Shown: positions 1 to 59,755, counted from the whole stretch's first letter. The stretch: 59,755 nucleotides of DNA, filler included, from 9 parts of 9 records of this genome joined end to end with filler, not necessarily neighbours in it; one strand, 5' to 3'. Numbers and translations: made by a program. Notes: generated by a model not told the origin, from the letters alone.

Positions 1-2702
1 TAGAACCTTAAGAATAGACCGAGCATGATCTGTCTGGGTGAATAATAACGAGAGGGATCGTAGTTCGGATTTCTTCCACCGTAATAGCTGTAGGAAATGA
101 TCTCACCGGGATCATATGGCTCGCCGGTGAAAGGATTGATCCTTCTCGGTACTTTATGGTTAAAGACATTTTGGACATCGATATAGAAGCCATATGTCAA
201 ATTCTTATAATAAAAATCTTTTGTGAATTTCAGATCAACGGTCAGATAAGGATCTGCGATCTCACCATAGGGGTTATCACTCCGTGAGGTTCCGATATAC
301 CAAACGGTTCCATCACCTGTAGTGACCGTATCAAGAATAACACTCTCAGTGTATCTTCGGCCGGCTTGCGCTTCGATGTGCGCATTTAGCGACCAATTGT
401 TTATCCATGGAGATATATCTTCTTCGTACATATGAAAACGCAGGTTTGCGATCAGTCTGAAGGGCTCATCCCAGGATAGATAATTCTCTGTTAAAGGCTT
501 TTCAGGGATCATACCGGCTTCAACAAGCACATTATCGTCCGGACTGGAACTCTTACCTGTTGTGACCGAATAGGTGAATGATGCATCACCACTGAAGAAA
601 CGACCTGCCGTTTGACGAAACATGAATTCAAGTCCATAAGATCTTGCATAATCCATATTCAGATACATCATCAAACTGTAATTACCGACAAGCGGATTAA
701 AAGAGGTAATAGTCTGGGCCGTTTCATAATCGAACATATCTTTATAGTAGGCCTTGAATTCAATGGCTGAAGCGGCAGAGAATTTATGTTTTAGACCTAT
801 CTCGTAAGCAACGGTTGTCTTTGGATCTAAATTGGGATTCCCGATCAGGCTGTAGGGGTTGTCCGACACCGTATTTAGCTTTGCGTAAACATAGTTATAA
901 GTTGGCAACTGTGAGAAATGTCCGTAATTAAAATAAAGAACATCATTATCGGTCACGGGGTGACTGATTCCAAGGCGAGGACTTAAATGGCCTTTGAAAC
1001 GTGCTCCGAAAAGATTGCTTGTTTCATCGAAGAAACGTTCACGTCCGGCTTCAGTAATGGTCAGGATATCCGGATCCATCATGGCATCAGTTACTTCCTT
1101 GCCGATAAACCAATAATCATAACGGATACCAACATTGGCGATCATACCTTCAAAGGTGATCTTGTCCTGAATATACATTGATCCGTCAGAGGGCTTGACG
1201 TTGTAATAATCATAACTTTCACCCAATCCCGATCCAAGCCATGGTTTGTAGATATCGATGACTTGCATTTCAGTCGCACGATGTTCAAAACCCGCTTTCA
1301 TTTTATGCTGTGTGCTTGGATGGTAGGTAAAATCTGAAGATAAAGTATAGTTTTTACTCCAGTAATCGTACCAATAGGGGGCATCGCCGTGATCCCAGAA
1401 TTCATCACCGGTGTAAACGACGACGTTTCCGTATTCATCTCGGGTTTGATATTCAGTAGGATCTATATCCAGGATCTCATCATACTCGGTCCAATCTTTA
1501 TTTTGAACGGCTTTATGAAAAGATGTAAAGAAATAACCTGCATTGACCGTATAAAACAATTTCGGATTGATCGTATGTGTCCAAAGTGCGTTGATAACTT
1601 TTGATTCTCTCGTAAAGGTCGGGTAATTATCCAAAATTTCCTGAAAAGCATAAGGGAAAGAGGATGAGGTAAAATAACCCTGGTTTACGTTCGCAGATTG
1701 ATTATAAGAGATGGAGAATTTATATTTTTGATTATAGTTCCAGGAAAGTTTTCCCATCGTAGACATGTTGTTTTCCTGCCGGGTGGTAAAAACATTCATC
1801 CAATCTCTGTAGGGATATAAATTGTTCGAACCCGGTAAATAGGAATCTGAAAGATATAAATAACCACTGACAAAATAAGAAAGATAACCCGGTATTAACT
1901 TGCTGTCACCTTTAGTGATCGGACCACCAAGTGTAAATTCTACGTTATCCGTATTAAAACCGCTGCCACCGAAAAGCTGATCGGTTTTATATCTGAACGA
2001 CCCTTCAAAATTGGCTGCACCTTCTTTTAGTTTAACGTCAATAATACCGGACATTGCCTGCCCGTACTCGGCATTGAATCCACCGGTGATGATCTCTAAT
2101 TGCTCAATAGCATTGGGGTTTACATACAAACTTGAAGATTCACCCGTAAGCGGATCTTTAATGGAAAGTCCGTCCACAATGAACTGACTTTCATCAACAC
2201 GGCCACCGCGAATATGGATCTCGTTATTGGATGTGGATACACCTGCCTGCTGACCAACAATATCTGCAACACTTTCTACGATCTTACCCATCAGATCGTC
2301 AGCAGTGACGGATACCGATGAAGCGGTTGAAGCCGCATCGATCAGAGGTTTTTCTCCGACAACGATAACATCTTCACCCAGAGCAAGGACAGTTGTTTCA
2401 AGAGCGATATCCATTCGGATATTTTCATCTTGATCCAATTCGATACCACCATGCAAGTACTGTTTATATCCGATCATGGAGACCATCATATCATATGTAC
2501 CGGCACCCATACCGGTAATAGTAAATGACCCATCCATTGATGTAGCGGCACCGTAATAAGTACCTTTAAGGATAATGTTAACACCTGCCATGGGCTCTTT
2601 TGTCTCTGCATCCGTGACCACACCCCGTATGGCGGCCCCGAACGCGGAAGCGGATAGGCAGAGTAACGTAAGCGCAACTATGTATTTTGTCAATTTTTTC
2701 AT
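1..2702 (-). CDS. TonB-dependent outer-membrane receptor with N-terminal carboxypeptidase-regulatory-like domain (~900 aa; stop codon cut by window edge)
   Basis: Not in ORF track. Both ends translated by hand. ATG at 2702 gives MKKLTKYIVALTLLCLSASAFG (signal peptide) then AAIRGVVTDAETKEPMAGVNIILKGTYYGAAT; plug motif HIRGGR near 2200; the same frame ends ...PRQIMLGLFLRF at position 3, followed by TA (terminal Phe typical of beta-barrels). Confidence 0.9.
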   Translation of the reverse strand, partial: MKKLTKYIVALTLLCLSASAFGAAIRGVVTDAETKEPMAGVNIILKGTYYGAATSMDGSFTITGMGAGTYDMMVSMIGYKQYLHGGIELDQDENIRMDIALETTVLALGEDVIVVGEKPLIDAASTASSVSVTADDLMGKIVESVADIVGQQAGVSTSNNEIHIRGGRVDESQFIVDGLSIKDPLTGESSSLYVNPNAIEQLEIITGGFNAEYGQAMSGIIDVKLKEGAANFEGSFRYKTDQLFGGSGFNTDNVEFTLGGPITKGDSKLIPGYLSYFVSGYLYLSDSYLPGSNNLYPYRDWMNVFTTRQENNMSTMGKLSWNYNQKYKFSISYNQSANVNQGYFTSSSFPYAFQEILDNYPTFTRESKVINALWTHTINPKLFYTVNAGYFFTSFHKAVQNKDWTEYDEILDIDPTEYQTRDEYGNVVVYTGDEFWDHGDAPYWYDYWSKNYTLSSDFTYHPSTQHKMKAGFEHRATEMQVIDIYKPWLGSGLGESYDYYNVKPSDGSMYIQDKITFEGMIANVGIRYDYWFIGKEVTDAMMDPDILTITEAGRERFFDETSNLFGARFKGHLSPRLGISHPVTDNDVLYFNYGHFSQLPTYNYVYAKLNTVSDNPYSLIGNPNLDPKTTVAYEIGLKHKFSAASAIEFKAYYKDMFDYETAQTITSFNPLVGNYSLMMYLNMDYARSYGLEFMFRQTAGRFFSGDASFTYSVTTGKSSSPDDNVLVEAGMIPEKPLTENYLSWDEPFRLIANLRFHMYEEDISPWINNWSLNAHIEAQAGRRYTESVILDTVTTGDGTVWYIGTSRSDNPYGEIADPYLTVDLKFTKDFYYKNLTYGFYIDVQNVFNHKVPRRINPFTGEPYDPGEIISYSYYGGRNPNYDPSRYYSPRQIMLGLFLRF

Positions 2703-2703
2703 G

Positions 2704-4209
2704 CTATTCATCTAACTCAAAAATATAGTTAAACAGATCATCAAGATTATCGTTGCCATTCAAGTAATAGAGTGGGATCGACATATAGTAACAGACTCCG
2801 TCGCCGATCGGTGTTTCGATCATGACAGGTGGTGTACCGCTATAATCACTTGTATTCAATGAATCATGTTCAAAATGATAACGCAAAGTCGAACTTGAAC
2901 CGGGTTCAATAGCATATAATTTATCAGCAAGAGTCGAAGAAACTTTTAGCGTCAGATCATTATTTAAGGTTGAGTCACCCCATTCCGCATCAATGTTAAC
3001 TCCGGAATATATACGACCTGTCGGACTGTATTGGTAAACTGTATCGATATCCGTAAAGGTCCATACAGTATCGGGACGGCTTCCTGTGGCAACTTTTTGT
3101 GCATTATCAATAAACAGCGTACCACCATCAGCAGCAAATCGAGTTAAAGCAAGATTAGCATCATCCAAGCTATTGGATCCCCTGAATGTAAACCAGAATA
3201 CTTTAGAAAAAGAACTAAGATTCAATTCTATATCTTCAGGTGAAAATGGTACTGTATTGGCCGTATTGGTACTGGTGCTTCCGATCTCCCAGGTTGAATA
3301 ACCGTCAACCGTAACCAGATCGGTAAGAACACTTTCATATAGATTTTGATGAGCATAGGCAACTTGATCGCCAGCGAAATCATTAACGATCAGAACATCT
3401 CCAACCGGTTCGTTGACTTCCCAAGTCAAAATTTTTGAATCATCACTGTCAGGGTCCGGGAAAGTAATAATGTTGCTTTCCGCACCTGCAATATCTTTAA
3501 CTTTAAGATAAATTTTGTGTCGTCCCGGAAGAATATCTGTTATCATAACTTCTCTTTCTGATCCTTCAAGCTGTAACCAGCTGGAAGTATCATCCAGAGC
3601 ATAAAAAATATCTGTAATTGTTTCGTCACCATCAATATCACTAATATCCCAATAAAAAGAATGATGTGTGAATGAATAGTGTACGGAATCCTCTGTTCTT
3701 GAGCTAAGAGGAAGTGAATTCAGTTTCCATTCAACTTCGGGAGGTGAATTGAAAACCGGAAATGAAGCCACTGCGGCTGTGGGATCCATTAAACTGTCGT
3801 TATCGACAGCCTGAACATGGAAACTGTAAATATCAAATTGTGTGCGCAGGGGCAGATAAAAAATTGCAGATTCGTCCTGTGTGAAAATCGGCTCATCCAT
3901 GTAGGACCAGCGGTAGTAATAACCGATCACATCTCCATCGGGATCATCTCCCCACCAATGAACTTCTTGTACCGATACGGTAGTGTCAAGCCCCATGAGC
4001 AAAGTATCCAGCACCCAGGTGGTGTCACCTCTGTATTCCCAATAATCTCCCGGACCCAGTGTGGTATCGGGATGATAAAAGAAAGAAACATGGGTTTCAG
4101 GCGCCAGGTTTACGGCGGTTGAAGGGGGAAGGGGCGGGCGGAAACAGGCCGCAACGGTCAGGATGAGGACCGTTAACATACTTAGAGATATAATTCGTGT
4201 TATCTTCAT
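2704..4209 (-). CDS. Putative lipoprotein (surface/periplasmic, Ig-like/Y_Y_Y-like segments)
   Basis: ORF 2704..4227; likely start MKITRII at 4209; hydrophobic stretch ending LTVAAC (lipobox); repeated W-x-G/D-x-D-x-DG segments. Confidence 0.75.
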   Translation of the reverse strand: MKITRIISLSMLTVLILTVAACFRPPLPPSTAVNLAPETHVSFFYHPDTTLGPGDYWEYRGDTTWVLDTLLMGLDTTVSVQEVHWWGDDPDGDVIGYYYRWSYMDEPIFTQDESAIFYLPLRTQFDIYSFHVQAVDNDSLMDPTAAVASFPVFNSPPEVEWKLNSLPLSSRTEDSVHYSFTHHSFYWDISDIDGDETITDIFYALDDTSSWLQLEGSEREVMITDILPGRHKIYLKVKDIAGAESNIITFPDPDSDDSKILTWEVNEPVGDVLIVNDFAGDQVAYAHQNLYESVLTDLVTVDGYSTWEIGSTSTNTANTVPFSPEDIELNLSSFSKVFWFTFRGSNSLDDANLALTRFAADGGTLFIDNAQKVATGSRPDTVWTFTDIDTVYQYSPTGRIYSGVNIDAEWGDSTLNNDLTLKVSSTLADKLYAIEPGSSSTLRYHFEHDSLNTSDYSGTPPVMIETPIGDGVCYYMSIPLYYLNGNDNLDDLFNYIFELDE

Positions 4210-4222
4210 GTGTTTTTTTATA

Positions 4223-4256
4223 ATCAACCCGTCCCAATTGAATGAGACGGGTTGAT
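4223..4256 (-). other. Intercistronic stem-loop (mRNA stabiliser or partial terminator)
   Basis: ATCAACCCGTC (4223-4233) and GACGGGTTGAT (4246-4256) are perfect 11-bp arms. The stem extends to 14 bp with one G-U pair on the minus-strand RNA; no U-tract follows in that direction. Confidence 0.7.
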
Positions 4257-4270
4257 ATGTGTATTAAACC

Positions 4271-6898
4271 TTACTTCAAGAGCAAGAGTTTGTTTGTTGC
4301 AGTAAATTCAGGTGTTTCGATACGATAGAGGTACATACCTGAGCTGAGATGAGCTGCATTCCAGCGTAGGTCGTATGAACCTGCATTCATAGTCGTATTG
4401 GCCAATTCCTGAACTTTTCGTCCTGTAATATCAAAGATAGTCAGTTTGACATTCGTTGCATTTGCAAGGTCGAAACGGATCGTTGTAACAGGATTGAAGG
4501 GGTTCGGGTAGTTTTGATGCAGTGCAAAGTTTGCAGGAACATCGGTAACACCGGGTTCAACAACTTCTTTGATCGTAACATCTTCAACTTTGCGAACTTC
4601 GATCTTAGATGAACCGTATGAATACATGACAACACCCTGTACGTTTGAAAGGGTATCACCTGCAACCAGGGTATCAATAGCACCGAGGATGGCATTTTCC
4701 TGATAGTTGATATCAAGTGTTGAATCAGATACCATGTCATCATCTAGGAGATATGAACCGGAAGCATCTGTTAAGGTCAGATCATATGAGTTGATCGATC
4801 CAACTTCCATGTCGCCATCAAGCTCAATTAATACACCTTCAAAACTTTCGGGATCAGCTTCAAGATCACCAAGCGTAATGCTTACAGGAGTAAGGGGAAG
4901 TTCACCAAGAAGTTTTGGTGTAACCGTACCTACAACGTAAGTATTAGTTTGCCATTTCCAGTAAGCTTCATGATCGTCATCAACTACACCGCTAACGGTT
5001 ACGACGTCGCCTTCATTCAAGGTAGCAATGGTTGAAGGATCAGCAAGGACCCATACACCGTTCCATGCACCGCTTGCATCTGCAACCGCCATGGCACCAA
5101 AGTTTGCATCATCTTTAAAATTCGTAGCAAGTGCACCGCTTGATGTAACCGTAGCATCAAATGTTACAGTACAACCATTCAAGGGGCTTACACCGCTTTC
5201 GGCATGTGTGTACTGAATATCGTATACAGTAGCAGCCGCATCCAGAACTTTATAAGCGAACAGTTGTTCTTCAAAGTTCATAGGCAGAGCTGATACGTCT
5301 GAAGAATCATCTACTACATAATAGTAGTATTCAACGATCGCACCGTCGGACTGTGCGGGGATGGTACCTGACCAGACATTACCAGTACCTTCGACCATAT
5401 CTACACTCGAGAATGCTCCGTTATCGACTTTATAGAAAACTTTTGCCGTATCAATGTTTCTCAATGTTGAGATCAGGATATTGGCAACAACGCTTTCTGA
5501 TGAAGTCGGAATATTTGAAGGAGTTCTGGAAGGATTAAGCAACATGGCAGGACCTTCACCCAGAACGATATCTTCTCTGTAAAGAGGACATAGCTGATAG
5601 GTTGAAGAATCTGCATATGAACCGTAATGGTGGTATACCCAACCGGTGATCGATTCGATAGGGGTCATGATAGGAGGAGCGACATAGCCGTCCAGACTAT
5701 CTGAATCGTCATCGATCAAAGCCATACCGCTTCCATCATCGATACCAAGGATCATATAAGGTTCTGTTGTGCTTGTTACAAGTGCATCTTCAATTCTAAC
5801 TGTAACATTTCCCCACTGTTCAGCTGTAACGGGAACACAGAGATCACCGGTTGTAACAACTGAAGTATCAGGAAGATCAGCTACACCAAGAAGATTGACA
5901 TCACCGACCAACCAAAATTCGGTCATATTTGCAGGACCAGTTGTGTATTCACCAACATAGCCACCCATTTCGATAAGGTCGCCTTCAAAGAGGTCGGGAT
6001 ATAATGCTGCATCTGCGTTGTACGAAAGAATCGCACTCCAAGGACCACCATGAGAATCTGTCAAGATGAATTTTACACCATCACCTGCATAACTTAAACC
6101 TGTAGGCATGGTAACAACACCTTTAACGTACAAAGTAGTATCTTCAACATCCAAGTATGAAATATCAGATGTAGCATCTTCGATCGTTTTCAAAAGATCA
6201 GAATGTCTGACTTGCTGAATTCTTTGAATACGAGTGTAAACTTTTGTTTCGCCGCTAAAAGGACCTTCAACGATATCCCAAGCTAAACGAGGGATGATCT
6301 TACGTTTACTGTATGAATAGTTCATAACACCTGTAATAGAGATCAGGCTATCGTAGTCTTCAGGCCAGAAATAGTAAGCGCAGTTACCGTCATCATCAAC
6401 ACCAACCGTATCGCTTGCATCAGCGATATCCCATTCACCAAAACCGGCATCAGGGTTAGTAATTGCAACATTTTCAAGTCTTACTAAACAGCCTTCATAG
6501 TCTTCAAGATTTGCATCAGCTGCTGAGATAACAGCGGGTTCTGGACAACCAACACCTGCTACATCAACAGTTAAGGCAGTTACATTTTTGATCTGTGTCA
6601 TGTCGTAGTATTCATCAACTTCACCTGAAATCGTAACTGAATCACCTTCAGCAACAATTACGGAATCGCCGACAAGATTATCTACATGAGTTCCAAGGTA
6701 AACATAAATACCATTCCAAGCGCCTGCACCGTCCTGAATGAACATCTTGCTGCCACCCATGGCATAAGGTTCAACGGTAACAACACCGGAAACCGTAACA
6801 GTACCGGTAGCTGTTCCATTTTGAATTTCGCTGATCGTGGTCGCAAATGCGCCTGCGGCCAAGAGAAGCGCCATCAAAACGATTAACATTTTTCTCAT
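4271..6898 (-). CDS. Secreted protein with three tandem pairs of YhcR/ExeM-type OB-fold domains, an Ig-like insert and a C-terminal T9SS type-A sorting domain
   Basis: Signal peptide; three recurrences of T/R-I/V-x-x-IQ...V-x-G/A-V/T-VT...D...W-x-G/A-I/V, each followed by E-x-x-(E)G-x-x-V/I...DDD...GV/W-x-x-Y; C-terminal FALHQNYPNPFNPVTTIRFDL...SSGMYLYRI...KLLLLK. Confidence 0.75.
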   Translation of the reverse strand: MRKMLIVLMALLLAAGAFATTISEIQNGTATGTVTVSGVVTVEPYAMGGSKMFIQDGAGAWNGIYVYLGTHVDNLVGDSVIVAEGDSVTISGEVDEYYDMTQIKNVTALTVDVAGVGCPEPAVISAADANLEDYEGCLVRLENVAITNPDAGFGEWDIADASDTVGVDDDGNCAYYFWPEDYDSLISITGVMNYSYSKRKIIPRLAWDIVEGPFSGETKVYTRIQRIQQVRHSDLLKTIEDATSDISYLDVEDTTLYVKGVVTMPTGLSYAGDGVKFILTDSHGGPWSAILSYNADAALYPDLFEGDLIEMGGYVGEYTTGPANMTEFWLVGDVNLLGVADLPDTSVVTTGDLCVPVTAEQWGNVTVRIEDALVTSTTEPYMILGIDDGSGMALIDDDSDSLDGYVAPPIMTPIESITGWVYHHYGSYADSSTYQLCPLYREDIVLGEGPAMLLNPSRTPSNIPTSSESVVANILISTLRNIDTAKVFYKVDNGAFSSVDMVEGTGNVWSGTIPAQSDGAIVEYYYYVVDDSSDVSALPMNFEEQLFAYKVLDAAATVYDIQYTHAESGVSPLNGCTVTFDATVTSSGALATNFKDDANFGAMAVADASGAWNGVWVLADPSTIATLNEGDVVTVSGVVDDDHEAYWKWQTNTYVVGTVTPKLLGELPLTPVSITLGDLEADPESFEGVLIELDGDMEVGSINSYDLTLTDASGSYLLDDDMVSDSTLDINYQENAILGAIDTLVAGDTLSNVQGVVMYSYGSSKIEVRKVEDVTIKEVVEPGVTDVPANFALHQNYPNPFNPVTTIRFDLANATNVKLTIFDITGRKVQELANTTMNAGSYDLRWNAAHLSSGMYLYRIETPEFTATNKLLLLK

Positions 6899-6921
6899 CT
6901 TGAGTCTCCTTTGATTTGGAT

Positions 6922-9072
6922 TTACTTTATAACTAACAATCGACCGGTCTTTATAAAACCGGTGTCATTATTTTCTACTGCAAATATATACATGCCTGTT
7001 GCCAGAGCCTGATCATGATCGGTGATCAGATCCCAAGCATGCTCTCCACCTGAATAGACGGTTTCACTGCTAAGTCCTTCGGCAAGACGGCGGGTATCGG
7101 CTCCGGAATAGGTAGACGCATCATGTTCGATGGTCTTAACAAGTTCACCGGAAATGGTAAAGACGCGTATAGTGGAATTATCCGGTAGTCCCGTGAACCA
7201 CACCATTCGATCCCGCACTCCCAAACCGTCCCAAACGGCATTAACGCGATAAGGATTGGGGTAAACACCCACTTCGGTAAGTTCGTCATCAATGGTCTGT
7301 TTTCCGGTCACAACCGTGATCCTGTTCTCCAATTGAGATGATTCAAGGGATTCTAGCCCTGTTCTGGGGTCACCTTTATCATATGAAGTGACGGCAAAAA
7401 TATTTTTATCGGGCCAACCGTTAAGCAAGTTGCTGTTCTCGAATTTATAATAGAATGTATCCTGTCCGAAGATCTCATAAGAATCATTGCCGAATTCATC
7501 TTTGATCCTGATATAATCAAAACCGGTATTATAACCGAATTCATCATCCAGGTCAAATGTCGCCAATAAACTCCATTCTTCAGCTAGTCCAGAGGTTTTT
7601 CTTCTTGCGTATACTTTGTATCCTTCAAAATCCTGTTCGCGTGAAATGGGGTCTTCCGCAAATTCCGGGATATTGTTCCAATAGAGAGTAACCTTGCTCT
7701 CATCAGCAACTACATGCAGTTTCGGTGAAGGGGGAGGTGCAGGTAGAACAAACCTGTCAAGAATACCATCTCCATCCTGGTCTTCCTGTATCTCCGGATC
7801 CAGTTTCCCGTTTCCGTTGATATCTTCACCGTTGAAAGCTTTTTGAGCCCAGTCAGCATTCACTCTAAGCAATGCACGTCTGCCGGCATTATCATCTTCG
7901 CCCGTGTTTGCCCAACGTCCGCAAACAACTGCAAAAGCTACATCAATGGCTTCTCCGGGAGGGATTTCCCAGGAAGAGCTGTCCGATACTGCGGGAACAG
8001 AACCGAAAGGACCTGCGCCGACAAGGATCATCCATGAAGCCGGACTTGAAGGATAACCTTCATCCGTATATAAAACGTCACCCAGGTGACGAGGTACTGA
8101 ATTACTTAATTTATCATAACGTTCTTCATCGGTCAATGGCATAAAATATTCGGGATAATCGGCATCCAGCGAGGTATTCCATTTCCATTGATTGTAATAG
8201 GTATCCCAATATGCGCGAGGAACTGTTTCTGTGCCAAGGAAAGTAAAGCCGACATAACTTTGAGCATAACCGTTATCACCATCCTGATCGAACTGATATG
8301 CGATATCTCTATCCAAACCTTCAAAATCATCGTCCGGAATAGGATCAAAAACAGATTCATCGAAACCGTTTTGGTTATCGTACCAGCTCCAACCTCCGCC
8401 GGGTTCATAAATACTGGTATAGTTCATATTACCGACTGCAGCATCCGCCCAAATACCGACAAAAACATCTTTGATCGTGCTGGAACCAATATTTTTTATA
8501 TTATAATTAAGGATAACAAAAGCATCTGTAAATGAATAATTCCATGTATAGGTCGTCATATCAATTTCAATATGTAGGGGTCTGTGATTGACGACATCTT
8601 TCTCGTCATGAAAAATCGACGTGAAATCCTGATGGGATATTGCATAAGGCGAATAGACCTTCGACGTAGGAATGGAAGACCTTTCAAAGATCGAATCACC
8701 ATAGTTGGTAAATTCAAAACCTTCGGCTCCATAATCGAATACACCGTCTACCACACCGGTAGAGACAAGTTTTTCACCATTGACGATACCACCGACCCAA
8801 AGGCCGCCGTATGACATGTGTTCGACTTGTTCTTTGATGTTGTCCGGGTATTGTTTGTACATGCAACTGGGTTGGTTGGGATTGTTATAACCTTCACCAA
8901 GAACACCAAAGTTCGTGATGGTCAATCCTAACTGACCTACCGTTGTGTAATGCACATAATCGGCAACAAGATCTGTCGTTTTTTGTAGGGATACCGGATA
9001 CCTTTCATTGGCAGTCAGGAATCCCGACAATGCTAATAAAGCAGAGAAGAATAATACTATGTGTTTTTTCAC
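6922..9072 (-). CDS. Secreted T9SS-type cargo protein with Ca-binding DxNGNGxLD motif, fibronectin-like segment and FlgD/CTD-like tail
   Basis: 716 aa; signal peptide; DINGNGKLD...DQDGDGILD; PPPSPKL...VTLYW; tail VYPNPY...IRVFTISGELVKTI...WDL...ATGMYIF. Confidence 0.75.
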   Translation of the reverse strand: MKKHIVLFFSALLALSGFLTANERYPVSLQKTTDLVADYVHYTTVGQLGLTITNFGVLGEGYNNPNQPSCMYKQYPDNIKEQVEHMSYGGLWVGGIVNGEKLVSTGVVDGVFDYGAEGFEFTNYGDSIFERSSIPTSKVYSPYAISHQDFTSIFHDEKDVVNHRPLHIEIDMTTYTWNYSFTDAFVILNYNIKNIGSSTIKDVFVGIWADAAVGNMNYTSIYEPGGGWSWYDNQNGFDESVFDPIPDDDFEGLDRDIAYQFDQDGDNGYAQSYVGFTFLGTETVPRAYWDTYYNQWKWNTSLDADYPEYFMPLTDEERYDKLSNSVPRHLGDVLYTDEGYPSSPASWMILVGAGPFGSVPAVSDSSSWEIPPGEAIDVAFAVVCGRWANTGEDDNAGRRALLRVNADWAQKAFNGEDINGNGKLDPEIQEDQDGDGILDRFVLPAPPPSPKLHVVADESKVTLYWNNIPEFAEDPISREQDFEGYKVYARRKTSGLAEEWSLLATFDLDDEFGYNTGFDYIRIKDEFGNDSYEIFGQDTFYYKFENSNLLNGWPDKNIFAVTSYDKGDPRTGLESLESSQLENRITVVTGKQTIDDELTEVGVYPNPYRVNAVWDGLGVRDRMVWFTGLPDNSTIRVFTISGELVKTIEHDASTYSGADTRRLAEGLSSETVYSGGEHAWDLITDHDQALATGMYIFAVENNDTGFIKTGRLLVIK

Positions 9073-9096
9073 TGAAACCCTCTAATTCCAAATGTT

Positions 9097-9125
9097 AAGA
9101 TAAGGGCATTTTAGGGCAATGTCAA
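9097..9125 (-). promoter_or_regulatory. Sigma70-type promoter for the four-gene operon
   Basis: Minus strand TTGACA (9125-9120), 17-nt spacer, TATCTT (9102-9097); AT-rich UP-like tract 9126-9146; GAGGG RBS before GTG at 9072. Confidence 0.7.
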
Positions 9126-9146
9126 AAATAAAAATATATTTTTAAA

Positions 9147-9194
9147 GCACAATATGTTGCGCTGTTTACATAAGAAACGTACAAGATGTGGTTG
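9147..9194. promoter_or_regulatory. Tandem NrdR-box-like operators
   Basis: GCACAATATGTTGCGC (9147-9162) and GTACAAGATGTGGTTG (9179-9194) both fit acaCwAtATaTwGtgt and are 32 bp apart start-to-start. Confidence 0.6.
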
Positions 9195-9198
9195 AAAC

Positions 9199-9359
9199 GT
9201 TTAGAAGTTTAGAGGTTGAGAGGTTTAGTATATTGATTATCAATGGATTGCAAGATGTATGATTATGAAATTGGACCCTTTTGTCCAACCTGACGATAGT
9301 ATGCTTATCAATTTATGTCTTTTGCTCTCCTAAACTGCTAAACATCTAAACTGCTAAAA
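9199..9359. repeat. Two inverted arrays of four 8-mers (GTTTAGnn)
   Basis: GTTTAGAA GTTTAGAG GTTGAGAG GTTTAGTA (9199-9230) and TCCTAAAC TGCTAAAC ATCTAAAC TGCTAAAA (9328-9359). Confidence 0.7.
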
Positions 9360-9469
9360 CTCTTTAAAAAAAACATTCCAAACAGGACTCCAATATCTTA
9401 TATTTTGGTGCGAGGGAAAACAGGCTGCCAGGCCTGTCGCTGTAAAGGGTTAAAATTAAAGGAATAGAG

Positions 9470-9564
9470 ATGTTAAAGGCAATTTCACCTCTCGATGGTC
9501 GTTATCATAAGCGTGTCGAGGCGCTCGGCGATTACTTCTCGGAATATGCACTGATGGGTGCACG
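9470..9564 (+). CDS. purB: Adenylosuccinate lyase, N-terminal fragment (contig end)
   Basis: MLKAISPLDGRYHKRVEALGDYFSEYALM matches the PurB N-terminal SPLDGRY...YFSE motif; AAGGA RBS. Confidence 0.85.
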
Positions 9565-9664
9565 NNNNNNNNNNNNNNNNNNNNNNNNNNNNNNNNNNNN
9601 NNNNNNNNTTAATTAATTAANNNNNNNNNNNNNNNNNNNNNNNNNNNNNNNNNNNNNNNNNNNN
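9565..9664. other. Artificial contig linker (also 16019-16118, 22825-22924, 28274-28373, 35443-35542, 42762-42861, 48533-48632, 53790-53889)
   Basis: Identical N-run/TTAATTAATTAA/N-run with stops in all six frames; genes are truncated and composition shifts across the linkers. Confidence 0.99.
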
Positions 9665-9665
9665 C

Positions 9666-10874
9666 GTTGACACGATTGAAGGCGTATTGGGCCATGCATC
9701 CACCTTTCATCCGGTAGAAACGGAAATCGTTCCGCTCGGGGGAAGCGTGGGTCGGGTAATCGCCGAAGACATTTATTCAGATGTAGACATTCCAGATTTT
9801 TACCGTTCGACGATGGATGGTTATGCCGTAAGCGCAGCATCTACATTTGGTGCATCCGAGGCAAATCCCGCTTATTTGACCCTTCATGGCCGAATTCACA
9901 TGGGGGTTTGCCCCGATTTTTCCATAGGGCCGGGCCAGGCGGCTAAAATCGCCACCGGAGGGATGCTACCGCAGGGTGCAGACAGCGTCATTATGGTGGA
10001 ACACACGGAAAGCCTGGACGATACCACCATCGAGATATACAAAAGTGTTGCCCCGGGGCAGCATGTCATCGAAAAAGGAGAGGATCTTCAAAGCACCCTA
10101 CCGGCAATCACTGAAGGCACACGGATCCGTCCCCAGGAGGCTGGACTGCTCGCAGCCTGCGGGCAGACAGAAGTTCCCGTTTATAAACGCCCCATGATCG
10201 GTATCATCTCCACAGGGGACGAAGTGATCCCGGTGGACCGGGTTCCAGAACCGGGTCAGATCAGGGACATCAACACCCAAACACTTTCCGGTCAGGTTCT
10301 TGCTGCCGGCGGCGTCCCTGTTACGTTCGGTATCGCCAAAGACAACCGTGACGAATTGATTGAAAAATGCCGTAAAGCCCTGGAGCTGACCGATATGGTT
10401 CTGATTTCCGGGGGAAGTTCCATCGGAGCCAGGGACTTTACCGTGGAAGTTCTCGAACTTCTTCCCGACACCGAAATCCTCGTGCATGGCATCTCCATCA
10501 GCCCTGGGAAACCGACGATCTTAGCCCGTTCCAGCACCAAAGCGTTTTGGGGGCTTCCCGGCCACGCAGCCTCGGCAATGGTGGTCTTTGATGTGGTTGT
10601 ACGCCCGTTTATCGAACGCGTTTCCGGACAAAAAAAATCGGCCAGCCAATTTCCCATCACAGCGATACTGAACCGTAACCTTTCTTCTGCACAGGGGCGC
10701 GTGGATTATGTCCGCGTGCGCCTCGAAAAACAGAAAGGCAAACTCATTGCCGAACCGATTTTGGGAAAATCGGGATTGATCCGTACCATGGTGAAGGCGG
10801 ACGGCCTGATTGCCATCGGACTCAATACGGAGGGGTTGGAAAAAAATTCGATTGTAAACGTCATCCCCATTTAA
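9666..10874 (+). CDS. moeA: Molybdopterin molybdotransferase MoeA/Glp (5' truncated)
   Basis: RSTMDGYAV, IATGGMLPQGADSVIMVE, STGDE, ISGGSSIG, PGKPT, GLPGH motifs; frame open back to contig start. Confidence 0.93.
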   Translation, partial: VDTIEGVLGHASTFHPVETEIVPLGGSVGRVIAEDIYSDVDIPDFYRSTMDGYAVSAASTFGASEANPAYLTLHGRIHMGVCPDFSIGPGQAAKIATGGMLPQGADSVIMVEHTESLDDTTIEIYKSVAPGQHVIEKGEDLQSTLPAITEGTRIRPQEAGLLAACGQTEVPVYKRPMIGIISTGDEVIPVDRVPEPGQIRDINTQTLSGQVLAAGGVPVTFGIAKDNRDELIEKCRKALELTDMVLISGGSSIGARDFTVEVLELLPDTEILVHGISISPGKPTILARSSTKAFWGLPGHAASAMVVFDVVVRPFIERVSGQKKSASQFPITAILNRNLSSAQGRVDYVRVRLEKQKGKLIAEPILGKSGLIRTMVKADGLIAIGLNTEGLEKNSIVNVIPI

Positions 10875-10988
10875 CCGGGTGAGCAAGACCAATTTCACCG
10901 GTAAAAGGACGTTTGTGGAACTGTTGTCTGACATCCGGTTTCCTGATCAGACAAGGTTCCCCTTCGCGGAAAATTTCAGGAGTTACCA

Positions 10989-12920
10989 TTGAAAACTGAA
11001 CGTACGATTTACTTAAATATGAAGCCTCTCGAGGAGGCCAGACAGATATTTTTCGACCACTTTTCAGACGGTTTCGACACGGCTGCCGAAATGGTATCAT
11101 CACCCGATTCCGTCGGCCGTGTTCTATCAAACCCGGTTAGTGCCAGAATCTCTTCACCCAATTTCCATGCCGCCGCGATGGACGGCATCGCAGTAAAAGC
11201 CGATGAAACATTCAGCGCCAGTGACTCCAGGCCCCTGAACCTCTCCGTCGGCAGCCAGGCCGTCTTCGTCAATACGGGCCACGTCATGCCCGAAGGAACA
11301 AACGCCGTTATCATGATCGAAAATGTACAGATCGAGAACACAGAGACCGTTCGCATCGAAGCACCGGCTTTCCCCTGGCAACACGTACGCAAAATGGGTG
11401 AGGACATCGTTGCAACGGAGCTGCTTTACCCTCGTGGACACAAAATTTCCTCCTACTGTCTGGGCGCTCTGATCTCCGGCGGTGTATATGAAGTTCCTGC
11501 CCGGAAAAAGCCTCGAATTCTTATCATCCCCACGGGTTCGGAACTGGTGGATTGGCATGTCACCTCACCGGAAGATCTGAAACCGGGACAGGTCATCGAA
11601 ACCAACGGATATGTTCTAGAAAAAATGATCAATGCCTGCGGTGGGGATGCGGTACGTCATGAAAAGGTGATGGACGACCTTGCCCTGATTAAAAAAACCA
11701 TATCCGAAGCCGTCGATGCGGACTTCGATCTGGTCATGACCATCGGCGGGTCATCAGCCGGATCCAAGGATTATGCGCTGCCTGTTTTGGAAAAATTGGG
11801 ACAAATCCTTGTTCACGGGGTGACCATCATGCCCGGGAAACCCGTTCTATTGGGAGAGATCAAAGGAAAACCATTTGTTGGCATACCTGGATATCCGGTA
11901 TCGGCCATCATCGCCTGCGAACAATTTGTGCTGCCACTGATCCGGCAAATGTTGGGGTTGGCGGATACAGAGCGTGAGACCGTGCCGGTAGTACCCACAC
12001 GCAAGATCGCGTCCAAGCTCGGCGTGGAAGAATTCCTCAGGGTCAAACTGGGACAGGTTGACGACCGGATTGTGGCCACCCCCCTGCCCCGTGGCGCCGG
12101 TATGATTACCAGCATTACCGAAGCGGACGGTATTATTCGCATCCCCCGTCAGGCGGAAGGCATCAAAGAAAACACACCTGTCCATGCAGAATTGCTCAAA
12201 TCGAAATCAACCATCCAAAACACCATCGTCATCGTCGGCAGTCACGATAATACGCTGGATGTTCTGGCAGACCAACTTCGTGCAGGAAACCGGTCGATCA
12301 CCTTGTCTTCCAGCCATGTGGGCAGCATGGGCGGTTTGATGGCCGTCAAACGCGGTGTCTGCCACCTGGCCGGCGCCCACCTTCTGGATACTGAAACTGG
12401 AGAGTACAACCGGTCGTATATAGAAAGATACCTTCCAGGGACCAAGGTAAAACTGGTCAACCTTGTGATGCGGGCCCAAGGCCTCATCATACCGAAAGGA
12501 AATCCAAAAGGAATTTTGGGTGTCGAGGATTTGTGTAGAGAAGATGTTACTTTTATCAACCGTCAGGGGGGGTCAGGCACCCGAATTCTGTTGGATTACC
12601 AGCTGCAGCAAACCGGATTGTCTCCGGATCGAATCAACGGATATACCAGTGAAGAGTTTACCCATATGAATGTTGCCGTTGCAGTCCTTTCCGGCACAGC
12701 CGATTCCGGCCTTGGTATATTTGCAGCAGCCAAAGCACTCGATCTCGAATTCATACCAGTGGTTACCGAACAATACGACCTCGTTATTCCCGAAAAATAT
12801 TTTGCATCCCCAAACATCCAAATGCTGTTGGAAACGATTCAAACGGAAGTATTTAAAAGTCGAGTGGAAGCACTTGGTGGATACAGTACGGATAAAACGG
12901 GAACAGTGACAGCGGTATGA
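10989..12920 (+). CDS. moeA: MoeA fused to C-terminal periplasmic-binding-protein-like (PBP) domain
   Basis: AAMDGIAV, PTGSEL, GGSSAG, PGYPVSA, then GSHD...HVGSMGGL...FINRQGGSGTRILLD. Confidence 0.9.
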   Translation: MKTERTIYLNMKPLEEARQIFFDHFSDGFDTAAEMVSSPDSVGRVLSNPVSARISSPNFHAAAMDGIAVKADETFSASDSRPLNLSVGSQAVFVNTGHVMPEGTNAVIMIENVQIENTETVRIEAPAFPWQHVRKMGEDIVATELLYPRGHKISSYCLGALISGGVYEVPARKKPRILIIPTGSELVDWHVTSPEDLKPGQVIETNGYVLEKMINACGGDAVRHEKVMDDLALIKKTISEAVDADFDLVMTIGGSSAGSKDYALPVLEKLGQILVHGVTIMPGKPVLLGEIKGKPFVGIPGYPVSAIIACEQFVLPLIRQMLGLADTERETVPVVPTRKIASKLGVEEFLRVKLGQVDDRIVATPLPRGAGMITSITEADGIIRIPRQAEGIKENTPVHAELLKSKSTIQNTIVIVGSHDNTLDVLADQLRAGNRSITLSSSHVGSMGGLMAVKRGVCHLAGAHLLDTETGEYNRSYIERYLPGTKVKLVNLVMRAQGLIIPKGNPKGILGVEDLCREDVTFINRQGGSGTRILLDYQLQQTGLSPDRINGYTSEEFTHMNVAVAVLSGTADSGLGIFAAAKALDLEFIPVVTEQYDLVIPEKYFASPNIQMLLETIQTEVFKSRVEALGGYSTDKTGTVTAV

Positions 12921-13010
12921 CTTTCGCGGGCCGTTTATCGATAGACAACCCCAAAACCGATAATTCCAATTTATCCGCCATCGAAAGTCTGCGCGCTGTC
13001 CATTGAATGA

Positions 13011-13994
13011 TTGCGCACAGAAAAAAAGAACGGATTTGAAAAAAAGGTGAAAGAACCGGTACGAATTCTCTTCTCTTTTATCGGTCGTTATGCCTCGTAT
13101 TCATTACCCGCCGGCGTACTGGTTGGTTTGGTGTTGCCAATAGTAGCCGAAAAAATACAACCTTTCATGGTACCAGGTTTGATCATCCCCCTAACCCTGT
13201 CGCTGGTTAGGATTCACTTTGGACAAATATGGCGCTCACTGAAAGAGTGGAAATACATACTGGTACTATCGATCTGGATATTAGTGGCCTGCCCGATCAT
13301 TGTCCATGGATGCCTGCATTTGATAAACCTGCCCGAGCCCATTGAGATGGCGTCTCTAATCACAGCAGCAGCGCCACCTATAACGGCCTGCGCGGCCATT
13401 GCCGTCTTCTTGAAATTGGATGCAGCTTTAGTGGTCGTCACTACGGTTGTGACCATGCTGCTGGTTCCCCTTTCACTTCCACCGATATTCTTTTATCTGG
13501 TTGGCGTAGAAGTCGATGTTCAATTGTGGCAACTGAGCATTCGGTTGGCCGGATTCATATCTACCGCATTTTTGTTGGCGATGGGGCTAAAAAAAATTCT
13601 TGGACAAGACCGCATCGATCGCCAAGCTGATTTTTTTGACGGCATATCTGTTTTTTTCATCAGTCTGTTCATCATTGGCCTGATGCACGGGGTAACCGCT
13701 CTTGCCATTCAAAAACCATGGTTTGTATTTCAAGCATTCGCAGCAGCGACAGTTTTGGTGCTTGGATTCTACATTTTGACTTCGTTTGCCTTCTGGCGAT
13801 TAGGCCCCCGCTCGGCAATGGCTGCCGGACTTGCCAGCGGCAACTGTAACATGGGCCTCATGTATCTTGTACTATCCGATCATGCGGCACTTGAACTCCT
13901 CGTCTTTTTTGCCATTGGCCAGATACCGATGTTTTTTCTTCCATCGCTTTTGACACCACTTATTGCCTACCTCAACGACAGAGAAACCCAGTAA
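13011..13994 (+). CDS. Bile acid:sodium symporter (BASS)-like membrane protein
   Basis: About ten hydrophobic segments; AAAPPITAC and SGNCNMGL motifs. Confidence 0.7.
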   Translation: MRTEKKNGFEKKVKEPVRILFSFIGRYASYSLPAGVLVGLVLPIVAEKIQPFMVPGLIIPLTLSLVRIHFGQIWRSLKEWKYILVLSIWILVACPIIVHGCLHLINLPEPIEMASLITAAAPPITACAAIAVFLKLDAALVVVTTVVTMLLVPLSLPPIFFYLVGVEVDVQLWQLSIRLAGFISTAFLLAMGLKKILGQDRIDRQADFFDGISVFFISLFIIGLMHGVTALAIQKPWFVFQAFAAATVLVLGFYILTSFAFWRLGPRSAMAAGLASGNCNMGLMYLVLSDHAALELLVFFAIGQIPMFFLPSLLTPLIAYLNDRETQ

Positions 13995-14001
13995 AAAACC
14001 A

Positions 14002-14646
14002 TTAACCGGATCCGTCGCTATCTTTTCCCCTGGACAGTTTAAACAATCGATACACACCATAAATCAAAAGCAACAAACCGACTGCACGGTTTGCTATCTT
14101 AAAAAGCAATATGGGTATTGAAGCTTTGCAAAGAGAAAACAGCAAAACAGAGACGCCGAGAAATACGAAAGTTGCAGATCCGGCAGAGAGCCCGAAGAAG
14201 ATGAGCTGTTTTTTCGTATAGCCCATCTCTATTGCTTTTGCTGCAAACAAACTGGTCCAAAATACGATTGTAAGCGGGCTTGAAATTGTTAACAGAAATG
14301 TTGATACGAAGCTTGATAGATAATCGGATTGAATGAAAGTTTCTGCATAACTCCCTGAATTTGCATGTTCAGCAGACAGAATCATCACGATTCCAAACAG
14401 AATGAGAACCACCGAACTGATGATCCCAAGGGCAATTTTTGTTTTTGGTCGTTCTAATAATTTCCCCACCCCTACCACCGCAAGGACAATGAACATATAA
14501 TCAACCAAGGTTACGGCAGCAACAGCAATCAGCCCGTCTATCCTCGTTCTTTGCAAAGAGAGATTGAGGATAAAAAAGAACACCGGTCCTATGGCGATTT
14601 GTAGGAGCAGGCCCGTGAAAAATCCGTTGAGAAGGATTGCGGTCAT
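14002..14646 (-). CDS. LysE-family translocator
   Basis: GLLLQIAIGPVFFFI N-terminal motif; LLTISSPLTIVFW; six TM-like segments. Confidence 0.85.
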   Translation of the reverse strand: MTAILLNGFFTGLLLQIAIGPVFFFILNLSLQRTRIDGLIAVAAVTLVDYMFIVLAVVGVGKLLERPKTKIALGIISSVVLILFGIVMILSAEHANSGSYAETFIQSDYLSSFVSTFLLTISSPLTIVFWTSLFAAKAIEMGYTKKQLIFFGLSAGSATFVFLGVSVLLFSLCKASIPILLFKIANRAVGLLLLIYGVYRLFKLSRGKDSDGSG

Positions 14647-14959
14647 ATCTTTTTCCTGCGTTGGTCCATGGTTGTTATCCGTACTCTGAATCGTCGCAAT
14701 GTTGGGGCACAGGATATTTTCAGCAGCAGTATAGATGAAATGAACGGTCCTGGGAATGGACCTTTTATGGTTTTCGGGAGCCCGTACCTAAAAAAACCAA
14801 AAAAAGGCCCCCTATACCTTGGATTTCAATGGTGAGAGGATGGATGATAGAGAAGGTGTAGGTTCACCCTTCACTCTCCCACTCACAAAAGGGGGACCCG
14901 CGCAAGATTGCGGTTGACAGATTCTGTAGACTCTATTAGACACCAGCCACAATTCTTGT

Positions 14960-15140
14960 TTCACCATTGCGGTTCCATTTTTGGAACAATAGGGAACCCG
15001 GTGCAATTCCGGGGCGAACCCGTCGCTGTGAGCGGGAACGAACACCGCCATAACCACTGTACCGTTATCCAATCCATCGAAACGGTATGGGAAGGGGTGG
15101 TCAGTAGGACGATCCGCAAGCCAGAAGACCTGCCGCATGG
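14960..15140 (+). ncRNA. Cobalamin (B12) riboswitch
   Basis: AATAGGGAA-CCCGGTGCAATTCCGGGGC, GCTGTGA, CCACTG, GGGAAGG and B12 box AGCCAGAAGACCTGCC (15119-15134) in canonical order; boundaries approximate. Confidence 0.92.
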
Positions 15141-15163
15141 AAAATTGTCTTGGTGGCGATGGT

Positions 15164-15214
15164 AAAACCCCAGGCTGAAATTTTATTTTTCGGCCCGGGG
15201 TTTTCTGTTTTGTT
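15164..15214 (+). terminator. Riboswitch expression-platform terminator
   Basis: AAAACCCCAGGCTGAAA...TTTCGGCCCGGGGTTTT followed by CTGTTTTGTT, between aptamer and RBS. Confidence 0.75.
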
Positions 15215-15253
15215 CTCGAACCTCCCCGGTCCGATAAGAGAAAGGATACCTGT

Positions 15254-16018
15254 ATGAAGACGCAGATCGAATTGGCCAGGGAAAAAATCATCACCGAGCA
15301 GATGAAGGCAGTCGCACTGGATGAGAGCATCGAAGCCGAAATTATCCGGGAAAGAGTGGCAAACGGGCAAATCGTCATCCCAAACAATCCGTTTCGAAAA
15401 GAGCAGCCGGCCGTCGGCATCGGTTCAGGATTGCGGACCAAGGTCAACGCATCCATCGGCACCTCGTCGGATATCTGCAGCATTGAATTGGAAGTGAGAA
15501 AAACCAGGGCGGCGGAAGAAGAAGGGGCGGATACAATAATGGAGCTGTCCGCTGGCGGAGACCTAGAACGGATCCGCAAGGAGGTTCTGGCAGCAACGAA
15601 CAGACCCGTCGGTAACGTTCCCCTTTATCAGGCTTTCAAGGAGACGACCAGAAGGTATAAAAACCCTGCGAAACTGGATCCGGAATATCTGTTTGAGCTC
15701 ATCGAAAAACAGCTTGCGGACGGTTTGAGTTTCATGGCAATCCACTGCGGTATCAACCTGTACACGATCGAACGGCTGAGAAAACAAGGGTTCCGTTATG
15801 GTGGGCTGGCATCGAAGGGCGGCACTTTCATGGTCGCCTGGATGGATGCAAACAAAAAAGAAAACCCACTGTACGAACAATTCGATCGCGTCTGTGCATT
15901 GATGAAAAAATACGATGCGGTGCTGTCCCTTGGCAATGGCATCCGGGCCGGCGCCATTCATGACAGCCATGACCGGGCACAGATGGCGGAGATGATCATC
16001 AACTGCGAACTGGCCGAG
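15254..16018 (+). CDS. bzaF: ThiC-like 5-hydroxybenzimidazole synthase (3' truncated)
   Basis: ThiC fold (RTKVNASIGTS, IHCG, ENPLYEQFD) with MELS, SKGG and LGNG where ThiC has MDLS, SRGG and LGDG; lies under a B12 rather than TPP riboswitch. Confidence 0.8.
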
Positions 16019-16118
16019 NNNNNNNNNNNNNNNNNNNNNNNNNNNNNNNNNNNNNNNNNNNNTTAATTAATTAANNNNNNNNNNNNNNNNNNNNNNNNNN
16101 NNNNNNNNNNNNNNNNNN

Positions 16119-16589
16119 CGGCCGATAGCCGGTGCAGCGGCACAGGTTCCCGGCGATCATGTCCATGATTGCGGTGTCGTCGCGTTCCTTCGTGCGCGAC
16201 AGCGCTGCCAGGGCGACGGCGAAGCCCGGCGAACAGTACCCGCACTGGGTGCCGTGGTTTTCGGCCAGCAGACGCTGGGCCGGATGCACGGCTTCGTCCG
16301 AGCCGGCCATTGTGCCCAGTCCTTCGGGGGTAACGACCGCCAGGCCGTCAAGCTGCGGCAGCATCATGATGCACGACGTCGCCATCCGCCAGTTCAGCTC
16401 TTTCGCCGACGGTGCGGGTGTGCCCAGCAGGATCGAACAGGCCCCGCAGTCGCCCTCGGCACAGCCTTCCTTCGCCGCCGTCAGGCCCTCCGCGCGCAGC
16501 CAATCGAGCACGGTCGTGTGCGGCGCCGCGTCGGCAATCCGGCGGGCATGGCCGTTCAGGAAAAAACGAATATCGGTCCGCACCTGCAA
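16119..16589 (-). CDS. xdhA: Xanthine dehydrogenase small subunit, 2Fe-2S N-terminus (3' truncated)
   Basis: KEGCAEGDCGAC, HGTQCGYCSPGF, GNLCRCTGYRP; next to guaD. Confidence 0.88.
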
Positions 16590-16740
16590 TCCTCCGCAAA
16601 CGCCCGGATATCTCCCCGGCTGAAATCGAACACCGACTCATATGGTTGGTCAAAAATCCATGCTTAACAAGCACTTATTGTCTTGTTTCATGATATCAAC
16701 AAATAACGCCGTTTTCGAAGGCCGGCTTGAATCGCGGCGG

Positions 16741-18087
16741 TCAATCCCGCACATAGGCCGGCACACCGGCGACGTAGGTTGCGCGGGTGGCCCGATCGTC
16801 GCCCATGGTCATCAGGATGAACAGAACCTCTTCGATGCTCTCGGCATGCTGCATGCGGAAATCGATGATCGGCGTCGATTTCAGATCGAGCACGACCATG
16901 TCGGCTTCCATGCCGGGAACCAGGCTGCCGATGGTGTCTTCGAGGCAGAGCGCTTCCGCCGTTCCGCGCGTCGCCAGGTAAAACGCATGTCCGGCGCTCA
17001 GCGAGTAGCCGTTCATCTGGGCGATTTTGTAGGTTTCGTTCAGGGTCTGCAGGATCGAAAAGCTGGTGCCTCCGCCAAGATCGGTGGCCAGGCCGACGCG
17101 GACGGGCCGGTTCTCGCTTTTCGCCTGTTCGAGGCTGAACAGCCCGCTTCCCAAAAACAGGTTCGATGTCGGGCAGTGGGCGATGGCCGTGCCGGTTTCG
17201 TGGCACCGCCGGAATTGCGCTTCGGTCATGTGAATGCCGTGGCCGTATAAGGCGCGGTCGCCCAACAGACCGTAATGATCGTAGATATCCAGGTATCCGT
17301 CGCGTTCCGGATACAGTTCCTTCACCCATTCGACCTCGGCCTTGTTTTCCGACAGGTGCGATTGCAGGAACGTGCCGGGATGCTCCTTCCAAAGGGCGCC
17401 GGTCATTTCCATTTGCCCGGGCGAACTTGTCGGCGCGTAACGCGGCGTCAGGCTGTACATCGACCGGCCGTGGCCGTGCCATTTTTCGATCAGCGCCTTC
17501 GATTCGTCGTATCCGCGCTGCGGCGTGTCGGTCAGGGCATCGGGCGCGTTGCGGTCCATCATCACCTTGCCGGCGATCATCCGCATGCCGAATTTTTCCG
17601 ATTCCTCGAAAAAAACGTCGACCGATTGCGGATAGACCGTGCAGAAAACCGACGATGTCGTCGTGCCGGCGCGCAGGCATTCCTGCAGGAACAGTTGCGC
17701 CACCTTGCGCGCGTAGTCACGGTCGCGAAACGCCTGTTCGGCGATAAAGGCGTATTTGTTCAGCCAGTCGATAAGCTGGACGCCGTAGGCGCCGATGATC
17801 TGGGTCTGCGGATAATGGACGTGGCAGTCGATGAATCCGGCCATGATCAGGCTGTCGTCGTAGCGGACAACGTCGATCCCTTCGGCAACCTTGCCGGCCA
17901 TCTCGGACGCTGGCCCGAGATCGGCGATCTTCCCGTCTTCGACAAGGATGATGCCGTCGGGTTCATAGACCATGCAGGCGTCCATATCGTCGAGGAACGG
18001 GTCCGCCTTATACGTCAGATAGGCGCCCCGGATTGCGCTTTGATCCAATATGTACCCCTCGTGTCTCTCCCTGCGCGCACAAACCAA
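16741..18087 (-). CDS. guaD: Guanine deaminase (true start may be slightly downstream)
   Basis: GFIDCHVHYPQ, TPRYAPTS, QSHLSEN, HCPTSNLFLGSG, ATDLGGGTS. Confidence 0.95.
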   Translation of the reverse strand: MVCARRERHEGYILDQSAIRGAYLTYKADPFLDDMDACMVYEPDGIILVEDGKIADLGPASEMAGKVAEGIDVVRYDDSLIMAGFIDCHVHYPQTQIIGAYGVQLIDWLNKYAFIAEQAFRDRDYARKVAQLFLQECLRAGTTTSSVFCTVYPQSVDVFFEESEKFGMRMIAGKVMMDRNAPDALTDTPQRGYDESKALIEKWHGHGRSMYSLTPRYAPTSSPGQMEMTGALWKEHPGTFLQSHLSENKAEVEWVKELYPERDGYLDIYDHYGLLGDRALYGHGIHMTEAQFRRCHETGTAIAHCPTSNLFLGSGLFSLEQAKSENRPVRVGLATDLGGGTSFSILQTLNETYKIAQMNGYSLSAGHAFYLATRGTAEALCLEDTIGSLVPGMEADMVVLDLKSTPIIDFRMQHAESIEEVLFILMTMGDDRATRATYVAGVPAYVRD

Positions 18088-18268
18088 CCCAATTGCCAGG
18101 ACATTATGTGGCGGTCATGGAGACATGAAACCACGAATATATGACCAAAAACTTGAGATATCCGTTGCCATGCCATGACGGTCTGCGAAGCGGATGCCTC
18201 GCAGACCATACGACGGGGTACGCAAAATAAAGACGCCGACGGTTTATTGCCGCACGGCCGGGACGTTT

Positions 18269-19513
18269 TTACGCGCCTTGGCGTGCCACCGGCGGCACAT
18301 AGTCCTCCAGATCCTTCGTCGGGAAATGGACGGTCTCGCCGGTTTCCGCCGATCGATAGAGAGCCATCAGGATCTCGACGACGGCAAGGCCGTCCTCGAA
18401 GGTTTCCAGCGGCTTTTCGCCTTTGCGGAAATGATCGACCATGTGACGGTTTTCGTCGGAATAGCCGTAAACCCCGGCTTCGTCTTCGAGGACCGGCATC
18501 AGGCCCTGTTCGGCATTCTGCTTTTCGACCAGGTCCTCGCCTTCCTCGCCGGTGACGGCGCGCGACATGAACACCTTCAGGCCGGTGCCCAACGAGTTGA
18601 ACTCCATGGCGTATTCCGGGCCCAGCAGTTCGAGCTGGATGCGCAATCCGGCGCCGACATAGGCCCAGGACGTCGTCGTCTCGATCATCAGATCGTTGCC
18701 GTCCTGATCTTGCAGCGCAATCGTTCCGCGGGCGAAGTCTTCTGACGGCCGTTTGCGATAATCGACGTCGGGTCCGTAACGATCGCGCAACTGATCGGCA
18801 TAGGCCGGCCGGGTCCATTTCAGATTGGCCACCGTGCCGTTGACCGATTTCACCGTCAGCGACGTTCGCGGCGCCCCCGGCGCGGTCAGAAGGTGCCGCG
18901 CCACTTCGACCGAATGGCACATCATATCCGAAAGCACGCCGCCGCCCTGCTTGTCGCCCTGCCAGAACCAGGCTTCATGGGGCCCGGAATGTTCCTCGGC
19001 GGCACGCGCCAGATAGGGCCGGCCGGTCGCCGATGCGGCACGCCGCCAAACGATTTCCTTGCCGCGAATGACCGGCGTCGCGAAGACCTGGTTTTCGAGA
19101 TAGCCGTGATTGAGCTTGGCGTCCTCGGCCAGTTGCAGCATCACGCGGGCTTCGCCGATGGTCCGCGCCAGCGGCTTTTCGCAGGCAACCGCGAACACTC
19201 CGCTGCGGCCAGCGGTCACTTCGGCATGGATCGTGCGCATGACATCGAGCCGGGTATGGTTCGGCGACAGAATCCAGATGGCATCGACATCGTCGGCCTG
19301 AAGCATGGCGACAAGGCTGTCGTGATTCCGGCAGTCGCCGAGCTCGAGTTCGGCGACGTGGCGGCAAAAACGGGCCCGGTTGTCGTTGTTTCGGCTGTAG
19401 ACTCCGGTCACCTCGACATTGCGCACGTTGATCATCGATTTGAGGTGGAAATCGGCGATGAAGCCGGTCCCAACAAAGCCAACGCGCAGCCGTTCCTTTG
19501 GCAATCCGGACAT
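18269..19513 (-). CDS. Gfo/Idh/MocA-family oxidoreductase
   Basis: GFVGTGFIA Rossmann motif, CEKPLA, GGGVLSDMMCH. Confidence 0.9.
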   Translation of the reverse strand: MSGLPKERLRVGFVGTGFIADFHLKSMINVRNVEVTGVYSRNNDNRARFCRHVAELELGDCRNHDSLVAMLQADDVDAIWILSPNHTRLDVMRTIHAEVTAGRSGVFAVACEKPLARTIGEARVMLQLAEDAKLNHGYLENQVFATPVIRGKEIVWRRAASATGRPYLARAAEEHSGPHEAWFWQGDKQGGGVLSDMMCHSVEVARHLLTAPGAPRTSLTVKSVNGTVANLKWTRPAYADQLRDRYGPDVDYRKRPSEDFARGTIALQDQDGNDLMIETTTSWAYVGAGLRIQLELLGPEYAMEFNSLGTGLKVFMSRAVTGEEGEDLVEKQNAEQGLMPVLEDEAGVYGYSDENRHMVDHFRKGEKPLETFEDGLAVVEILMALYRSAETGETVHFPTKDLEDYVPPVARQGA

Positions 19514-19540
19514 GTTTCTTTCTCCTTGTCTAGTGGGGCG

Positions 19541-20557
19541 TCACGTTTTCGGCGGTGCCGTCGAGCCCCGGATGCGTAATGTCGTTGGTACGACGATTGG
19601 TTCGTTCGGTCCGCGTTCGCCGGACAATATCTCAAGCAGCAGCGTCATCGCCCGGTGACCGATTTCGGTGCGCGGCTGGCTGACCGTCGTCAGCGGCGGA
19701 TGAAACGCCTCGCTGAACAGCAGATCATCGAAGCCGACCACGGAAACGTCGTCCGGCACCTCATAGCCGAGACACCGCATTTCCTGGATCGCGCCGAAGG
19801 CCATTTCGTCGTTGGCGGCGAAGACGGCGGTCGGCGGTTCGGCCATCTCGAACAGGCGTCGTCCGGCATCCCGTCCCGACTGGAGCAAATAAAGGCCCGG
19901 CTGTTCGTAGCCATCCGGGATCGGCAGGCCGGCTTCGGCCATGGCGGCGCGATAGCCCTCACGCCGCTTCAGGCTCATGATTTCCGGCAGCGGACCGGTG
20001 ATATGGGCGATTCGCCGATGGCCGAGTTCGATAAGATGCCGCACCGCGTCGCGGGCGGCGCCGACGTTGTCGATCTGGACGTGGGGCAGGCCGACCCCCT
20101 CGATCAGTTCGAGCGCGACGACGACGGGAAACGCCTCGACCGCGAAGCTTTCGACCGGGTACTTGGTCGGCAGCTTGCCGGTCATCAGGATCATGCCGTC
20201 GGCGTGGCCGTCTCGCAGCATGTCGAAATACTGGTTTTCCTGCTCCGGGTCGTCCTCGATGTTGCCCATCAAAACGGAATATCCGGCGGCCCGCGCGGTC
20301 GCCTCCATGCTCTTCAGGATTTCTAGATAGAACGGGTTGATGACGTCGCGGACGACCAGCAGCACCGACTTGGACCGCTGTGTGCGCAAATTGCGGGCGC
20401 TTACGTTCGGGCGGTAATCGAGCTCGGTCGCCAGGTCGTGGATGCGCCGGCGCGTTTTTTCGGCAACGAGATCGCTGTCGGCGAGCGCGCGGGAAACGGT
20501 TGCCGACGAAACGCCGAGCATTTCGGCGATGTCCTTGATTTTCGTGCGCCGTCTCAT
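19541..20557 (-). CDS. LacI-family transcriptional regulator
   Basis: Real start ATG 20557 (ATGA overlap with permease stop); IKDIAEMLGVSSATVSRAL, YRPNVSARNL, VVGFDD, PLTTVSQP. Confidence 0.93.
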   Translation of the reverse strand: MRRRTKIKDIAEMLGVSSATVSRALADSDLVAEKTRRRIHDLATELDYRPNVSARNLRTQRSKSVLLVVRDVINPFYLEILKSMEATARAAGYSVLMGNIEDDPEQENQYFDMLRDGHADGMILMTGKLPTKYPVESFAVEAFPVVVALELIEGVGLPHVQIDNVGAARDAVRHLIELGHRRIAHITGPLPEIMSLKRREGYRAAMAEAGLPIPDGYEQPGLYLLQSGRDAGRRLFEMAEPPTAVFAANDEMAFGAIQEMRCLGYEVPDDVSVVGFDDLLFSEAFHPPLTTVSQPRTEIGHRAMTLLLEILSGERGPNEPIVVPTTLRIRGSTAPPKT

Positions 20558-21546
20558 CCGCGCATCCGTTGTCCGCGGCCGTAGAACAGCATCAGCACCA
20601 ACAGGGTCGCGCCGTATACCATCAAGCGGCCGGATTCGTCGATATTCACCGTCGTCAGAATACTTTGCAGGATGGTCAGCAGGACGGCCCCGGCCATGGT
20701 GCCGGTATAGCCGCCCTTGCCGCCGGAAAGCGGCGTGCCGCCGAAGACGACGGCGATGATCGAGGCGATCATGTATTGCTCGCCGACATTGGCGAACGAG
20801 GATCCCGAATAACCAAGCAGGCAGAAACCGGCCGTCGCCGCAAAGATGCCGGACAATGTGAACAGGGCGATGCGCATGCGTTTGACCGGCACACCGGCCA
20901 TGAAGGCAGCTTGCTCGTTCGATCCGATCGCATAGACGCGCTGGCCGAAAACGGTTCTGTGCAGCAGGAACGCCATCAACAGGCCGACGGCGATCCAAAG
21001 CCATATGATGCCGGGCGGTCCGAACAGGAACGGCTGGGTCACGAATTGCGACAGCGCCGGCGCGGCGCGGCCCGAAGGAATTCCCTGCCGGACGACGACC
21101 AGCAGACCCTGCAGAACGCCCAGCATGCCAAGCGTCATCACCAATGGCGGAATGCGCAGCAGGGTGACGCCGATGCCGTTGAACAGGCCGAACAGGGCGC
21201 CGGTCGCGACGCAGGCTATTATCGCCAACGGAATACCGGCATCGGTTCCGTTCATCACATTGCCGGCGACGATGGCGCTCAGCGACACCACACCGCCGAC
21301 CGAAAGGTCGATGCCTTCCCGGCCGCCGAGGATGACAAGGTTCTGCCCGGCGGCGACAAGGCCGAGCAGCGACGCGACAACCAGCAGCCGCATGATCTGT
21401 TCGCCCGAGGCAAAGCCCGGCGACAGTCCCTCGCCCAACAGCAGCAGAACGGCAATCAGGATAACCGCGACGACAAGGGGCTGTTTGATCATGGCGATCA
21501 TCGGGGCAGGCGTGCCGGTGGCTTGCGGGGCTGTTGTGTCGCTCAT
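20554..21546 (-). CDS. Sugar ABC transporter permease (RbsC/CUT2 type)
   Basis: Start MSDTTAPQ at 21546 (ATGA overlap); GIDLSVG, YAIGSNEQAA, IAVVFGGTPLSGGKG. Confidence 0.9.
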   Translation of the reverse strand: MSDTTAPQATGTPAPMIAMIKQPLVVAVILIAVLLLLGEGLSPGFASGEQIMRLLVVASLLGLVAAGQNLVILGGREGIDLSVGGVVSLSAIVAGNVMNGTDAGIPLAIIACVATGALFGLFNGIGVTLLRIPPLVMTLGMLGVLQGLLVVVRQGIPSGRAAPALSQFVTQPFLFGPPGIIWLWIAVGLLMAFLLHRTVFGQRVYAIGSNEQAAFMAGVPVKRMRIALFTLSGIFAATAGFCLLGYSGSSFANVGEQYMIASIIAVVFGGTPLSGGKGGYTGTMAGAVLLTILQSILTTVNIDESGRLMVYGATLLVLMLFYGRGQRMRG

Positions 21547-22529
21547 GCCCGTGCCCTTCGGCTGACCATGATGCCGATCATGAGTGCGAACAGGATCACC
21601 ATGCCCTGGACGAGATTTTGCCATTGCGACGGGGTGCCGACGAAATAGACCAGCGCGTTGATCAGACCGATGGTCAGCGCGCCCAGCACCGAACCGACGA
21701 CGGTGCCGAAGCCGCCCGACAGGGCGCATCCGCCAAGCACGACGGCGGCGATGGAATAAAGCGTCATCTTGCCGCCGACCAGCGGATCGCCGCTTGCCGT
21801 ATCCCCTGTCACGCAGAAGGCGGCCAATGCCGCGAAGACGCCGCACAGGGCATAGCCGCCAACTCGAATGGCGGTAACCGGCAGGCCGCTTTGATAGGCC
21901 GCCTGGGCGTCGTCGCCGACCGCCAGCAATCGCGTCACCAGCCGCGTGCGGACAAGCACATAGAGCAGGATCGCAAGGGCGATCGCGACATAAGCGACGA
22001 ACGGAATGTCGAAAAAACGGCCGCCATAGGTGCGCCAGAAAACCCGCGGCGCCGGCGTTCCGGCAACCGGCAGGACATAGAGCGCCAGGCCGGTAAAGAA
22101 GATGCTTGTCGCAAACGTGGCGACGATCGCCTGCAGGCGCAGAAACGCGACGACGACGCCGTTGACGAGGCCGCAGGCGAGTCCGACCAGCAGGCCGACG
22201 CCCATCGCGGCGATGACCGACATTCCGCTGCCGCCCCAGCTTTCCATCAACACGACGATCGTCACATTGACCAGCGACACGATGGACCCGATCGACAGGT
22301 CGATATCGGCGGCATAGACGACATAGGTCTGTCCCGCGGCCAGCATCATCAGGGCGAGGTAGGTGCTGACCAAGCCGCTCAGCCCGCGGATGCTCAGGCT
22401 ATTCGGCGAAAACACGCCGTTCAGGGCCAGAAGCACGACAAAAATGATCAACGCCGGCAGGAACGGAAAACTTTCGAAAAGCCGCTTCAGTCCGCCGTTG
22501 GCCGGTGTTTTGACGCCGTTGGTCATCAC
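21543..22529 (-). CDS. Sugar ABC transporter permease (RbsC/CUT2 type)
   Basis: DIDLSIGS, AVGDDAQAAYQSG, IAAVVLGGCALSGGFG. Confidence 0.9.
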   Translation of the reverse strand: MMTNGVKTPANGGLKRLFESFPFLPALIIFVVLLALNGVFSPNSLSIRGLSGLVSTYLALMMLAAGQTYVVYAADIDLSIGSIVSLVNVTIVVLMESWGGSGMSVIAAMGVGLLVGLACGLVNGVVVAFLRLQAIVATFATSIFFTGLALYVLPVAGTPAPRVFWRTYGGRFFDIPFVAYVAIALAILLYVLVRTRLVTRLLAVGDDAQAAYQSGLPVTAIRVGGYALCGVFAALAAFCVTGDTASGDPLVGGKMTLYSIAAVVLGGCALSGGFGTVVGSVLGALTIGLINALVYFVGTPSQWQNLVQGMVILFALMIGIMVSRRARA

Positions 22530-22824
22530 GCGGCCTCGTATGCGGCGTGGTAGAGATTGAATCGCGTCCGTTCTTCGCCGGTCAGCTCGCGTGTTACGGC
22601 GCCGCCGTGGAAGACGAGAATGCGGTCGGCATGGGAAAGAAGCTCGGCATCCTCCGACGAATAGAGCACGATCCCCATTCCCTCTTCGGCCAATTCGCGG
22701 ACCCGCGCGAACAGATCGGCCTTGGCCGACAGATCGACCCCCTTGGTCGGGTCGTCGAGCAGCAGGACATCCGGCCGGTCGACAAGCCAGCGCGCGATGA
22801 CGACCTTTTGCTGGTTGCCGCCCG
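22526..22824 (-). CDS. Sugar ABC transporter ATP-binding protein, C-terminal fragment
   Basis: Manual translation GGNQQKVVIARWL...LLLDDPTKGVDLSAK...YSSEDAELL...EAA*; not in the ORF track in this frame. Confidence 0.9.
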
Positions 22825-22925
22825 NNNNNNNNNNNNNNNNNNNNNNNNNNNNNNNNNNNNNNNNNNNNTTAATTAATTAANNNNNNNNNNNNNNNNNNNN
22901 NNNNNNNNNNNNNNNNNNNNNNNNA

Positions 22926-25355
22926 AAAATACTTTTAGAAGCAAATTTAAGAAATGCAAATAGTGAAAATGAATTTTTAGAAATAATCAAAATCTTTGAA
23001 AAGAAAGAAAGAAAAGAGATTAGTTTATATCCTTCAAGGGTCATAATGCAAGATTATACGGGAGTATCTGTACTTGTTGACCTAGCTTCAATAAGAGACT
23101 CTTTTAAAAACTTAGGAAAAGATGTTGAAGAAGTAAATCCTAAAATAATGGTTGATTTAGTTGTTGACCACTCTTTAGATATATATACAGATAAAGAAGA
23201 GTATAGCTTTGATAGTAATATAGAAAAAGAGTATGAATTAAATAAAGAGAAATATCAGTTTATAAAATGGGCACAAAATAATTTTGATAAGTTAAGGGTA
23301 GTTCCACCAGGGTCTGGTATATGTCATCAAGTAAACTTAGAATACCTATCTACTATTTTACACTTAAAAAGAATCGAAGATAAAAACTTTATATATCCAG
23401 AAACCTTAATAGGGACAGACTCCCATGCGCCTATGATTAACTCTTTAGGAGTATTAGGCTGGAAAGTAAATGAAACCCAAGCAAAAACATCAATACTTGG
23501 AATGCCTGTATCTTTAGTTTTACCACAAGTAGTAGGAGTAAATATACATGGTAAGTTAAAAGAAGGAGTTACCTCTTCTGATTTAGTATTAACATTAACA
23601 AGTAAACTTAAAGAGTATGATATAAAAGGAAAGCTTGTAGAGTTTCATGGTGAGGGATTAAAACATTTAACTTTAGAGGATAGATCTACTATAGCAAATA
23701 TGGCACCAGAGTATGAGGCTATTTGTTCATTTTTTACTATAGATGATAAAACAGTAGACTACTTTAATAAAACAAGGGATAATGAAGACTATGGTTATTT
23801 GTTAAAAGAGTACTTACAAAGACAAGAGCTTTTTTATAGTGATGAGGTATTAGAGTTTGATGAAATCATAGATTTTGACTTAGAAGAGTTAGAACCTGCA
23901 ATTGCAGGACCAAATAAAGCTCATTCACATATAAAAGTAGATGAACTAAAAGAACAGCAGATTAATAAAAGTGGGTCTTATTTAAAAGATTTAGATGTAG
24001 TTGTTGCTTCTATTACCTCTTGTACTACAACATCTAATCCATATCTAATATTACACGCAGCACTAGTAGCAAAAAAAGCTTATGAGTTTGGGCTACATAC
24101 AAAAGAGCATGTAAAGACATCTTTTTCTCCTGGGTCTTTAGCAATCAAAGAGTTTTTGAAAAAGCTAGATTTACTTAAATATTTAGAGCATCTAGGTTTT
24201 TATATTTCAGGTTATGCCTGTGAGAACTTTGGAAATTTAGAAGATAAATATGAGTTTGATATTAAAGATAATAAACTAGATGTATGCTCTTTAACTTCGG
24301 GAAATAAGAATTTTGAAAAGAGACTTCATCCTTTAATTAACTATAACTATCTATCATCACCTTCTTTAGTAGTTATTTACTCTATAGTTGGTTCTACAAA
24401 GTTTGATTTGTTTGAGGATGTAATAAGTACTATAGATGATAAAGATATATATCTTAAAGACTTGTGGCCTAGTTCTAAAGAAGTAGGGGATTACATGAGT
24501 GAGTTAGATTACACCTTATATAAAGATATATACAAAGACATCTTTAAAGGAAATGAATTTTGGCAAAGCTTAGAAGTAGAAGATAGTAAAAACTATAAAT
24601 GGAATGAAAACTCTACATATATACAAGGTTCTTTATTTTATGAAGAAAAAGAAGAGGATAGCTTAAATATACAAGGAGCTAGAATACTAGCAATGTTTGA
24701 TGATGAAATAAGTACTGAACAGAGTTCTCCTATGGGACAAATTCCTTTATACTCTACAGCCTCAAAGTATTTAGAACAAAAAGCAGTTAAATCTTTTGAA
24801 TATAATACCTTTGGAAGTAGAAAGGCAAATGCAGAGCTTATAACAAGAGGACTATTTGAACATCCAAAGCTAAAAAATAAAATGGTATCAAAAGAGGGTG
24901 CTTATACCTTTGATTATGAGAATAATGAAATTGTCTCTATCTATGAAAAGTCACAAAAGTTTAAAGAGATAAAAAAGCCACTTATTGTTATTGCAGGAGA
25001 AAACTTTGGTAAGGGTGAGCAAAAAGAGTGGGCTACTAAAGGAATGAATCTTCTTGGCGTAAAAGCAGTTATTACAAAATCTTTTGATGAGAAGTATAGA
25101 AAGGATTTAATCTCTTATGGAGTATTACCTTTAGAGTTTATAGATGATGATATTGAATCTTTAAAACTAAAAGGTGATGAGAACTTCTCTTTTGAAATGG
25201 ATACTTTAAAAGTAGAGGGAAAACTAAAAGCTTATATAAATAGAGGATTTGATGAGGTACAAATTACTTTAAAAATAAAAATTGATACTAGTTTAGAGTT
25301 GAAGTATTACAAAAATGGAGGAGTTTTTCCATTTTTGTTTAATAGTTTTAGATAG
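22926..25355 (+). CDS. AcnA/IRP-family aconitase-like protein with degenerate active site (5' truncated)
   Basis: KILLEANLRN, RVIMQDYTG, VDHS, GSGICHQVNLEYL, GTDSH, ITSCTTTSNP and YYKNGG retained; several catalytic motifs altered (see findings). Confidence 0.85.
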   Translation, partial: KILLEANLRNANSENEFLEIIKIFEKKERKEISLYPSRVIMQDYTGVSVLVDLASIRDSFKNLGKDVEEVNPKIMVDLVVDHSLDIYTDKEEYSFDSNIEKEYELNKEKYQFIKWAQNNFDKLRVVPPGSGICHQVNLEYLSTILHLKRIEDKNFIYPETLIGTDSHAPMINSLGVLGWKVNETQAKTSILGMPVSLVLPQVVGVNIHGKLKEGVTSSDLVLTLTSKLKEYDIKGKLVEFHGEGLKHLTLEDRSTIANMAPEYEAICSFFTIDDKTVDYFNKTRDNEDYGYLLKEYLQRQELFYSDEVLEFDEIIDFDLEELEPAIAGPNKAHSHIKVDELKEQQINKSGSYLKDLDVVVASITSCTTTSNPYLILHAALVAKKAYEFGLHTKEHVKTSFSPGSLAIKEFLKKLDLLKYLEHLGFYISGYACENFGNLEDKYEFDIKDNKLDVCSLTSGNKNFEKRLHPLINYNYLSSPSLVVIYSIVGSTKFDLFEDVISTIDDKDIYLKDLWPSSKEVGDYMSELDYTLYKDIYKDIFKGNEFWQSLEVEDSKNYKWNENSTYIQGSLFYEEKEEDSLNIQGARILAMFDDEISTEQSSPMGQIPLYSTASKYLEQKAVKSFEYNTFGSRKANAELITRGLFEHPKLKNKMVSKEGAYTFDYENNEIVSIYEKSQKFKEIKKPLIVIAGENFGKGEQKEWATKGMNLLGVKAVITKSFDEKYRKDLISYGVLPLEFIDDDIESLKLKGDENFSFEMDTLKVEGKLKAYINRGFDEVQITLKIKIDTSLELKYYKNGGVFPFLFNSFR

Positions 25356-26082
25356 TTTTATAAACCATAGATATAAAAATCACAATATATAAAAGTAGAA
25401 TATACTTTTTATATGATGTTGATTTTATACTATTTTTTAGTTTTATTCCAAAATAAACACCAATAAGTGAAGCTATACCAACAGTTGCACCTTCTTGAAA
25501 TAGCATTTGATTATTTACTGTTAGTGATGTAAATCCTGCAACTGATGAGAAGATAACAAAAAATAATCCCAATGATGTAGCTTTTTTTAAATCATAGTTT
25601 AAAAATCTTACAAGTAGGGGAGTTAAAAGAATTGAACCACCAACACCTATACTCATAGCAATAGCTCCAATTAAGGCTCCAATAATAAATAAAAAGAATT
25701 TGTTACTGCTTTTCTTTTCTTCTTCATTGATTTCAGCAGGAGACTTAAAAATTGAGATTATAGCGTAAAGTAAAATAGCTATAAAAACATATTGTAAAGT
25801 TTCATTTGAAAAGTTAGTTATTATAAAACCACTTTGTAAACCTCCAAAAAAGCCTCCAATACCGATGATTAAACCATCTTTTAAAACATTTTTAGCTTTT
25901 TTAGAGTTTAGAAATGAACCATAAATTGAAGAGAAAACCATTTGCATAATAGAAATAGCAACAGCTTCTTTCATAATAAAACCAGCAAATAGAAGCATAG
26001 GAACAAGAACCATTCCGCCACCAACACCGAAAAATCCTGAGATAAATCCTGTCATGGCTCCAAATGCTAAAAGTTCATACAT
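25348..26082 (-). CDS. Sulfite exporter TauE/SafE family protein
   Basis: Duplicated GFFGVGGG..VP / SIGVGGS..TP motifs, hydrophobic. Confidence 0.88.
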   Translation of the reverse strand: MYELLAFGAMTGFISGFFGVGGGMVLVPMLLFAGFIMKEAVAISIMQMVFSSIYGSFLNSKKAKNVLKDGLIIGIGGFFGGLQSGFIITNFSNETLQYVFIAILLYAIISIFKSPAEINEEEKKSSNKFFLFIIGALIGAIAMSIGVGGSILLTPLLVRFLNYDLKKATSLGLFFVIFSSVAGFTSLTVNNQMLFQEGATVGIASLIGVYFGIKLKNSIKSTSYKKYILLLYIVIFISMVYKTI

Positions 26083-26085
26083 TTT

Positions 26086-26868
26086 TTACTTCTTTATTGA
26101 GTTCATTGCGTTAATAAATCTATTATAATCTTCTTCTAGTTTTTTATCTTTATCACTTACATCAATCCCATCTTCTTCTTTTAGAGCTTCTTCTAAAATA
26201 TGAATTCTTTCAATAAGATATTTAAACATTTCTTTATTGATATCTGGTAAATCATCATGGGCAAGCTTGCAATTCTTTTTATCTTTTTTGATAATCTTAG
26301 CTGGAACTCCAACTGCTGTAGAGTTTTTAGGAACATCGCAAACTACAACTGAGTTTGCACCAACTTTAGAGTTTTTATCAATGATGATATTTCCTAATAC
26401 TTTAGCTCCACTTCCAATAACTGCATTAGCCCTAATAGTAGGGTGACGTTTTCCTTTATCAAGACTAACTCCACCTAATGTTACACCTTGATAAATAAGA
26501 ACATCCTCTTCTATAACAGTAGTAGCACCAATAACAACCCCAATAGCATGGTCAATAAATACTCTTCTTCCAATAGTAGCAGCTGGGTGAATATCTGTCT
26601 TAGTTAGAAGAGAACCTAATCCAACTAAAGCTCTAGCTGTTTTTGTCCAACCTTTATTATAAAGTCTATTTGCAATTCTATGATTAACTATAGCCCAAAC
26701 TCCAGGGTAGTTGAAAAATAGTTCAAAGCTAGAGTTTAAAGCAGGGTCATTTTGTTTAGGAACAGAAAAATCTTCTTTGATTTGCTTCCATAAAGATATT
26801 TTCTTTTGTTCATTTAAAATATGTGTTTTTATTTTTTCATGTATATTTTGTTCATTTTTTTCAGTCAT
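26086..26868 (-). CDS. cysE: Serine O-acetyltransferase
   Basis: DPA, YPG, DIHPAATIGRRVFIDH, QGVTLGG, KRHPTI, VGVPAK. Confidence 0.95.
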   Translation of the reverse strand: MTEKNEQNIHEKIKTHILNEQKKISLWKQIKEDFSVPKQNDPALNSSFELFFNYPGVWAIVNHRIANRLYNKGWTKTARALVGLGSLLTKTDIHPAATIGRRVFIDHAIGVVIGATTVIEEDVLIYQGVTLGGVSLDKGKRHPTIRANAVIGSGAKVLGNIIIDKNSKVGANSVVVCDVPKNSTAVGVPAKIIKKDKKNCKLAHDDLPDINKEMFKYLIERIHILEEALKEEDGIDVSDKDKKLEEDYNRFINAMNSIKK

Positions 26869-28273
26869 TATAACTCCATGCAGTTTTTAGATAGCTATTT
26901 TCATGTAAATATTTTTCTAAAATTTTATAAGTATTTTTATCTAAATTCTTTTCTAAAATATTCTTGATATCATTAGTGTCATAATCAATATCTTCTAAAA
27001 TATCAATAATCTTTTGTGATTCAATAATCTTTTCTAGTTTTAATTCGTTGTTTTGAAAAACAACATTTACTTCAGTTGGATGAGAGAATAGGTTATGTCT
27101 CATTCCTAATGTATCTTGATAAGCACCAACATTAAAAAATGCAAGGTAATACTCTTCTTTTTCTAAATTAACATTATGTAAATATAAAGGTTTGTTTGCA
27201 TTAAACTCTATTTCTCCATCACTATCACAAGTAATATCCCATAAAGAAGCACTTCTTGTAGGCTTTTTATCTAAATGAGTAATTGGCATAATAGGAAATT
27301 CTTGGTCTATTCCCCAAAAATCAGGAAGTGATTGGAAAATAGAGAAGTTTAATAGATATTTTTCTTGAATTTTATTATCAATTCTTTTTAACTCTTCATA
27401 ATCCTCAACTTCTAGTAAGCAAATAGATTTTTTAATAATTAGTTGTGCTAGTATTTCTGCATTACTTCTATCTTGTAAATCAATATACCCTAAATCAAAA
27501 AGTTTTAATAAAGACTCTAAATGATCCATACTATCGTGCATATACTCTAAAGCAGTTCTTCTATTTATATCTTCATATAGTGCGTTTAATTCTTCAATTA
27601 AAGGAGGGTTAACTTCTTTTAATCTTAAGTTGTTTTCTTCATACTCTGCTGAGAATAGTTCTAAAACAGGTGTTATTAAAACCGTACTATTTGCAGAAAT
27701 AAATCTTCCTGATTCTGTGAAAATATTTGGTTCTTCTACACCTTTTTGTTTAGCAATATTTTTAAGTGTAAAGATAACATCATTTGCAAACTCTTGTAAA
27801 TGATACTCTGTTGTTCTATGGTATTGAGAATATTCAACAGCTAAACCACCACCAATATTAATAGCACTTAGGTTTTTAGCACCCATGTTTTTAAGTTCAG
27901 CATATATATGACCTGACTCTTTTAAAGCTTTTTTTAGTGGCTTAATAGTTGTCATTGCAGAACCAATATGGAAATGAATCATTGTTAAACAATGAAGTAA
28001 GTTATTTGCTTTTAGTAGTTCATATGCTTCTAAAATCTCTGTAGAACTAAGCCCAAACTTTGAGTCAATTCCTCCTGATTTTGCCCATGCTCCGTCACCA
28101 CTATTAAATAGCCTAACTCTAATTCCTACATTTGGTGTTGGTAAAGATGTCTCTTTTTCTACTTCTAACATCATTTCAAGTTCAGTTAAACCTTCAATGA
28201 TAATAGTGATATTATGACCCATTTTTTTAGCAATAAACGCAATATGAATCATCTCTTTATCTTTAAATCCATT
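26861..28273 (-). CDS. speA: Biosynthetic arginine decarboxylase (5' truncated)
   Basis: NGFKD, SGG..SKFGL, HFHIGS, GGGLAVEY, ESGR, NFSIFQSLPDFW, DITCDSDG, GAYQ. Confidence 0.93.
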   Translation of the reverse strand, partial: NGFKDKEMIHIAFIAKKMGHNITIIIEGLTELEMMLEVEKETSLPTPNVGIRVRLFNSGDGAWAKSGGIDSKFGLSSTEILEAYELLKANNLLHCLTMIHFHIGSAMTTIKPLKKALKESGHIYAELKNMGAKNLSAINIGGGLAVEYSQYHRTTEYHLQEFANDVIFTLKNIAKQKGVEEPNIFTESGRFISANSTVLITPVLELFSAEYEENNLRLKEVNPPLIEELNALYEDINRRTALEYMHDSMDHLESLLKLFDLGYIDLQDRSNAEILAQLIIKKSICLLEVEDYEELKRIDNKIQEKYLLNFSIFQSLPDFWGIDQEFPIMPITHLDKKPTRSASLWDITCDSDGEIEFNANKPLYLHNVNLEKEEYYLAFFNVGAYQDTLGMRHNLFSHPTEVNVVFQNNELKLEKIIESQKIIDILEDIDYDTNDIKNILEKNLDKNTYKILEKYLHENSYLKTAWSYND

Positions 28274-28374
28274 NNNNNNNNNNNNNNNNNNNNNNNNNNN
28301 NNNNNNNNNNNNNNNNNTTAATTAATTAANNNNNNNNNNNNNNNNNNNNNNNNNNNNNNNNNNNNNNNNNNNNT

Positions 28375-28818
28375 ATTTTCCATTCAATGGCAAAAATTGA
28401 GAATAATACATTATTATTTTTCTTTGGTATCTTAGCAGCAGTTGGAGCATTATACTTTATTGGATGGTTAGCATTAGCTTCTCATGTATATTCTCCAGAG
28501 GCTTTAGGGCCAACAGTATCCAATATCGGAGTAGGTTTCTTATCTGCAATTGTAGATAATGTTCCAGTTATGTCAGCAGTTTTAAAAGCAAGTCCAGAAA
28601 TGGTACATGCTCAATGGATGCTTGTAACACTTACAGCAGGGGTTGGGGGATCATTGATCTCTTTTGGATCTGCCGCTGGTGTTGGAGTAATGGGTAAATT
28701 ACCAGGTATCTACACATTTGGTGCACATATGAAATATGCATGGACTATTTTGATAGGATATATTATTTCAATTGCAGTATGGTACGTACAGTTTGAGATG
28801 TTTGGAATTGGTGCGTAA
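28375..28818 (+). CDS. nhaD: NhaD-type Na+/H+ antiporter, C-terminal fragment
   Basis: TLLFFFGILAAV, LSAIVDNVPV, TAGVGGSLISFGSAAGVGVMG. Confidence 0.8.
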   Translation: MFHSMAKIENNTLLFFFGILAAVGALYFIGWLALASHVYSPEALGPTVSNIGVGFLSAIVDNVPVMSAVLKASPEMVHAQWMLVTLTAGVGGSLISFGSAAGVGVMGKLPGIYTFGAHMKYAWTILIGYIISIAVWYVQFEMFGIGA

Positions 28819-28844
28819 TATTCAAAATTAAAACTTTATAATCT

Positions 28845-28875
28845 AAAAAAGGGCTGCGTTTGTAGCCCTTTTTTT
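28845..28875 (+). terminator. Intrinsic terminator
   Basis: AAAAAAGGGCTGC-GTTT-GTAGCCCTTTTTTT. Confidence 0.8.
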
Positions 28876-28952
28876 ATTTTCTACTAATACTTTAGTTATA
28901 CTTTTTTGGTATGATAGAGATTAGGTTAGAGTAGATTGGAGTAGAAGAACAA

Positions 28953-29588
28953 ATGGTCAATATATTATTATTAGAAGATGATGAGATCTTATCGCAAAGT
29001 TTAAAATACCTTTTAAGTAATGAAGGGTTTACTATCACTTGTGTAAAAAATGGAGAAGATGCACTCACTCTTACTTATGATAATAGCTTTGATCTTTATC
29101 TTTTAGATGTGAATGTTCCACTACTAAATGGGTTTGATTTTTTACAGCAGATGCGAGAGAGTGGGGATATGACACCAGCTTTTTTTATCACTGCTTTAGT
29201 TGATATTCAATCTATCTCTAAAGGGTTTGATGTGGGGGCTGATGATTATATTAAAAAGCCTTTTGAACCAGATGAGCTATTGATACGTATTAATGCATTA
29301 CTTAAAAAAACAATATCAAAACTCAAATATGATCACCTCTCTTATGATATGCACAATGGAACATTGTATAAAGATGAAAAAATAGTAGATCTTGCATATA
29401 TTGAACATCAAGTTTTTGATCTATTGATTAAAAATATTGGTAAAATTGTTACAAAAGAGCAATTTTTTGAGGTGATGGATAAATCATCAGACGCTGGACT
29501 TAGGGTTCATATCAATAGATTAAAAAAGCTATTGGATCTTAAAGTCACAAATATAAGAGGTATTGGATATAGACTTGAAACAGTATGA
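28953..29588 (+). CDS. OmpR-family response regulator
   Basis: LLLEDD, LLDVNVP, GADDYIKKPF, NIRGIGYRL. Confidence 0.93.
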   Translation: MVNILLLEDDEILSQSLKYLLSNEGFTITCVKNGEDALTLTYDNSFDLYLLDVNVPLLNGFDFLQQMRESGDMTPAFFITALVDIQSISKGFDVGADDYIKKPFEPDELLIRINALLKKTISKLKYDHLSYDMHNGTLYKDEKIVDLAYIEHQVFDLLIKNIGKIVTKEQFFEVMDKSSDAGLRVHINRLKKLLDLKVTNIRGIGYRLETV

Positions 29589-30627
29589 AAAAGAATCTTT
29601 TATTAAAAGCTTTTTGATCTTTTTTATCTCTTTGGAGGTATTAAATATCATTATTTTTACTTTTTATTATAAAGAGCAAAAAATAGTATTGTTAAATTCT
29701 GTGTTTTCAAGTTTAAAAGAGTATAACTATAAGTTTGATAATAAAAATATCACTATGGATATTGTAAAGATAACACCACAAGAGAATAAAGAGAAATATA
29801 AACTTTACACGGATGAAAAGGAGATATATGCTTTTTTTGATCTTTTAGATTCAAAAGATAATCTTCTAAAGCTAAGTTATGATTTTAATATGTTTCAAGA
29901 GCAGTTAAATGATAGGCTTTATAAAATAGTCGTTTTATGTATTATTGTAAGTTTTATTTTACTGGTATATTCATTTTTATACTCTTTATATGCATTAAAG
30001 CCCTATAAAAATGCTATTGAGATATTAGAGAGGTTTTTTAAAGATATTGTACATGATCTTAATACACCAATTAGTTCTATTTTTATAAATACCTCGATCT
30101 TAAAAAAGAGCTATAATCTAGAAGCAATTGAGAGAATAGAATATAGTAGTAAAACGATCTCTAATCTTTATAAAAATCTTGAACATTATCTTTCAAGTAG
30201 TGAATTTAATAAAGATAGTTTAGATCTTTTACCTATAGTAAAACAAAGAGTTGAATATTTTCAAAAGCTTTTCCCTGAGATAAGTTTTGTAATACCTAAG
30301 AAGAGTTTTATTGTAGATACAAGTGAAATAGGGATAATAAGAATATTAGATAATATAATTTCAAATGCTTGTAAGTACAATAAACAAAATGGCTCTATCA
30401 CAATAGAATTTACTGAAAATAGCGTGAGTATAATAGATAGTGGGATTGGAATGAAAGAACCAAGTAAAGCATTTGATAGGTTTTATAAAGAGAGTGATAG
30501 GGGAATGGGAATAGGACTAAATATAGTGAAAAAATTATCATATGAATTAGATATTGATGTATCCTTACAAAGTATATTAAATGAAGGTACTAAAGTATCA
30601 TTGTTTTTTAAAGGTAAGAAATTATGA
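29563..30627 (+). CDS. Sensor histidine kinase
   Basis: Two TMs; H-box VHDLNTP, NIISNACKY, DSGIG, FDRFY, GMGIGL. Confidence 0.93.
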   Translation: MDIDLKQYEKESFIKSFLIFFISLEVLNIIIFTFYYKEQKIVLLNSVFSSLKEYNYKFDNKNITMDIVKITPQENKEKYKLYTDEKEIYAFFDLLDSKDNLLKLSYDFNMFQEQLNDRLYKIVVLCIIVSFILLVYSFLYSLYALKPYKNAIEILERFFKDIVHDLNTPISSIFINTSILKKSYNLEAIERIEYSSKTISNLYKNLEHYLSSSEFNKDSLDLLPIVKQRVEYFQKLFPEISFVIPKKSFIVDTSEIGIIRILDNIISNACKYNKQNGSITIEFTENSVSIIDSGIGMKEPSKAFDRFYKESDRGMGIGLNIVKKLSYELDIDVSLQSILNEGTKVSLFFKGKKL

Positions 30628-31181
30628 GAAAACAAGTTTTTATAATAAGTGTTGTTTTTTTTACAAGTTGTATGTTTGCAGAAACTAATATTGATAAATT
30701 GATTGATGCGATTCAAAAGTCTCCACTTGAAGATAGATACAAAAGAATGAATGAGTTAAAAAAAGTATTAAGATCTCAAAATGAGACCTATAGAAAAGAG
30801 GTTTTGATTCAACTACAAAACACCTTGAATAAAACATCATATGATACAAATACTAAAAGTGATCGTATCTCAACAGATAAGATCAAAGGGAGTAGAGATT
30901 CTAAAATTGATAACAATAAATCAAAACAGAACGATAGAATTGAAAAAAGTAAAATCACTATTGAAAAAGTAAATAGATCTAGTGTTTCAATTGAATCAAC
31001 TATTCAAAGAGATATACCAAGAGGAGATGATATTATTGATCTGCCTAATGTACCAGATGTTCCTGATATTCTCGATAGGCCTGACATTTCAGATATACCA
31101 GACTTCTCTGAGTTACCAGATAGACCTGATCATCATGATAGAGATGATATTCCAGATGATTTAAGACCACCAAGAAGATAA
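30624..31181 (+). CDS. Exported hypothetical protein with Pro-Asp-rich repetitive tail
   Basis: Signal peptide; tail PNVPDVPDILDRPDISDIPDFSELPDRPDHHDRDDIPDDLRPPRR. Confidence 0.7.
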   Translation: MRKQVFIISVVFFTSCMFAETNIDKLIDAIQKSPLEDRYKRMNELKKVLRSQNETYRKEVLIQLQNTLNKTSYDTNTKSDRISTDKIKGSRDSKIDNNKSKQNDRIEKSKITIEKVNRSSVSIESTIQRDIPRGDDIIDLPNVPDVPDILDRPDISDIPDFSELPDRPDHHDRDDIPDDLRPPRR

Positions 31182-31190
31182 TTAGATAGT

Positions 31191-32024
31191 ATGATAAAAC
31201 GATTTTTAACGATACTTACTTTTTGTTGGAGTTTTACTTATGCAGATCAAGTGATCTATGTGGATAATGATCTTGATGGAGTGGTGGATATTTATGATAA
31301 GTGTTTAAATACTCCTTTTGAATTTGAAGTAAATAAAGATGGGTGTCCCAAAGATCAAGATATTTTTGATCTACAAACAAAGATATCGTATACTCTAACA
31401 AAACACGATCATAAAACAGATGAATATAGATACAAATATATTTCCAATAGTCTTAATCTTACTTTTCAAAACTCTTCATATATTTTTGGGATCAGTAATA
31501 GTTATCTTTCAATTGATTATAAAGATACCACAGATGATATTGTATATGAGGTAAATGGATATAGTGATCTCTCACTTGAACTTGGATATAAATTTGATCA
31601 TGAGTATCTCTATTCGATCAATTTAATTAATAAGTTTAGTACTTCTAGAGAAGATAGTTTAACTACAGGAAGTAATGATCATATCTTGGAGTTAAATCTT
31701 CAACATATATTTGATACGATGAGTATATATGGTTTCGTTGCTTATAATTATTTAGGTGACTCAGAGGATGTAAACTATAATAATTATATTGATCTCTCTT
31801 TAGGCTTTATGAAAAAATATCAAAAGATCTATTATGGAATGAGTATATATTACGCTGAACCCATCTTAGAAAGCTCAAACGATCAAGTTGATCTACAAAC
31901 AACACTAAGTATTCCAATTGATAAAAATATACAACTAGGATTCTCGTATATTTCAAATATACTAGAACAAAGAAGTAATGATAGAAAAGATTCTTTCTCT
32001 TTTAAATTTTCTTATAGCTTCTAG
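31191..32024 (+). CDS. Outer-membrane beta-barrel-like protein with N-terminal thrombospondin type-3-like Ca-binding repeat
   Basis: Signal peptide; DNDLDGVVDIYDKCLNTP..VNKDGC; alternating beta pattern; C-terminal FKFSYSF. Confidence 0.7.
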   Translation: MIKRFLTILTFCWSFTYADQVIYVDNDLDGVVDIYDKCLNTPFEFEVNKDGCPKDQDIFDLQTKISYTLTKHDHKTDEYRYKYISNSLNLTFQNSSYIFGISNSYLSIDYKDTTDDIVYEVNGYSDLSLELGYKFDHEYLYSINLINKFSTSREDSLTTGSNDHILELNLQHIFDTMSIYGFVAYNYLGDSEDVNYNNYIDLSLGFMKKYQKIYYGMSIYYAEPILESSNDQVDLQTTLSIPIDKNIQLGFSYISNILEQRSNDRKDSFSFKFSYSF

Positions 32025-32086
32025 TTACACTCCACTTATACTTAATTGTTATAGTTCTATTACAACTAAAATAAAAGGAGTTAAAA

Positions 32087-32953
32087 ATGGGTAGAGGACA
32101 TGGAGGCCACGGAGGTCATGGTGGTCACGGAGGAAGAGGTTCAAGAGATGGATCTTATACTTATACAGAAACTGCACTAGATGTAACAACAACTGATAAT
32201 GGATATGAAGCAATAATTGAAGATAACAGTACACTAAGAAACTCACTTACCTTAGATGATGTAACTGGTACAAGTGATGCAGTGATCTTAAATCTTACTC
32301 AAGCAGATGGAAGTGATCAATATGTATCTTCTGTTTCTGTTGTAGGGATTGAAAGTGTTAATTTAAATATTACAATTGATGATTCAAATGATACAGATGA
32401 CACAGTAGTGGTATCAAGATTAAATATGGATGATACTACTACTTTAAATATTATCTCAGAAGAATCTATTCAGATCAATAGAATTAGTGCATCATCTTTA
32501 GAAACAGTTGATCTTACAGCTGCTGAGTCTGGGTTTGCTATTAATCATACCCATTCAACAACTGGTATTACCTATCTTCTAGATACAATTGGTGATGGAG
32601 TTGGTATTTTAAATTATGATACAGATAGTGATGGTGAGATGGATACAGCTGTATCTTCACTTGAACTAAACTTTAGTGTTCAAGATATCTTAGAGTTTTC
32701 AGCAACAAGTTTAGAAAACACTCTATTAGTAGAAAGAGCAGAAGTGGGTACGGATACTACAGCAGATATATTTGATCTCTCAGCTCTAGGAGTTACCTCT
32801 ATAGATGAGCTTACATTTACTGATGGTGATTGGACGTATGATTGTGTAGATACTGATGATCTTATGATCACATCTGATGCCTTTGATGGAGCACTTGTAT
32901 TAAGTGGTGTAACATCTGATGAGATAGATACAGCTAACTTTATCTTTGCATAA
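32087..32953 (+). CDS. Acidic beta-rich protein with N-terminal Gly-His repeats and a type-I-secretion-like C-terminus
   Basis: AAGGAG RBS; MGRGHGGHGGHGGHGG; no signal peptide; D..DLSALG...LVLSGVT...ANFIFA ending. Confidence 0.7.
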   Translation: MGRGHGGHGGHGGHGGRGSRDGSYTYTETALDVTTTDNGYEAIIEDNSTLRNSLTLDDVTGTSDAVILNLTQADGSDQYVSSVSVVGIESVNLNITIDDSNDTDDTVVVSRLNMDDTTTLNIISEESIQINRISASSLETVDLTAAESGFAINHTHSTTGITYLLDTIGDGVGILNYDTDSDGEMDTAVSSLELNFSVQDILEFSATSLENTLLVERAEVGTDTTADIFDLSALGVTSIDELTFTDGDWTYDCVDTDDLMITSDAFDGALVLSGVTSDEIDTANFIFA

Positions 32954-33001
32954 TTATAAATAATATTTTTCATATGTTTCTTTGTTAAATAGAGTTTAAC
33001 T

Positions 33002-34084
33002 CTATTTAACATTTTGTTCATCTTTCCATTCAAAAATAAAACACATCGGCAATTGATCTTTTTTTGCTAAAAATATAGCAGTGATATAACCAGACCCCAA
33101 TATTGAAATAATGGCAATAAGTGAACTAAAAGCAAGTGTAGAAAGACCAGTTAAACCTTGACCAACCGTACAACCAATTGCAAGTACTCCACCAGTTCCC
33201 ATCATTGCTCCACCGATCATATTATATTTGATCTTACTTCTTTGTAGATTAGAAGTACATCCAAAACTATATTTTTTATTTATTTTAGCCATAAAAAAAG
33301 CTCCAAATACCACACCTATAATAATAGAGATACTGAAAGTAAGCTCAGTAGTATTGTATTGTGTAAAAAACTCTAAAGTATTTCCTGTAGGATAGACAAA
33401 AGATAAACTCTCAAATTTTACTAATCTCTCAATACTCTCTTCTCCTAAAATACTTGTTATATACCAGCCACACCCTACTAAAAGTCCTATCAAGGCTCCA
33501 TCATAAAGTTCAAATATTCTTGAAGGCTTTTTGGTTACTTGTCTTAAGGCGAGTACTAAAAAAGCAATAAGGATAAATATATTTACACTTTGAATATTTA
33601 CTTTAGAAGAAAGCTCTATAAGAAATTGATTTTTGCTAAAGTATGATATAGGTTCATATAATACCCCTTGAGTTGTTGCATAGGCAAATATTCCTATAAA
33701 AAGCACCGTTACAAGTGAATAAGGATCCCCTTGAGCAAATTTTATAAGATGTCTACTACTACAACCATCAGCAATGATCATCCCAGCACCAAATAATGTA
33801 CCACCAAATATTAATGAGAAGTAATTCAAGTTCTCTTTATAATAGATACTTTCATTTAGATCAATCTCAAAATATATTGATATAAAATATGTTGAGATTA
33901 CAGCTGTAATAATTGCAGTAATAACGGACGCAGCTCTTCTTGTACTATTTGTTAGTAGATAATCTTTTATTGACCCACTAAAACAAAATTGATTTTTTTG
34001 AGCAATTATTCCAAAAGTCAATCCGAGTATAAACCCTAAAATATTGATTATTTGAAAAATTTCAAAATTTTCTGTTAATTCCAT
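33002..34084 (-). CDS. YeeE/YedE-family sulfur-compound (thiosulfate-type) transporter
   Basis: QFCFSG, GMIIADGCSS, GGVLAIGCTVGQGL conserved cysteines. Confidence 0.88.
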   Translation of the reverse strand: MELTENFEIFQIINILGFILGLTFGIIAQKNQFCFSGSIKDYLLTNSTRRAASVITAIITAVISTYFISIYFEIDLNESIYYKENLNYFSLIFGGTLFGAGMIIADGCSSRHLIKFAQGDPYSLVTVLFIGIFAYATTQGVLYEPISYFSKNQFLIELSSKVNIQSVNIFILIAFLVLALRQVTKKPSRIFELYDGALIGLLVGCGWYITSILGEESIERLVKFESLSFVYPTGNTLEFFTQYNTTELTFSISIIIGVVFGAFFMAKINKKYSFGCTSNLQRSKIKYNMIGGAMMGTGGVLAIGCTVGQGLTGLSTLAFSSLIAIISILGSGYITAIFLAKKDQLPMCFIFEWKDEQNVK

Positions 34085-34120
34085 GTAAACCCTTTGTTTA
34101 TGAATGTTTATTCAGTTTGA

Positions 34121-34196
34121 ATAGTATCATAATTAATACTTATTGTCAAGTAAACCAATAAAGTTACTTGACAATAGATAAAAAACTTGATAATAT
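34121..34196. promoter_or_regulatory. Back-to-back sigma70 promoters with a 13-bp inverted repeat spanning both -35 boxes
   Basis: Plus: TTGACA 34168-34173, 17 nt, TAATAT 34191-34196 preceded by TGA. Minus: TTGACA 34149-34144, 17 nt, TACTAT 34126-34121 preceded by TGA. Confidence 0.75.
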
Positions 34197-34222
34197 TCCA
34201 TCAAATTTAATAAAGGAAGCTT

Positions 34223-35146
34223 ATGAAAGGTGTATATAGACATATAATTGAATTGATTGGAAACACTCCTTTAGTACAATTAAATAAAGTTTCAAATATT
34301 ACAGGCACAAATATATTAGGGAAATGTGAGTTTTTAAATCCAACTAGTTCTGTTAAGGATTGAATTGCCTTAGCAATGATTGAAACAGCACTTGAAAATG
34401 GACAAATAACAAAAGATACAATAATAGTTGAGCCAACAAGTGGAAATACAGGAATTGGATTGGCAATGGTATGTGCTGTAAAAGGATTAAAGTTGATCTT
34501 AACTATGCCAGAATCTATGTCGCGAGAACGAAGAGAGCTTTTAAGTGCATTGGGAGCAAAATTAGAACTTACATCTGCTAAAGTTGGATTACCAGGAGCT
34601 ATTGACAAAGCAAAAAAAATACATGAGTCTATACCAGATAGTTATTTACCATTACAGTTTGAGAATCACGCAAATCCTGAGATTCATAGAAAAACAACAG
34701 CAGTTGAGATTCTAAAAGATACTGAAGGACAGGTAGATATTATTGTCTTAGGTGTAGGAACAGGTGGATCAATCACTGGAATTTCAGAGATTCTTAAAAG
34801 GTATAATCCTCATTTACAAGTAATTGCTGTTGAACCTAAAACTTCCGCTGTGTTATCTGGCGAAAAATCAGGTTCACATAAAATTCAAGGGATAGGGGCT
34901 GGTTTTATTCCTCAAGTATTAAATGAAGATATTTATAATGAGATAGTACAAGTCAGTAATGAAGATGCAATACAAACAGCTAAAGAGTTGGCTTTAGACG
35001 AAGGACTTATTGTAGGGATATCTTCGGGGGCTAATGTGTATGCAAGTACACAAATCGCAAAAAGAGAAGAAAATAGAGGAAAAACTATCGTAACTCTTTT
35101 ATGTGATACAGGTGAGCGGTATTTAAGTATGGGAATATATCAATAA
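34223..35146 (+). pseudogene. cysK: Cysteine synthase A with in-frame TGA at codon 47
   Basis: ATG 34223: MKGVYRHIIELIGNTPLV...KCEFLNPTSSVKD*IALAMIE, same frame as ORF 34376..35146 (EPTSGNTG, GVGTGGS, HKIQGIG, DTGERYLS). Confidence 0.8.
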
Positions 35147-35158
35147 TATAAAAGGAAA

Positions 35159-35442
35159 GTGATGAGTAAAAGCGAACGTAAAAATATAAGAAAAGATAAA
35201 GAGTTGTTTCGATCTTTTTTTAATAATAATATAGATGAGGATCTTATTTTAGAAAATATCATTGGAGACAATAAAGAAAACTATTTTGATCATACAGCAT
35301 CAGGATTAGCATTTCAACCCATTGAGGAAAGATTGCAAGAGGTATTAAAAACATATGCCAATATACACTCTAGTTTTTCAACAGATGCAAAACTAACATC
35401 TGAATACTATGATTCCTGTTTTCCACGAATTGAGAAAAACAT
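35159..35442 (+). CDS. Class V PLP aminotransferase / cysteine desulfurase-like, N-terminal fragment
   Basis: YFDHTASG...YANIHS motif. Confidence 0.7.
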
Positions 35443-35542
35443 NNNNNNNNNNNNNNNNNNNNNNNNNNNNNNNNNNNNNNNNNNNNTTAATTAATTAANN
35501 NNNNNNNNNNNNNNNNNNNNNNNNNNNNNNNNNNNNNNNNNN

Positions 35543-35569
35543 GTGGGGGTTCGAGTCCCTTCATCCGCA
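35543..35569 (+). tRNA. tRNA 3' end (probably tRNA-Leu; anticodon not visible)
   Basis: T-arm GGGGG-TTCGAGT-CCCTT then acceptor strand CATCCGC and discriminator A. Confidence 0.85.
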
Positions 35570-35576
35570 CTCGAAT

Positions 35577-35609
35577 AAAAAAGGATCAACTTTAGTTGAT
35601 CCTTTTTTT
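35577..35609 (+). terminator. Intrinsic terminator after tRNA
   Basis: AAAAAAGGATCAACT-TT-AGTTGATCCTTTTTT. Confidence 0.85.
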
Positions 35610-35887
35610 GTTTTTATGTTCCGTCCTGAAATAAGAGCCTGAAGGACTTAAATATTTTTAGCCCGGGGTAAGGGAGCGTTAGCGACTTTCACTTCGGGAT
35701 AATGTGAATTTTCACATCCGTCGTACTAGCAAGTGTAAAATAAATGGGATAAGATTCTTGCGACGGAATAGTAATCATTAAGAGGTATCCGCAAAACAAA
35801 TTGCGTATCGATCAATAATTTACAGCAAAAAAAAAGAGCCATTCAGGCTCCCTTTCTTTTATCTTGAATAGCATTCCAGATGCATTT

Positions 35888-36511
35888 TTAACTCATTAAA
35901 TTGAAAATAGCTAAGGCAAAAAGGTAGAATCGTAAGAAACGGAACAATCCAAACATCAGATATCTTTTAAAGCTAAAATGGATCATTCCGGAGGCGATAC
36001 TCACCATAGAAAAAGGAATGGGTAGCAATGCTCCAATAACAATTAAAAATCCGCCCCATTTCTTTATATGAGCAATATGTTTTTTCATTTTTCCCTCTAA
36101 TGCCTCTTGCAAGAAGGGAATCTTAACAATAGTTTTGCCAATAAAGTAGGAAACACACCCACCCAAATAAGAAAGCAGCGCTAAAAACGACAAGTGTACC
36201 ATCGGATTAGGCAGTGTTTTTACCCATGCAATGAACAGTTCAGGTGGAATCAAGCCCAATATCGATTCGGAAACAAAAAAGAGCGAAAAGACACCAAATC
36301 GAGAATAATCTTTTGTTTTCTCGGTGAATAAGCTATCTAAATCCAATACAAAATGATCCAGTAACAAAAGTGCACCAATAATAACCGCAAAGGGAAGAAT
36401 CACTTTTTTAAGACTTTCGATGATAAACTGGTAAAATCCGGTATAGGAATAATACTGATGAAGTAGCAAGACACGTGGCTTGCGATTTTTACGCTCAAAT
36501 TGTGTTTTCAT
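35888..36511 (-). CDS. YqaA/DedA (VTT domain) membrane protein
   Basis: SESILGLIPPELF, GALLPIPFS, FRFLRF; likely start MKTQF at 36511. Confidence 0.75.
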   Translation of the reverse strand: MKTQFERKNRKPRVLLLHQYYSYTGFYQFIIESLKKVILPFAVIIGALLLLDHFVLDLDSLFTEKTKDYSRFGVFSLFFVSESILGLIPPELFIAWVKTLPNPMVHLSFLALLSYLGGCVSYFIGKTIVKIPFLQEALEGKMKKHIAHIKKWGGFLIVIGALLPIPFSMVSIASGMIHFSFKRYLMFGLFRFLRFYLFALAIFNLMS

Positions 36512-36654
36512 ATAATACTTGAATAAGGCAGTAACTGCCACTTTATGATATGTACATACCAATTTAGAATAGCATTTTGCTATTGATCATTAAAAATTTG
36601 ATTGCGGGGATTAGATTCGATTAGGAATCAATAGTGTAGGTAATATGCTTTACT

Positions 36655-36942
36655 TTAAGCCTTTGGGGGAGGCGAGTCAATATCTTCAGAAGAATTGTCA
36701 ATGCCCAGTATTCTATTGAGAATACCATATTTGTTGTTCAGAATCATCAATTTGGAAAGTATGCTCGACATGTCTAACTCCTCAGCTTCTTCCTTATCTG
36801 TTTCATCCGAAACATCCGAATTATCGTTATTTGTATCAATGAGTCCAATGCACGATTTTCCATCCACACGCATAAAATTCTGTATCACCGGAAGCGATAA
36901 CAGAAAAACAGATAGAAGGAGCAGTAATAAAGACTTTTTCAT
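36655..36942 (-). CDS. Small hypothetical protein (N-terminal hydrophobic segment, acidic middle, C-terminal SPPP)
   Basis: ORF track 95 aa MKKSLLLLLLSVFLLSLP...DIDSPPPKA. Confidence 0.55.
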   Translation of the reverse strand: MKKSLLLLLLSVFLLSLPVIQNFMRVDGKSCIGLIDTNNDNSDVSDETDKEEAEELDMSSILSKLMILNNKYGILNRILGIDNSSEDIDSPPPKA

Positions 36943-37114
36943 TGATTTTTTTCTTCGTTACACAAATGTATCAAAAAATTCCACTTAACAATAGGTCGAA
37001 CTCTTATTTAGACAGGAAAGTTAGTGGAAATAGGGTTTTCCCCCATACGATATAGGTTGATTCCTGTTTCGCTTGATTGCTGCAGCTCATACTTTTGTAA
37101 ATAAAAATTGAGAC

Positions 37115-37942
37115 ATGCAGAAACTGGAAAAAAATAACTCAAACAATCGCATTTTAATTCTTGCAGATTTCTCGGAAGGTGGTTGGACTGCAGCCCGATT
37201 TGCAATGGAACATCTGTATCAGCCGGGAAGTATAATTTATATTCTTCAAACCTGGCAGAAACCATCTTATGGTAGCTCAATGGTACGGGATCTTACATCC
37301 ATTTTACAGAACATTACCAATAGCGAGTTAAAAGCATTGAAAAGAAAGATGTTGAGTATCTATCCGGATCTTGAGAAGGACATTCATTTGCTTTCGGTTG
37401 AAGGTGAATTGAGTCAGTTTTTCGAAAGTGATGCCTACTTGAATCACCAATGGCAATTGGTAATGAGTACGAAATACAAAAATGGAGAAACCAGCAAGAA
37501 TCCACGCTTTACCGAGATAATCGATCAAGTGAATCAGCCACTTTATCTGTTAAATGATATCGATTATGTGGACAATATCCCAAATGTATTTCTAATGACC
37601 AGTAATAAGATGGTAAGTTCAGAAGTACTAAATGTTTTGCAGCAAATAAATGCAAAGCAATATTCCAACATTCAGGTTTGCCTCGAGGATGATTCAATAT
37701 CTCAGCTAACGAAAGAGAAGCAAATAAAATTGGTGTCGAATGTCTGTACCAATAGTAAGTTACGCTTCTCAAAACTATGTAGCGATAATGGTTTAAACCA
37801 GATAAGGGAATACGAACGAAAGAGAATTCCAAACCTGATGATGTTTGATAAAAATCGCAATAGGAAAATCCAGAACAAGCTAAAAAACTATTTGGATCGA
37901 TGGTTGGTGAAAAGCAAGGGGATTAGTATCGGAACTTATTAA
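37115..37942 (+). CDS. Universal stress protein-like (divergent)
   Basis: RILILADFSE...AARFA N-terminal USP motif. Confidence 0.65.
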   Translation: MQKLEKNNSNNRILILADFSEGGWTAARFAMEHLYQPGSIIYILQTWQKPSYGSSMVRDLTSILQNITNSELKALKRKMLSIYPDLEKDIHLLSVEGELSQFFESDAYLNHQWQLVMSTKYKNGETSKNPRFTEIIDQVNQPLYLLNDIDYVDNIPNVFLMTSNKMVSSEVLNVLQQINAKQYSNIQVCLEDDSISQLTKEKQIKLVSNVCTNSKLRFSKLCSDNGLNQIREYERKRIPNLMMFDKNRNRKIQNKLKNYLDRWLVKSKGISIGTY

Positions 37943-37952
37943 TTGAAAGAGC

Positions 37953-38906
37953 ATGAGAGCAGGAAATATCTATAAAATAGTAGTGCCTATAAGTTTGAAA
38001 GGAGATAGTGAACAAGCATTAAAACAAGCTCTGTTTTTATGCAAAAAGACGAAATCGACACTTACTCTTTTACATGTTGTGCCATCTGATAAAAGCATAT
38101 TGCGCGTAATGCGTTCCAACATAAATAAAAGATTACAAGCTAGGGGAATGGTTCGTTTAATACGCTTTGCCAAATTATTCTTTGAGGGTAAAATCCCGAA
38201 TAACATTCATTTAAAAGTAGAGATTGGGAATCATGTAGAATCGATTATTGATTTTGCCAATTCTGAGAGGTTTGATTTATTGGTTCTTAATTCGGGTAAG
38301 AGGATTCATAATTTATCATCAAAATTAAAAAGGCAAAGCGTAGAACGAATTGTTCGGGAGACCATATGTCCCGTAATATCGGTAAACGATAGATGGACGA
38401 ATAGGGGCGTCAGGGACATTTTGGTTCCCATTGATATCACCAGAAAATCGAAAGATTTAATCGAATGGTGCATTTTTATGGGGCAAACTTTTAATGCCAG
38501 AATTGAATTACTAGCAGCTCTTACGGTTAAAATTGAACTGAAGAGAAGTTTGGCTTACCGTAAGACACAGATCATGAAAAACTGGATTGAAAGAGATGGA
38601 GTAAGCTGTAAGGTAGAAATTGTGGAGCGAGAAATGAGCAGCAGAATAGACACCACCCTGGAGGAATTGAAGCATCGCAAGGCGGATTTGATCCTTATAA
38701 AAGGACATAGGGATTTAATATTTAGCGACACCGAAGGGGAAAGAATGATGTCGGAAATCATAAAATCTTCAAAAGTGCCAGTAATGAGCTTAGGGATAGA
38801 ATTCGAAGAGTTTTTTACAGATATTATTGGCGCGAACACGCAAAAAAAGAACGACAGAATTCCAATTTATATGTACGAGAAAAAGGAATACAACAACAAT
38901 CACTAA
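37953..38906 (+). CDS. Tandem-domain universal stress protein
   Basis: KIVVPISL..TLLHVV..DLLVL..ERIVRETICPVI; second domain DILVPID..ADLILI..SSKVPVM. Confidence 0.85.
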   Translation: MRAGNIYKIVVPISLKGDSEQALKQALFLCKKTKSTLTLLHVVPSDKSILRVMRSNINKRLQARGMVRLIRFAKLFFEGKIPNNIHLKVEIGNHVESIIDFANSERFDLLVLNSGKRIHNLSSKLKRQSVERIVRETICPVISVNDRWTNRGVRDILVPIDITRKSKDLIEWCIFMGQTFNARIELLAALTVKIELKRSLAYRKTQIMKNWIERDGVSCKVEIVEREMSSRIDTTLEELKHRKADLILIKGHRDLIFSDTEGERMMSEIIKSSKVPVMSLGIEFEEFFTDIIGANTQKKNDRIPIYMYEKKEYNNNH

Positions 38907-39190
38907 TAATAAGAGTCAAGTAAGAAAATCATAACAGATAATTGAATATTGGGGAATACGCAATTTGATTTTCTTAAGGAAAGCTTCCAGATTAGAATAA
39001 TATAATGCAAACATAGTTAGACGAAGGAAGCTTTCCATTTTGACTTTTAATGAAAAACACATTAAATGTGCAGCTTAATATGGAAAGTGGGTTCTATTAG
39101 TATTCGATTTATTTTCTGAAAGGAGGGAAAAGTCAGAAAAGAGATGAATAATATTTATAAATTTGTTAATCATCCAATGCAAATCTGTTT

Positions 39191-40414
39191 ATGAGTATCA
39201 AAAGAAACATTCGTATCAAACAAAAAATTGCAGGCATACTAATCATCTTTAGTTTGTTCTCTTTTGGTGGTATTCTTTACACGTTTAGTAGCAGTGCAAA
39301 GCTCGACAAATCCCATGTAAAATTGGTCGAGAACTCAGAGAAAATAGAAATAGAAATCTTCAATGTCAGAATTTATTTGAACGATAAGTTTGAGGCTGAT
39401 GGTGAAAGTAATAGCCACTTACGAAATTCAGGATTGGATAATGCAAATGCTTATATCCAGGAAATCGAGAAAATGATTTCTGATTCGAGAACCTACCATT
39501 CCGAAGGAGAAAAGAATCTTTTAGACAATCTGCTCATCCTAAAAGGTGATATCGAAAGAATTCGTAAATCGATTGATGAATCGGATTCACATGTTCCTTA
39601 CTTCGACGAATTTACTTCTGAATTCTCTGTTTACGAAAAGTCTCTACATCAATACATTAACGAGACCAATTATCACCTGAAAAGAGAAATCTTTATACTC
39701 TTGTTTGGGATTTTTATAATTCTTTTGGTGAGTCTTGCCTTAATAATTCGTTTAATGAACTCCCTAATTAGAATCAACAGACAACTGGTTCGCAATACAA
39801 TGAAAGTGGAGCAGGGAGAACGAAAGCGAATTGCAATGGATTTGCATGATGGATTGGGAGCACTTTTGTCGAGCATAGGAATGTACAGCAAAATTCTGGA
39901 GAAGGAGTTTAAAACGAATGAAATAGTTGCCGGAAGATTGAATCAGATTACACAACTATCCAAACAGGCACTAGATACAGTGGGAGAGGTGATCAACAAT
40001 TTAAATCCATCGGTTTTGAATCGCTACAATCTGGTTGAATCCCTCGATCGACTTTGCGACAAGATAAACAATGCCGGGAAATTAAATTTAGTATTAGGTA
40101 CTGCCAACTTAACAGGACAGCCACAAAAAAGTACAGAAGTTATTCTGTATAGAATTTGCAATGAACTAATAAATAACACCTTAAAGCATGCTTCAGCCAC
40201 TGAGGCAATACTTCAACTATCCGGTCAGAAATCCATCTGTTTAAAGTATTCGGATAATGGAAAAGGATTTGATAAAAACAATGTTTCAAGTGGAACAGGA
40301 CTTAAAAATATAACGGATAGAATCGATTCTATTGGAGGATTATATCGGATTAAAAGTTCACCTGGTAATGGATTTTCAATTGAAATTCAAGTAGAAATTA
40401 GCAAAGTAAAATAA
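39191..40414 (+). CDS. Sensor histidine kinase (HisKA_3 type)
   Basis: ERKRIAMDLHDGLG, ELINNTLKHA, DNGKGF, GTGLKNI. Confidence 0.93.
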   Translation: MSIKRNIRIKQKIAGILIIFSLFSFGGILYTFSSSAKLDKSHVKLVENSEKIEIEIFNVRIYLNDKFEADGESNSHLRNSGLDNANAYIQEIEKMISDSRTYHSEGEKNLLDNLLILKGDIERIRKSIDESDSHVPYFDEFTSEFSVYEKSLHQYINETNYHLKREIFILLFGIFIILLVSLALIIRLMNSLIRINRQLVRNTMKVEQGERKRIAMDLHDGLGALLSSIGMYSKILEKEFKTNEIVAGRLNQITQLSKQALDTVGEVINNLNPSVLNRYNLVESLDRLCDKINNAGKLNLVLGTANLTGQPQKSTEVILYRICNELINNTLKHASATEAILQLSGQKSICLKYSDNGKGFDKNNVSSGTGLKNITDRIDSIGGLYRIKSSPGNGFSIEIQVEISKVK

Positions 40415-40419
40415 GTCAT

Positions 40420-41073
40420 ATGGAAGCGATTAAGGTAATATTGGTTGATGACCATAAAATTTTTAGAGACGGGTTTCGCCTTCTGCTGCAGAGCTTTTCG
40501 TATGTAGAGGTTATTGGTGAAGCATCTAATGGTAGTGAGTTATTGAGCATGTTGGACTCTCATTCTCCCGATATTATTTTTATGGATATTAACATGCCTC
40601 ATGTAGATGGAGTAGAGGCGAGTCAGCAAGCTCTTGAGCGTTTTCCCGATTTAAAGATTATAGCCCTAACCACCTTTCTCGATGATGATTATTTGGAGCA
40701 AATGCTCATGGCTGGGGTAGAAGGCTATATGCTTAAAAGTGCAGAAATTGAGGAGTTTGAGAAAGCCATTTTAAAAGTTAATGCAGGAGGAAACTATTTC
40801 TCCGATGAGATTGTATCTCTCTTATCTGATAAATTAAATACCTTACGAAAACGTAAGAAGCAACAATCCGATTTGCCTAAATTTACCGATAGAGAGTCAG
40901 AAGTATTAGCACTGATCTGTAAGGGGTTTGGGAACAAACAAATAGCAGAAAAAACATTTTTAAGTCCTAAAACAATTGAAAAACACAAAAGTAGTTTGTT
41001 TCAGAAAACAGGAACTTACAATACGGTAAACTTGGTGATTTACGCCTTTAAACACAGATTAATTAAAGACTAA
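40420..41073 (+). CDS. NarL/LuxR-family response regulator
   Basis: LVDDH, MDINMP, GYMLK, TDRESEVL, LSPKTIEKH. Confidence 0.95.
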   Translation: MEAIKVILVDDHKIFRDGFRLLLQSFSYVEVIGEASNGSELLSMLDSHSPDIIFMDINMPHVDGVEASQQALERFPDLKIIALTTFLDDDYLEQMLMAGVEGYMLKSAEIEEFEKAILKVNAGGNYFSDEIVSLLSDKLNTLRKRKKQQSDLPKFTDRESEVLALICKGFGNKQIAEKTFLSPKTIEKHKSSLFQKTGTYNTVNLVIYAFKHRLIKD

Positions 41074-41191
41074 AATTCTCATTCCGAAGTAGGGATTTCC
41101 CCATTGTTTAGCCGTATTGCTTCCGGTATTTTCGTATTTCATTTAAAAGCTCTGTTTGCTTGAATGAAGATAGAAAAGAAGAGAGGTAGAT

Positions 41192-42517
41192 ATGATTAGA
41201 TTTATTAAAAAGAAGAGATTATTTGACAGGATAAAAGATCCTTTGGTAGAGTTCGTGCGTTTAGAGGCATTCGGTGGAATTGTCCTTATGTTCTTTACCA
41301 TTTTTGCCATTGCTTTGGCGAATTCAGAATTTGGTGATTCATTTTTGGCTTACTGGAAAGGCTATTTCGGCTTTCATTTTGGAGACTGGAAGCTGTCTAA
41401 AACTTTGTCGCATTGGATCAACGACGGTCTAATGGCTATTTTCTTCTTTGTAGTCGGCTTGGAAATTAAAAGAGAGCTTTTAACAGGTGGATTGTCGAGC
41501 ATGAGAAAGGCAAGTTTGCCGATATTTGCTGCAATTGGAGGAATGCTTGTTCCTGCATTAATCTATTTGATATTCAATCAGCAGGGAAACGGCACACATG
41601 GTTGGGGAATACCTATGGCTACCGATATTGCATTTGCTTTGGGTATCTTAATGCTATTGGGAAAACGAATTCCACTGGCACTTAAACTTTTGCTTACGTC
41701 TATTGCAATTGTTGATGATATTGGTGCAGTGCTGGTTATTGCCTTGTATTATACAAGTGAAATAGATTGGCTGTACTTGCTATATGGTGGGGGTATATAT
41801 GTTGTGTTGTGGTGCTTGAATTTAATGAAAGTCCGAAATATTCCGGTTTTTCTTATTTTAGGTTTATTCCTGTGGTACGCTATGTTGAAATCAGGTGTAC
41901 ACGCTACCTTAGCAGGAATCTTATTAGCTTTTACTATTCCCGCCAGAGCCAGTCGAAATGTATTTGAATTCATTCGATCAAATACAGTATTGTTAACACA
42001 ATTGGGAGGGGAAAACTCCAATAATATTATAAAGTTTGAAGAAAAGCATGTTCAGTCTTCTGTAAATGCGATAGAGGCGAATTGCAATCAGGTAATTTCA
42101 CCTTTGCATAGATTAGAGCATCTGTTTCATCCATGGGTCGCCTATTTAATTGTTCCACTGTTCGCTTTTGCCAATGCAGGTGTAATTGTTGATGCCAAGT
42201 TGATAAGTGATATTGCAGAACCTGTTTCATTAGGAATTATTTTTGGATTATTTATAGGTAAGCCATTGGGAATCTTTTTATTTTCATATGTAGGAGTTAA
42301 ATTAAAATTAGCTCAAATTCCTTCTGAAGTTTGTTGGTCGCAAATCATTGGAATAGGTTTCTTAGGAGGTATTGGTTTTACCATGTCTTTCTTTGTATCA
42401 CAACTGGCATTTACCAATGAAGAAGTGCTTAGTTTGGCAAAATTCGCAGTTCTTATTGCCTCACTTGTATCGGGGGTAATAGGCTTTTTAATACTAAAAT
42501 TATTTTGTCGCAAATGA
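41192..42517 (+). CDS. nhaA: Na+/H+ antiporter NhaA
   Basis: WINDGLMAIFFF, GLEIKRE, GIPMATDIAF, AIVDD, SGVHAT, GIGFTMS. Confidence 0.96.
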   Translation: MIRFIKKKRLFDRIKDPLVEFVRLEAFGGIVLMFFTIFAIALANSEFGDSFLAYWKGYFGFHFGDWKLSKTLSHWINDGLMAIFFFVVGLEIKRELLTGGLSSMRKASLPIFAAIGGMLVPALIYLIFNQQGNGTHGWGIPMATDIAFALGILMLLGKRIPLALKLLLTSIAIVDDIGAVLVIALYYTSEIDWLYLLYGGGIYVVLWCLNLMKVRNIPVFLILGLFLWYAMLKSGVHATLAGILLAFTIPARASRNVFEFIRSNTVLLTQLGGENSNNIIKFEEKHVQSSVNAIEANCNQVISPLHRLEHLFHPWVAYLIVPLFAFANAGVIVDAKLISDIAEPVSLGIIFGLFIGKPLGIFLFSYVGVKLKLAQIPSEVCWSQIIGIGFLGGIGFTMSFFVSQLAFTNEEVLSLAKFAVLIASLVSGVIGFLILKLFCRK

Positions 42518-42554
42518 GCGAATAATTTTTCATAGATCAGTATTAGTTTTTTTG

Positions 42555-42584
42555 AATAGCCGAAACATTGTTTCGGCTATTTTT
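42555..42584 (+). terminator. Intrinsic terminator after nhaA
   Basis: AATAGCCGAAACA-T-TGTTTCGGCTATT followed by T-run. Confidence 0.8.
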
Positions 42585-42746
42585 ATTTGAGAAATACTAG
42601 GTTTTATTTCACTTGTTAAATCAATTGTTTATCAGTTGGTTTTGTTCTGTGATGCCTGTTTTTATTGATGTTTGTGAAATTTATTTTATCAAAATATTTT
42701 GGAGGAATGGAAATAATCCCCATATTTGCATCGCAATCAACGCAAC

Positions 42747-42761
42747 GCGGATGTGGCGTAA
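42747..42761 (+). tRNA. tRNA 5' end (probably tRNA-Leu), cut by contig end
   Basis: GCGGATG-TG-GCGTAA; acceptor strand is complementary to CATCCGC at 35562-35568; Bacteroidota-like -7 element CATATTTG at 42721. Confidence 0.7.
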
Positions 42762-42989
42762 NNNNNNNNNNNNNNNNNNNNNNNNNNNNNNNNNNNNNNN
42801 NNNNNTTAATTAATTAANNNNNNNNNNNNNNNNNNNNNNNNNNNNNNNNNNNNNNNNNNNNTAAGAAACTAATTAAAATTTATATAGTTAATAAAGGTTC
42901 TAATTTTTTTGATAATTTAGCGGAAAAATAAAAAAACATAAAGTATAATATATTAGCATCAAAAAAACATAAATTTAAGGAGGAACAAA

Positions 42990-43808
42990 ATGAAGAAAAT
43001 CTTAAGTGTAATGTTGTTTGTGTCTGTAGTTGTGGCGAGTAGTGCTAAGGAGTATGTTGTGCAGAAAGGTGAATATCTGGGGAAAATAGCTAGAGAGAAT
43101 AACACAACAATCAATGCAGTAGCTCAGAAAAATAAGATAAAAAATGCTGATATGATCTATGCAGGTCAGAAATTATACTTGCCGGAAGGTAAAAATAAAG
43201 TAAATGTGCTGAATGCTTTATCTATAAAAGATGCTTATTATGATGAATTTGTAATGGCTTTGGAAGAAAAAGCTGAAATGATGGATGGTGGAATTAGATT
43301 TCTTGTTAATCAAGCTGAGCCAACTGAGTTAATGTTTGTCGGAAGAGCAAGAAGCCAATATGGATTAGAAAAACTTAGCGGAAAACTTACAGAGGGAAAA
43401 TTAGCTGAACTTGAAGGAATGGCTATGGCATCTGAACCAATGGTTGTGGGACTAAATCCAATTTTTTCAACTAACGGAGAGTATTTAAGAACTCCTTCAA
43501 GAAGAAAATCGCCATATATTGTTACATATATGTTTACTGTTGAAAGTATGAAAAGATCAGAAGTAATAGATAGAGTAAGAACTTATATTTATAGAACTCG
43601 TAAAGAAAAAGCAAACTTACTAGCTGATTTCTATAGTATAGATGGAAGTGAAAATACATTCTTTATCCATGAAGAGTTTAAAGCAGAAAAAGATTATATG
43701 GATGTTCATTTAGGAAAATCATACGCTATGAATCTTGAGACTTATCTAAACGGTGTGTTAGATAATGACTATGAAGCAGAAGCTTATGTATTCGAAGAAA
43801 TAAAATAG
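42990..43808 (+). CDS. Exported LysM protein with C-terminal ABM (monooxygenase-like, YgiN/LsrG-type) domain(s)
   Basis: Signal peptide; YVVQKGEYLGKIA...NKIKNADMIYAGQKLYLP (LysM); TRKEKANL..DFY...NTFFIHEEF...HL (ABM-like). Confidence 0.7.
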   Translation: MKKILSVMLFVSVVVASSAKEYVVQKGEYLGKIARENNTTINAVAQKNKIKNADMIYAGQKLYLPEGKNKVNVLNALSIKDAYYDEFVMALEEKAEMMDGGIRFLVNQAEPTELMFVGRARSQYGLEKLSGKLTEGKLAELEGMAMASEPMVVGLNPIFSTNGEYLRTPSRRKSPYIVTYMFTVESMKRSEVIDRVRTYIYRTRKEKANLLADFYSIDGSENTFFIHEEFKAEKDYMDVHLGKSYAMNLETYLNGVLDNDYEAEAYVFEEIK

Positions 43809-43836
43809 ATTATAGTTAACTATAAATAGAAATACT

Positions 43837-43881
43837 AAAAAAGCTGTGTGCGAGACGATGTCTCGTTGCACAGCTTTTTTT
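43837..43881 (+). terminator. Intrinsic terminator
   Basis: AAAAAAGCTGTG TG CGAGAC GAT GTCTCG TTG CACAGCTTTTTTT. Confidence 0.8.
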
Positions 43882-44178
43882 ATTCTTTTAAAAAATAATG
43901 TGTTGAAAAAGTCTTTTTCTCGACATATAAGTGCAGTAATATGTCAATTTGTATATTATTTATGACTTCTTTAAATAGTTTTAGATAGCTTTTCTCAAAA
44001 AATATACTTATTTCCGAATTACTTAGAAGTTCTTACTAAGCATTGAAAAATCTATGTTTCAAGAGAAAATATCTAACGTAAATCCGACTGTTTTGTAGAA
44101 ATGAAGACAAAAAGTTTCAAAAAAGAACTCTTGTGACATGTTTCTGACACATTAGAGTGGTTTAATAGTTACAGATAA

Positions 44179-44195
44179 GGAAAGCAAGCCTTTCC
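44179..44195. promoter_or_regulatory. Candidate repressor operator upstream of sugar ABC operon
   Basis: GGAAAG-CAAGC-CTTTCC inverted repeat 66 nt before the start codon. Confidence 0.3.
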
Positions 44196-44260
44196 AAAAT
44201 TAAATAAAGTTGAGGTTTTGATGAAGGACTTCAACTTATAAAAAACAGGAGGTAGTTTTA

Positions 44261-45529
44261 ATGACAAAAAGAAGATTGTTTAATCTGGTGTTACTGGTTG
44301 CATTCGCTATTATTTCAACTCAATCATTCGCTTTATTTGGATGGGGTAAAAAGAAGAAAGACAAAAAAGCTGAAATGACATTTATGGTTAATTTCCAACC
44401 ATCAGAGGCAATTACTGATTTACTTGAAGAAGTTGTTAATGACTTCAACGCTGAAAATGATGACATCGAAATTGAATTCATTCCTGGTAACTCTGGATAT
44501 GAAGCAATGATGAAAGCTAAAATGGCTGCTAACGACTTACCTGATTTATGGTCAACACATGGATGGTCAGTTGCTAGATATTCTGAATACTTAATGCCAC
44601 TTGAAGATCAAGCTTGGGCTTCAAATCTTCACCCGGCGATCAGACCTGTAATTACAGATAAAGCTGGACACATTTATGTTCTTCCAATAGATGTAGATGT
44701 TGCTGGTGTAGCGTACAACAAAGATGTTGTTGCAAAAGCTGGTGTAAACGTTGAAGACATCAAAACTTGGGATGACTTATTTGATGCTATGGCTAAAGTA
44801 AAAGCTATGGGTGTAACACCTGTACACATTGGTGGTAAAGATAACTGGACAATTGGAAACTTCTTCGATTGGGCAGCACCTGCGTTCTATGTAACTGATG
44901 ACGCTAACTACCAAGGTGACGATTTAAAAGATGGTAAATTCAACACTGAAACGTGGACTGAATTAGCTGCTATGTTCAAAGAAATGCAAGCAAAAGGTTA
45001 CTTAAATGTTGATGTACTTACTGCATCTTGGGCAGAAGTATCAAAAGCATTAGCAACTGGAAACTCAGCATTTGAATTCTTCGGAAACTATGTAAACTTA
45101 AATGCATGGTCAATTAACCCTGATGCTAACTTAGGATTCTTCCCAGTACCTGCTTACTTCGAAGGAGATGAGCCAAGCTTAATCTCAGGAGAAAGATCTA
45201 CAGTTGGTGTTTGGAAAGATACTAAATACCCTGAGCAAGCTAAAAAATTCCTAGACTACTTAGCTAAACCTGAAGTTATGGCTAAACTTGCATCTGCAAA
45301 CGGAATTCCTGCTGGATTAACTACAGCAAAATCAGATATGGGTAAATTAACTGCTGACTACGAAAAATGGGCAAACGTACCTGCTTACCCTTACTTCGAT
45401 AGAGAATACTTACCAAGTGGAATGTGGGATACTATGTGTTCAACTGGAACTGGAGTACTTTCAGGAGATATGTCGGCTGAAGATGCTGCTGACAAAATGT
45501 TAGAAGATTTCAACAAATTATACAAGTAA
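44261..45529 (+). CDS. Oligosaccharide ABC transporter substrate-binding protein (CUT1, MsmE-like)
   Basis: Signal peptide; KMAANDLPDLW, YVLP, YNKDV, LGFFPVP. Confidence 0.9.
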   Translation: MTKRRLFNLVLLVAFAIISTQSFALFGWGKKKKDKKAEMTFMVNFQPSEAITDLLEEVVNDFNAENDDIEIEFIPGNSGYEAMMKAKMAANDLPDLWSTHGWSVARYSEYLMPLEDQAWASNLHPAIRPVITDKAGHIYVLPIDVDVAGVAYNKDVVAKAGVNVEDIKTWDDLFDAMAKVKAMGVTPVHIGGKDNWTIGNFFDWAAPAFYVTDDANYQGDDLKDGKFNTETWTELAAMFKEMQAKGYLNVDVLTASWAEVSKALATGNSAFEFFGNYVNLNAWSINPDANLGFFPVPAYFEGDEPSLISGERSTVGVWKDTKYPEQAKKFLDYLAKPEVMAKLASANGIPAGLTTAKSDMGKLTADYEKWANVPAYPYFDREYLPSGMWDTMCSTGTGVLSGDMSAEDAADKMLEDFNKLYK

Positions 45530-45592
45530 TTAATTAAGTAGGTGAACGAATAAATCTAATGAGATTTATATCCGTGAACTGAGGATGATAAT

Positions 45593-45619
45593 AGGGAGAG
45601 TTAGTCTCTCCCTTTTTTT
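45593..45619 (+). terminator. Stem-loop/terminator between binding protein and permeases
   Basis: AGGGAGAG-TTAGT-CTCTCCCTTTTTTT. Confidence 0.75.
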
Positions 45620-45690
45620 AAAAAAAGGAATTAACTAGTGTCAATCTTTAGATTGGCGAAAGTGGATTATTTGAAAGGGAAGGAGTCTTT

Positions 45691-46611
45691 ATGGAAAATG
45701 TAAAAACAGTTAAAGCTGCAAAGCCACAGAAAAAAGTCAGTTTTATGGATACTGATGCAGCAACTAATTTAATGTATGTACCTGCTTTTATCCTATTTAT
45801 AATATTCGTTTTATACCCTCTACTTGATGGTGTTAGAATATCATTTACAGATTGGAATGGGTTCTCACAAAAATTTGATTATATTGGTTTAAAAAATTAT
45901 GGTTATATGCTAAAAGATAAAAACTATCTGACAGCGTTCTTTAACACAATGTTATATGGATTTGGAAGTACGATATTTCAACAAGTTTTAGGTTTGGCAT
46001 ATGCTCTGTTATTAAATACAGCATTTAGAGGTAGAACATTTGCGAGAACTTTAATTTATCTTCCGGTTCTTATTGCTCCGTTAATTATGGGATTCATGTG
46101 GTATTTCTTATTCCAATACAACAATGGTGCACTTAATGATGTATTAATGATGTTTGGAAAAAATCCTATTGATTGGTTAGCGAAAGGTAATTCAGCAGTA
46201 GCTATTATTACAATCGTAAACACATTACAATTCTGCGGGATTTCAATGGTAATATATTTAGCTGGACTTCAAACAATACCTAAGATGTATTATGAAGCAG
46301 CTCAAATTGATGGTGCAAATGCATATCAACAGTTTAGAGGAATTACACTTCCTTTATTAAAACCTTCAATTGTTACAAGTATGACAATTAACTTAATTGG
46401 GGGATTAAAATTATTTGATGCAATCAAAGCATTAACGAATGGTGGACCGGGATACTCTTCACATTCAATTTCAACTTTATTAAGTTATACTTACTTTAAC
46501 AGCCAAGCAGCAGGTTATGCATCGGCAATGGGAATAATACTATTTGTATTTATCATACTTGTAAGTATTGCAACTCAGAAAATTTTTAATAGAAATGAGG
46601 TTGATTATTAA
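45691..46611 (+). CDS. Carbohydrate ABC permease (MalF-like)
   Basis: YLAGLQTIP..YEAAQIDGAN, ITLPLLKP, LTNGGP. Confidence 0.93.
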   Translation: MENVKTVKAAKPQKKVSFMDTDAATNLMYVPAFILFIIFVLYPLLDGVRISFTDWNGFSQKFDYIGLKNYGYMLKDKNYLTAFFNTMLYGFGSTIFQQVLGLAYALLLNTAFRGRTFARTLIYLPVLIAPLIMGFMWYFLFQYNNGALNDVLMMFGKNPIDWLAKGNSAVAIITIVNTLQFCGISMVIYLAGLQTIPKMYYEAAQIDGANAYQQFRGITLPLLKPSIVTSMTINLIGGLKLFDAIKALTNGGPGYSSHSISTLLSYTYFNSQAAGYASAMGIILFVFIILVSIATQKIFNRNEVDY

Positions 46612-47450
46612 TGACTAGCCAAGAAAATAGTGGTATAGGAAAAAGCTATAACGGACTTAAGTCAGCAATTGCTATTATAGTATCACTTATACATTTCCTA
46701 CCTTTATATATAGCAACAACAGTAGCGTTTAAACCAAAAACTGATCTATCATCTAGATGGTTATTCCCTAGATCGATTAGTATGGAAAACTTCTTATTAG
46801 CGATTAACAAAGCTAAATTAGTATTAGCTATGAAAAACAGTATAATTATTACTGGAATTTCAATTGTATTGATCGTTGCGGTAGGAGCTATGGCTGCCTA
46901 TCCATTAGCGAGAAACAAATCAAAGTTTAATAAAATAGTTCTTAACTTAGTAGTTGCAGTTATGATGGTACCACCTTTAAGTGTACTTGTACCTATCGTA
47001 ACTATGATGGCTAAAATGCATGCAGTAAGTACTTACTGGGGAGTTATCTTAGCATTAGTTACTTTCCAATTACCATTAAGTATTTTCTTATATGCAAACT
47101 TTATCGATACTATCCCTGATTCACTAGATGAAGCAGCTCTTATCGATGGATGTAGCAGATTCGCTATCTACTGGAGAATTATCCTTCCATTACTTAAGCC
47201 GGTAACTGCTACAGTAGTTATCCTAACAGGTATCTTTGTATGGAACGATTTCCAGTTCTCATTATACTTATTACAATCACCAAAAATGAAAGTTGTTACT
47301 TTAGCAGTATCATCTTTCTTCGGAAGATCTGCTTCGAACGTAAATGCGGCTGCCGCATCAGCGATTCTTGGAGCACTACCGGTAACTATCCTTTACTTAG
47401 CTTTACAGAAATACTTCGTTAAAGGTATGGTAGATGGAGCTGTAAAATAA
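46611..47450 (+). CDS. Carbohydrate ABC permease (MalG-like)
   Basis: IPDSLDEAALIDGCS, VWNDF, LQKYFVKGMVDGAVK. Confidence 0.93.
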   Translation: MTSQENSGIGKSYNGLKSAIAIIVSLIHFLPLYIATTVAFKPKTDLSSRWLFPRSISMENFLLAINKAKLVLAMKNSIIITGISIVLIVAVGAMAAYPLARNKSKFNKIVLNLVVAVMMVPPLSVLVPIVTMMAKMHAVSTYWGVILALVTFQLPLSIFLYANFIDTIPDSLDEAALIDGCSRFAIYWRIILPLLKPVTATVVILTGIFVWNDFQFSLYLLQSPKMKVVTLAVSSFFGRSASNVNAAAASAILGALPVTILYLALQKYFVKGMVDGAVK

Positions 47451-47489
47451 TAACTAGTAATTAGTAGAAATTAGTAAAAATCAAAATCT

Positions 47490-47595
47490 GTAGGGGCGTA
47501 TTGATATACGCCAGACAGAAATGGAATAATGGGCAGACATAGGAGTCTGCCCATACAAGAAAATTATCTGTAGTGATAGACCCCTGTGTCTATCC
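47490..47595. repeat. Cluster of three GTAG-type REP-like palindromes in alternating orientation
   Basis: GTAG-GGGCGTAT-TGAT-ATACGCC (47490); reverse GTAT-GGGCAGAC-TCCTAT-GTCTGCCC (47556-47531); GTAG-TGATAGAC-CCCTGT-GTCTATC (47570). Confidence 0.65.
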
Positions 47596-47647
47596 GGTTG
47601 AAATATTACCCCTACAATTTATCATATTACTGTAATAATAAAGTGAG

Positions 47648-48223
47648 TTGAGTGTTATGAAATTAATGGAAACAAAAGTTTATCAGTTTGGTTTTGTGGT
47701 CTATGACTACCTCATGCTGAACTTCATTATAACTCTATTCAGCATTCCTGTAGTTACTCTGGTCCCTGCTGTGGTAGCAGGGGCTAGGTGCCACGGGAAA
47801 GGAGAGTTTAAATTTAAAGATTATCTAGGTAACTTTAAGACTAATTATTTAAATTTAACTTTTTTATCAAACCTTTACCTGTCTGTAATTGTGTTAATAG
47901 GATTTTATACAATAAAGAACTTTCAAGCTGGACAGAATACCCTGATATTGGCAGCATTAGTATTTTTATTAATTGAACTTATACTTGCATTCTTGCAGCT
48001 TTTCAATGAAAACATCTGCTATGAAGCTAATCTGGGAATAATGATTAAAAATAGTTTTATTTACGGGAATGTTTATTTTCTGCAAAGTCTGATTGTAGTT
48101 GCATTAATAGTAGTATATGCTTACCTGACATCTTTTATTACAACATTAGCATTATTTATATTTTCATTTTTCATTTTGATCTATTCAAAATTTATGAAAT
48201 TAAATAATAAAAAAATTAAATAA
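47648..48223 (+). CDS. DUF624/YesL-like membrane protein
   Basis: LNFIITLFSIPVVTLVPAVVA motif; typical companion of CUT1 ABC operons. Confidence 0.65.
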   Translation: MSVMKLMETKVYQFGFVVYDYLMLNFIITLFSIPVVTLVPAVVAGARCHGKGEFKFKDYLGNFKTNYLNLTFLSNLYLSVIVLIGFYTIKNFQAGQNTLILAALVFLLIELILAFLQLFNENICYEANLGIMIKNSFIYGNVYFLQSLIVVALIVVYAYLTSFITTLALFIFSFFILIYSKFMKLNNKKIK

Positions 48224-48632
48224 TAACATAAAAAGACGCCTGTTTATTAACAGGCGAAACTTCTGGAAAAAATTGGAGTTGCTTTACACAAAAGAGTTAA
48301 TTAATAAAAATAATATTCAAATAACTTAATATTTAAAGTTTTAAAAATTCACATATTTAAAAAATCTAATAAAATTAATAAATCGAAAATACTATTTTTA
48401 GCATGGCTAAATAAAAAGCTATATGCGATTTCACCCAATAGTATAAGATTTACACAATTAGTTTTAAATCACTCACACACAAAAAATAATTTAAGGAGGC
48501 ATTATCATTATGACAAAAACATTAATTTCACCNNNNNNNNNNNNNNNNNNNNNNNNNNNNNNNNNNNNNNNNNNNNTTAATTAATTAANNNNNNNNNNNN
48601 NNNNNNNNNNNNNNNNNNNNNNNNNNNNNNNN

Positions 48633-49267
48633 AGCTTTTTCTTTACCGAGTCGTTTTCTTTGTAAATTACCTCAATGTAATTATTGGCCGATTTGATGAG
48701 TATGAGTTGTTCCGGGAAAAGGTGAAAATATTCTGTTTTATTTTCCGATTCAAATTCAATCTCGACCGGAGAGTCGGGTATAAAATCTTCAACGGGTTCG
48801 AGCGATTCGTTTTCCAGTTTGACGACTTTCTTTTTTAATAAATAGAACTGGTTGTTAATTACCAGAATAACCGTTGCGGTACTGGAAATGATTACGATAT
48901 TTATTACAATTGGAAATGTCATTGGGATGCGTCCGACATACCGGGCAAAGAACGAAAAGGCAACGGAATTAAAAATTACAAAAATCAGATTAATAATTAT
49001 TTCCTTTTTTATGGTCCAGCTATCTTCCGAAAAAGTCTGGGTAAAAATGGATGGAATAACTAAACGGAAGATGCTTAATAATACAAGTGTTATTGCTCCA
49101 AAAGTGGCCAGAATAATCAAGCGATTGTTAAAATCGGGATTTTGAACATGAAAAGGTTGAAAGAACAATAGAAATAAAAATATACCCAAACTTACTGAAA
49201 ATATCGACCTGGCATTTACCTTAAGGTTGTCGTTAAAAGGGTATTTTTTATTGAGCGTTTTAAGCAT
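48633..49267 (-). CDS. Membrane-anchored LytTR-family regulator (3' truncated)
   Basis: Four TMs (FLLFFQPF) then LILIKSANNYIEVIY (start of LytTR domain). Confidence 0.85.
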
Positions 49268-49288
49268 AAAGAAGCTTCGTATTATCTT

Positions 49289-50500
49289 TTAGAAAACAGC
49301 CAGCAGCAGGTTTATGTCTTTCGACGGAAGGTTGAATTCTCGTCCAACATCCGGATTGGTTAAAATGCCGTGGTAAATGTATACGCCTTTGCGGAAGCCT
49401 TTTGAAACTTTAATGTAATTGTCAACACCTCCGTTATCACCAATGGCCAGTAAAATTGGTATCAGAATGTTGCTAAGCGAAATGGAAGCTGTTCGGGCAA
49501 CCATAGCTGGCGTATTGGGTACACAATAATGTACTACGCCGTGTTTCTCATAGGTAGGATTATTAAAATCGGTACATTTAGAAGTTTCAAAACATCCTCC
49601 CTGGCTAATATTCAAATCGATTATTACCGATCCTTCTTTCATTTGTTTTACCAGGTTTTCTGATACTTTAAATTTCGGAGGTGTGTTAAATGAGGTTGCG
49701 CCGATAACGGCATCGGCAGAAATTAGGGCCTTGCGCAATACCTTCGGATAAAATACAGAGGTGAAGATGCGCCGACCAAGCTTTTCTTCAAGTCGGCTTA
49801 GGTCGTAAACCGATGTATCGAAAACTTTTACAAAAATGCCAAGGCCAAGAGCAGCTCTGGCTGCATATTCCGCCGTGGTACTAGTGCCAATAATTACGAG
49901 TTCAGCTGGTGTAACGCCTGTTACTTCGCCAAATAAAACTCCCTTACCATTTCGCGAATTACTTAAATATTCACTGGCAATGGTAATCGATGTTAATCCT
50001 GCAATCTGACTCATCTGGTGAACAAACGGAAGGAAACCTTCTTCGTTTTCAAGGTATTCAAAGGCAATGGTTGTTACCTTTTTTTGCATCATCTTCTGAA
50101 TTGATTCGCTGCAATGTGCTTGTATTTGCATGTTGGAAATAATAACCTGGTTACCCCTTAGCGAATCAATTTCCTTGCTATCGAATGGAGCTATGCGTAA
50201 AATTATATCACACTGAAAAGTTTCTTCTTTTGTTTCAACGATGGTTGCTCCAGCTTTCTGGTAGTCTTCATTGGAGTAGTTTGCCGACTTTCCTGCATCC
50301 CGTTCAATTAAAATCTCATGTCCATAAGAAACAAGCAAATCGGCAGCTTGAGGTGTTAAAGGCACACGATATTCAACTTTGGAAAAGTCGGAAGGAATAC
50401 CAATCTTCAATTTTTGCCCTTTCTTTTTTACCTCAAGCATTTCTTCTTTAGGCAGTAGCATGGTTTTTGGAATCGATACCTTTTCTTTTGCTTTATCCAT
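49289..50500 (-). CDS. Alanine dehydrogenase-like protein with degenerate catalytic motifs
   Basis: IGIP..EYRVPLTP, MSQIAG, QGGCFETS, HYCVPNTP fold motifs; altered active-site positions (see findings). Confidence 0.8.
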   Translation of the reverse strand: MDKAKEKVSIPKTMLLPKEEMLEVKKKGQKLKIGIPSDFSKVEYRVPLTPQAADLLVSYGHEILIERDAGKSANYSNEDYQKAGATIVETKEETFQCDIILRIAPFDSKEIDSLRGNQVIISNMQIQAHCSESIQKMMQKKVTTIAFEYLENEEGFLPFVHQMSQIAGLTSITIASEYLSNSRNGKGVLFGEVTGVTPAELVIIGTSTTAEYAARAALGLGIFVKVFDTSVYDLSRLEEKLGRRIFTSVFYPKVLRKALISADAVIGATSFNTPPKFKVSENLVKQMKEGSVIIDLNISQGGCFETSKCTDFNNPTYEKHGVVHYCVPNTPAMVARTASISLSNILIPILLAIGDNGGVDNYIKVSKGFRKGVYIYHGILTNPDVGREFNLPSKDINLLLAVF

Positions 50501-50606
50501 GGTTAAAACTTATGCAATTGATTGTTTATTCAAGAGTACCAATTTACAAGCAAATGGGGAGTTTTCAAAATAAAAGAGGAAAGACCGAAGTTGGAAGATG
50601 TATTTT

Positions 50607-51035
50607 TTAGAATTGAATTTCCTGTGCAGAAATATGCCGGGAGTTGTCTTCCTGTACTTCGATTTTAACTTCAACATAATTATTGGGCAAAAGCGATTCA
50701 ATCATCTCTGGCCACTCAAGTAAACAATAGCTTCCACTGTAGATGTAATCCTCGTAACCCAGGTCAAAAGCTTCTTCAATATCCTTAATTCGATAAAAAT
50801 CGAAATGAAAAATTGAGTCAAGTTCAGCCGTATTGTATTCATTTACTATGGCAAAAGACGGACTGGTAACATTGTCTTCTGAGCCAAGAGCATGACATAT
50901 CGATTGAATAAAAGTTGTCTTTCCTGCTCCCATTTTTCCATAAAATGCATAAACCCGATCATTTGCAAAAGTTTCAATAAGTTCTTTTGCTGCAATTTTT
51001 AGGTCATCAAGTGTAGTTATCTTTTTTGAATACAT
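50607..51035 (-). CDS. tsaE: tRNA threonylcarbamoyladenosine biosynthesis ATPase
   Basis: GKMGAGKTT, VTSPSFAIVNEY, HFDFYRI, LEWPE. Confidence 0.95.
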   Translation of the reverse strand: MYSKKITTLDDLKIAAKELIETFANDRVYAFYGKMGAGKTTFIQSICHALGSEDNVTSPSFAIVNEYNTAELDSIFHFDFYRIKDIEEAFDLGYEDYIYSGSYCLLEWPEMIESLLPNNYVEVKIEVQEDNSRHISAQEIQF

Positions 51036-51194
51036 GCTGCTTCATGAATTTTTGCAATATTACAAAAAGCACCAGAACTTTTTTAGGGGATAGTTTTAAA
51101 ATACGATAAAAATCAGATAAATGCATCTGATTGAGTGATATGTTTTTCGGTAAAATGTTTTAATTTTGGCAAAAACTTAAAAAACGTTTCTATT

Positions 51195-51575
51195 ATGAAT
51201 ATTCCAGCAGATTTGAAATATACGCAAGACCATGAGTGGGTACGCGTCGAAGGAGATGTTGCTGTTGTAGGTGTTACCGATTTTGCTCAGGGAGAGCTTG
51301 GTGATGTTGTTTTTGTTGAAATTGAAACAGAAGGCGAATCACTGGACAAAGGAGAAACTTTTGGTACAGTTGAGGCGGTAAAAACAGTTTCTGACCTGTT
51401 TATGCCGGTTGGTGGTGAAGTAGCTGAGTTTAATGAGGCTTTGGCCGATGATCCGGAACTGGTAAACAAAGATCCTTATGGAGAAGGATGGATGATTAAA
51501 ATTAAAGTGGCTGACGCAGCGGAACTGGAAGACCTTATGGATGCTGATGCATATAAGGCAATGATTGAAGCTTAG
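51195..51575 (+). CDS. gcvH: Glycine cleavage system H protein
   Basis: Start MNIPADLKY at 51195; HEWV, GVTDFAQGELGD, VEAVKTVSD lipoyl motif; TAATTTTG promoter element at 51161. Confidence 0.96.
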   Translation: MNIPADLKYTQDHEWVRVEGDVAVVGVTDFAQGELGDVVFVEIETEGESLDKGETFGTVEAVKTVSDLFMPVGGEVAEFNEALADDPELVNKDPYGEGWMIKIKVADAAELEDLMDADAYKAMIEA

Positions 51576-51596
51576 ATTTAATAATGGATAAAGCAG

Positions 51597-51685
51597 GTAC
51601 CTCACCTTTTTTGGGTGGGGTATTTTTTTTCTAAAAAGATGCCTATAAGAGCAAAAAAAGCCGGAATCATTTGATTCCGGCTTGT
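51597..51685. terminator. Two hairpins between convergent gcvH and nrdJ
   Basis: TACCTCACC..GGTGGGGTA + T-run (plus) and AAAAAAAGCCGGAATCA..TGATTCCGGCTT (minus). Confidence 0.75.
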
Positions 51686-51704
51686 ATCTTTTGTCAGTAG
51701 ATTC

Positions 51705-53789
51705 TTATCCACATTTTGAGCATCCGCAAGATAAACAGGTTAAACATCCTTCCTGGTAAACAACATCATCAGATCCACATTCCCCACATTTTGCATCTTC
51801 GGCAATTGTTCCGTCAGGAATGTATTTCTTCAGAGCACGTGCAACACCCGATTTCCACGAGTTAATGGTTTCGTTATCCAACTGAAGGCTGGTTATCAAT
51901 TCCACTACTTTGTGAATTGGCATACCGTGGCGTAATGTTCCGGATATTAATTTTGCATAGTTCCAGAAAACCGGATTGAATTTATGCGATAGTCCTTCAA
52001 TAGTAGTTTTGTAACCGCGTTTATTGATGTACTGGAAATCATAACGGGAATTATCATCATCCTCACGACTTTTAAGAATTGCTCCTTTTACAATTGAGCG
52101 TGGAAGCAGGATTCCGTCTTCATCATCGTGCAAACCGGTAAAAATCTCATAAGGCCTTCCATCCATTAATCCAATAAAAGCAATCCACTTTTCCTTGTTG
52201 TTTTGGAAACGAACTACATCGGCCTCTAATTGCTCAGGGCGTTTTGTTGGCAACGCACCATTACCTTCTTTTTTCTCATCGTTGTCGTTCGAAATCAAAA
52301 CTCCGGATCGAGAACCGTCGCGGTATACGGTAACTCCTTTACAACCACTTTTCCATGCTTCGATATAAAGCTGTCCAACGAGTTCTTCTTTTGCGTCAGC
52401 CGGAAGGTTGATGGTAACGGAAATTGAATGGTCGACCCATTTTTGGATCCTACCCTGCATACGAACTTTATTCAGCCAGTCAACATCGTTTGATGTAGCT
52501 TTGTAATAAGGCGATTCTTCAATTAATTTGTCGAGTTCTTTTTGTAAATAGTTGCGTTCTGTATCATGACCATTTGCTTTCATCCAGGTTTTAAAGTGGT
52601 GGTGGAAAACAGTATATTCTTCCCAATGGTCGCCAACTTCATCCACAAAATCAACCCGAACATTTTTATCGTTAGGATTTACCTTACGACGACGTTTGTA
52701 TACCGGTAAGAATACAGGCTCAATACCCGAAGTCGTTTGTGTCATTAAGCTGGTGGTTCCGGTAGGAGCAATGGTAAGCAGCGCAATATTTCTACGGCCG
52801 TACTTGTCCATTTTTTCATAAAGTGAAGGATCTTCTGCTTTAATACGATTAATTAACGGATTGTCTTTTTCTTTTTCGGTATCGTAAATTGTAAATGCAC
52901 CACGGTCTTTTGCCAGATGAACTGATGAACGATAAGCTTCAACAGCAATCGTTTTGTGTATCTCTTCAGAGAAATCGGTTGCATTGTCGCTTCCGTAGCG
53001 TAATCCAAGCGCAGCAAGCATATCTCCTTCAGCAGTAATTCCAATACCAGTACGACGACCTTCGTTTGCTTTACGTTTTATATTTTCCCACAGATTTTTT
53101 TCCGTGAATTTAATGTCTTCCCCTTCAGGATCACCTTCAACCTTTTCAAGAATGGCATCAATCTTTTCTAATTCAAGGTCGATAATATCATCCATAATGC
53201 GCTGCGCATAATGAACATGTTCTTTGAAAAGGCTGAAATTAAATTTGGCATCAGAAGTAAACGGATTTTCAACATACGAGTACAGGTTAATCGCTAGCAG
53301 GCGGCAACTATCGTAAGGGCATAATGGAATTTCGCCACAAGGATTGGTTGAAACAGTGCGGTAACCGAGGTCTGCATAACAATCTGGAACCGATTCTTTA
53401 ATTATTGTATCCCAGAAAAGAATTCCGGGTTCAGCTGATTGCCAGGCGTTTTTAACAATCTTTTGCCAAAGCTTTGAAGGATCTGTTTCTTTGGTGTATT
53501 GCGCTTTACCGTTTATTGGGTACTGCTGTTTATATGGTATGCCGGCTTCAACGGCCTGCATAAAATCATCCTGAATTTTAACCGACACGTTTGCTCCGGT
53601 TACTTTGCCCTGCTCCATCTTGGCATCAATAAAACTTTCAGAATCGGGGTGTTTTATCGATACCGATAACATTAAGGCTCCGCGACGACCATCCTGGGCA
53701 ACCTCACGTGTTGAGTTTGAGTAGCGCTCCATAAAAGGAACAATGCCTGTTGATGTTAGTGCCGAGTTTTTAACCGGAGAACCTTTCGG
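51705..53789 (-). CDS. nrdJ: Class II (adenosylcobalamin-dependent) ribonucleotide reductase (5' truncated)
   Basis: VAQDGRRGA, STNPCGEIPL, IAPTGTTS, SGIEP, SISVTIN, KGVTVYRDGSR, terminal CxxC zinc ribbon. Confidence 0.93.
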   Translation of the reverse strand, partial: PKGSPVKNSALTSTGIVPFMERYSNSTREVAQDGRRGALMLSVSIKHPDSESFIDAKMEQGKVTGANVSVKIQDDFMQAVEAGIPYKQQYPINGKAQYTKETDPSKLWQKIVKNAWQSAEPGILFWDTIIKESVPDCYADLGYRTVSTNPCGEIPLCPYDSCRLLAINLYSYVENPFTSDAKFNFSLFKEHVHYAQRIMDDIIDLELEKIDAILEKVEGDPEGEDIKFTEKNLWENIKRKANEGRRTGIGITAEGDMLAALGLRYGSDNATDFSEEIHKTIAVEAYRSSVHLAKDRGAFTIYDTEKEKDNPLINRIKAEDPSLYEKMDKYGRRNIALLTIAPTGTTSLMTQTTSGIEPVFLPVYKRRRKVNPNDKNVRVDFVDEVGDHWEEYTVFHHHFKTWMKANGHDTERNYLQKELDKLIEESPYYKATSNDVDWLNKVRMQGRIQKWVDHSISVTINLPADAKEELVGQLYIEAWKSGCKGVTVYRDGSRSGVLISNDNDEKKEGNGALPTKRPEQLEADVVRFQNNKEKWIAFIGLMDGRPYEIFTGLHDDEDGILLPRSIVKGAILKSREDDDNSRYDFQYINKRGYKTTIEGLSHKFNPVFWNYAKLISGTLRHGMPIHKVVELITSLQLDNETINSWKSGVARALKKYIPDGTIAEDAKCGECGSDDVVYQEGCLTCLSCGCSKCG

Positions 53790-53889
53790 NNNNNNNNNNN
53801 NNNNNNNNNNNNNNNNNNNNNNNNNNNNNNNNNTTAATTAATTAANNNNNNNNNNNNNNNNNNNNNNNNNNNNNNNNNNNNNNNNNNNN

Positions 53890-56281
53890 GTTTCCGGTAT
53901 GTGATGCGGCATCGTTCCAGGAAATGAATGGCAAAATCGACGGCAATACCGATGGAAAGGACGCTCAAGACGGCAATGGGCATATCATAATCCTTGCCGA
54001 TAATTCCAACCACGCCGTAAATTCCCGCAATGGTTATACTCAGGGGCACCATACACAACAGCCCCCATTTTATGGAACGGAACAGAACCGTCATCATGAC
54101 AAGCACAATCAGGAAACTTTGCAAAAACGACCAGAGCATTTCCCAGAACATCTTGTTCTGAAAAAAGAGGTTTACATAATGCAGCCCCGCCCACTTATGC
54201 CCCAGTAGGGCCGGAGGAGGATTTTGCAGGAACCAGGCGTCAACAGCCTCGACCACAGTCTCCATATCCATACTGTTTCCGCTGGTCATCTGCAATATGA
54301 TATTGGCGCGCTGAAAATCAGGCGTAACCATATGCCAGAGATCCTGGGGGCGATGACTCTGCTGAAACTGCAAGTAGCATTCGGCAATACCGGTCAATTT
54401 GTCAGGAATTTGAAAATTGGCAGGTTTTCCGTCAATCAGTTCCTGGTTCACCTTACGGACCACATCGGCAACGGAACCGGTTTTGCCCACCAGCCCTGAT
54501 TTCTCAAGATAGTCCTGGAGATCCGCCATGTACCGGAGAACCTCGGGGCGTTTAAAGGTTTTCAGCTTTTCTTTTTCCAGTCCCAGATACCCCTGCAGCT
54601 CCTGCCATGCATAATACGCCTCATCCGAAGCATTGGCCGATCGTTTGTCAATATACCCAAGGGCCGAATCCAGAAACCCTTCCGGGGTATTATTGTTTTG
54701 CATGAAATTGAGGAATTGCCGACTTACCAGTATTCTTGCAAGCCTTGGAGCATGTTTATACTCATCACTGATCTCCAGGGCAACTCGTGTAACGTTTTCA
54801 GCAATTGCCTTGACCCACTCCCTGGTCAGTTTCTTCTCTTTTTCACTTTCAAGCACCAGGTAAGCGGTATAGGTGCCTCCGAAATGACTGTTCAAAGCGA
54901 TGTCCGCCTTGCGAATGGGGTGGTCAAGGGTGAATCTTTTGGAATAATTATCATTGATCCGGGTCTGAAGAATCCCCCAGGATGCCGCTGCAACAATGAC
55001 AATAAACACGGCCAGCAGCGGTTTTGCATATTTATGGGTAATAATGCCGAGGCTTCGCAGTCCCCGGGTCATCAGGCTCTCTTTTTCTTTCTGCTGCGCC
55101 TTGAGGCCGAAATTTTCAAACATGCGTTCGGGAAGCATCATGATATAGGCGGGAACAAACATGATGGTACACAACCATGCAATCATAACCCCTGCACAGA
55201 GAAAAATGCCGAAGATCCGCGCCGGTGGAATGGAAGTCAACGTCAGGGATAAAAATCCTGCCGCGGTTGTCAGGGAAGTGTAAAGCATGGGAACAAACAG
55301 GGTGTTTATCACCTCTTTTATCGATTCCTTACGTCCTTTTTCTATTGTATACACATCAAAGAATTCCGAAAGCACATGGACCGAATCCACAATGGCGATT
55401 GACATCAGGAAAATCGGCAGCATGGAACTTAAGATATGAACCTCGAATCCCAGTCCGATCATAAGTCCCATGGAGGTGATAATTGAAAAGGTTGCGATTA
55501 TCATGGGCGAAACAATCAGAACCCATTTGCGGAAAAAGAGCAAAAGCAGGCCCAGAACAAGCAGCATGGACAAGGGAGATGCAAATTTCATCTCGGTAAA
55601 CATCTCCACGCCCACCGCACCTTCCGCCACCGGCAGGCCGGTGATATGATATTCTTCGCCACCGCCGAGTTCCTTGATCTTTTTATTCAGCTCCGTAAAG
55701 ACCCGGTAACTTAACAGTTTGTCGGTCAACGGCAGATAGATACAGACCGCCCTGCCGTCTTCCGAAACCATTCTGCCTTTGAGCAGCGGATTGGAAAGGG
55801 CCTTGTCCCGAATCAGCAGGGCCTCTTCTTCCGTTTTGGGAGGCTTTGCCATGAGCCATTCAAATTGGATGGTGCCGGGTTCTCCCTGGCTCATATGATC
55901 CGTAACCGATGGCGCGATGATATCAACCTCGATTACCCCCTCGTACCGATTGGGATTTTCCTTGTCCTCCCAACGAAGCGTCTTTGCAAACTGTGTCAGT
56001 TCATAAATACGCTTTAATGTCGCCGGATTGAACACACCGTTGGGATGTTTCTCGTTGATGACGCCGAGCACGACCGTATCGCTCAAGTCAAACGCGGCTT
56101 TTGTCTGATTGTGAAAGACCCTGACCGGCTCACTCTTTTCAAGCATGTTCTCGGGGTCGGTATCGATCTCGACCCTGGGGAGAAAAGAACCAGCAACAAG
56201 GGTCGCAAGTATCATCGCAACCAGGACCATCTTATTGTGATCGACGGCATAATCGATCATCGCCTTTTTAAATCGTTTCAT
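53890..56281 (-). CDS. MMPL/RND-superfamily transporter (3' truncated)
   Basis: IDTDPENML, IAIVDSVH, YTSLTTAAGF, GIAVDFAIHF; two TM bundles with large loops. Confidence 0.88.
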
Positions 56282-57368
56282 TGGTTAGCTCCATTGTTAT
56301 CATTACTAGTGATTTGTGAAATCTCCGGTTTATGGATTATCGTTTCATGGAAAATAGTCTTTTTGAAATTTCAGTTCTACCCCGCGCGAACCGATCTTTA
56401 CCCCTGGCCGTTTTAAATCGGCTACCGGGCGGTATGGAAGAGAAAAAGAAGAGATATACGACCTTGAAACCCATTATCCGGCTGTCAGGCAATGATATTC
56501 ACGACCCTCGATTGCAAATTGCTTCCCGGCCCGTGCCCAGCAGGTAAGAACCTGTAAACAGGATCACAAGACCGGCTGCACCCAGCCCCATATAAAAGTG
56601 ATAAACCCCCGCCATATCGCATAACCGGCCGGTTACGGGCGCAAGCCCGAGTATGGCGATGTGGAGCAGGCTGTTCAAAACAGCGTTGTTGGTGGCGGAC
56701 TGGGGGCCTGCGCTGAAGCCCATGATCATGCTGAAGATCATGACCGTTACAATCCCGGTCATCAGTTTCTCCGCCCCCAGCAACATGCCGGCCTGCCACA
56801 GAGCTATGGAGGGATGCTGGGAAATAACGGCGGAACAAAGGCTGAGGCTTCCGGCACAAACGCATACAAGGATAAAGAGCCTGGAAACGCCCAATCCCTT
56901 AAAAAGCCGTGCCCCCAGAATGGAGCCTAAAATGGATGTGGGTGTGCCGTACCACAGGATCAGGCGGCCAAGCATGGCCGGGTCGTATCCCATGTCCACC
57001 AGCATGGGCAGCCGCAGCAGGGCGCCCCCCTGGTTAAGTACGGCCATCATCACAAGAAACAGTGCAAACCGCAGGGTCCCGGGCTGCCGGATAAAGGCCC
57101 GGGCGCTGGGCCGGGTCTCTACCGGCTCCCGGACACATTCCCGTTCCCCGGTCTCCTTCAGGGACACCGGGGGGATTTCCCTGTGCAGCACAACCGGTAT
57201 CATCAGTAACAGTTGCAGCCCCGCGATTATCAGCAGGGTCGCGTGCCATCCCTGGTTCTGGTAGACAACCAGCAGCACACCGGCTCCCAGCATATAGGCC
57301 ACCATGTAGCCGATGGTTTGAATGGTATTTTCCCAGGGTCTTTCATCGGGAGTGAGTATATCGGTGGC

Positions 57369-57600
57369 TTGACATCCTCCCCCACCTAAAGGAAGGGGAT
57401 TCCTGAGCACTCCCTATGCGGGAGTGAGGTGCAAATCCCGGTCACCCGGGCTTGCAGGTTCCTGGTTCAGCGGGCGGCTAACGCCGTCCCTCCCCAGGCT
57501 GTCACGGCAATGCCCTGCCGCCTTTAACTCTTCAATTCCCCGGGCCTTGATGTTGACTGCACCCACATAGTCGGCATTGGCGGTGTAGCCGCAGTCAACG
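57369..57600 (-). ncRNA. Predicted TnpB omega/reRNA scaffold (5' boundary uncertain)
   Basis: By analogy with characterised TnpBs, overlaps the tnpB 3' end and ends at the right-end TCAA; not folded computationally. Confidence 0.55.
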
Positions 57601-58676
57601 CATTCAAACAAAGCCTGGGTCTTTCTATTATCTGCAGAAACATGGCCGCATTCCGGACAGGTTCGGGAGGTATTCTTCGGGTCTACCTGAAAGAACTTTC
57701 CTCCGGACCATTCCTGTTTGTACTCTATCATCCTCAGGAATGCGCTCCAGCCTTGGTCCAGAATTGATTTATTCAGCCCGGATTTGGCTTTTACGTTCTT
57801 CCCGGGATTTACCTTATCGCCTTTGGCAGATGAAGCCATGTTCTTTATCCTCAAGTCTTCAGCCACAATCACTGCGTGGTTTTTGCTCATGATCGTGGAG
57901 AGCTTTTGAAGAAAATCATTCCTGGCATCTGCTATTTTGATATGAATCTTGGATACAACCTGTTTCTGCTTTTTCCAGTTGTTGGAGAACTTCTTTTTCC
58001 TGGCCAGGAGACGTTGAGCCCGGGCCAGTTTCTTTTCCAGTTTTTTGAAACTGTTTAACGGCTCAACGTAATCCCCGGTCGAATCGGTCAGGAACCGGGT
58101 AACGCCCATGTCTATCCCAACTATATCTGAGTAGGTGTTGAATACCGGCCGTTCCGGCACCGGTATATCCTGTTCTGTTTGGATGGATACAAACCAGTGT
58201 TCTCCTTTTCTGGAAACGGTTACGTTCCGGGGAGTTCCCTGGATATCCCGGCTTTTAAAAAACCGGACCCAACCGATTTTGGGTAGGAAGATCCGGTTCC
58301 CCTCCAGCTTAAACCCCTGGGGATACCGATACGAATCCGTGCATCTGAATTTTTTCTTCCATACCGGGAATTTCTTCCCCGGTTGCTTTTTATCAAATGC
58401 ATCTTTCATTGCCCGGTCCAGGGCTTTTAAAGTCTGTTGCAAGGTTTGGGAGGGAGCTGTATTCAGAAATGATGTGTCATCTTCTTTTTTCCATTTGACC
58501 AAACAGCCGGCCAGATGGTTATACGACAACACCTTCTTGATCTTATCCAAGGAGTCTTTTTGCAAGGCCAATGCTTTGTTCCAAACAAAGCGATTACATC
58601 CGGAAAATTGAAACATCAACTCTTCAATTTCTAAATTGGTCTTAAGTCTGAATTTGAAGGCCTTGCGAATGATCAT
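57414..58676 (-). CDS. tnpB: RNA-guided endonuclease TnpB
   Basis: KAFKFRL..GCNRFVWN; RuvC GIDMG, VAEDL, NADYVGAVNI; zinc finger CPECG..CVDCG. Confidence 0.95.
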   Translation of the reverse strand: MIIRKAFKFRLKTNLEIEELMFQFSGCNRFVWNKALALQKDSLDKIKKVLSYNHLAGCLVKWKKEDDTSFLNTAPSQTLQQTLKALDRAMKDAFDKKQPGKKFPVWKKKFRCTDSYRYPQGFKLEGNRIFLPKIGWVRFFKSRDIQGTPRNVTVSRKGEHWFVSIQTEQDIPVPERPVFNTYSDIVGIDMGVTRFLTDSTGDYVEPLNSFKKLEKKLARAQRLLARKKKFSNNWKKQKQVVSKIHIKIADARNDFLQKLSTIMSKNHAVIVAEDLRIKNMASSAKGDKVNPGKNVKAKSGLNKSILDQGWSAFLRMIEYKQEWSGGKFFQVDPKNTSRTCPECGHVSADNRKTQALFECVDCGYTANADYVGAVNIKARGIEELKAAGHCRDSLGRDGVSRPLNQEPASPGDRDLHLTPA

Positions 58677-58718
58677 GGATTGATTTTATCACGGGTCTTA
58701 TGCTATGGGCAAGGCATT

Positions 58719-59133
58719 ATGAAGAAAAATTCAGATATTCGAACCGGCCGGCATTGCGTATTCACGCATGCATGTACATTTGGTGTTTGTGTCAAAATAC
58801 CGGAGAAAAGTTTTTGACCAAAAGGCACTCCAGACTCTGGAAGAAATATTCACCCATATCCTTGGTCTATTTGAGGCTGAACTGGTGGAGTTTAATGGTG
58901 AATGTGATCATGTCCATTTACTGGTGAATTATCCACCAAAAACAACCGTATCGAAAATGGTGAATAGCTTGAAAGGCGTATCCTCCAGGAAGCTTCGGCA
59001 ACAGATCCCGGATCTGAAAAAAATTTACTGGAAAGGGGTGCTCTGGTCTCCGTCTTATTTTGCAAGTTCCTGCGGTGGAGCACCCCTGGATGCTATCAAA
59101 CAATACATTGAAGATCAGCAAAGACCGGCCTGA
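58719..59133 (+). pseudogene. tnpA: Y1 HUH transposase TnpA with +1 frameshift near codon 16
   Basis: ATG 58719 MKKNSDIRTGRHCVFT is 49 nt upstream of MHVHLVFVSKYRR (58768); HUH DHVHLL and catalytic KQYIEDQ are intact downstream. Confidence 0.8.
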
Positions 59134-59652
59134 CGGCCGTGCGCCTTATATCCCCGACCTGAAGGAAGGGGTTTTACGACGCTTTAGATAACCGTCCGCC
59201 GCAATGTCCATGGTGGCGGATATGGCGTTCAGCAAAAAAATGACGGCCAGGAGCAGTTTCAGGTTCTCTGCCGGGGAAAGCATGGACAGAAGAAAAAGCA
59301 TGGCCAGGGAGGAAAAAAGCAGGGGCACAATCCAGGTTTTGCGCCGTCCAAGGGCACGGCTGTAGAACCTGTCAACCATGGATGCATAAAAGAACTTCAT
59401 AGCCCACGGCGTATAAACCAGGGCGGTAAATCCGATGGTTCCAAGGCTTGCGCCCTGGCTGCGTAAAAGGATCGGGAGCAGGGTCCAGGTAAAGCAGAGA
59501 AAAATCTTTTGCAGGATAAACATGAGGAATAAGAGCCCCATTTTATGCATGGTCTTTGGGGTTTGCGGCTGAAAAAACAGGACGTTTTTTATTCTTTCCA
59601 TTGGTATGCTCCGTTTTTTGGGGAGGGGGGATGAGCACGAGGACCAAGTCCT

Positions 59653-59754
59653 TCACAGGCTTTTTTTCCGCCTGACCTCCCTGAGATAGAGTTTGGGAAG
59701 GATATTGAATTTCTGTTTGAACGCAGTGCTGAAATGGCTGACATTCACATAGCC
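59653..59754 (-). CDS. AraC-family regulator, C-terminal fragment
   Basis: Manual translation GYVNVSHFSTAFKQKFNILPKLYLREVRRKKSL*. Confidence 0.85.
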   Translation of the reverse strand, partial: GYVNVSHFSTAFKQKFNILPKLYLREVRRKKSL

Positions 59755-59755
59755 G

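Follow-up and report, generated by a model that had tools for sequence, protein, structure and literature searches.

A surface operon of uncultured bacteria with a predicted NrdR operator in one clade and a possible role in nucleic-acid scavenging

Introduction

Extracellular DNA is a large pool of carbon, nitrogen and phosphorus in sediments and seawater; to our knowledge, few of its outer-membrane importers have been described. In SusCD PULs, a TonB receptor, surface lipoproteins and binding proteins are encoded in one operon, and YhcR is an extracellular nuclease. The NrdR regulon is usually treated as almost specific to ribonucleotide reductase (RNR) genes; its targets in Firmicutes, as Rodionov and Gelfand are said to have listed in 2005, include the salvage genes dgk-pnuC and nucA.

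Sharan et al. 2025 (PMC12478041) describe ddbABCDEF of Bacteroides thetaiotaomicron as a DNA-utilisation locus in which the DUF5689 protein is DdbD. In Riemerella anatipestifer, a DUF5689 partner and a TonB receptor (RA0C_RS04915/RA0C_RS04920) are essential for transformation (PMC8459023). The characterised tandem NrdR sites all repress, NrdR proteins can bind boxes from other organisms in vitro (PMC13584703), and NrdR is an activator of Pseudomonas aeruginosa topA (PMC4409342), which carries a single box. At the RNR genes nrdHEF of Streptococcus pneumoniae, the boxes precede the two promoter elements (PMC12051234). A Halomonas paper mentions nrdR solely as an editing target.

Organization of the operon

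The window, the whole 59.7-kb stretch of DNA analysed, consists of nine unrelated contigs joined by N-linkers; the studied contig occupies positions 1-9564 (Table 1), within which Rfam gave no match. The four co-oriented, packed genes described in the sequence-only reading were confirmed on the minus strand as the front of an operon that has six, in the order secreted beta-sandwich protein, six-OB-fold protein, lipoprotein, TonB receptor, PorV-like barrel and NHL lipoprotein. A PorV-like gene was among the neighbours that the sequence-only reading proposed to look for; in relatives, it and the NHL gene come after P4, which for this contig is past the window edge. Of 75 long loci, drawn from two phyla, 64 have the six-gene operon intact, and it was found, mostly in single copy, in 159/301 and 57/151 genomes of these phyla. 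A same-strand gene of sprA size, confirmed as SprA in one case, precedes it in all 12 more distant genomes that were extended upstream.

Table 1. Features of the studied contig, in window coordinates
Feature	Position	Strand	Description
P1	6922..9072	-	716 aa; signal peptide, beta-supersandwich ~40-445, FN3-like domain, C-terminal secretion-type domain
P2	4271..6898	-	875 aa; three OB-fold pairs (DUF5689-like), Ig/FN3 domain 448-555, T9SS type A tail 797-871
P3	2704..4209	-	lipoprotein; family not assigned by Pfam/NCBIfam
P4	3..2711	-	903 aa; TonB-dependent receptor: CarboxypepD_reg, plug, barrel
Start of purB, divergent neighbour outside the system	9470..9564	+	PRK09285, E 4.5e-8
Hairpin directly 3' of the P2 stop	4223..4256	-	-24 kcal/mol
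Predicted sigma70-type promoter	9097..9125	-	-35 TTGACA (9125-9120), 17-bp spacer, -10 TATCTT (9102-9097)
Predicted distal NrdR box	9179..9194	.	six of six core positions; box conserved in 17/17 relatives
Predicted proximal NrdR box	9147..9162	.	six of six core positions, also in 16/17 relatives
A/T tract between operator and -35	9126..9146	-	A-run/T-run conserved in promoter alignment

The P3 reading frame spans 2704-4227 (507 aa), its likely start at 4209, with a lipobox cysteine, being read from the sequence. Only the last base of the P4 stop codon falls outside the window. Hairpins of differing sequence occupy the position 3' of the P2 stop in all 18 other loci folded, and this element may be an mRNA stabiliser or a partial terminator.

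Structural comparison confirmed OB folds at P2 residues 17-120 and 253-339, with matches to RPA, Teb1 and SSB at Z 10-11, and Foldseek matched the P2 OB fold to the HIN-dsDNA domain of p204. The remainder of the previously proposed count of six comes from the repeated secondary-structure pattern of the model and from DUF5689 matches in orthologues, where pairs one and three were hit. DUF5689 exceeded the Pfam cut-off in 7 of 20 P2 orthologues, a set enriched for precomputed matches, and gave no match to the window's own P2. The P2 profile also matched the DUF5689 lipoprotein of an EEP-TonB-DUF5689 locus (E 1.5e-5, probability 80%), and at the level of sequence profiles we regard the OB pairs as probably related to DUF5689. 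The suggested likeness to the OB type of ExeM/NucH is in line with a match of the N-terminal part to the ExeM model (NCBIfam NF033681; E 3e-16, model positions 17-115 of 546; score 59, cut-off 300), and some homologues are labelled YhcR by JGI. Neither a nuclease domain nor an EEP catalytic domain was found in P2, whose model holds OB, Ig and tail domains only; its assignment as a nuclease was rejected, the ExeM match being confined to the N-terminal segment. Pfam and NCBIfam agreed with the earlier call of a T9SS protein, the tail matching PF18962 at 44 bits. P2 is strongly acidic (pI 4.05), and in all of 64 homologues each OB domain carries a net negative charge. When contigs were searched with the P2 alignment, matches to the T9SS tail motif dominated, few of the 72 loci being true orthologues. 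Complex prediction of P4 (128-899) with the central OB pair of P2 (222-447) scored 0.10, which speaks neither for nor against binding.

P1 matched no Pfam family, and its tail gave a weak PorZ C-terminal match. The closest folds of its model (pLDDT 77) are accessory domains of glycoside hydrolases, among them the GH116 N-terminal domain (Z 19.1, rmsd 3.8, 279 aligned). The model contains no catalytic barrel, and the identification of P1 as a glycoside hydrolase was rejected on that ground. Pfam and NCBIfam returned no family for P3, and the ESM Atlas gave no name for P1 or P3; the P3 neighbours there are unnamed, the nearest named one, DUF4960 at 0.90, serving as a lead only. The same family databases upheld the reading of P4 as a TonB receptor. 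Compared with the DdbC-like receptor of one Flavobacteriales EEP-TonB-DUF5689 locus, which was chosen by gene order and stands in for DdbC itself, P4 gave no significant match (best E 0.46), and a PDB sequence search with the receptor alignment returned generic plug matches only. No SusD or glycoside hydrolase family was found among the six core genes.

A predicted NrdR operator upstream of P1

On sequence grounds, the two 16-mers previously likened to NrdR boxes are an NrdR-type operator. The core tested comprised C4, A6, A8, T9, T11 and G13 in each of two 16-bp boxes, set apart by a linker of 15-16 bp with constant length and variable sequence. The boxes of the window lie 32 bp apart from start to start, with a 16-bp linker, and a further 21 bp separate the proximal one from the predicted -35 downstream, without overlap of operator and promoter. 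The pair satisfies the published NrdR binding rules (PMC13584703). Using a matrix trained on RNR-gene boxes only, it was the best tandem pair of the window at 14.7 bits, a score matched by none of 200 shuffles and reached at one position in 1.43 Mb of loci outside the clade, and a chance motif was ruled out from these two scans. Five of 29 RNR regions were left out of the matrix: one starting inside the gene, one nrdD and three with no pair near the start, scanned without the 33-bp spacing option.

The pair is kept in the window and in 17/17 close relatives, scoring 6.7-31.3 bits with the RNR-only matrix, at -118 to -123 from the P1 start and with linkers of 16-17 bp in the relatives (17 bp in the RNR pairs of the clade). 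Box identity among clade loci is 0.70-0.71, versus 0.34 for the linker. In 15 of the 17 relatives the distal box has 5/6 core positions, and its outer C is missing in 14. The host lineage carries nrdR, as the sequence-only reading requires, with a match above cut-off in 16/17 close genomes, and the same tandem motif is found at the RNR gene in all 16 clade genomes having that region, where, unlike at the P1 operon, the boxes overlap the promoter. A strict genome-wide pattern found 21 sites in the 17 genomes, 16 at RNR and 2 at this operon, versus 0 in the control. Promoter-like sites by themselves occur at chance level (26 found, 25.7 expected); the promoter alignment nevertheless retains the single sigma70 promoter proposed ahead of the operon in the window and 16 relatives. 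The A/T tract may be UP-element-like.

Conservation of the boxes upstream of homologues in general was not found. In 97 more distant genomes, the 400 bp next to P1 hold no pair (best 0.2 bits), and in 12 of these none stands at the start of the extended gene run either. These results exclude NrdR control as a trait of the operon at large and point to recruitment in one clade of uncultured Marinisomatota. Within the clade, a comparable but patchier pair stands at another TonB/PorV operon, which includes Lrp and an S8 peptidase, in 5/11 loci scored, the site being absent or weak in the other 6 (3/16 Lrp loci were unparsed and left out); an NrdR box alone is thus no proof of a nucleic-acid substrate. 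The dNK, TK, nucleotidase, EEP and comEC loci fetched showed no tandem pair, their best score of 11.8 bits being one strong box, and nrdD of G021 showed no tandem boxes.

Neighbouring nuclease-family and salvage genes

Neighbouring nucleases were also to be looked for, and a secreted EEP-family gene does often flank the operon in other lineages. One such family has a member at most 16 kb from P1, in several gene arrangements, in 19/31 Marinisomatota and 11/19 second-phylum genomes having the family (30/50 in total); the linkage was counted at P1 loci only, among related genomes that are not phylogenetically independent, and the family was searched in 80 of the 159 P1-positive Marinisomatota genomes. 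EEP proteins include non-nucleases. The box clade has no member of this linked family (0/17 genomes), so that the operator and nuclease clues never meet in one locus. A 5'-nucleotidase-EEP fusion occurs in three loci, and a C69 peptidase lies directly upstream of P1 in 12. Among 103 of the 178 rare neighbour proteins that were scanned, glycoside hydrolases were scattered single genes (3/103); in agreement with the sequence-only reading, the recurring neighbours are nuclease-family genes.

All five clade genomes searched carry salvage genes (two dNK, TK and two 5'-nucleotidases), sprA and comEC, the last also present in 10/14 control genomes. A GDPD gene lies 3' of the operon in six clade loci, and in other lineages metallophosphoesterases, a type I phosphodiesterase, a Na/Pi cotransporter and a pst cluster adjoin it. 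UBA2242 Marinisomatota, a group that may or may not include the box clade, were found in DNA-amended cultures (PMC8630151).

Proposed function and alternatives

We give about even chances to the proposal that the operon is an NrdR-repressed system for nucleic-acid scavenging. The operator, nrdR, the OB folds and the neighbours speak for the import of nucleic acids; speaking against it are the restriction of the boxes to one clade, their position off the promoter, the outer C missing from most distal boxes, the similar site at a peptidase operon, the lack of the linked EEP family in the box clade and of tandem pairs at the salvage kinases, the C69 peptidase upstream of P1, the acidity of P2 and its missing DUF5689 match, a receptor without similarity to a DdbC-type one and the glycoside hydrolase accessory fold of P1. 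An NrdR signal on a surface import operon suggests that environmental DNA fragments are taken up when the cells run low on DNA building blocks of their own. The six genes would then encode an outer-membrane capture-and-import machine for nucleic-acid fragments. Judging by their tails, P1 and P2 would exit through the T9SS translocon SprA and stay attached to the cell surface, with the PorV-like barrel of the operon itself as the probable anchor. The three DUF5689-like OB pairs of P2 may bind DNA or RNA, probably via divalent-cation bridges, which we propose because the pairs are acidic. A secreted EEP-family nuclease, encoded elsewhere in the clade, would cut the polymer, and the TonB receptor with the two lipoproteins would import oligonucleotides, to be salvaged by periplasmic nucleotidases and cytoplasmic deoxynucleoside kinases, whose genes are present. 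The clade promoter would have gained an NrdR operator at which dATP/ATP-loaded NrdR dampens the operon at ample dNTPs, and a shortage would free it together with ribonucleotide reductase.

NrdR might instead be a general growth-state switch on surface operons, the machine importing peptides or glycans or being a housekeeping T9SS accessory. The site at the Lrp/S8-peptidase operon, the wide, mostly single-copy distribution, the sprA-sized gene upstream in 12/12 distant genomes, the glycoside hydrolase accessory fold of P1 and the acidity of P2 agree with this. We nevertheless think it unlikely in view of the DUF5689/ExeM-type OB pairs, the EEP and nucleotidase genes repeatedly linked in two phyla, the merely scattered glycoside hydrolases and the weakness or absence of the second site in 6/11 clade loci. 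That the same machine serves natural transformation by importing intact DNA, NrdR coupling competence to dNTP status, has a precedent in the essential Riemerella pair (PMC8459023) and fits the presence of comEC in 5/5 clade genomes and a clade operon without a nuclease; comEC is also common in the controls, the receptor is from another family and the secreted nuclease-family genes linked in other lineages point to degradation, which makes this quite improbable. Slightly lower still do we place a wider range of phosphodiesters (glycerophosphodiesters, lipids or teichoic-acid fragments) scavenged for phosphorus; the GDPD gene and the phosphoesterase, Na/Pi cotransporter and pst neighbours would suit it, but the regulator is NrdR, not a phosphate regulator, and the OB pairs are of the DUF5689 kind.

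Two further alternatives concern the operator. Bound at about -63 and -95, upstream of the UP-like tract and off the promoter, NrdR might activate or shape the promoter, turning the operon on at dATP build-up in non-replicating cells, as topA would allow (PMC4409342). This is improbable given that the tandem sites characterised all repress (PMC13584703), the topA case has a single box and S. pneumoniae nrdHEF has a similar layout (PMC12051234); a bound tetramer beside the A/T tract could also block the alpha-CTD. Control of the divergent purB-purD-purN-purF cluster in place of the P1 operon is hardly credible. Most clade loci have purB, a nucleotide gene, as their divergent neighbour, yet the purB frame starts ~350-650 bp from the pair, which keeps its fixed distance from P1 and is still present in loci in which purB is set apart or replaced by an insertion or a different gene (L078, L079, L085, L091); purB was rejected as the target on these grounds.

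Returning to nucleic-acid scavenging, the operon ranks with the best-conserved surface loci in two uncultured phyla, although no part of it has been given a named function, and the operator provides an independent regulatory clue to its substrate. With somewhat less than even confidence, we propose a second, undescribed type of nucleic-acid importer, widespread in Marinisomatota and related uncultured phyla and wired to NrdR in one clade, with a T9SS-delivered multi-OB capture protein, a PorV-like anchor and its own TonB receptor family. If true, it would be the first outer-membrane scavenging system answering directly to the dATP/ATP balance, an alternative to de novo reduction, and would extend the NrdR regulon to outer-membrane transport.

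Comparison with known systems

The architecture had been thought undescribed. Loci pairing a TonB receptor with an OB-type partner are already known, as the ddbABCDEF report shows (PMC12478041); the six-gene operon itself appears unreported. Our literature search, with most subscription papers and supplements outside its scope and a regulon-table listing possibly missed, returned neither an NrdR-controlled TonB receptor nor this operon.

Both loci place a TonB receptor beside a HIN-resembling surface protein of the OB type, here probably DUF5689-like; ddb has linked secreted nucleases, and here putative ones are linked in other lineages. Unlike in ddb, the receptor shows no similarity to a DdbC-type one, the OB protein is T9SS-tailed with three pairs and not a lipoprotein lid, and the operon adds P1, a PorV-like barrel, two lipoproteins and an NrdR operator to a core without a nuclease. 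B. thetaiotaomicron gave no nrdR match in our control panel. The Riemerella pair (PMC8459023) likewise combines a DUF5689 protein with an adjacent outer-membrane barrel that contains a CarboxypepD_reg domain; it has two genes versus six, a receptor of another family and a function in genetic transformation.

P2 shares the N-terminal OB segment of ExeM/NucH, but has neither the EEP nor the thermonuclease catalytic domain of ExeM/NucH and YhcR. Like SusCD systems, the operon has its TonB receptor, surface lipoproteins and binding proteins encoded in a single transcription unit; in place of a SusD match or a glycoside hydrolase, its core has T9SS-tailed partners and a PorV-like barrel. With the NrdR regulon (PMC13584703), it shares two 16-bp boxes, six core bases, a 16-17 bp linker of free sequence and nrdR in the genome; it differs in its target, an outer-membrane import operon, in boxes lying wholly upstream of the -35 and in its confinement to one clade.

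Operon organization and distribution

The operon lies on the first (1-9564) of the nine unrelated contigs that make up the window; positions 9565-59755 hold the other eight, of 29-62% G+C, with N-linkers between them. Homologues of the operon proteins bear the labels Marinimicrobia/Fidelibacterota, KSB1 and Caldithrix; this places the host in the Marinisomatota, and all genome-level tests were run on its relatives. Of 301 Marinisomatota genomes, 159 have P1, mostly in single copy; a second phylum, which we infer to be KSB1, has it in 57 of 151 genomes. Among 75 loci, each with at least 11.5 kb downstream, 64 have the order P1, P2, P3, TonB receptor, PorV-like barrel and NHL lipoprotein, so that the PorV-like gene sought by the sequence-only reading does accompany the operon. 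The other 11 include several clustering misses and two loci in which the last four genes are relocated upstream. In the window and in 18 of 18 loci folded, the stop codon of P2 is followed by a strong hairpin, which suggests that the P1/P2 message may be more abundant than the receptor message. Longer P2 forms occur in pelagic lineages (P0046, P0093, L001:8546-12187), with additional N-terminal modules: a lamin-tail domain, a cytochrome c domain, a reeler-like segment (by eye) and DUF4961.

Positions of the features, in the window or in loci of relatives
Feature	Position	Strand or orientation
P1, secreted beta-sandwich protein	6922-9072	minus
P2, secreted six-OB-fold protein	4271-6898	minus
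P3, lipoprotein	2704-4209	minus
P4, TonB receptor	3-2711	minus
purB, start only	from 9470	divergent to operon
NrdR-like pair, proximal box	9147-9162	
NrdR-like pair, distal box	9179-9194	
Inverted arrays of 7-9 bp repeats	9200-9230 and 9328-9362	
Lrp operon, genome G021	L374:2278-18770	
Lrp operon, genome G108	L375:100-16764	
Lone NrdR box, genome G108	L344:1401-1416	
Further NrdR-like pair, genome G021	L378:1498-1545	

The NrdR-type operator upstream of P1

Tandem boxes with 31-33 bp spacing lie in front of the ribonucleotide reductase (RNR) large-subunit gene (PF02867) in the 24 regions that entered the analysis, of which close relatives contributed 16, and our scoring matrix was built from these boxes alone. 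With this matrix, the window pair, claimed as tandem NrdR boxes from the sequence, ranked first in 59.7 kb (14.7 bits), which bears out the claim. The pair has all six core bases in each box and a 16-bp linker, fitting requirements described for NrdR (PMC13584703). All of the 16 loci with a P1 of 74-89% identity carry a pair at -118 to -123, scoring 6.7-31.3 bits, and a seventeenth genome also has one upstream of P1 (20.1 bits). In none of 18 promoters did any of 200 shuffles attain the score of the pair; conservation is 0.70-0.71 in the boxes, twice that in the linker (0.34). As anticipated for the host lineage, nrdR scored above the cut-off in 16 of these 17 genomes, and the one clade NrdR translated retains D15 and R17, which are described as base-contacting residues (PMC13584703). 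A strict genome-wide pattern matched 21 sites in the 17 genomes (16 RNR, two this operon, one Lrp operon and two intragenic) and none in the reversed control, while a half-site pattern matched this operon in 11 of the 17 (21 rows versus 5 in the control). The operator on the P1 promoter is thus predicted, with high confidence, to be a functional NrdR site.

Other NrdR-like sites were observed in these genomes. A lone near-perfect box lies directly 5′ of a deoxynucleoside kinase gene in G108; no good partner box was found for it, and there was no pair in three other such kinase loci fetched. The class III RNR gene nrdD, seen in one of five clade genomes (G021, L296), has no strong tandem pair, unlike the other RNR gene of that genome. 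G021 alone also showed a further intergenic pair (18.4 bits) among repeat-rich secreted-protein genes.

Promoter assignment and sign of control

The operator belongs to the P1 operon promoter. The distance from the pair to the -35/-10 elements is constant, about 350-650 bp separate the pair from the start of the purB frame, and the pair persists despite an intervening transposase, GIY-YIG-like insertion or other genes. Inverted repeat arrays flank the purB promoter side in the window; relatives have other low-complexity repeats or insertions there, and the operator position is fixed. Two sister clades place the operon back to back with purine genes (L255, L256, L259, L266, L298-L301 and L254, L260, L261): purB-purD-purN-purF in the box-bearing clade and, in the other, guaB-purA(-guaA) behind a Na/Pi cotransporter.

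The RNR promoter has box 1 between its -35 and -10 elements (read by eye). At the P1 operon, the proximal box adjoins an A/T tract and ends 21 bp 5′ of the -35 element and 74 bp 5′ of the start codon. Repression is plausible because the layout described for S. pneumoniae nrdHEF is similar, with -35 and -10 both downstream of box 2 and 68 bp to the start codon (PMC12051234). NrdR repression with release at low dNTP would be the likelier sign; activation has a precedent in P. aeruginosa topA, reported to be activated by NrdR via a single box (PMC4409342).

Restriction of the operator to one clade

The boxes are conserved at homologues in the 17 close relatives and not beyond: in 97 genomes further away, three of them with short upstream sequence, no pair lying up to 400 bp from P1 scored above 0.2 bits. 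nrdR was present in 15 of 17 distant genomes tested, yet no pair was found at P1; tracing the upstream run another 15 kb in 12 distant genomes gave intergenic pairs of at most 5.2 bits. In a tree of 47 P1 sequences, the 17 box-bearing ones form one branch (FastTree support 1.0), which indicates that the operator was gained once. The 17 relatives therefore count as a single evolutionary event, maintained by continued selection, rather than as 17 separate ones.

Structure of the operon proteins

The P2 model is confident (pLDDT 89), and structure comparison upholds the proposed OB folds: residues 17-120 resemble OB domains of RPA, Teb1 and tRNA-synthetase (Z 11-12, rmsd 2-3), and residues 253-339 resemble SSB (Z 10). 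Foldseek returned CST and the p204 HIN-dsDNA complex amid many generic beta-rich matches. The three OB pairs span residues 19-213, 222-447 and 557-778; the central one is the most conserved, and R223, R226, W420, H423 and H424 are among its conserved residues. In P2 orthologues, DUF5689 matches OB pairs one and three; 7 of 20 scored above the cut-off, these 20 having been enriched for such matches, and the window's own P2 has no match. The P1 fold, a non-catalytic beta-supersandwich, resembles the GH116/GH94/GH65 N-terminal domain (Z 19.1). P3 falls in no named family; in the ESM Atlas, the nearest entry with a name is DUF4960 (0.90), as a lead.

Genomic neighbours

Nucleases were expected beside the operon, and nuclease-family genes were found there in other lineages of two phyla and not in the box-bearing clade. 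In 25 of 87 long loci, the operon has beside it a gene for a secreted, T9SS-tailed protein of the EEP nuclease family. Among genomes that encode this linked family, 19 of 31 in Marinisomatota and 11 of 19 in the second phylum have it no more than 16 kb from P1, in upstream, downstream, convergent or divergent placements. Other lineages have at this place a 5′-nucleotidase-EEP fusion, an ExeM/MnuA-like EEP, metallophosphoesterases or a type I phosphodiesterase. The linked family is missing from all 17 box-bearing genomes, whose clade has a secreted EEP of PF19580 type beside sprA, unlinked to the operon, and a GDPD gene 3′ of the operon in six loci. Two deoxynucleoside kinases, thymidine kinase, two 5′-nucleotidases and comEC occur in five of five clade genomes. 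Glycoside hydrolases are scattered singletons, and in one lineage a C69 peptidase lies directly 5′ of P1 (12 loci).

In many Marinisomatota (L382-L393), the operon forms the end of a longer series of genes, namely rdgB, sprA, two or three genes of no assigned function, a PorZ-like gene and two PorV-like genes; rdgB is 5′ of sprA in a locus of the box-bearing clade too.

Substrate of the operon

Domain family, neighbours and regulator are three partly independent clues that point to nucleic acid, which we consider the somewhat more probable substrate. P2 has a pI of 4.05, its OB domains are each net negative by 7-15, and this acidity would argue against direct nucleic-acid binding; the DUF5689 protein used for comparison is likewise net negative, to a lesser degree. 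Taken together, the full model of NrdR-repressed nucleic-acid scavenging stands at about even chances. Alternatively, the operon could be a T9SS accessory or an importer of another substrate, with NrdR as a general growth switch. A sprA-sized gene on the same strand precedes it in 12 of 12 distant genomes extended, an arrangement that supports T9SS dependence and likewise favours this alternative, which we regard as improbable.

NrdR-like sites are not confined to nucleic-acid genes, as shown by a second TonB/PorV operon, probably for peptide import, with the order Lrp, secreted protein, TonB receptor, 1094-aa protein with a P1-like tail, PorV and two secreted proteins, an S8 peptidase among these last two. 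Five of the 11 clade loci that were scored have a pair about 175-195 bp 5′ of the start of this second operon, at 23-25 bits in three genomes and 8-13 bits in two; the other six reach at most 2.7 bits.

Comparison with known systems

In one clade, the NrdR regulon would gain this operon as an outer-membrane target. DUF5689 is the DdbD partner of the Bacteroides DNA-utilisation (ddb) locus, modelled as HIN-like (PMC12478041), and a DUF5689 protein is reported as essential for Riemerella transformation (PMC8459023). The P2 family profile matched the DUF5689 lipoprotein of a Flavobacteriales EEP-TonB-DUF5689 locus (E 1.5e-5), and P4 showed no relationship to the one DdbC-type receptor compared. 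The operon may thus work in a manner like that of ddb, and by its receptor it is not a member of that system.
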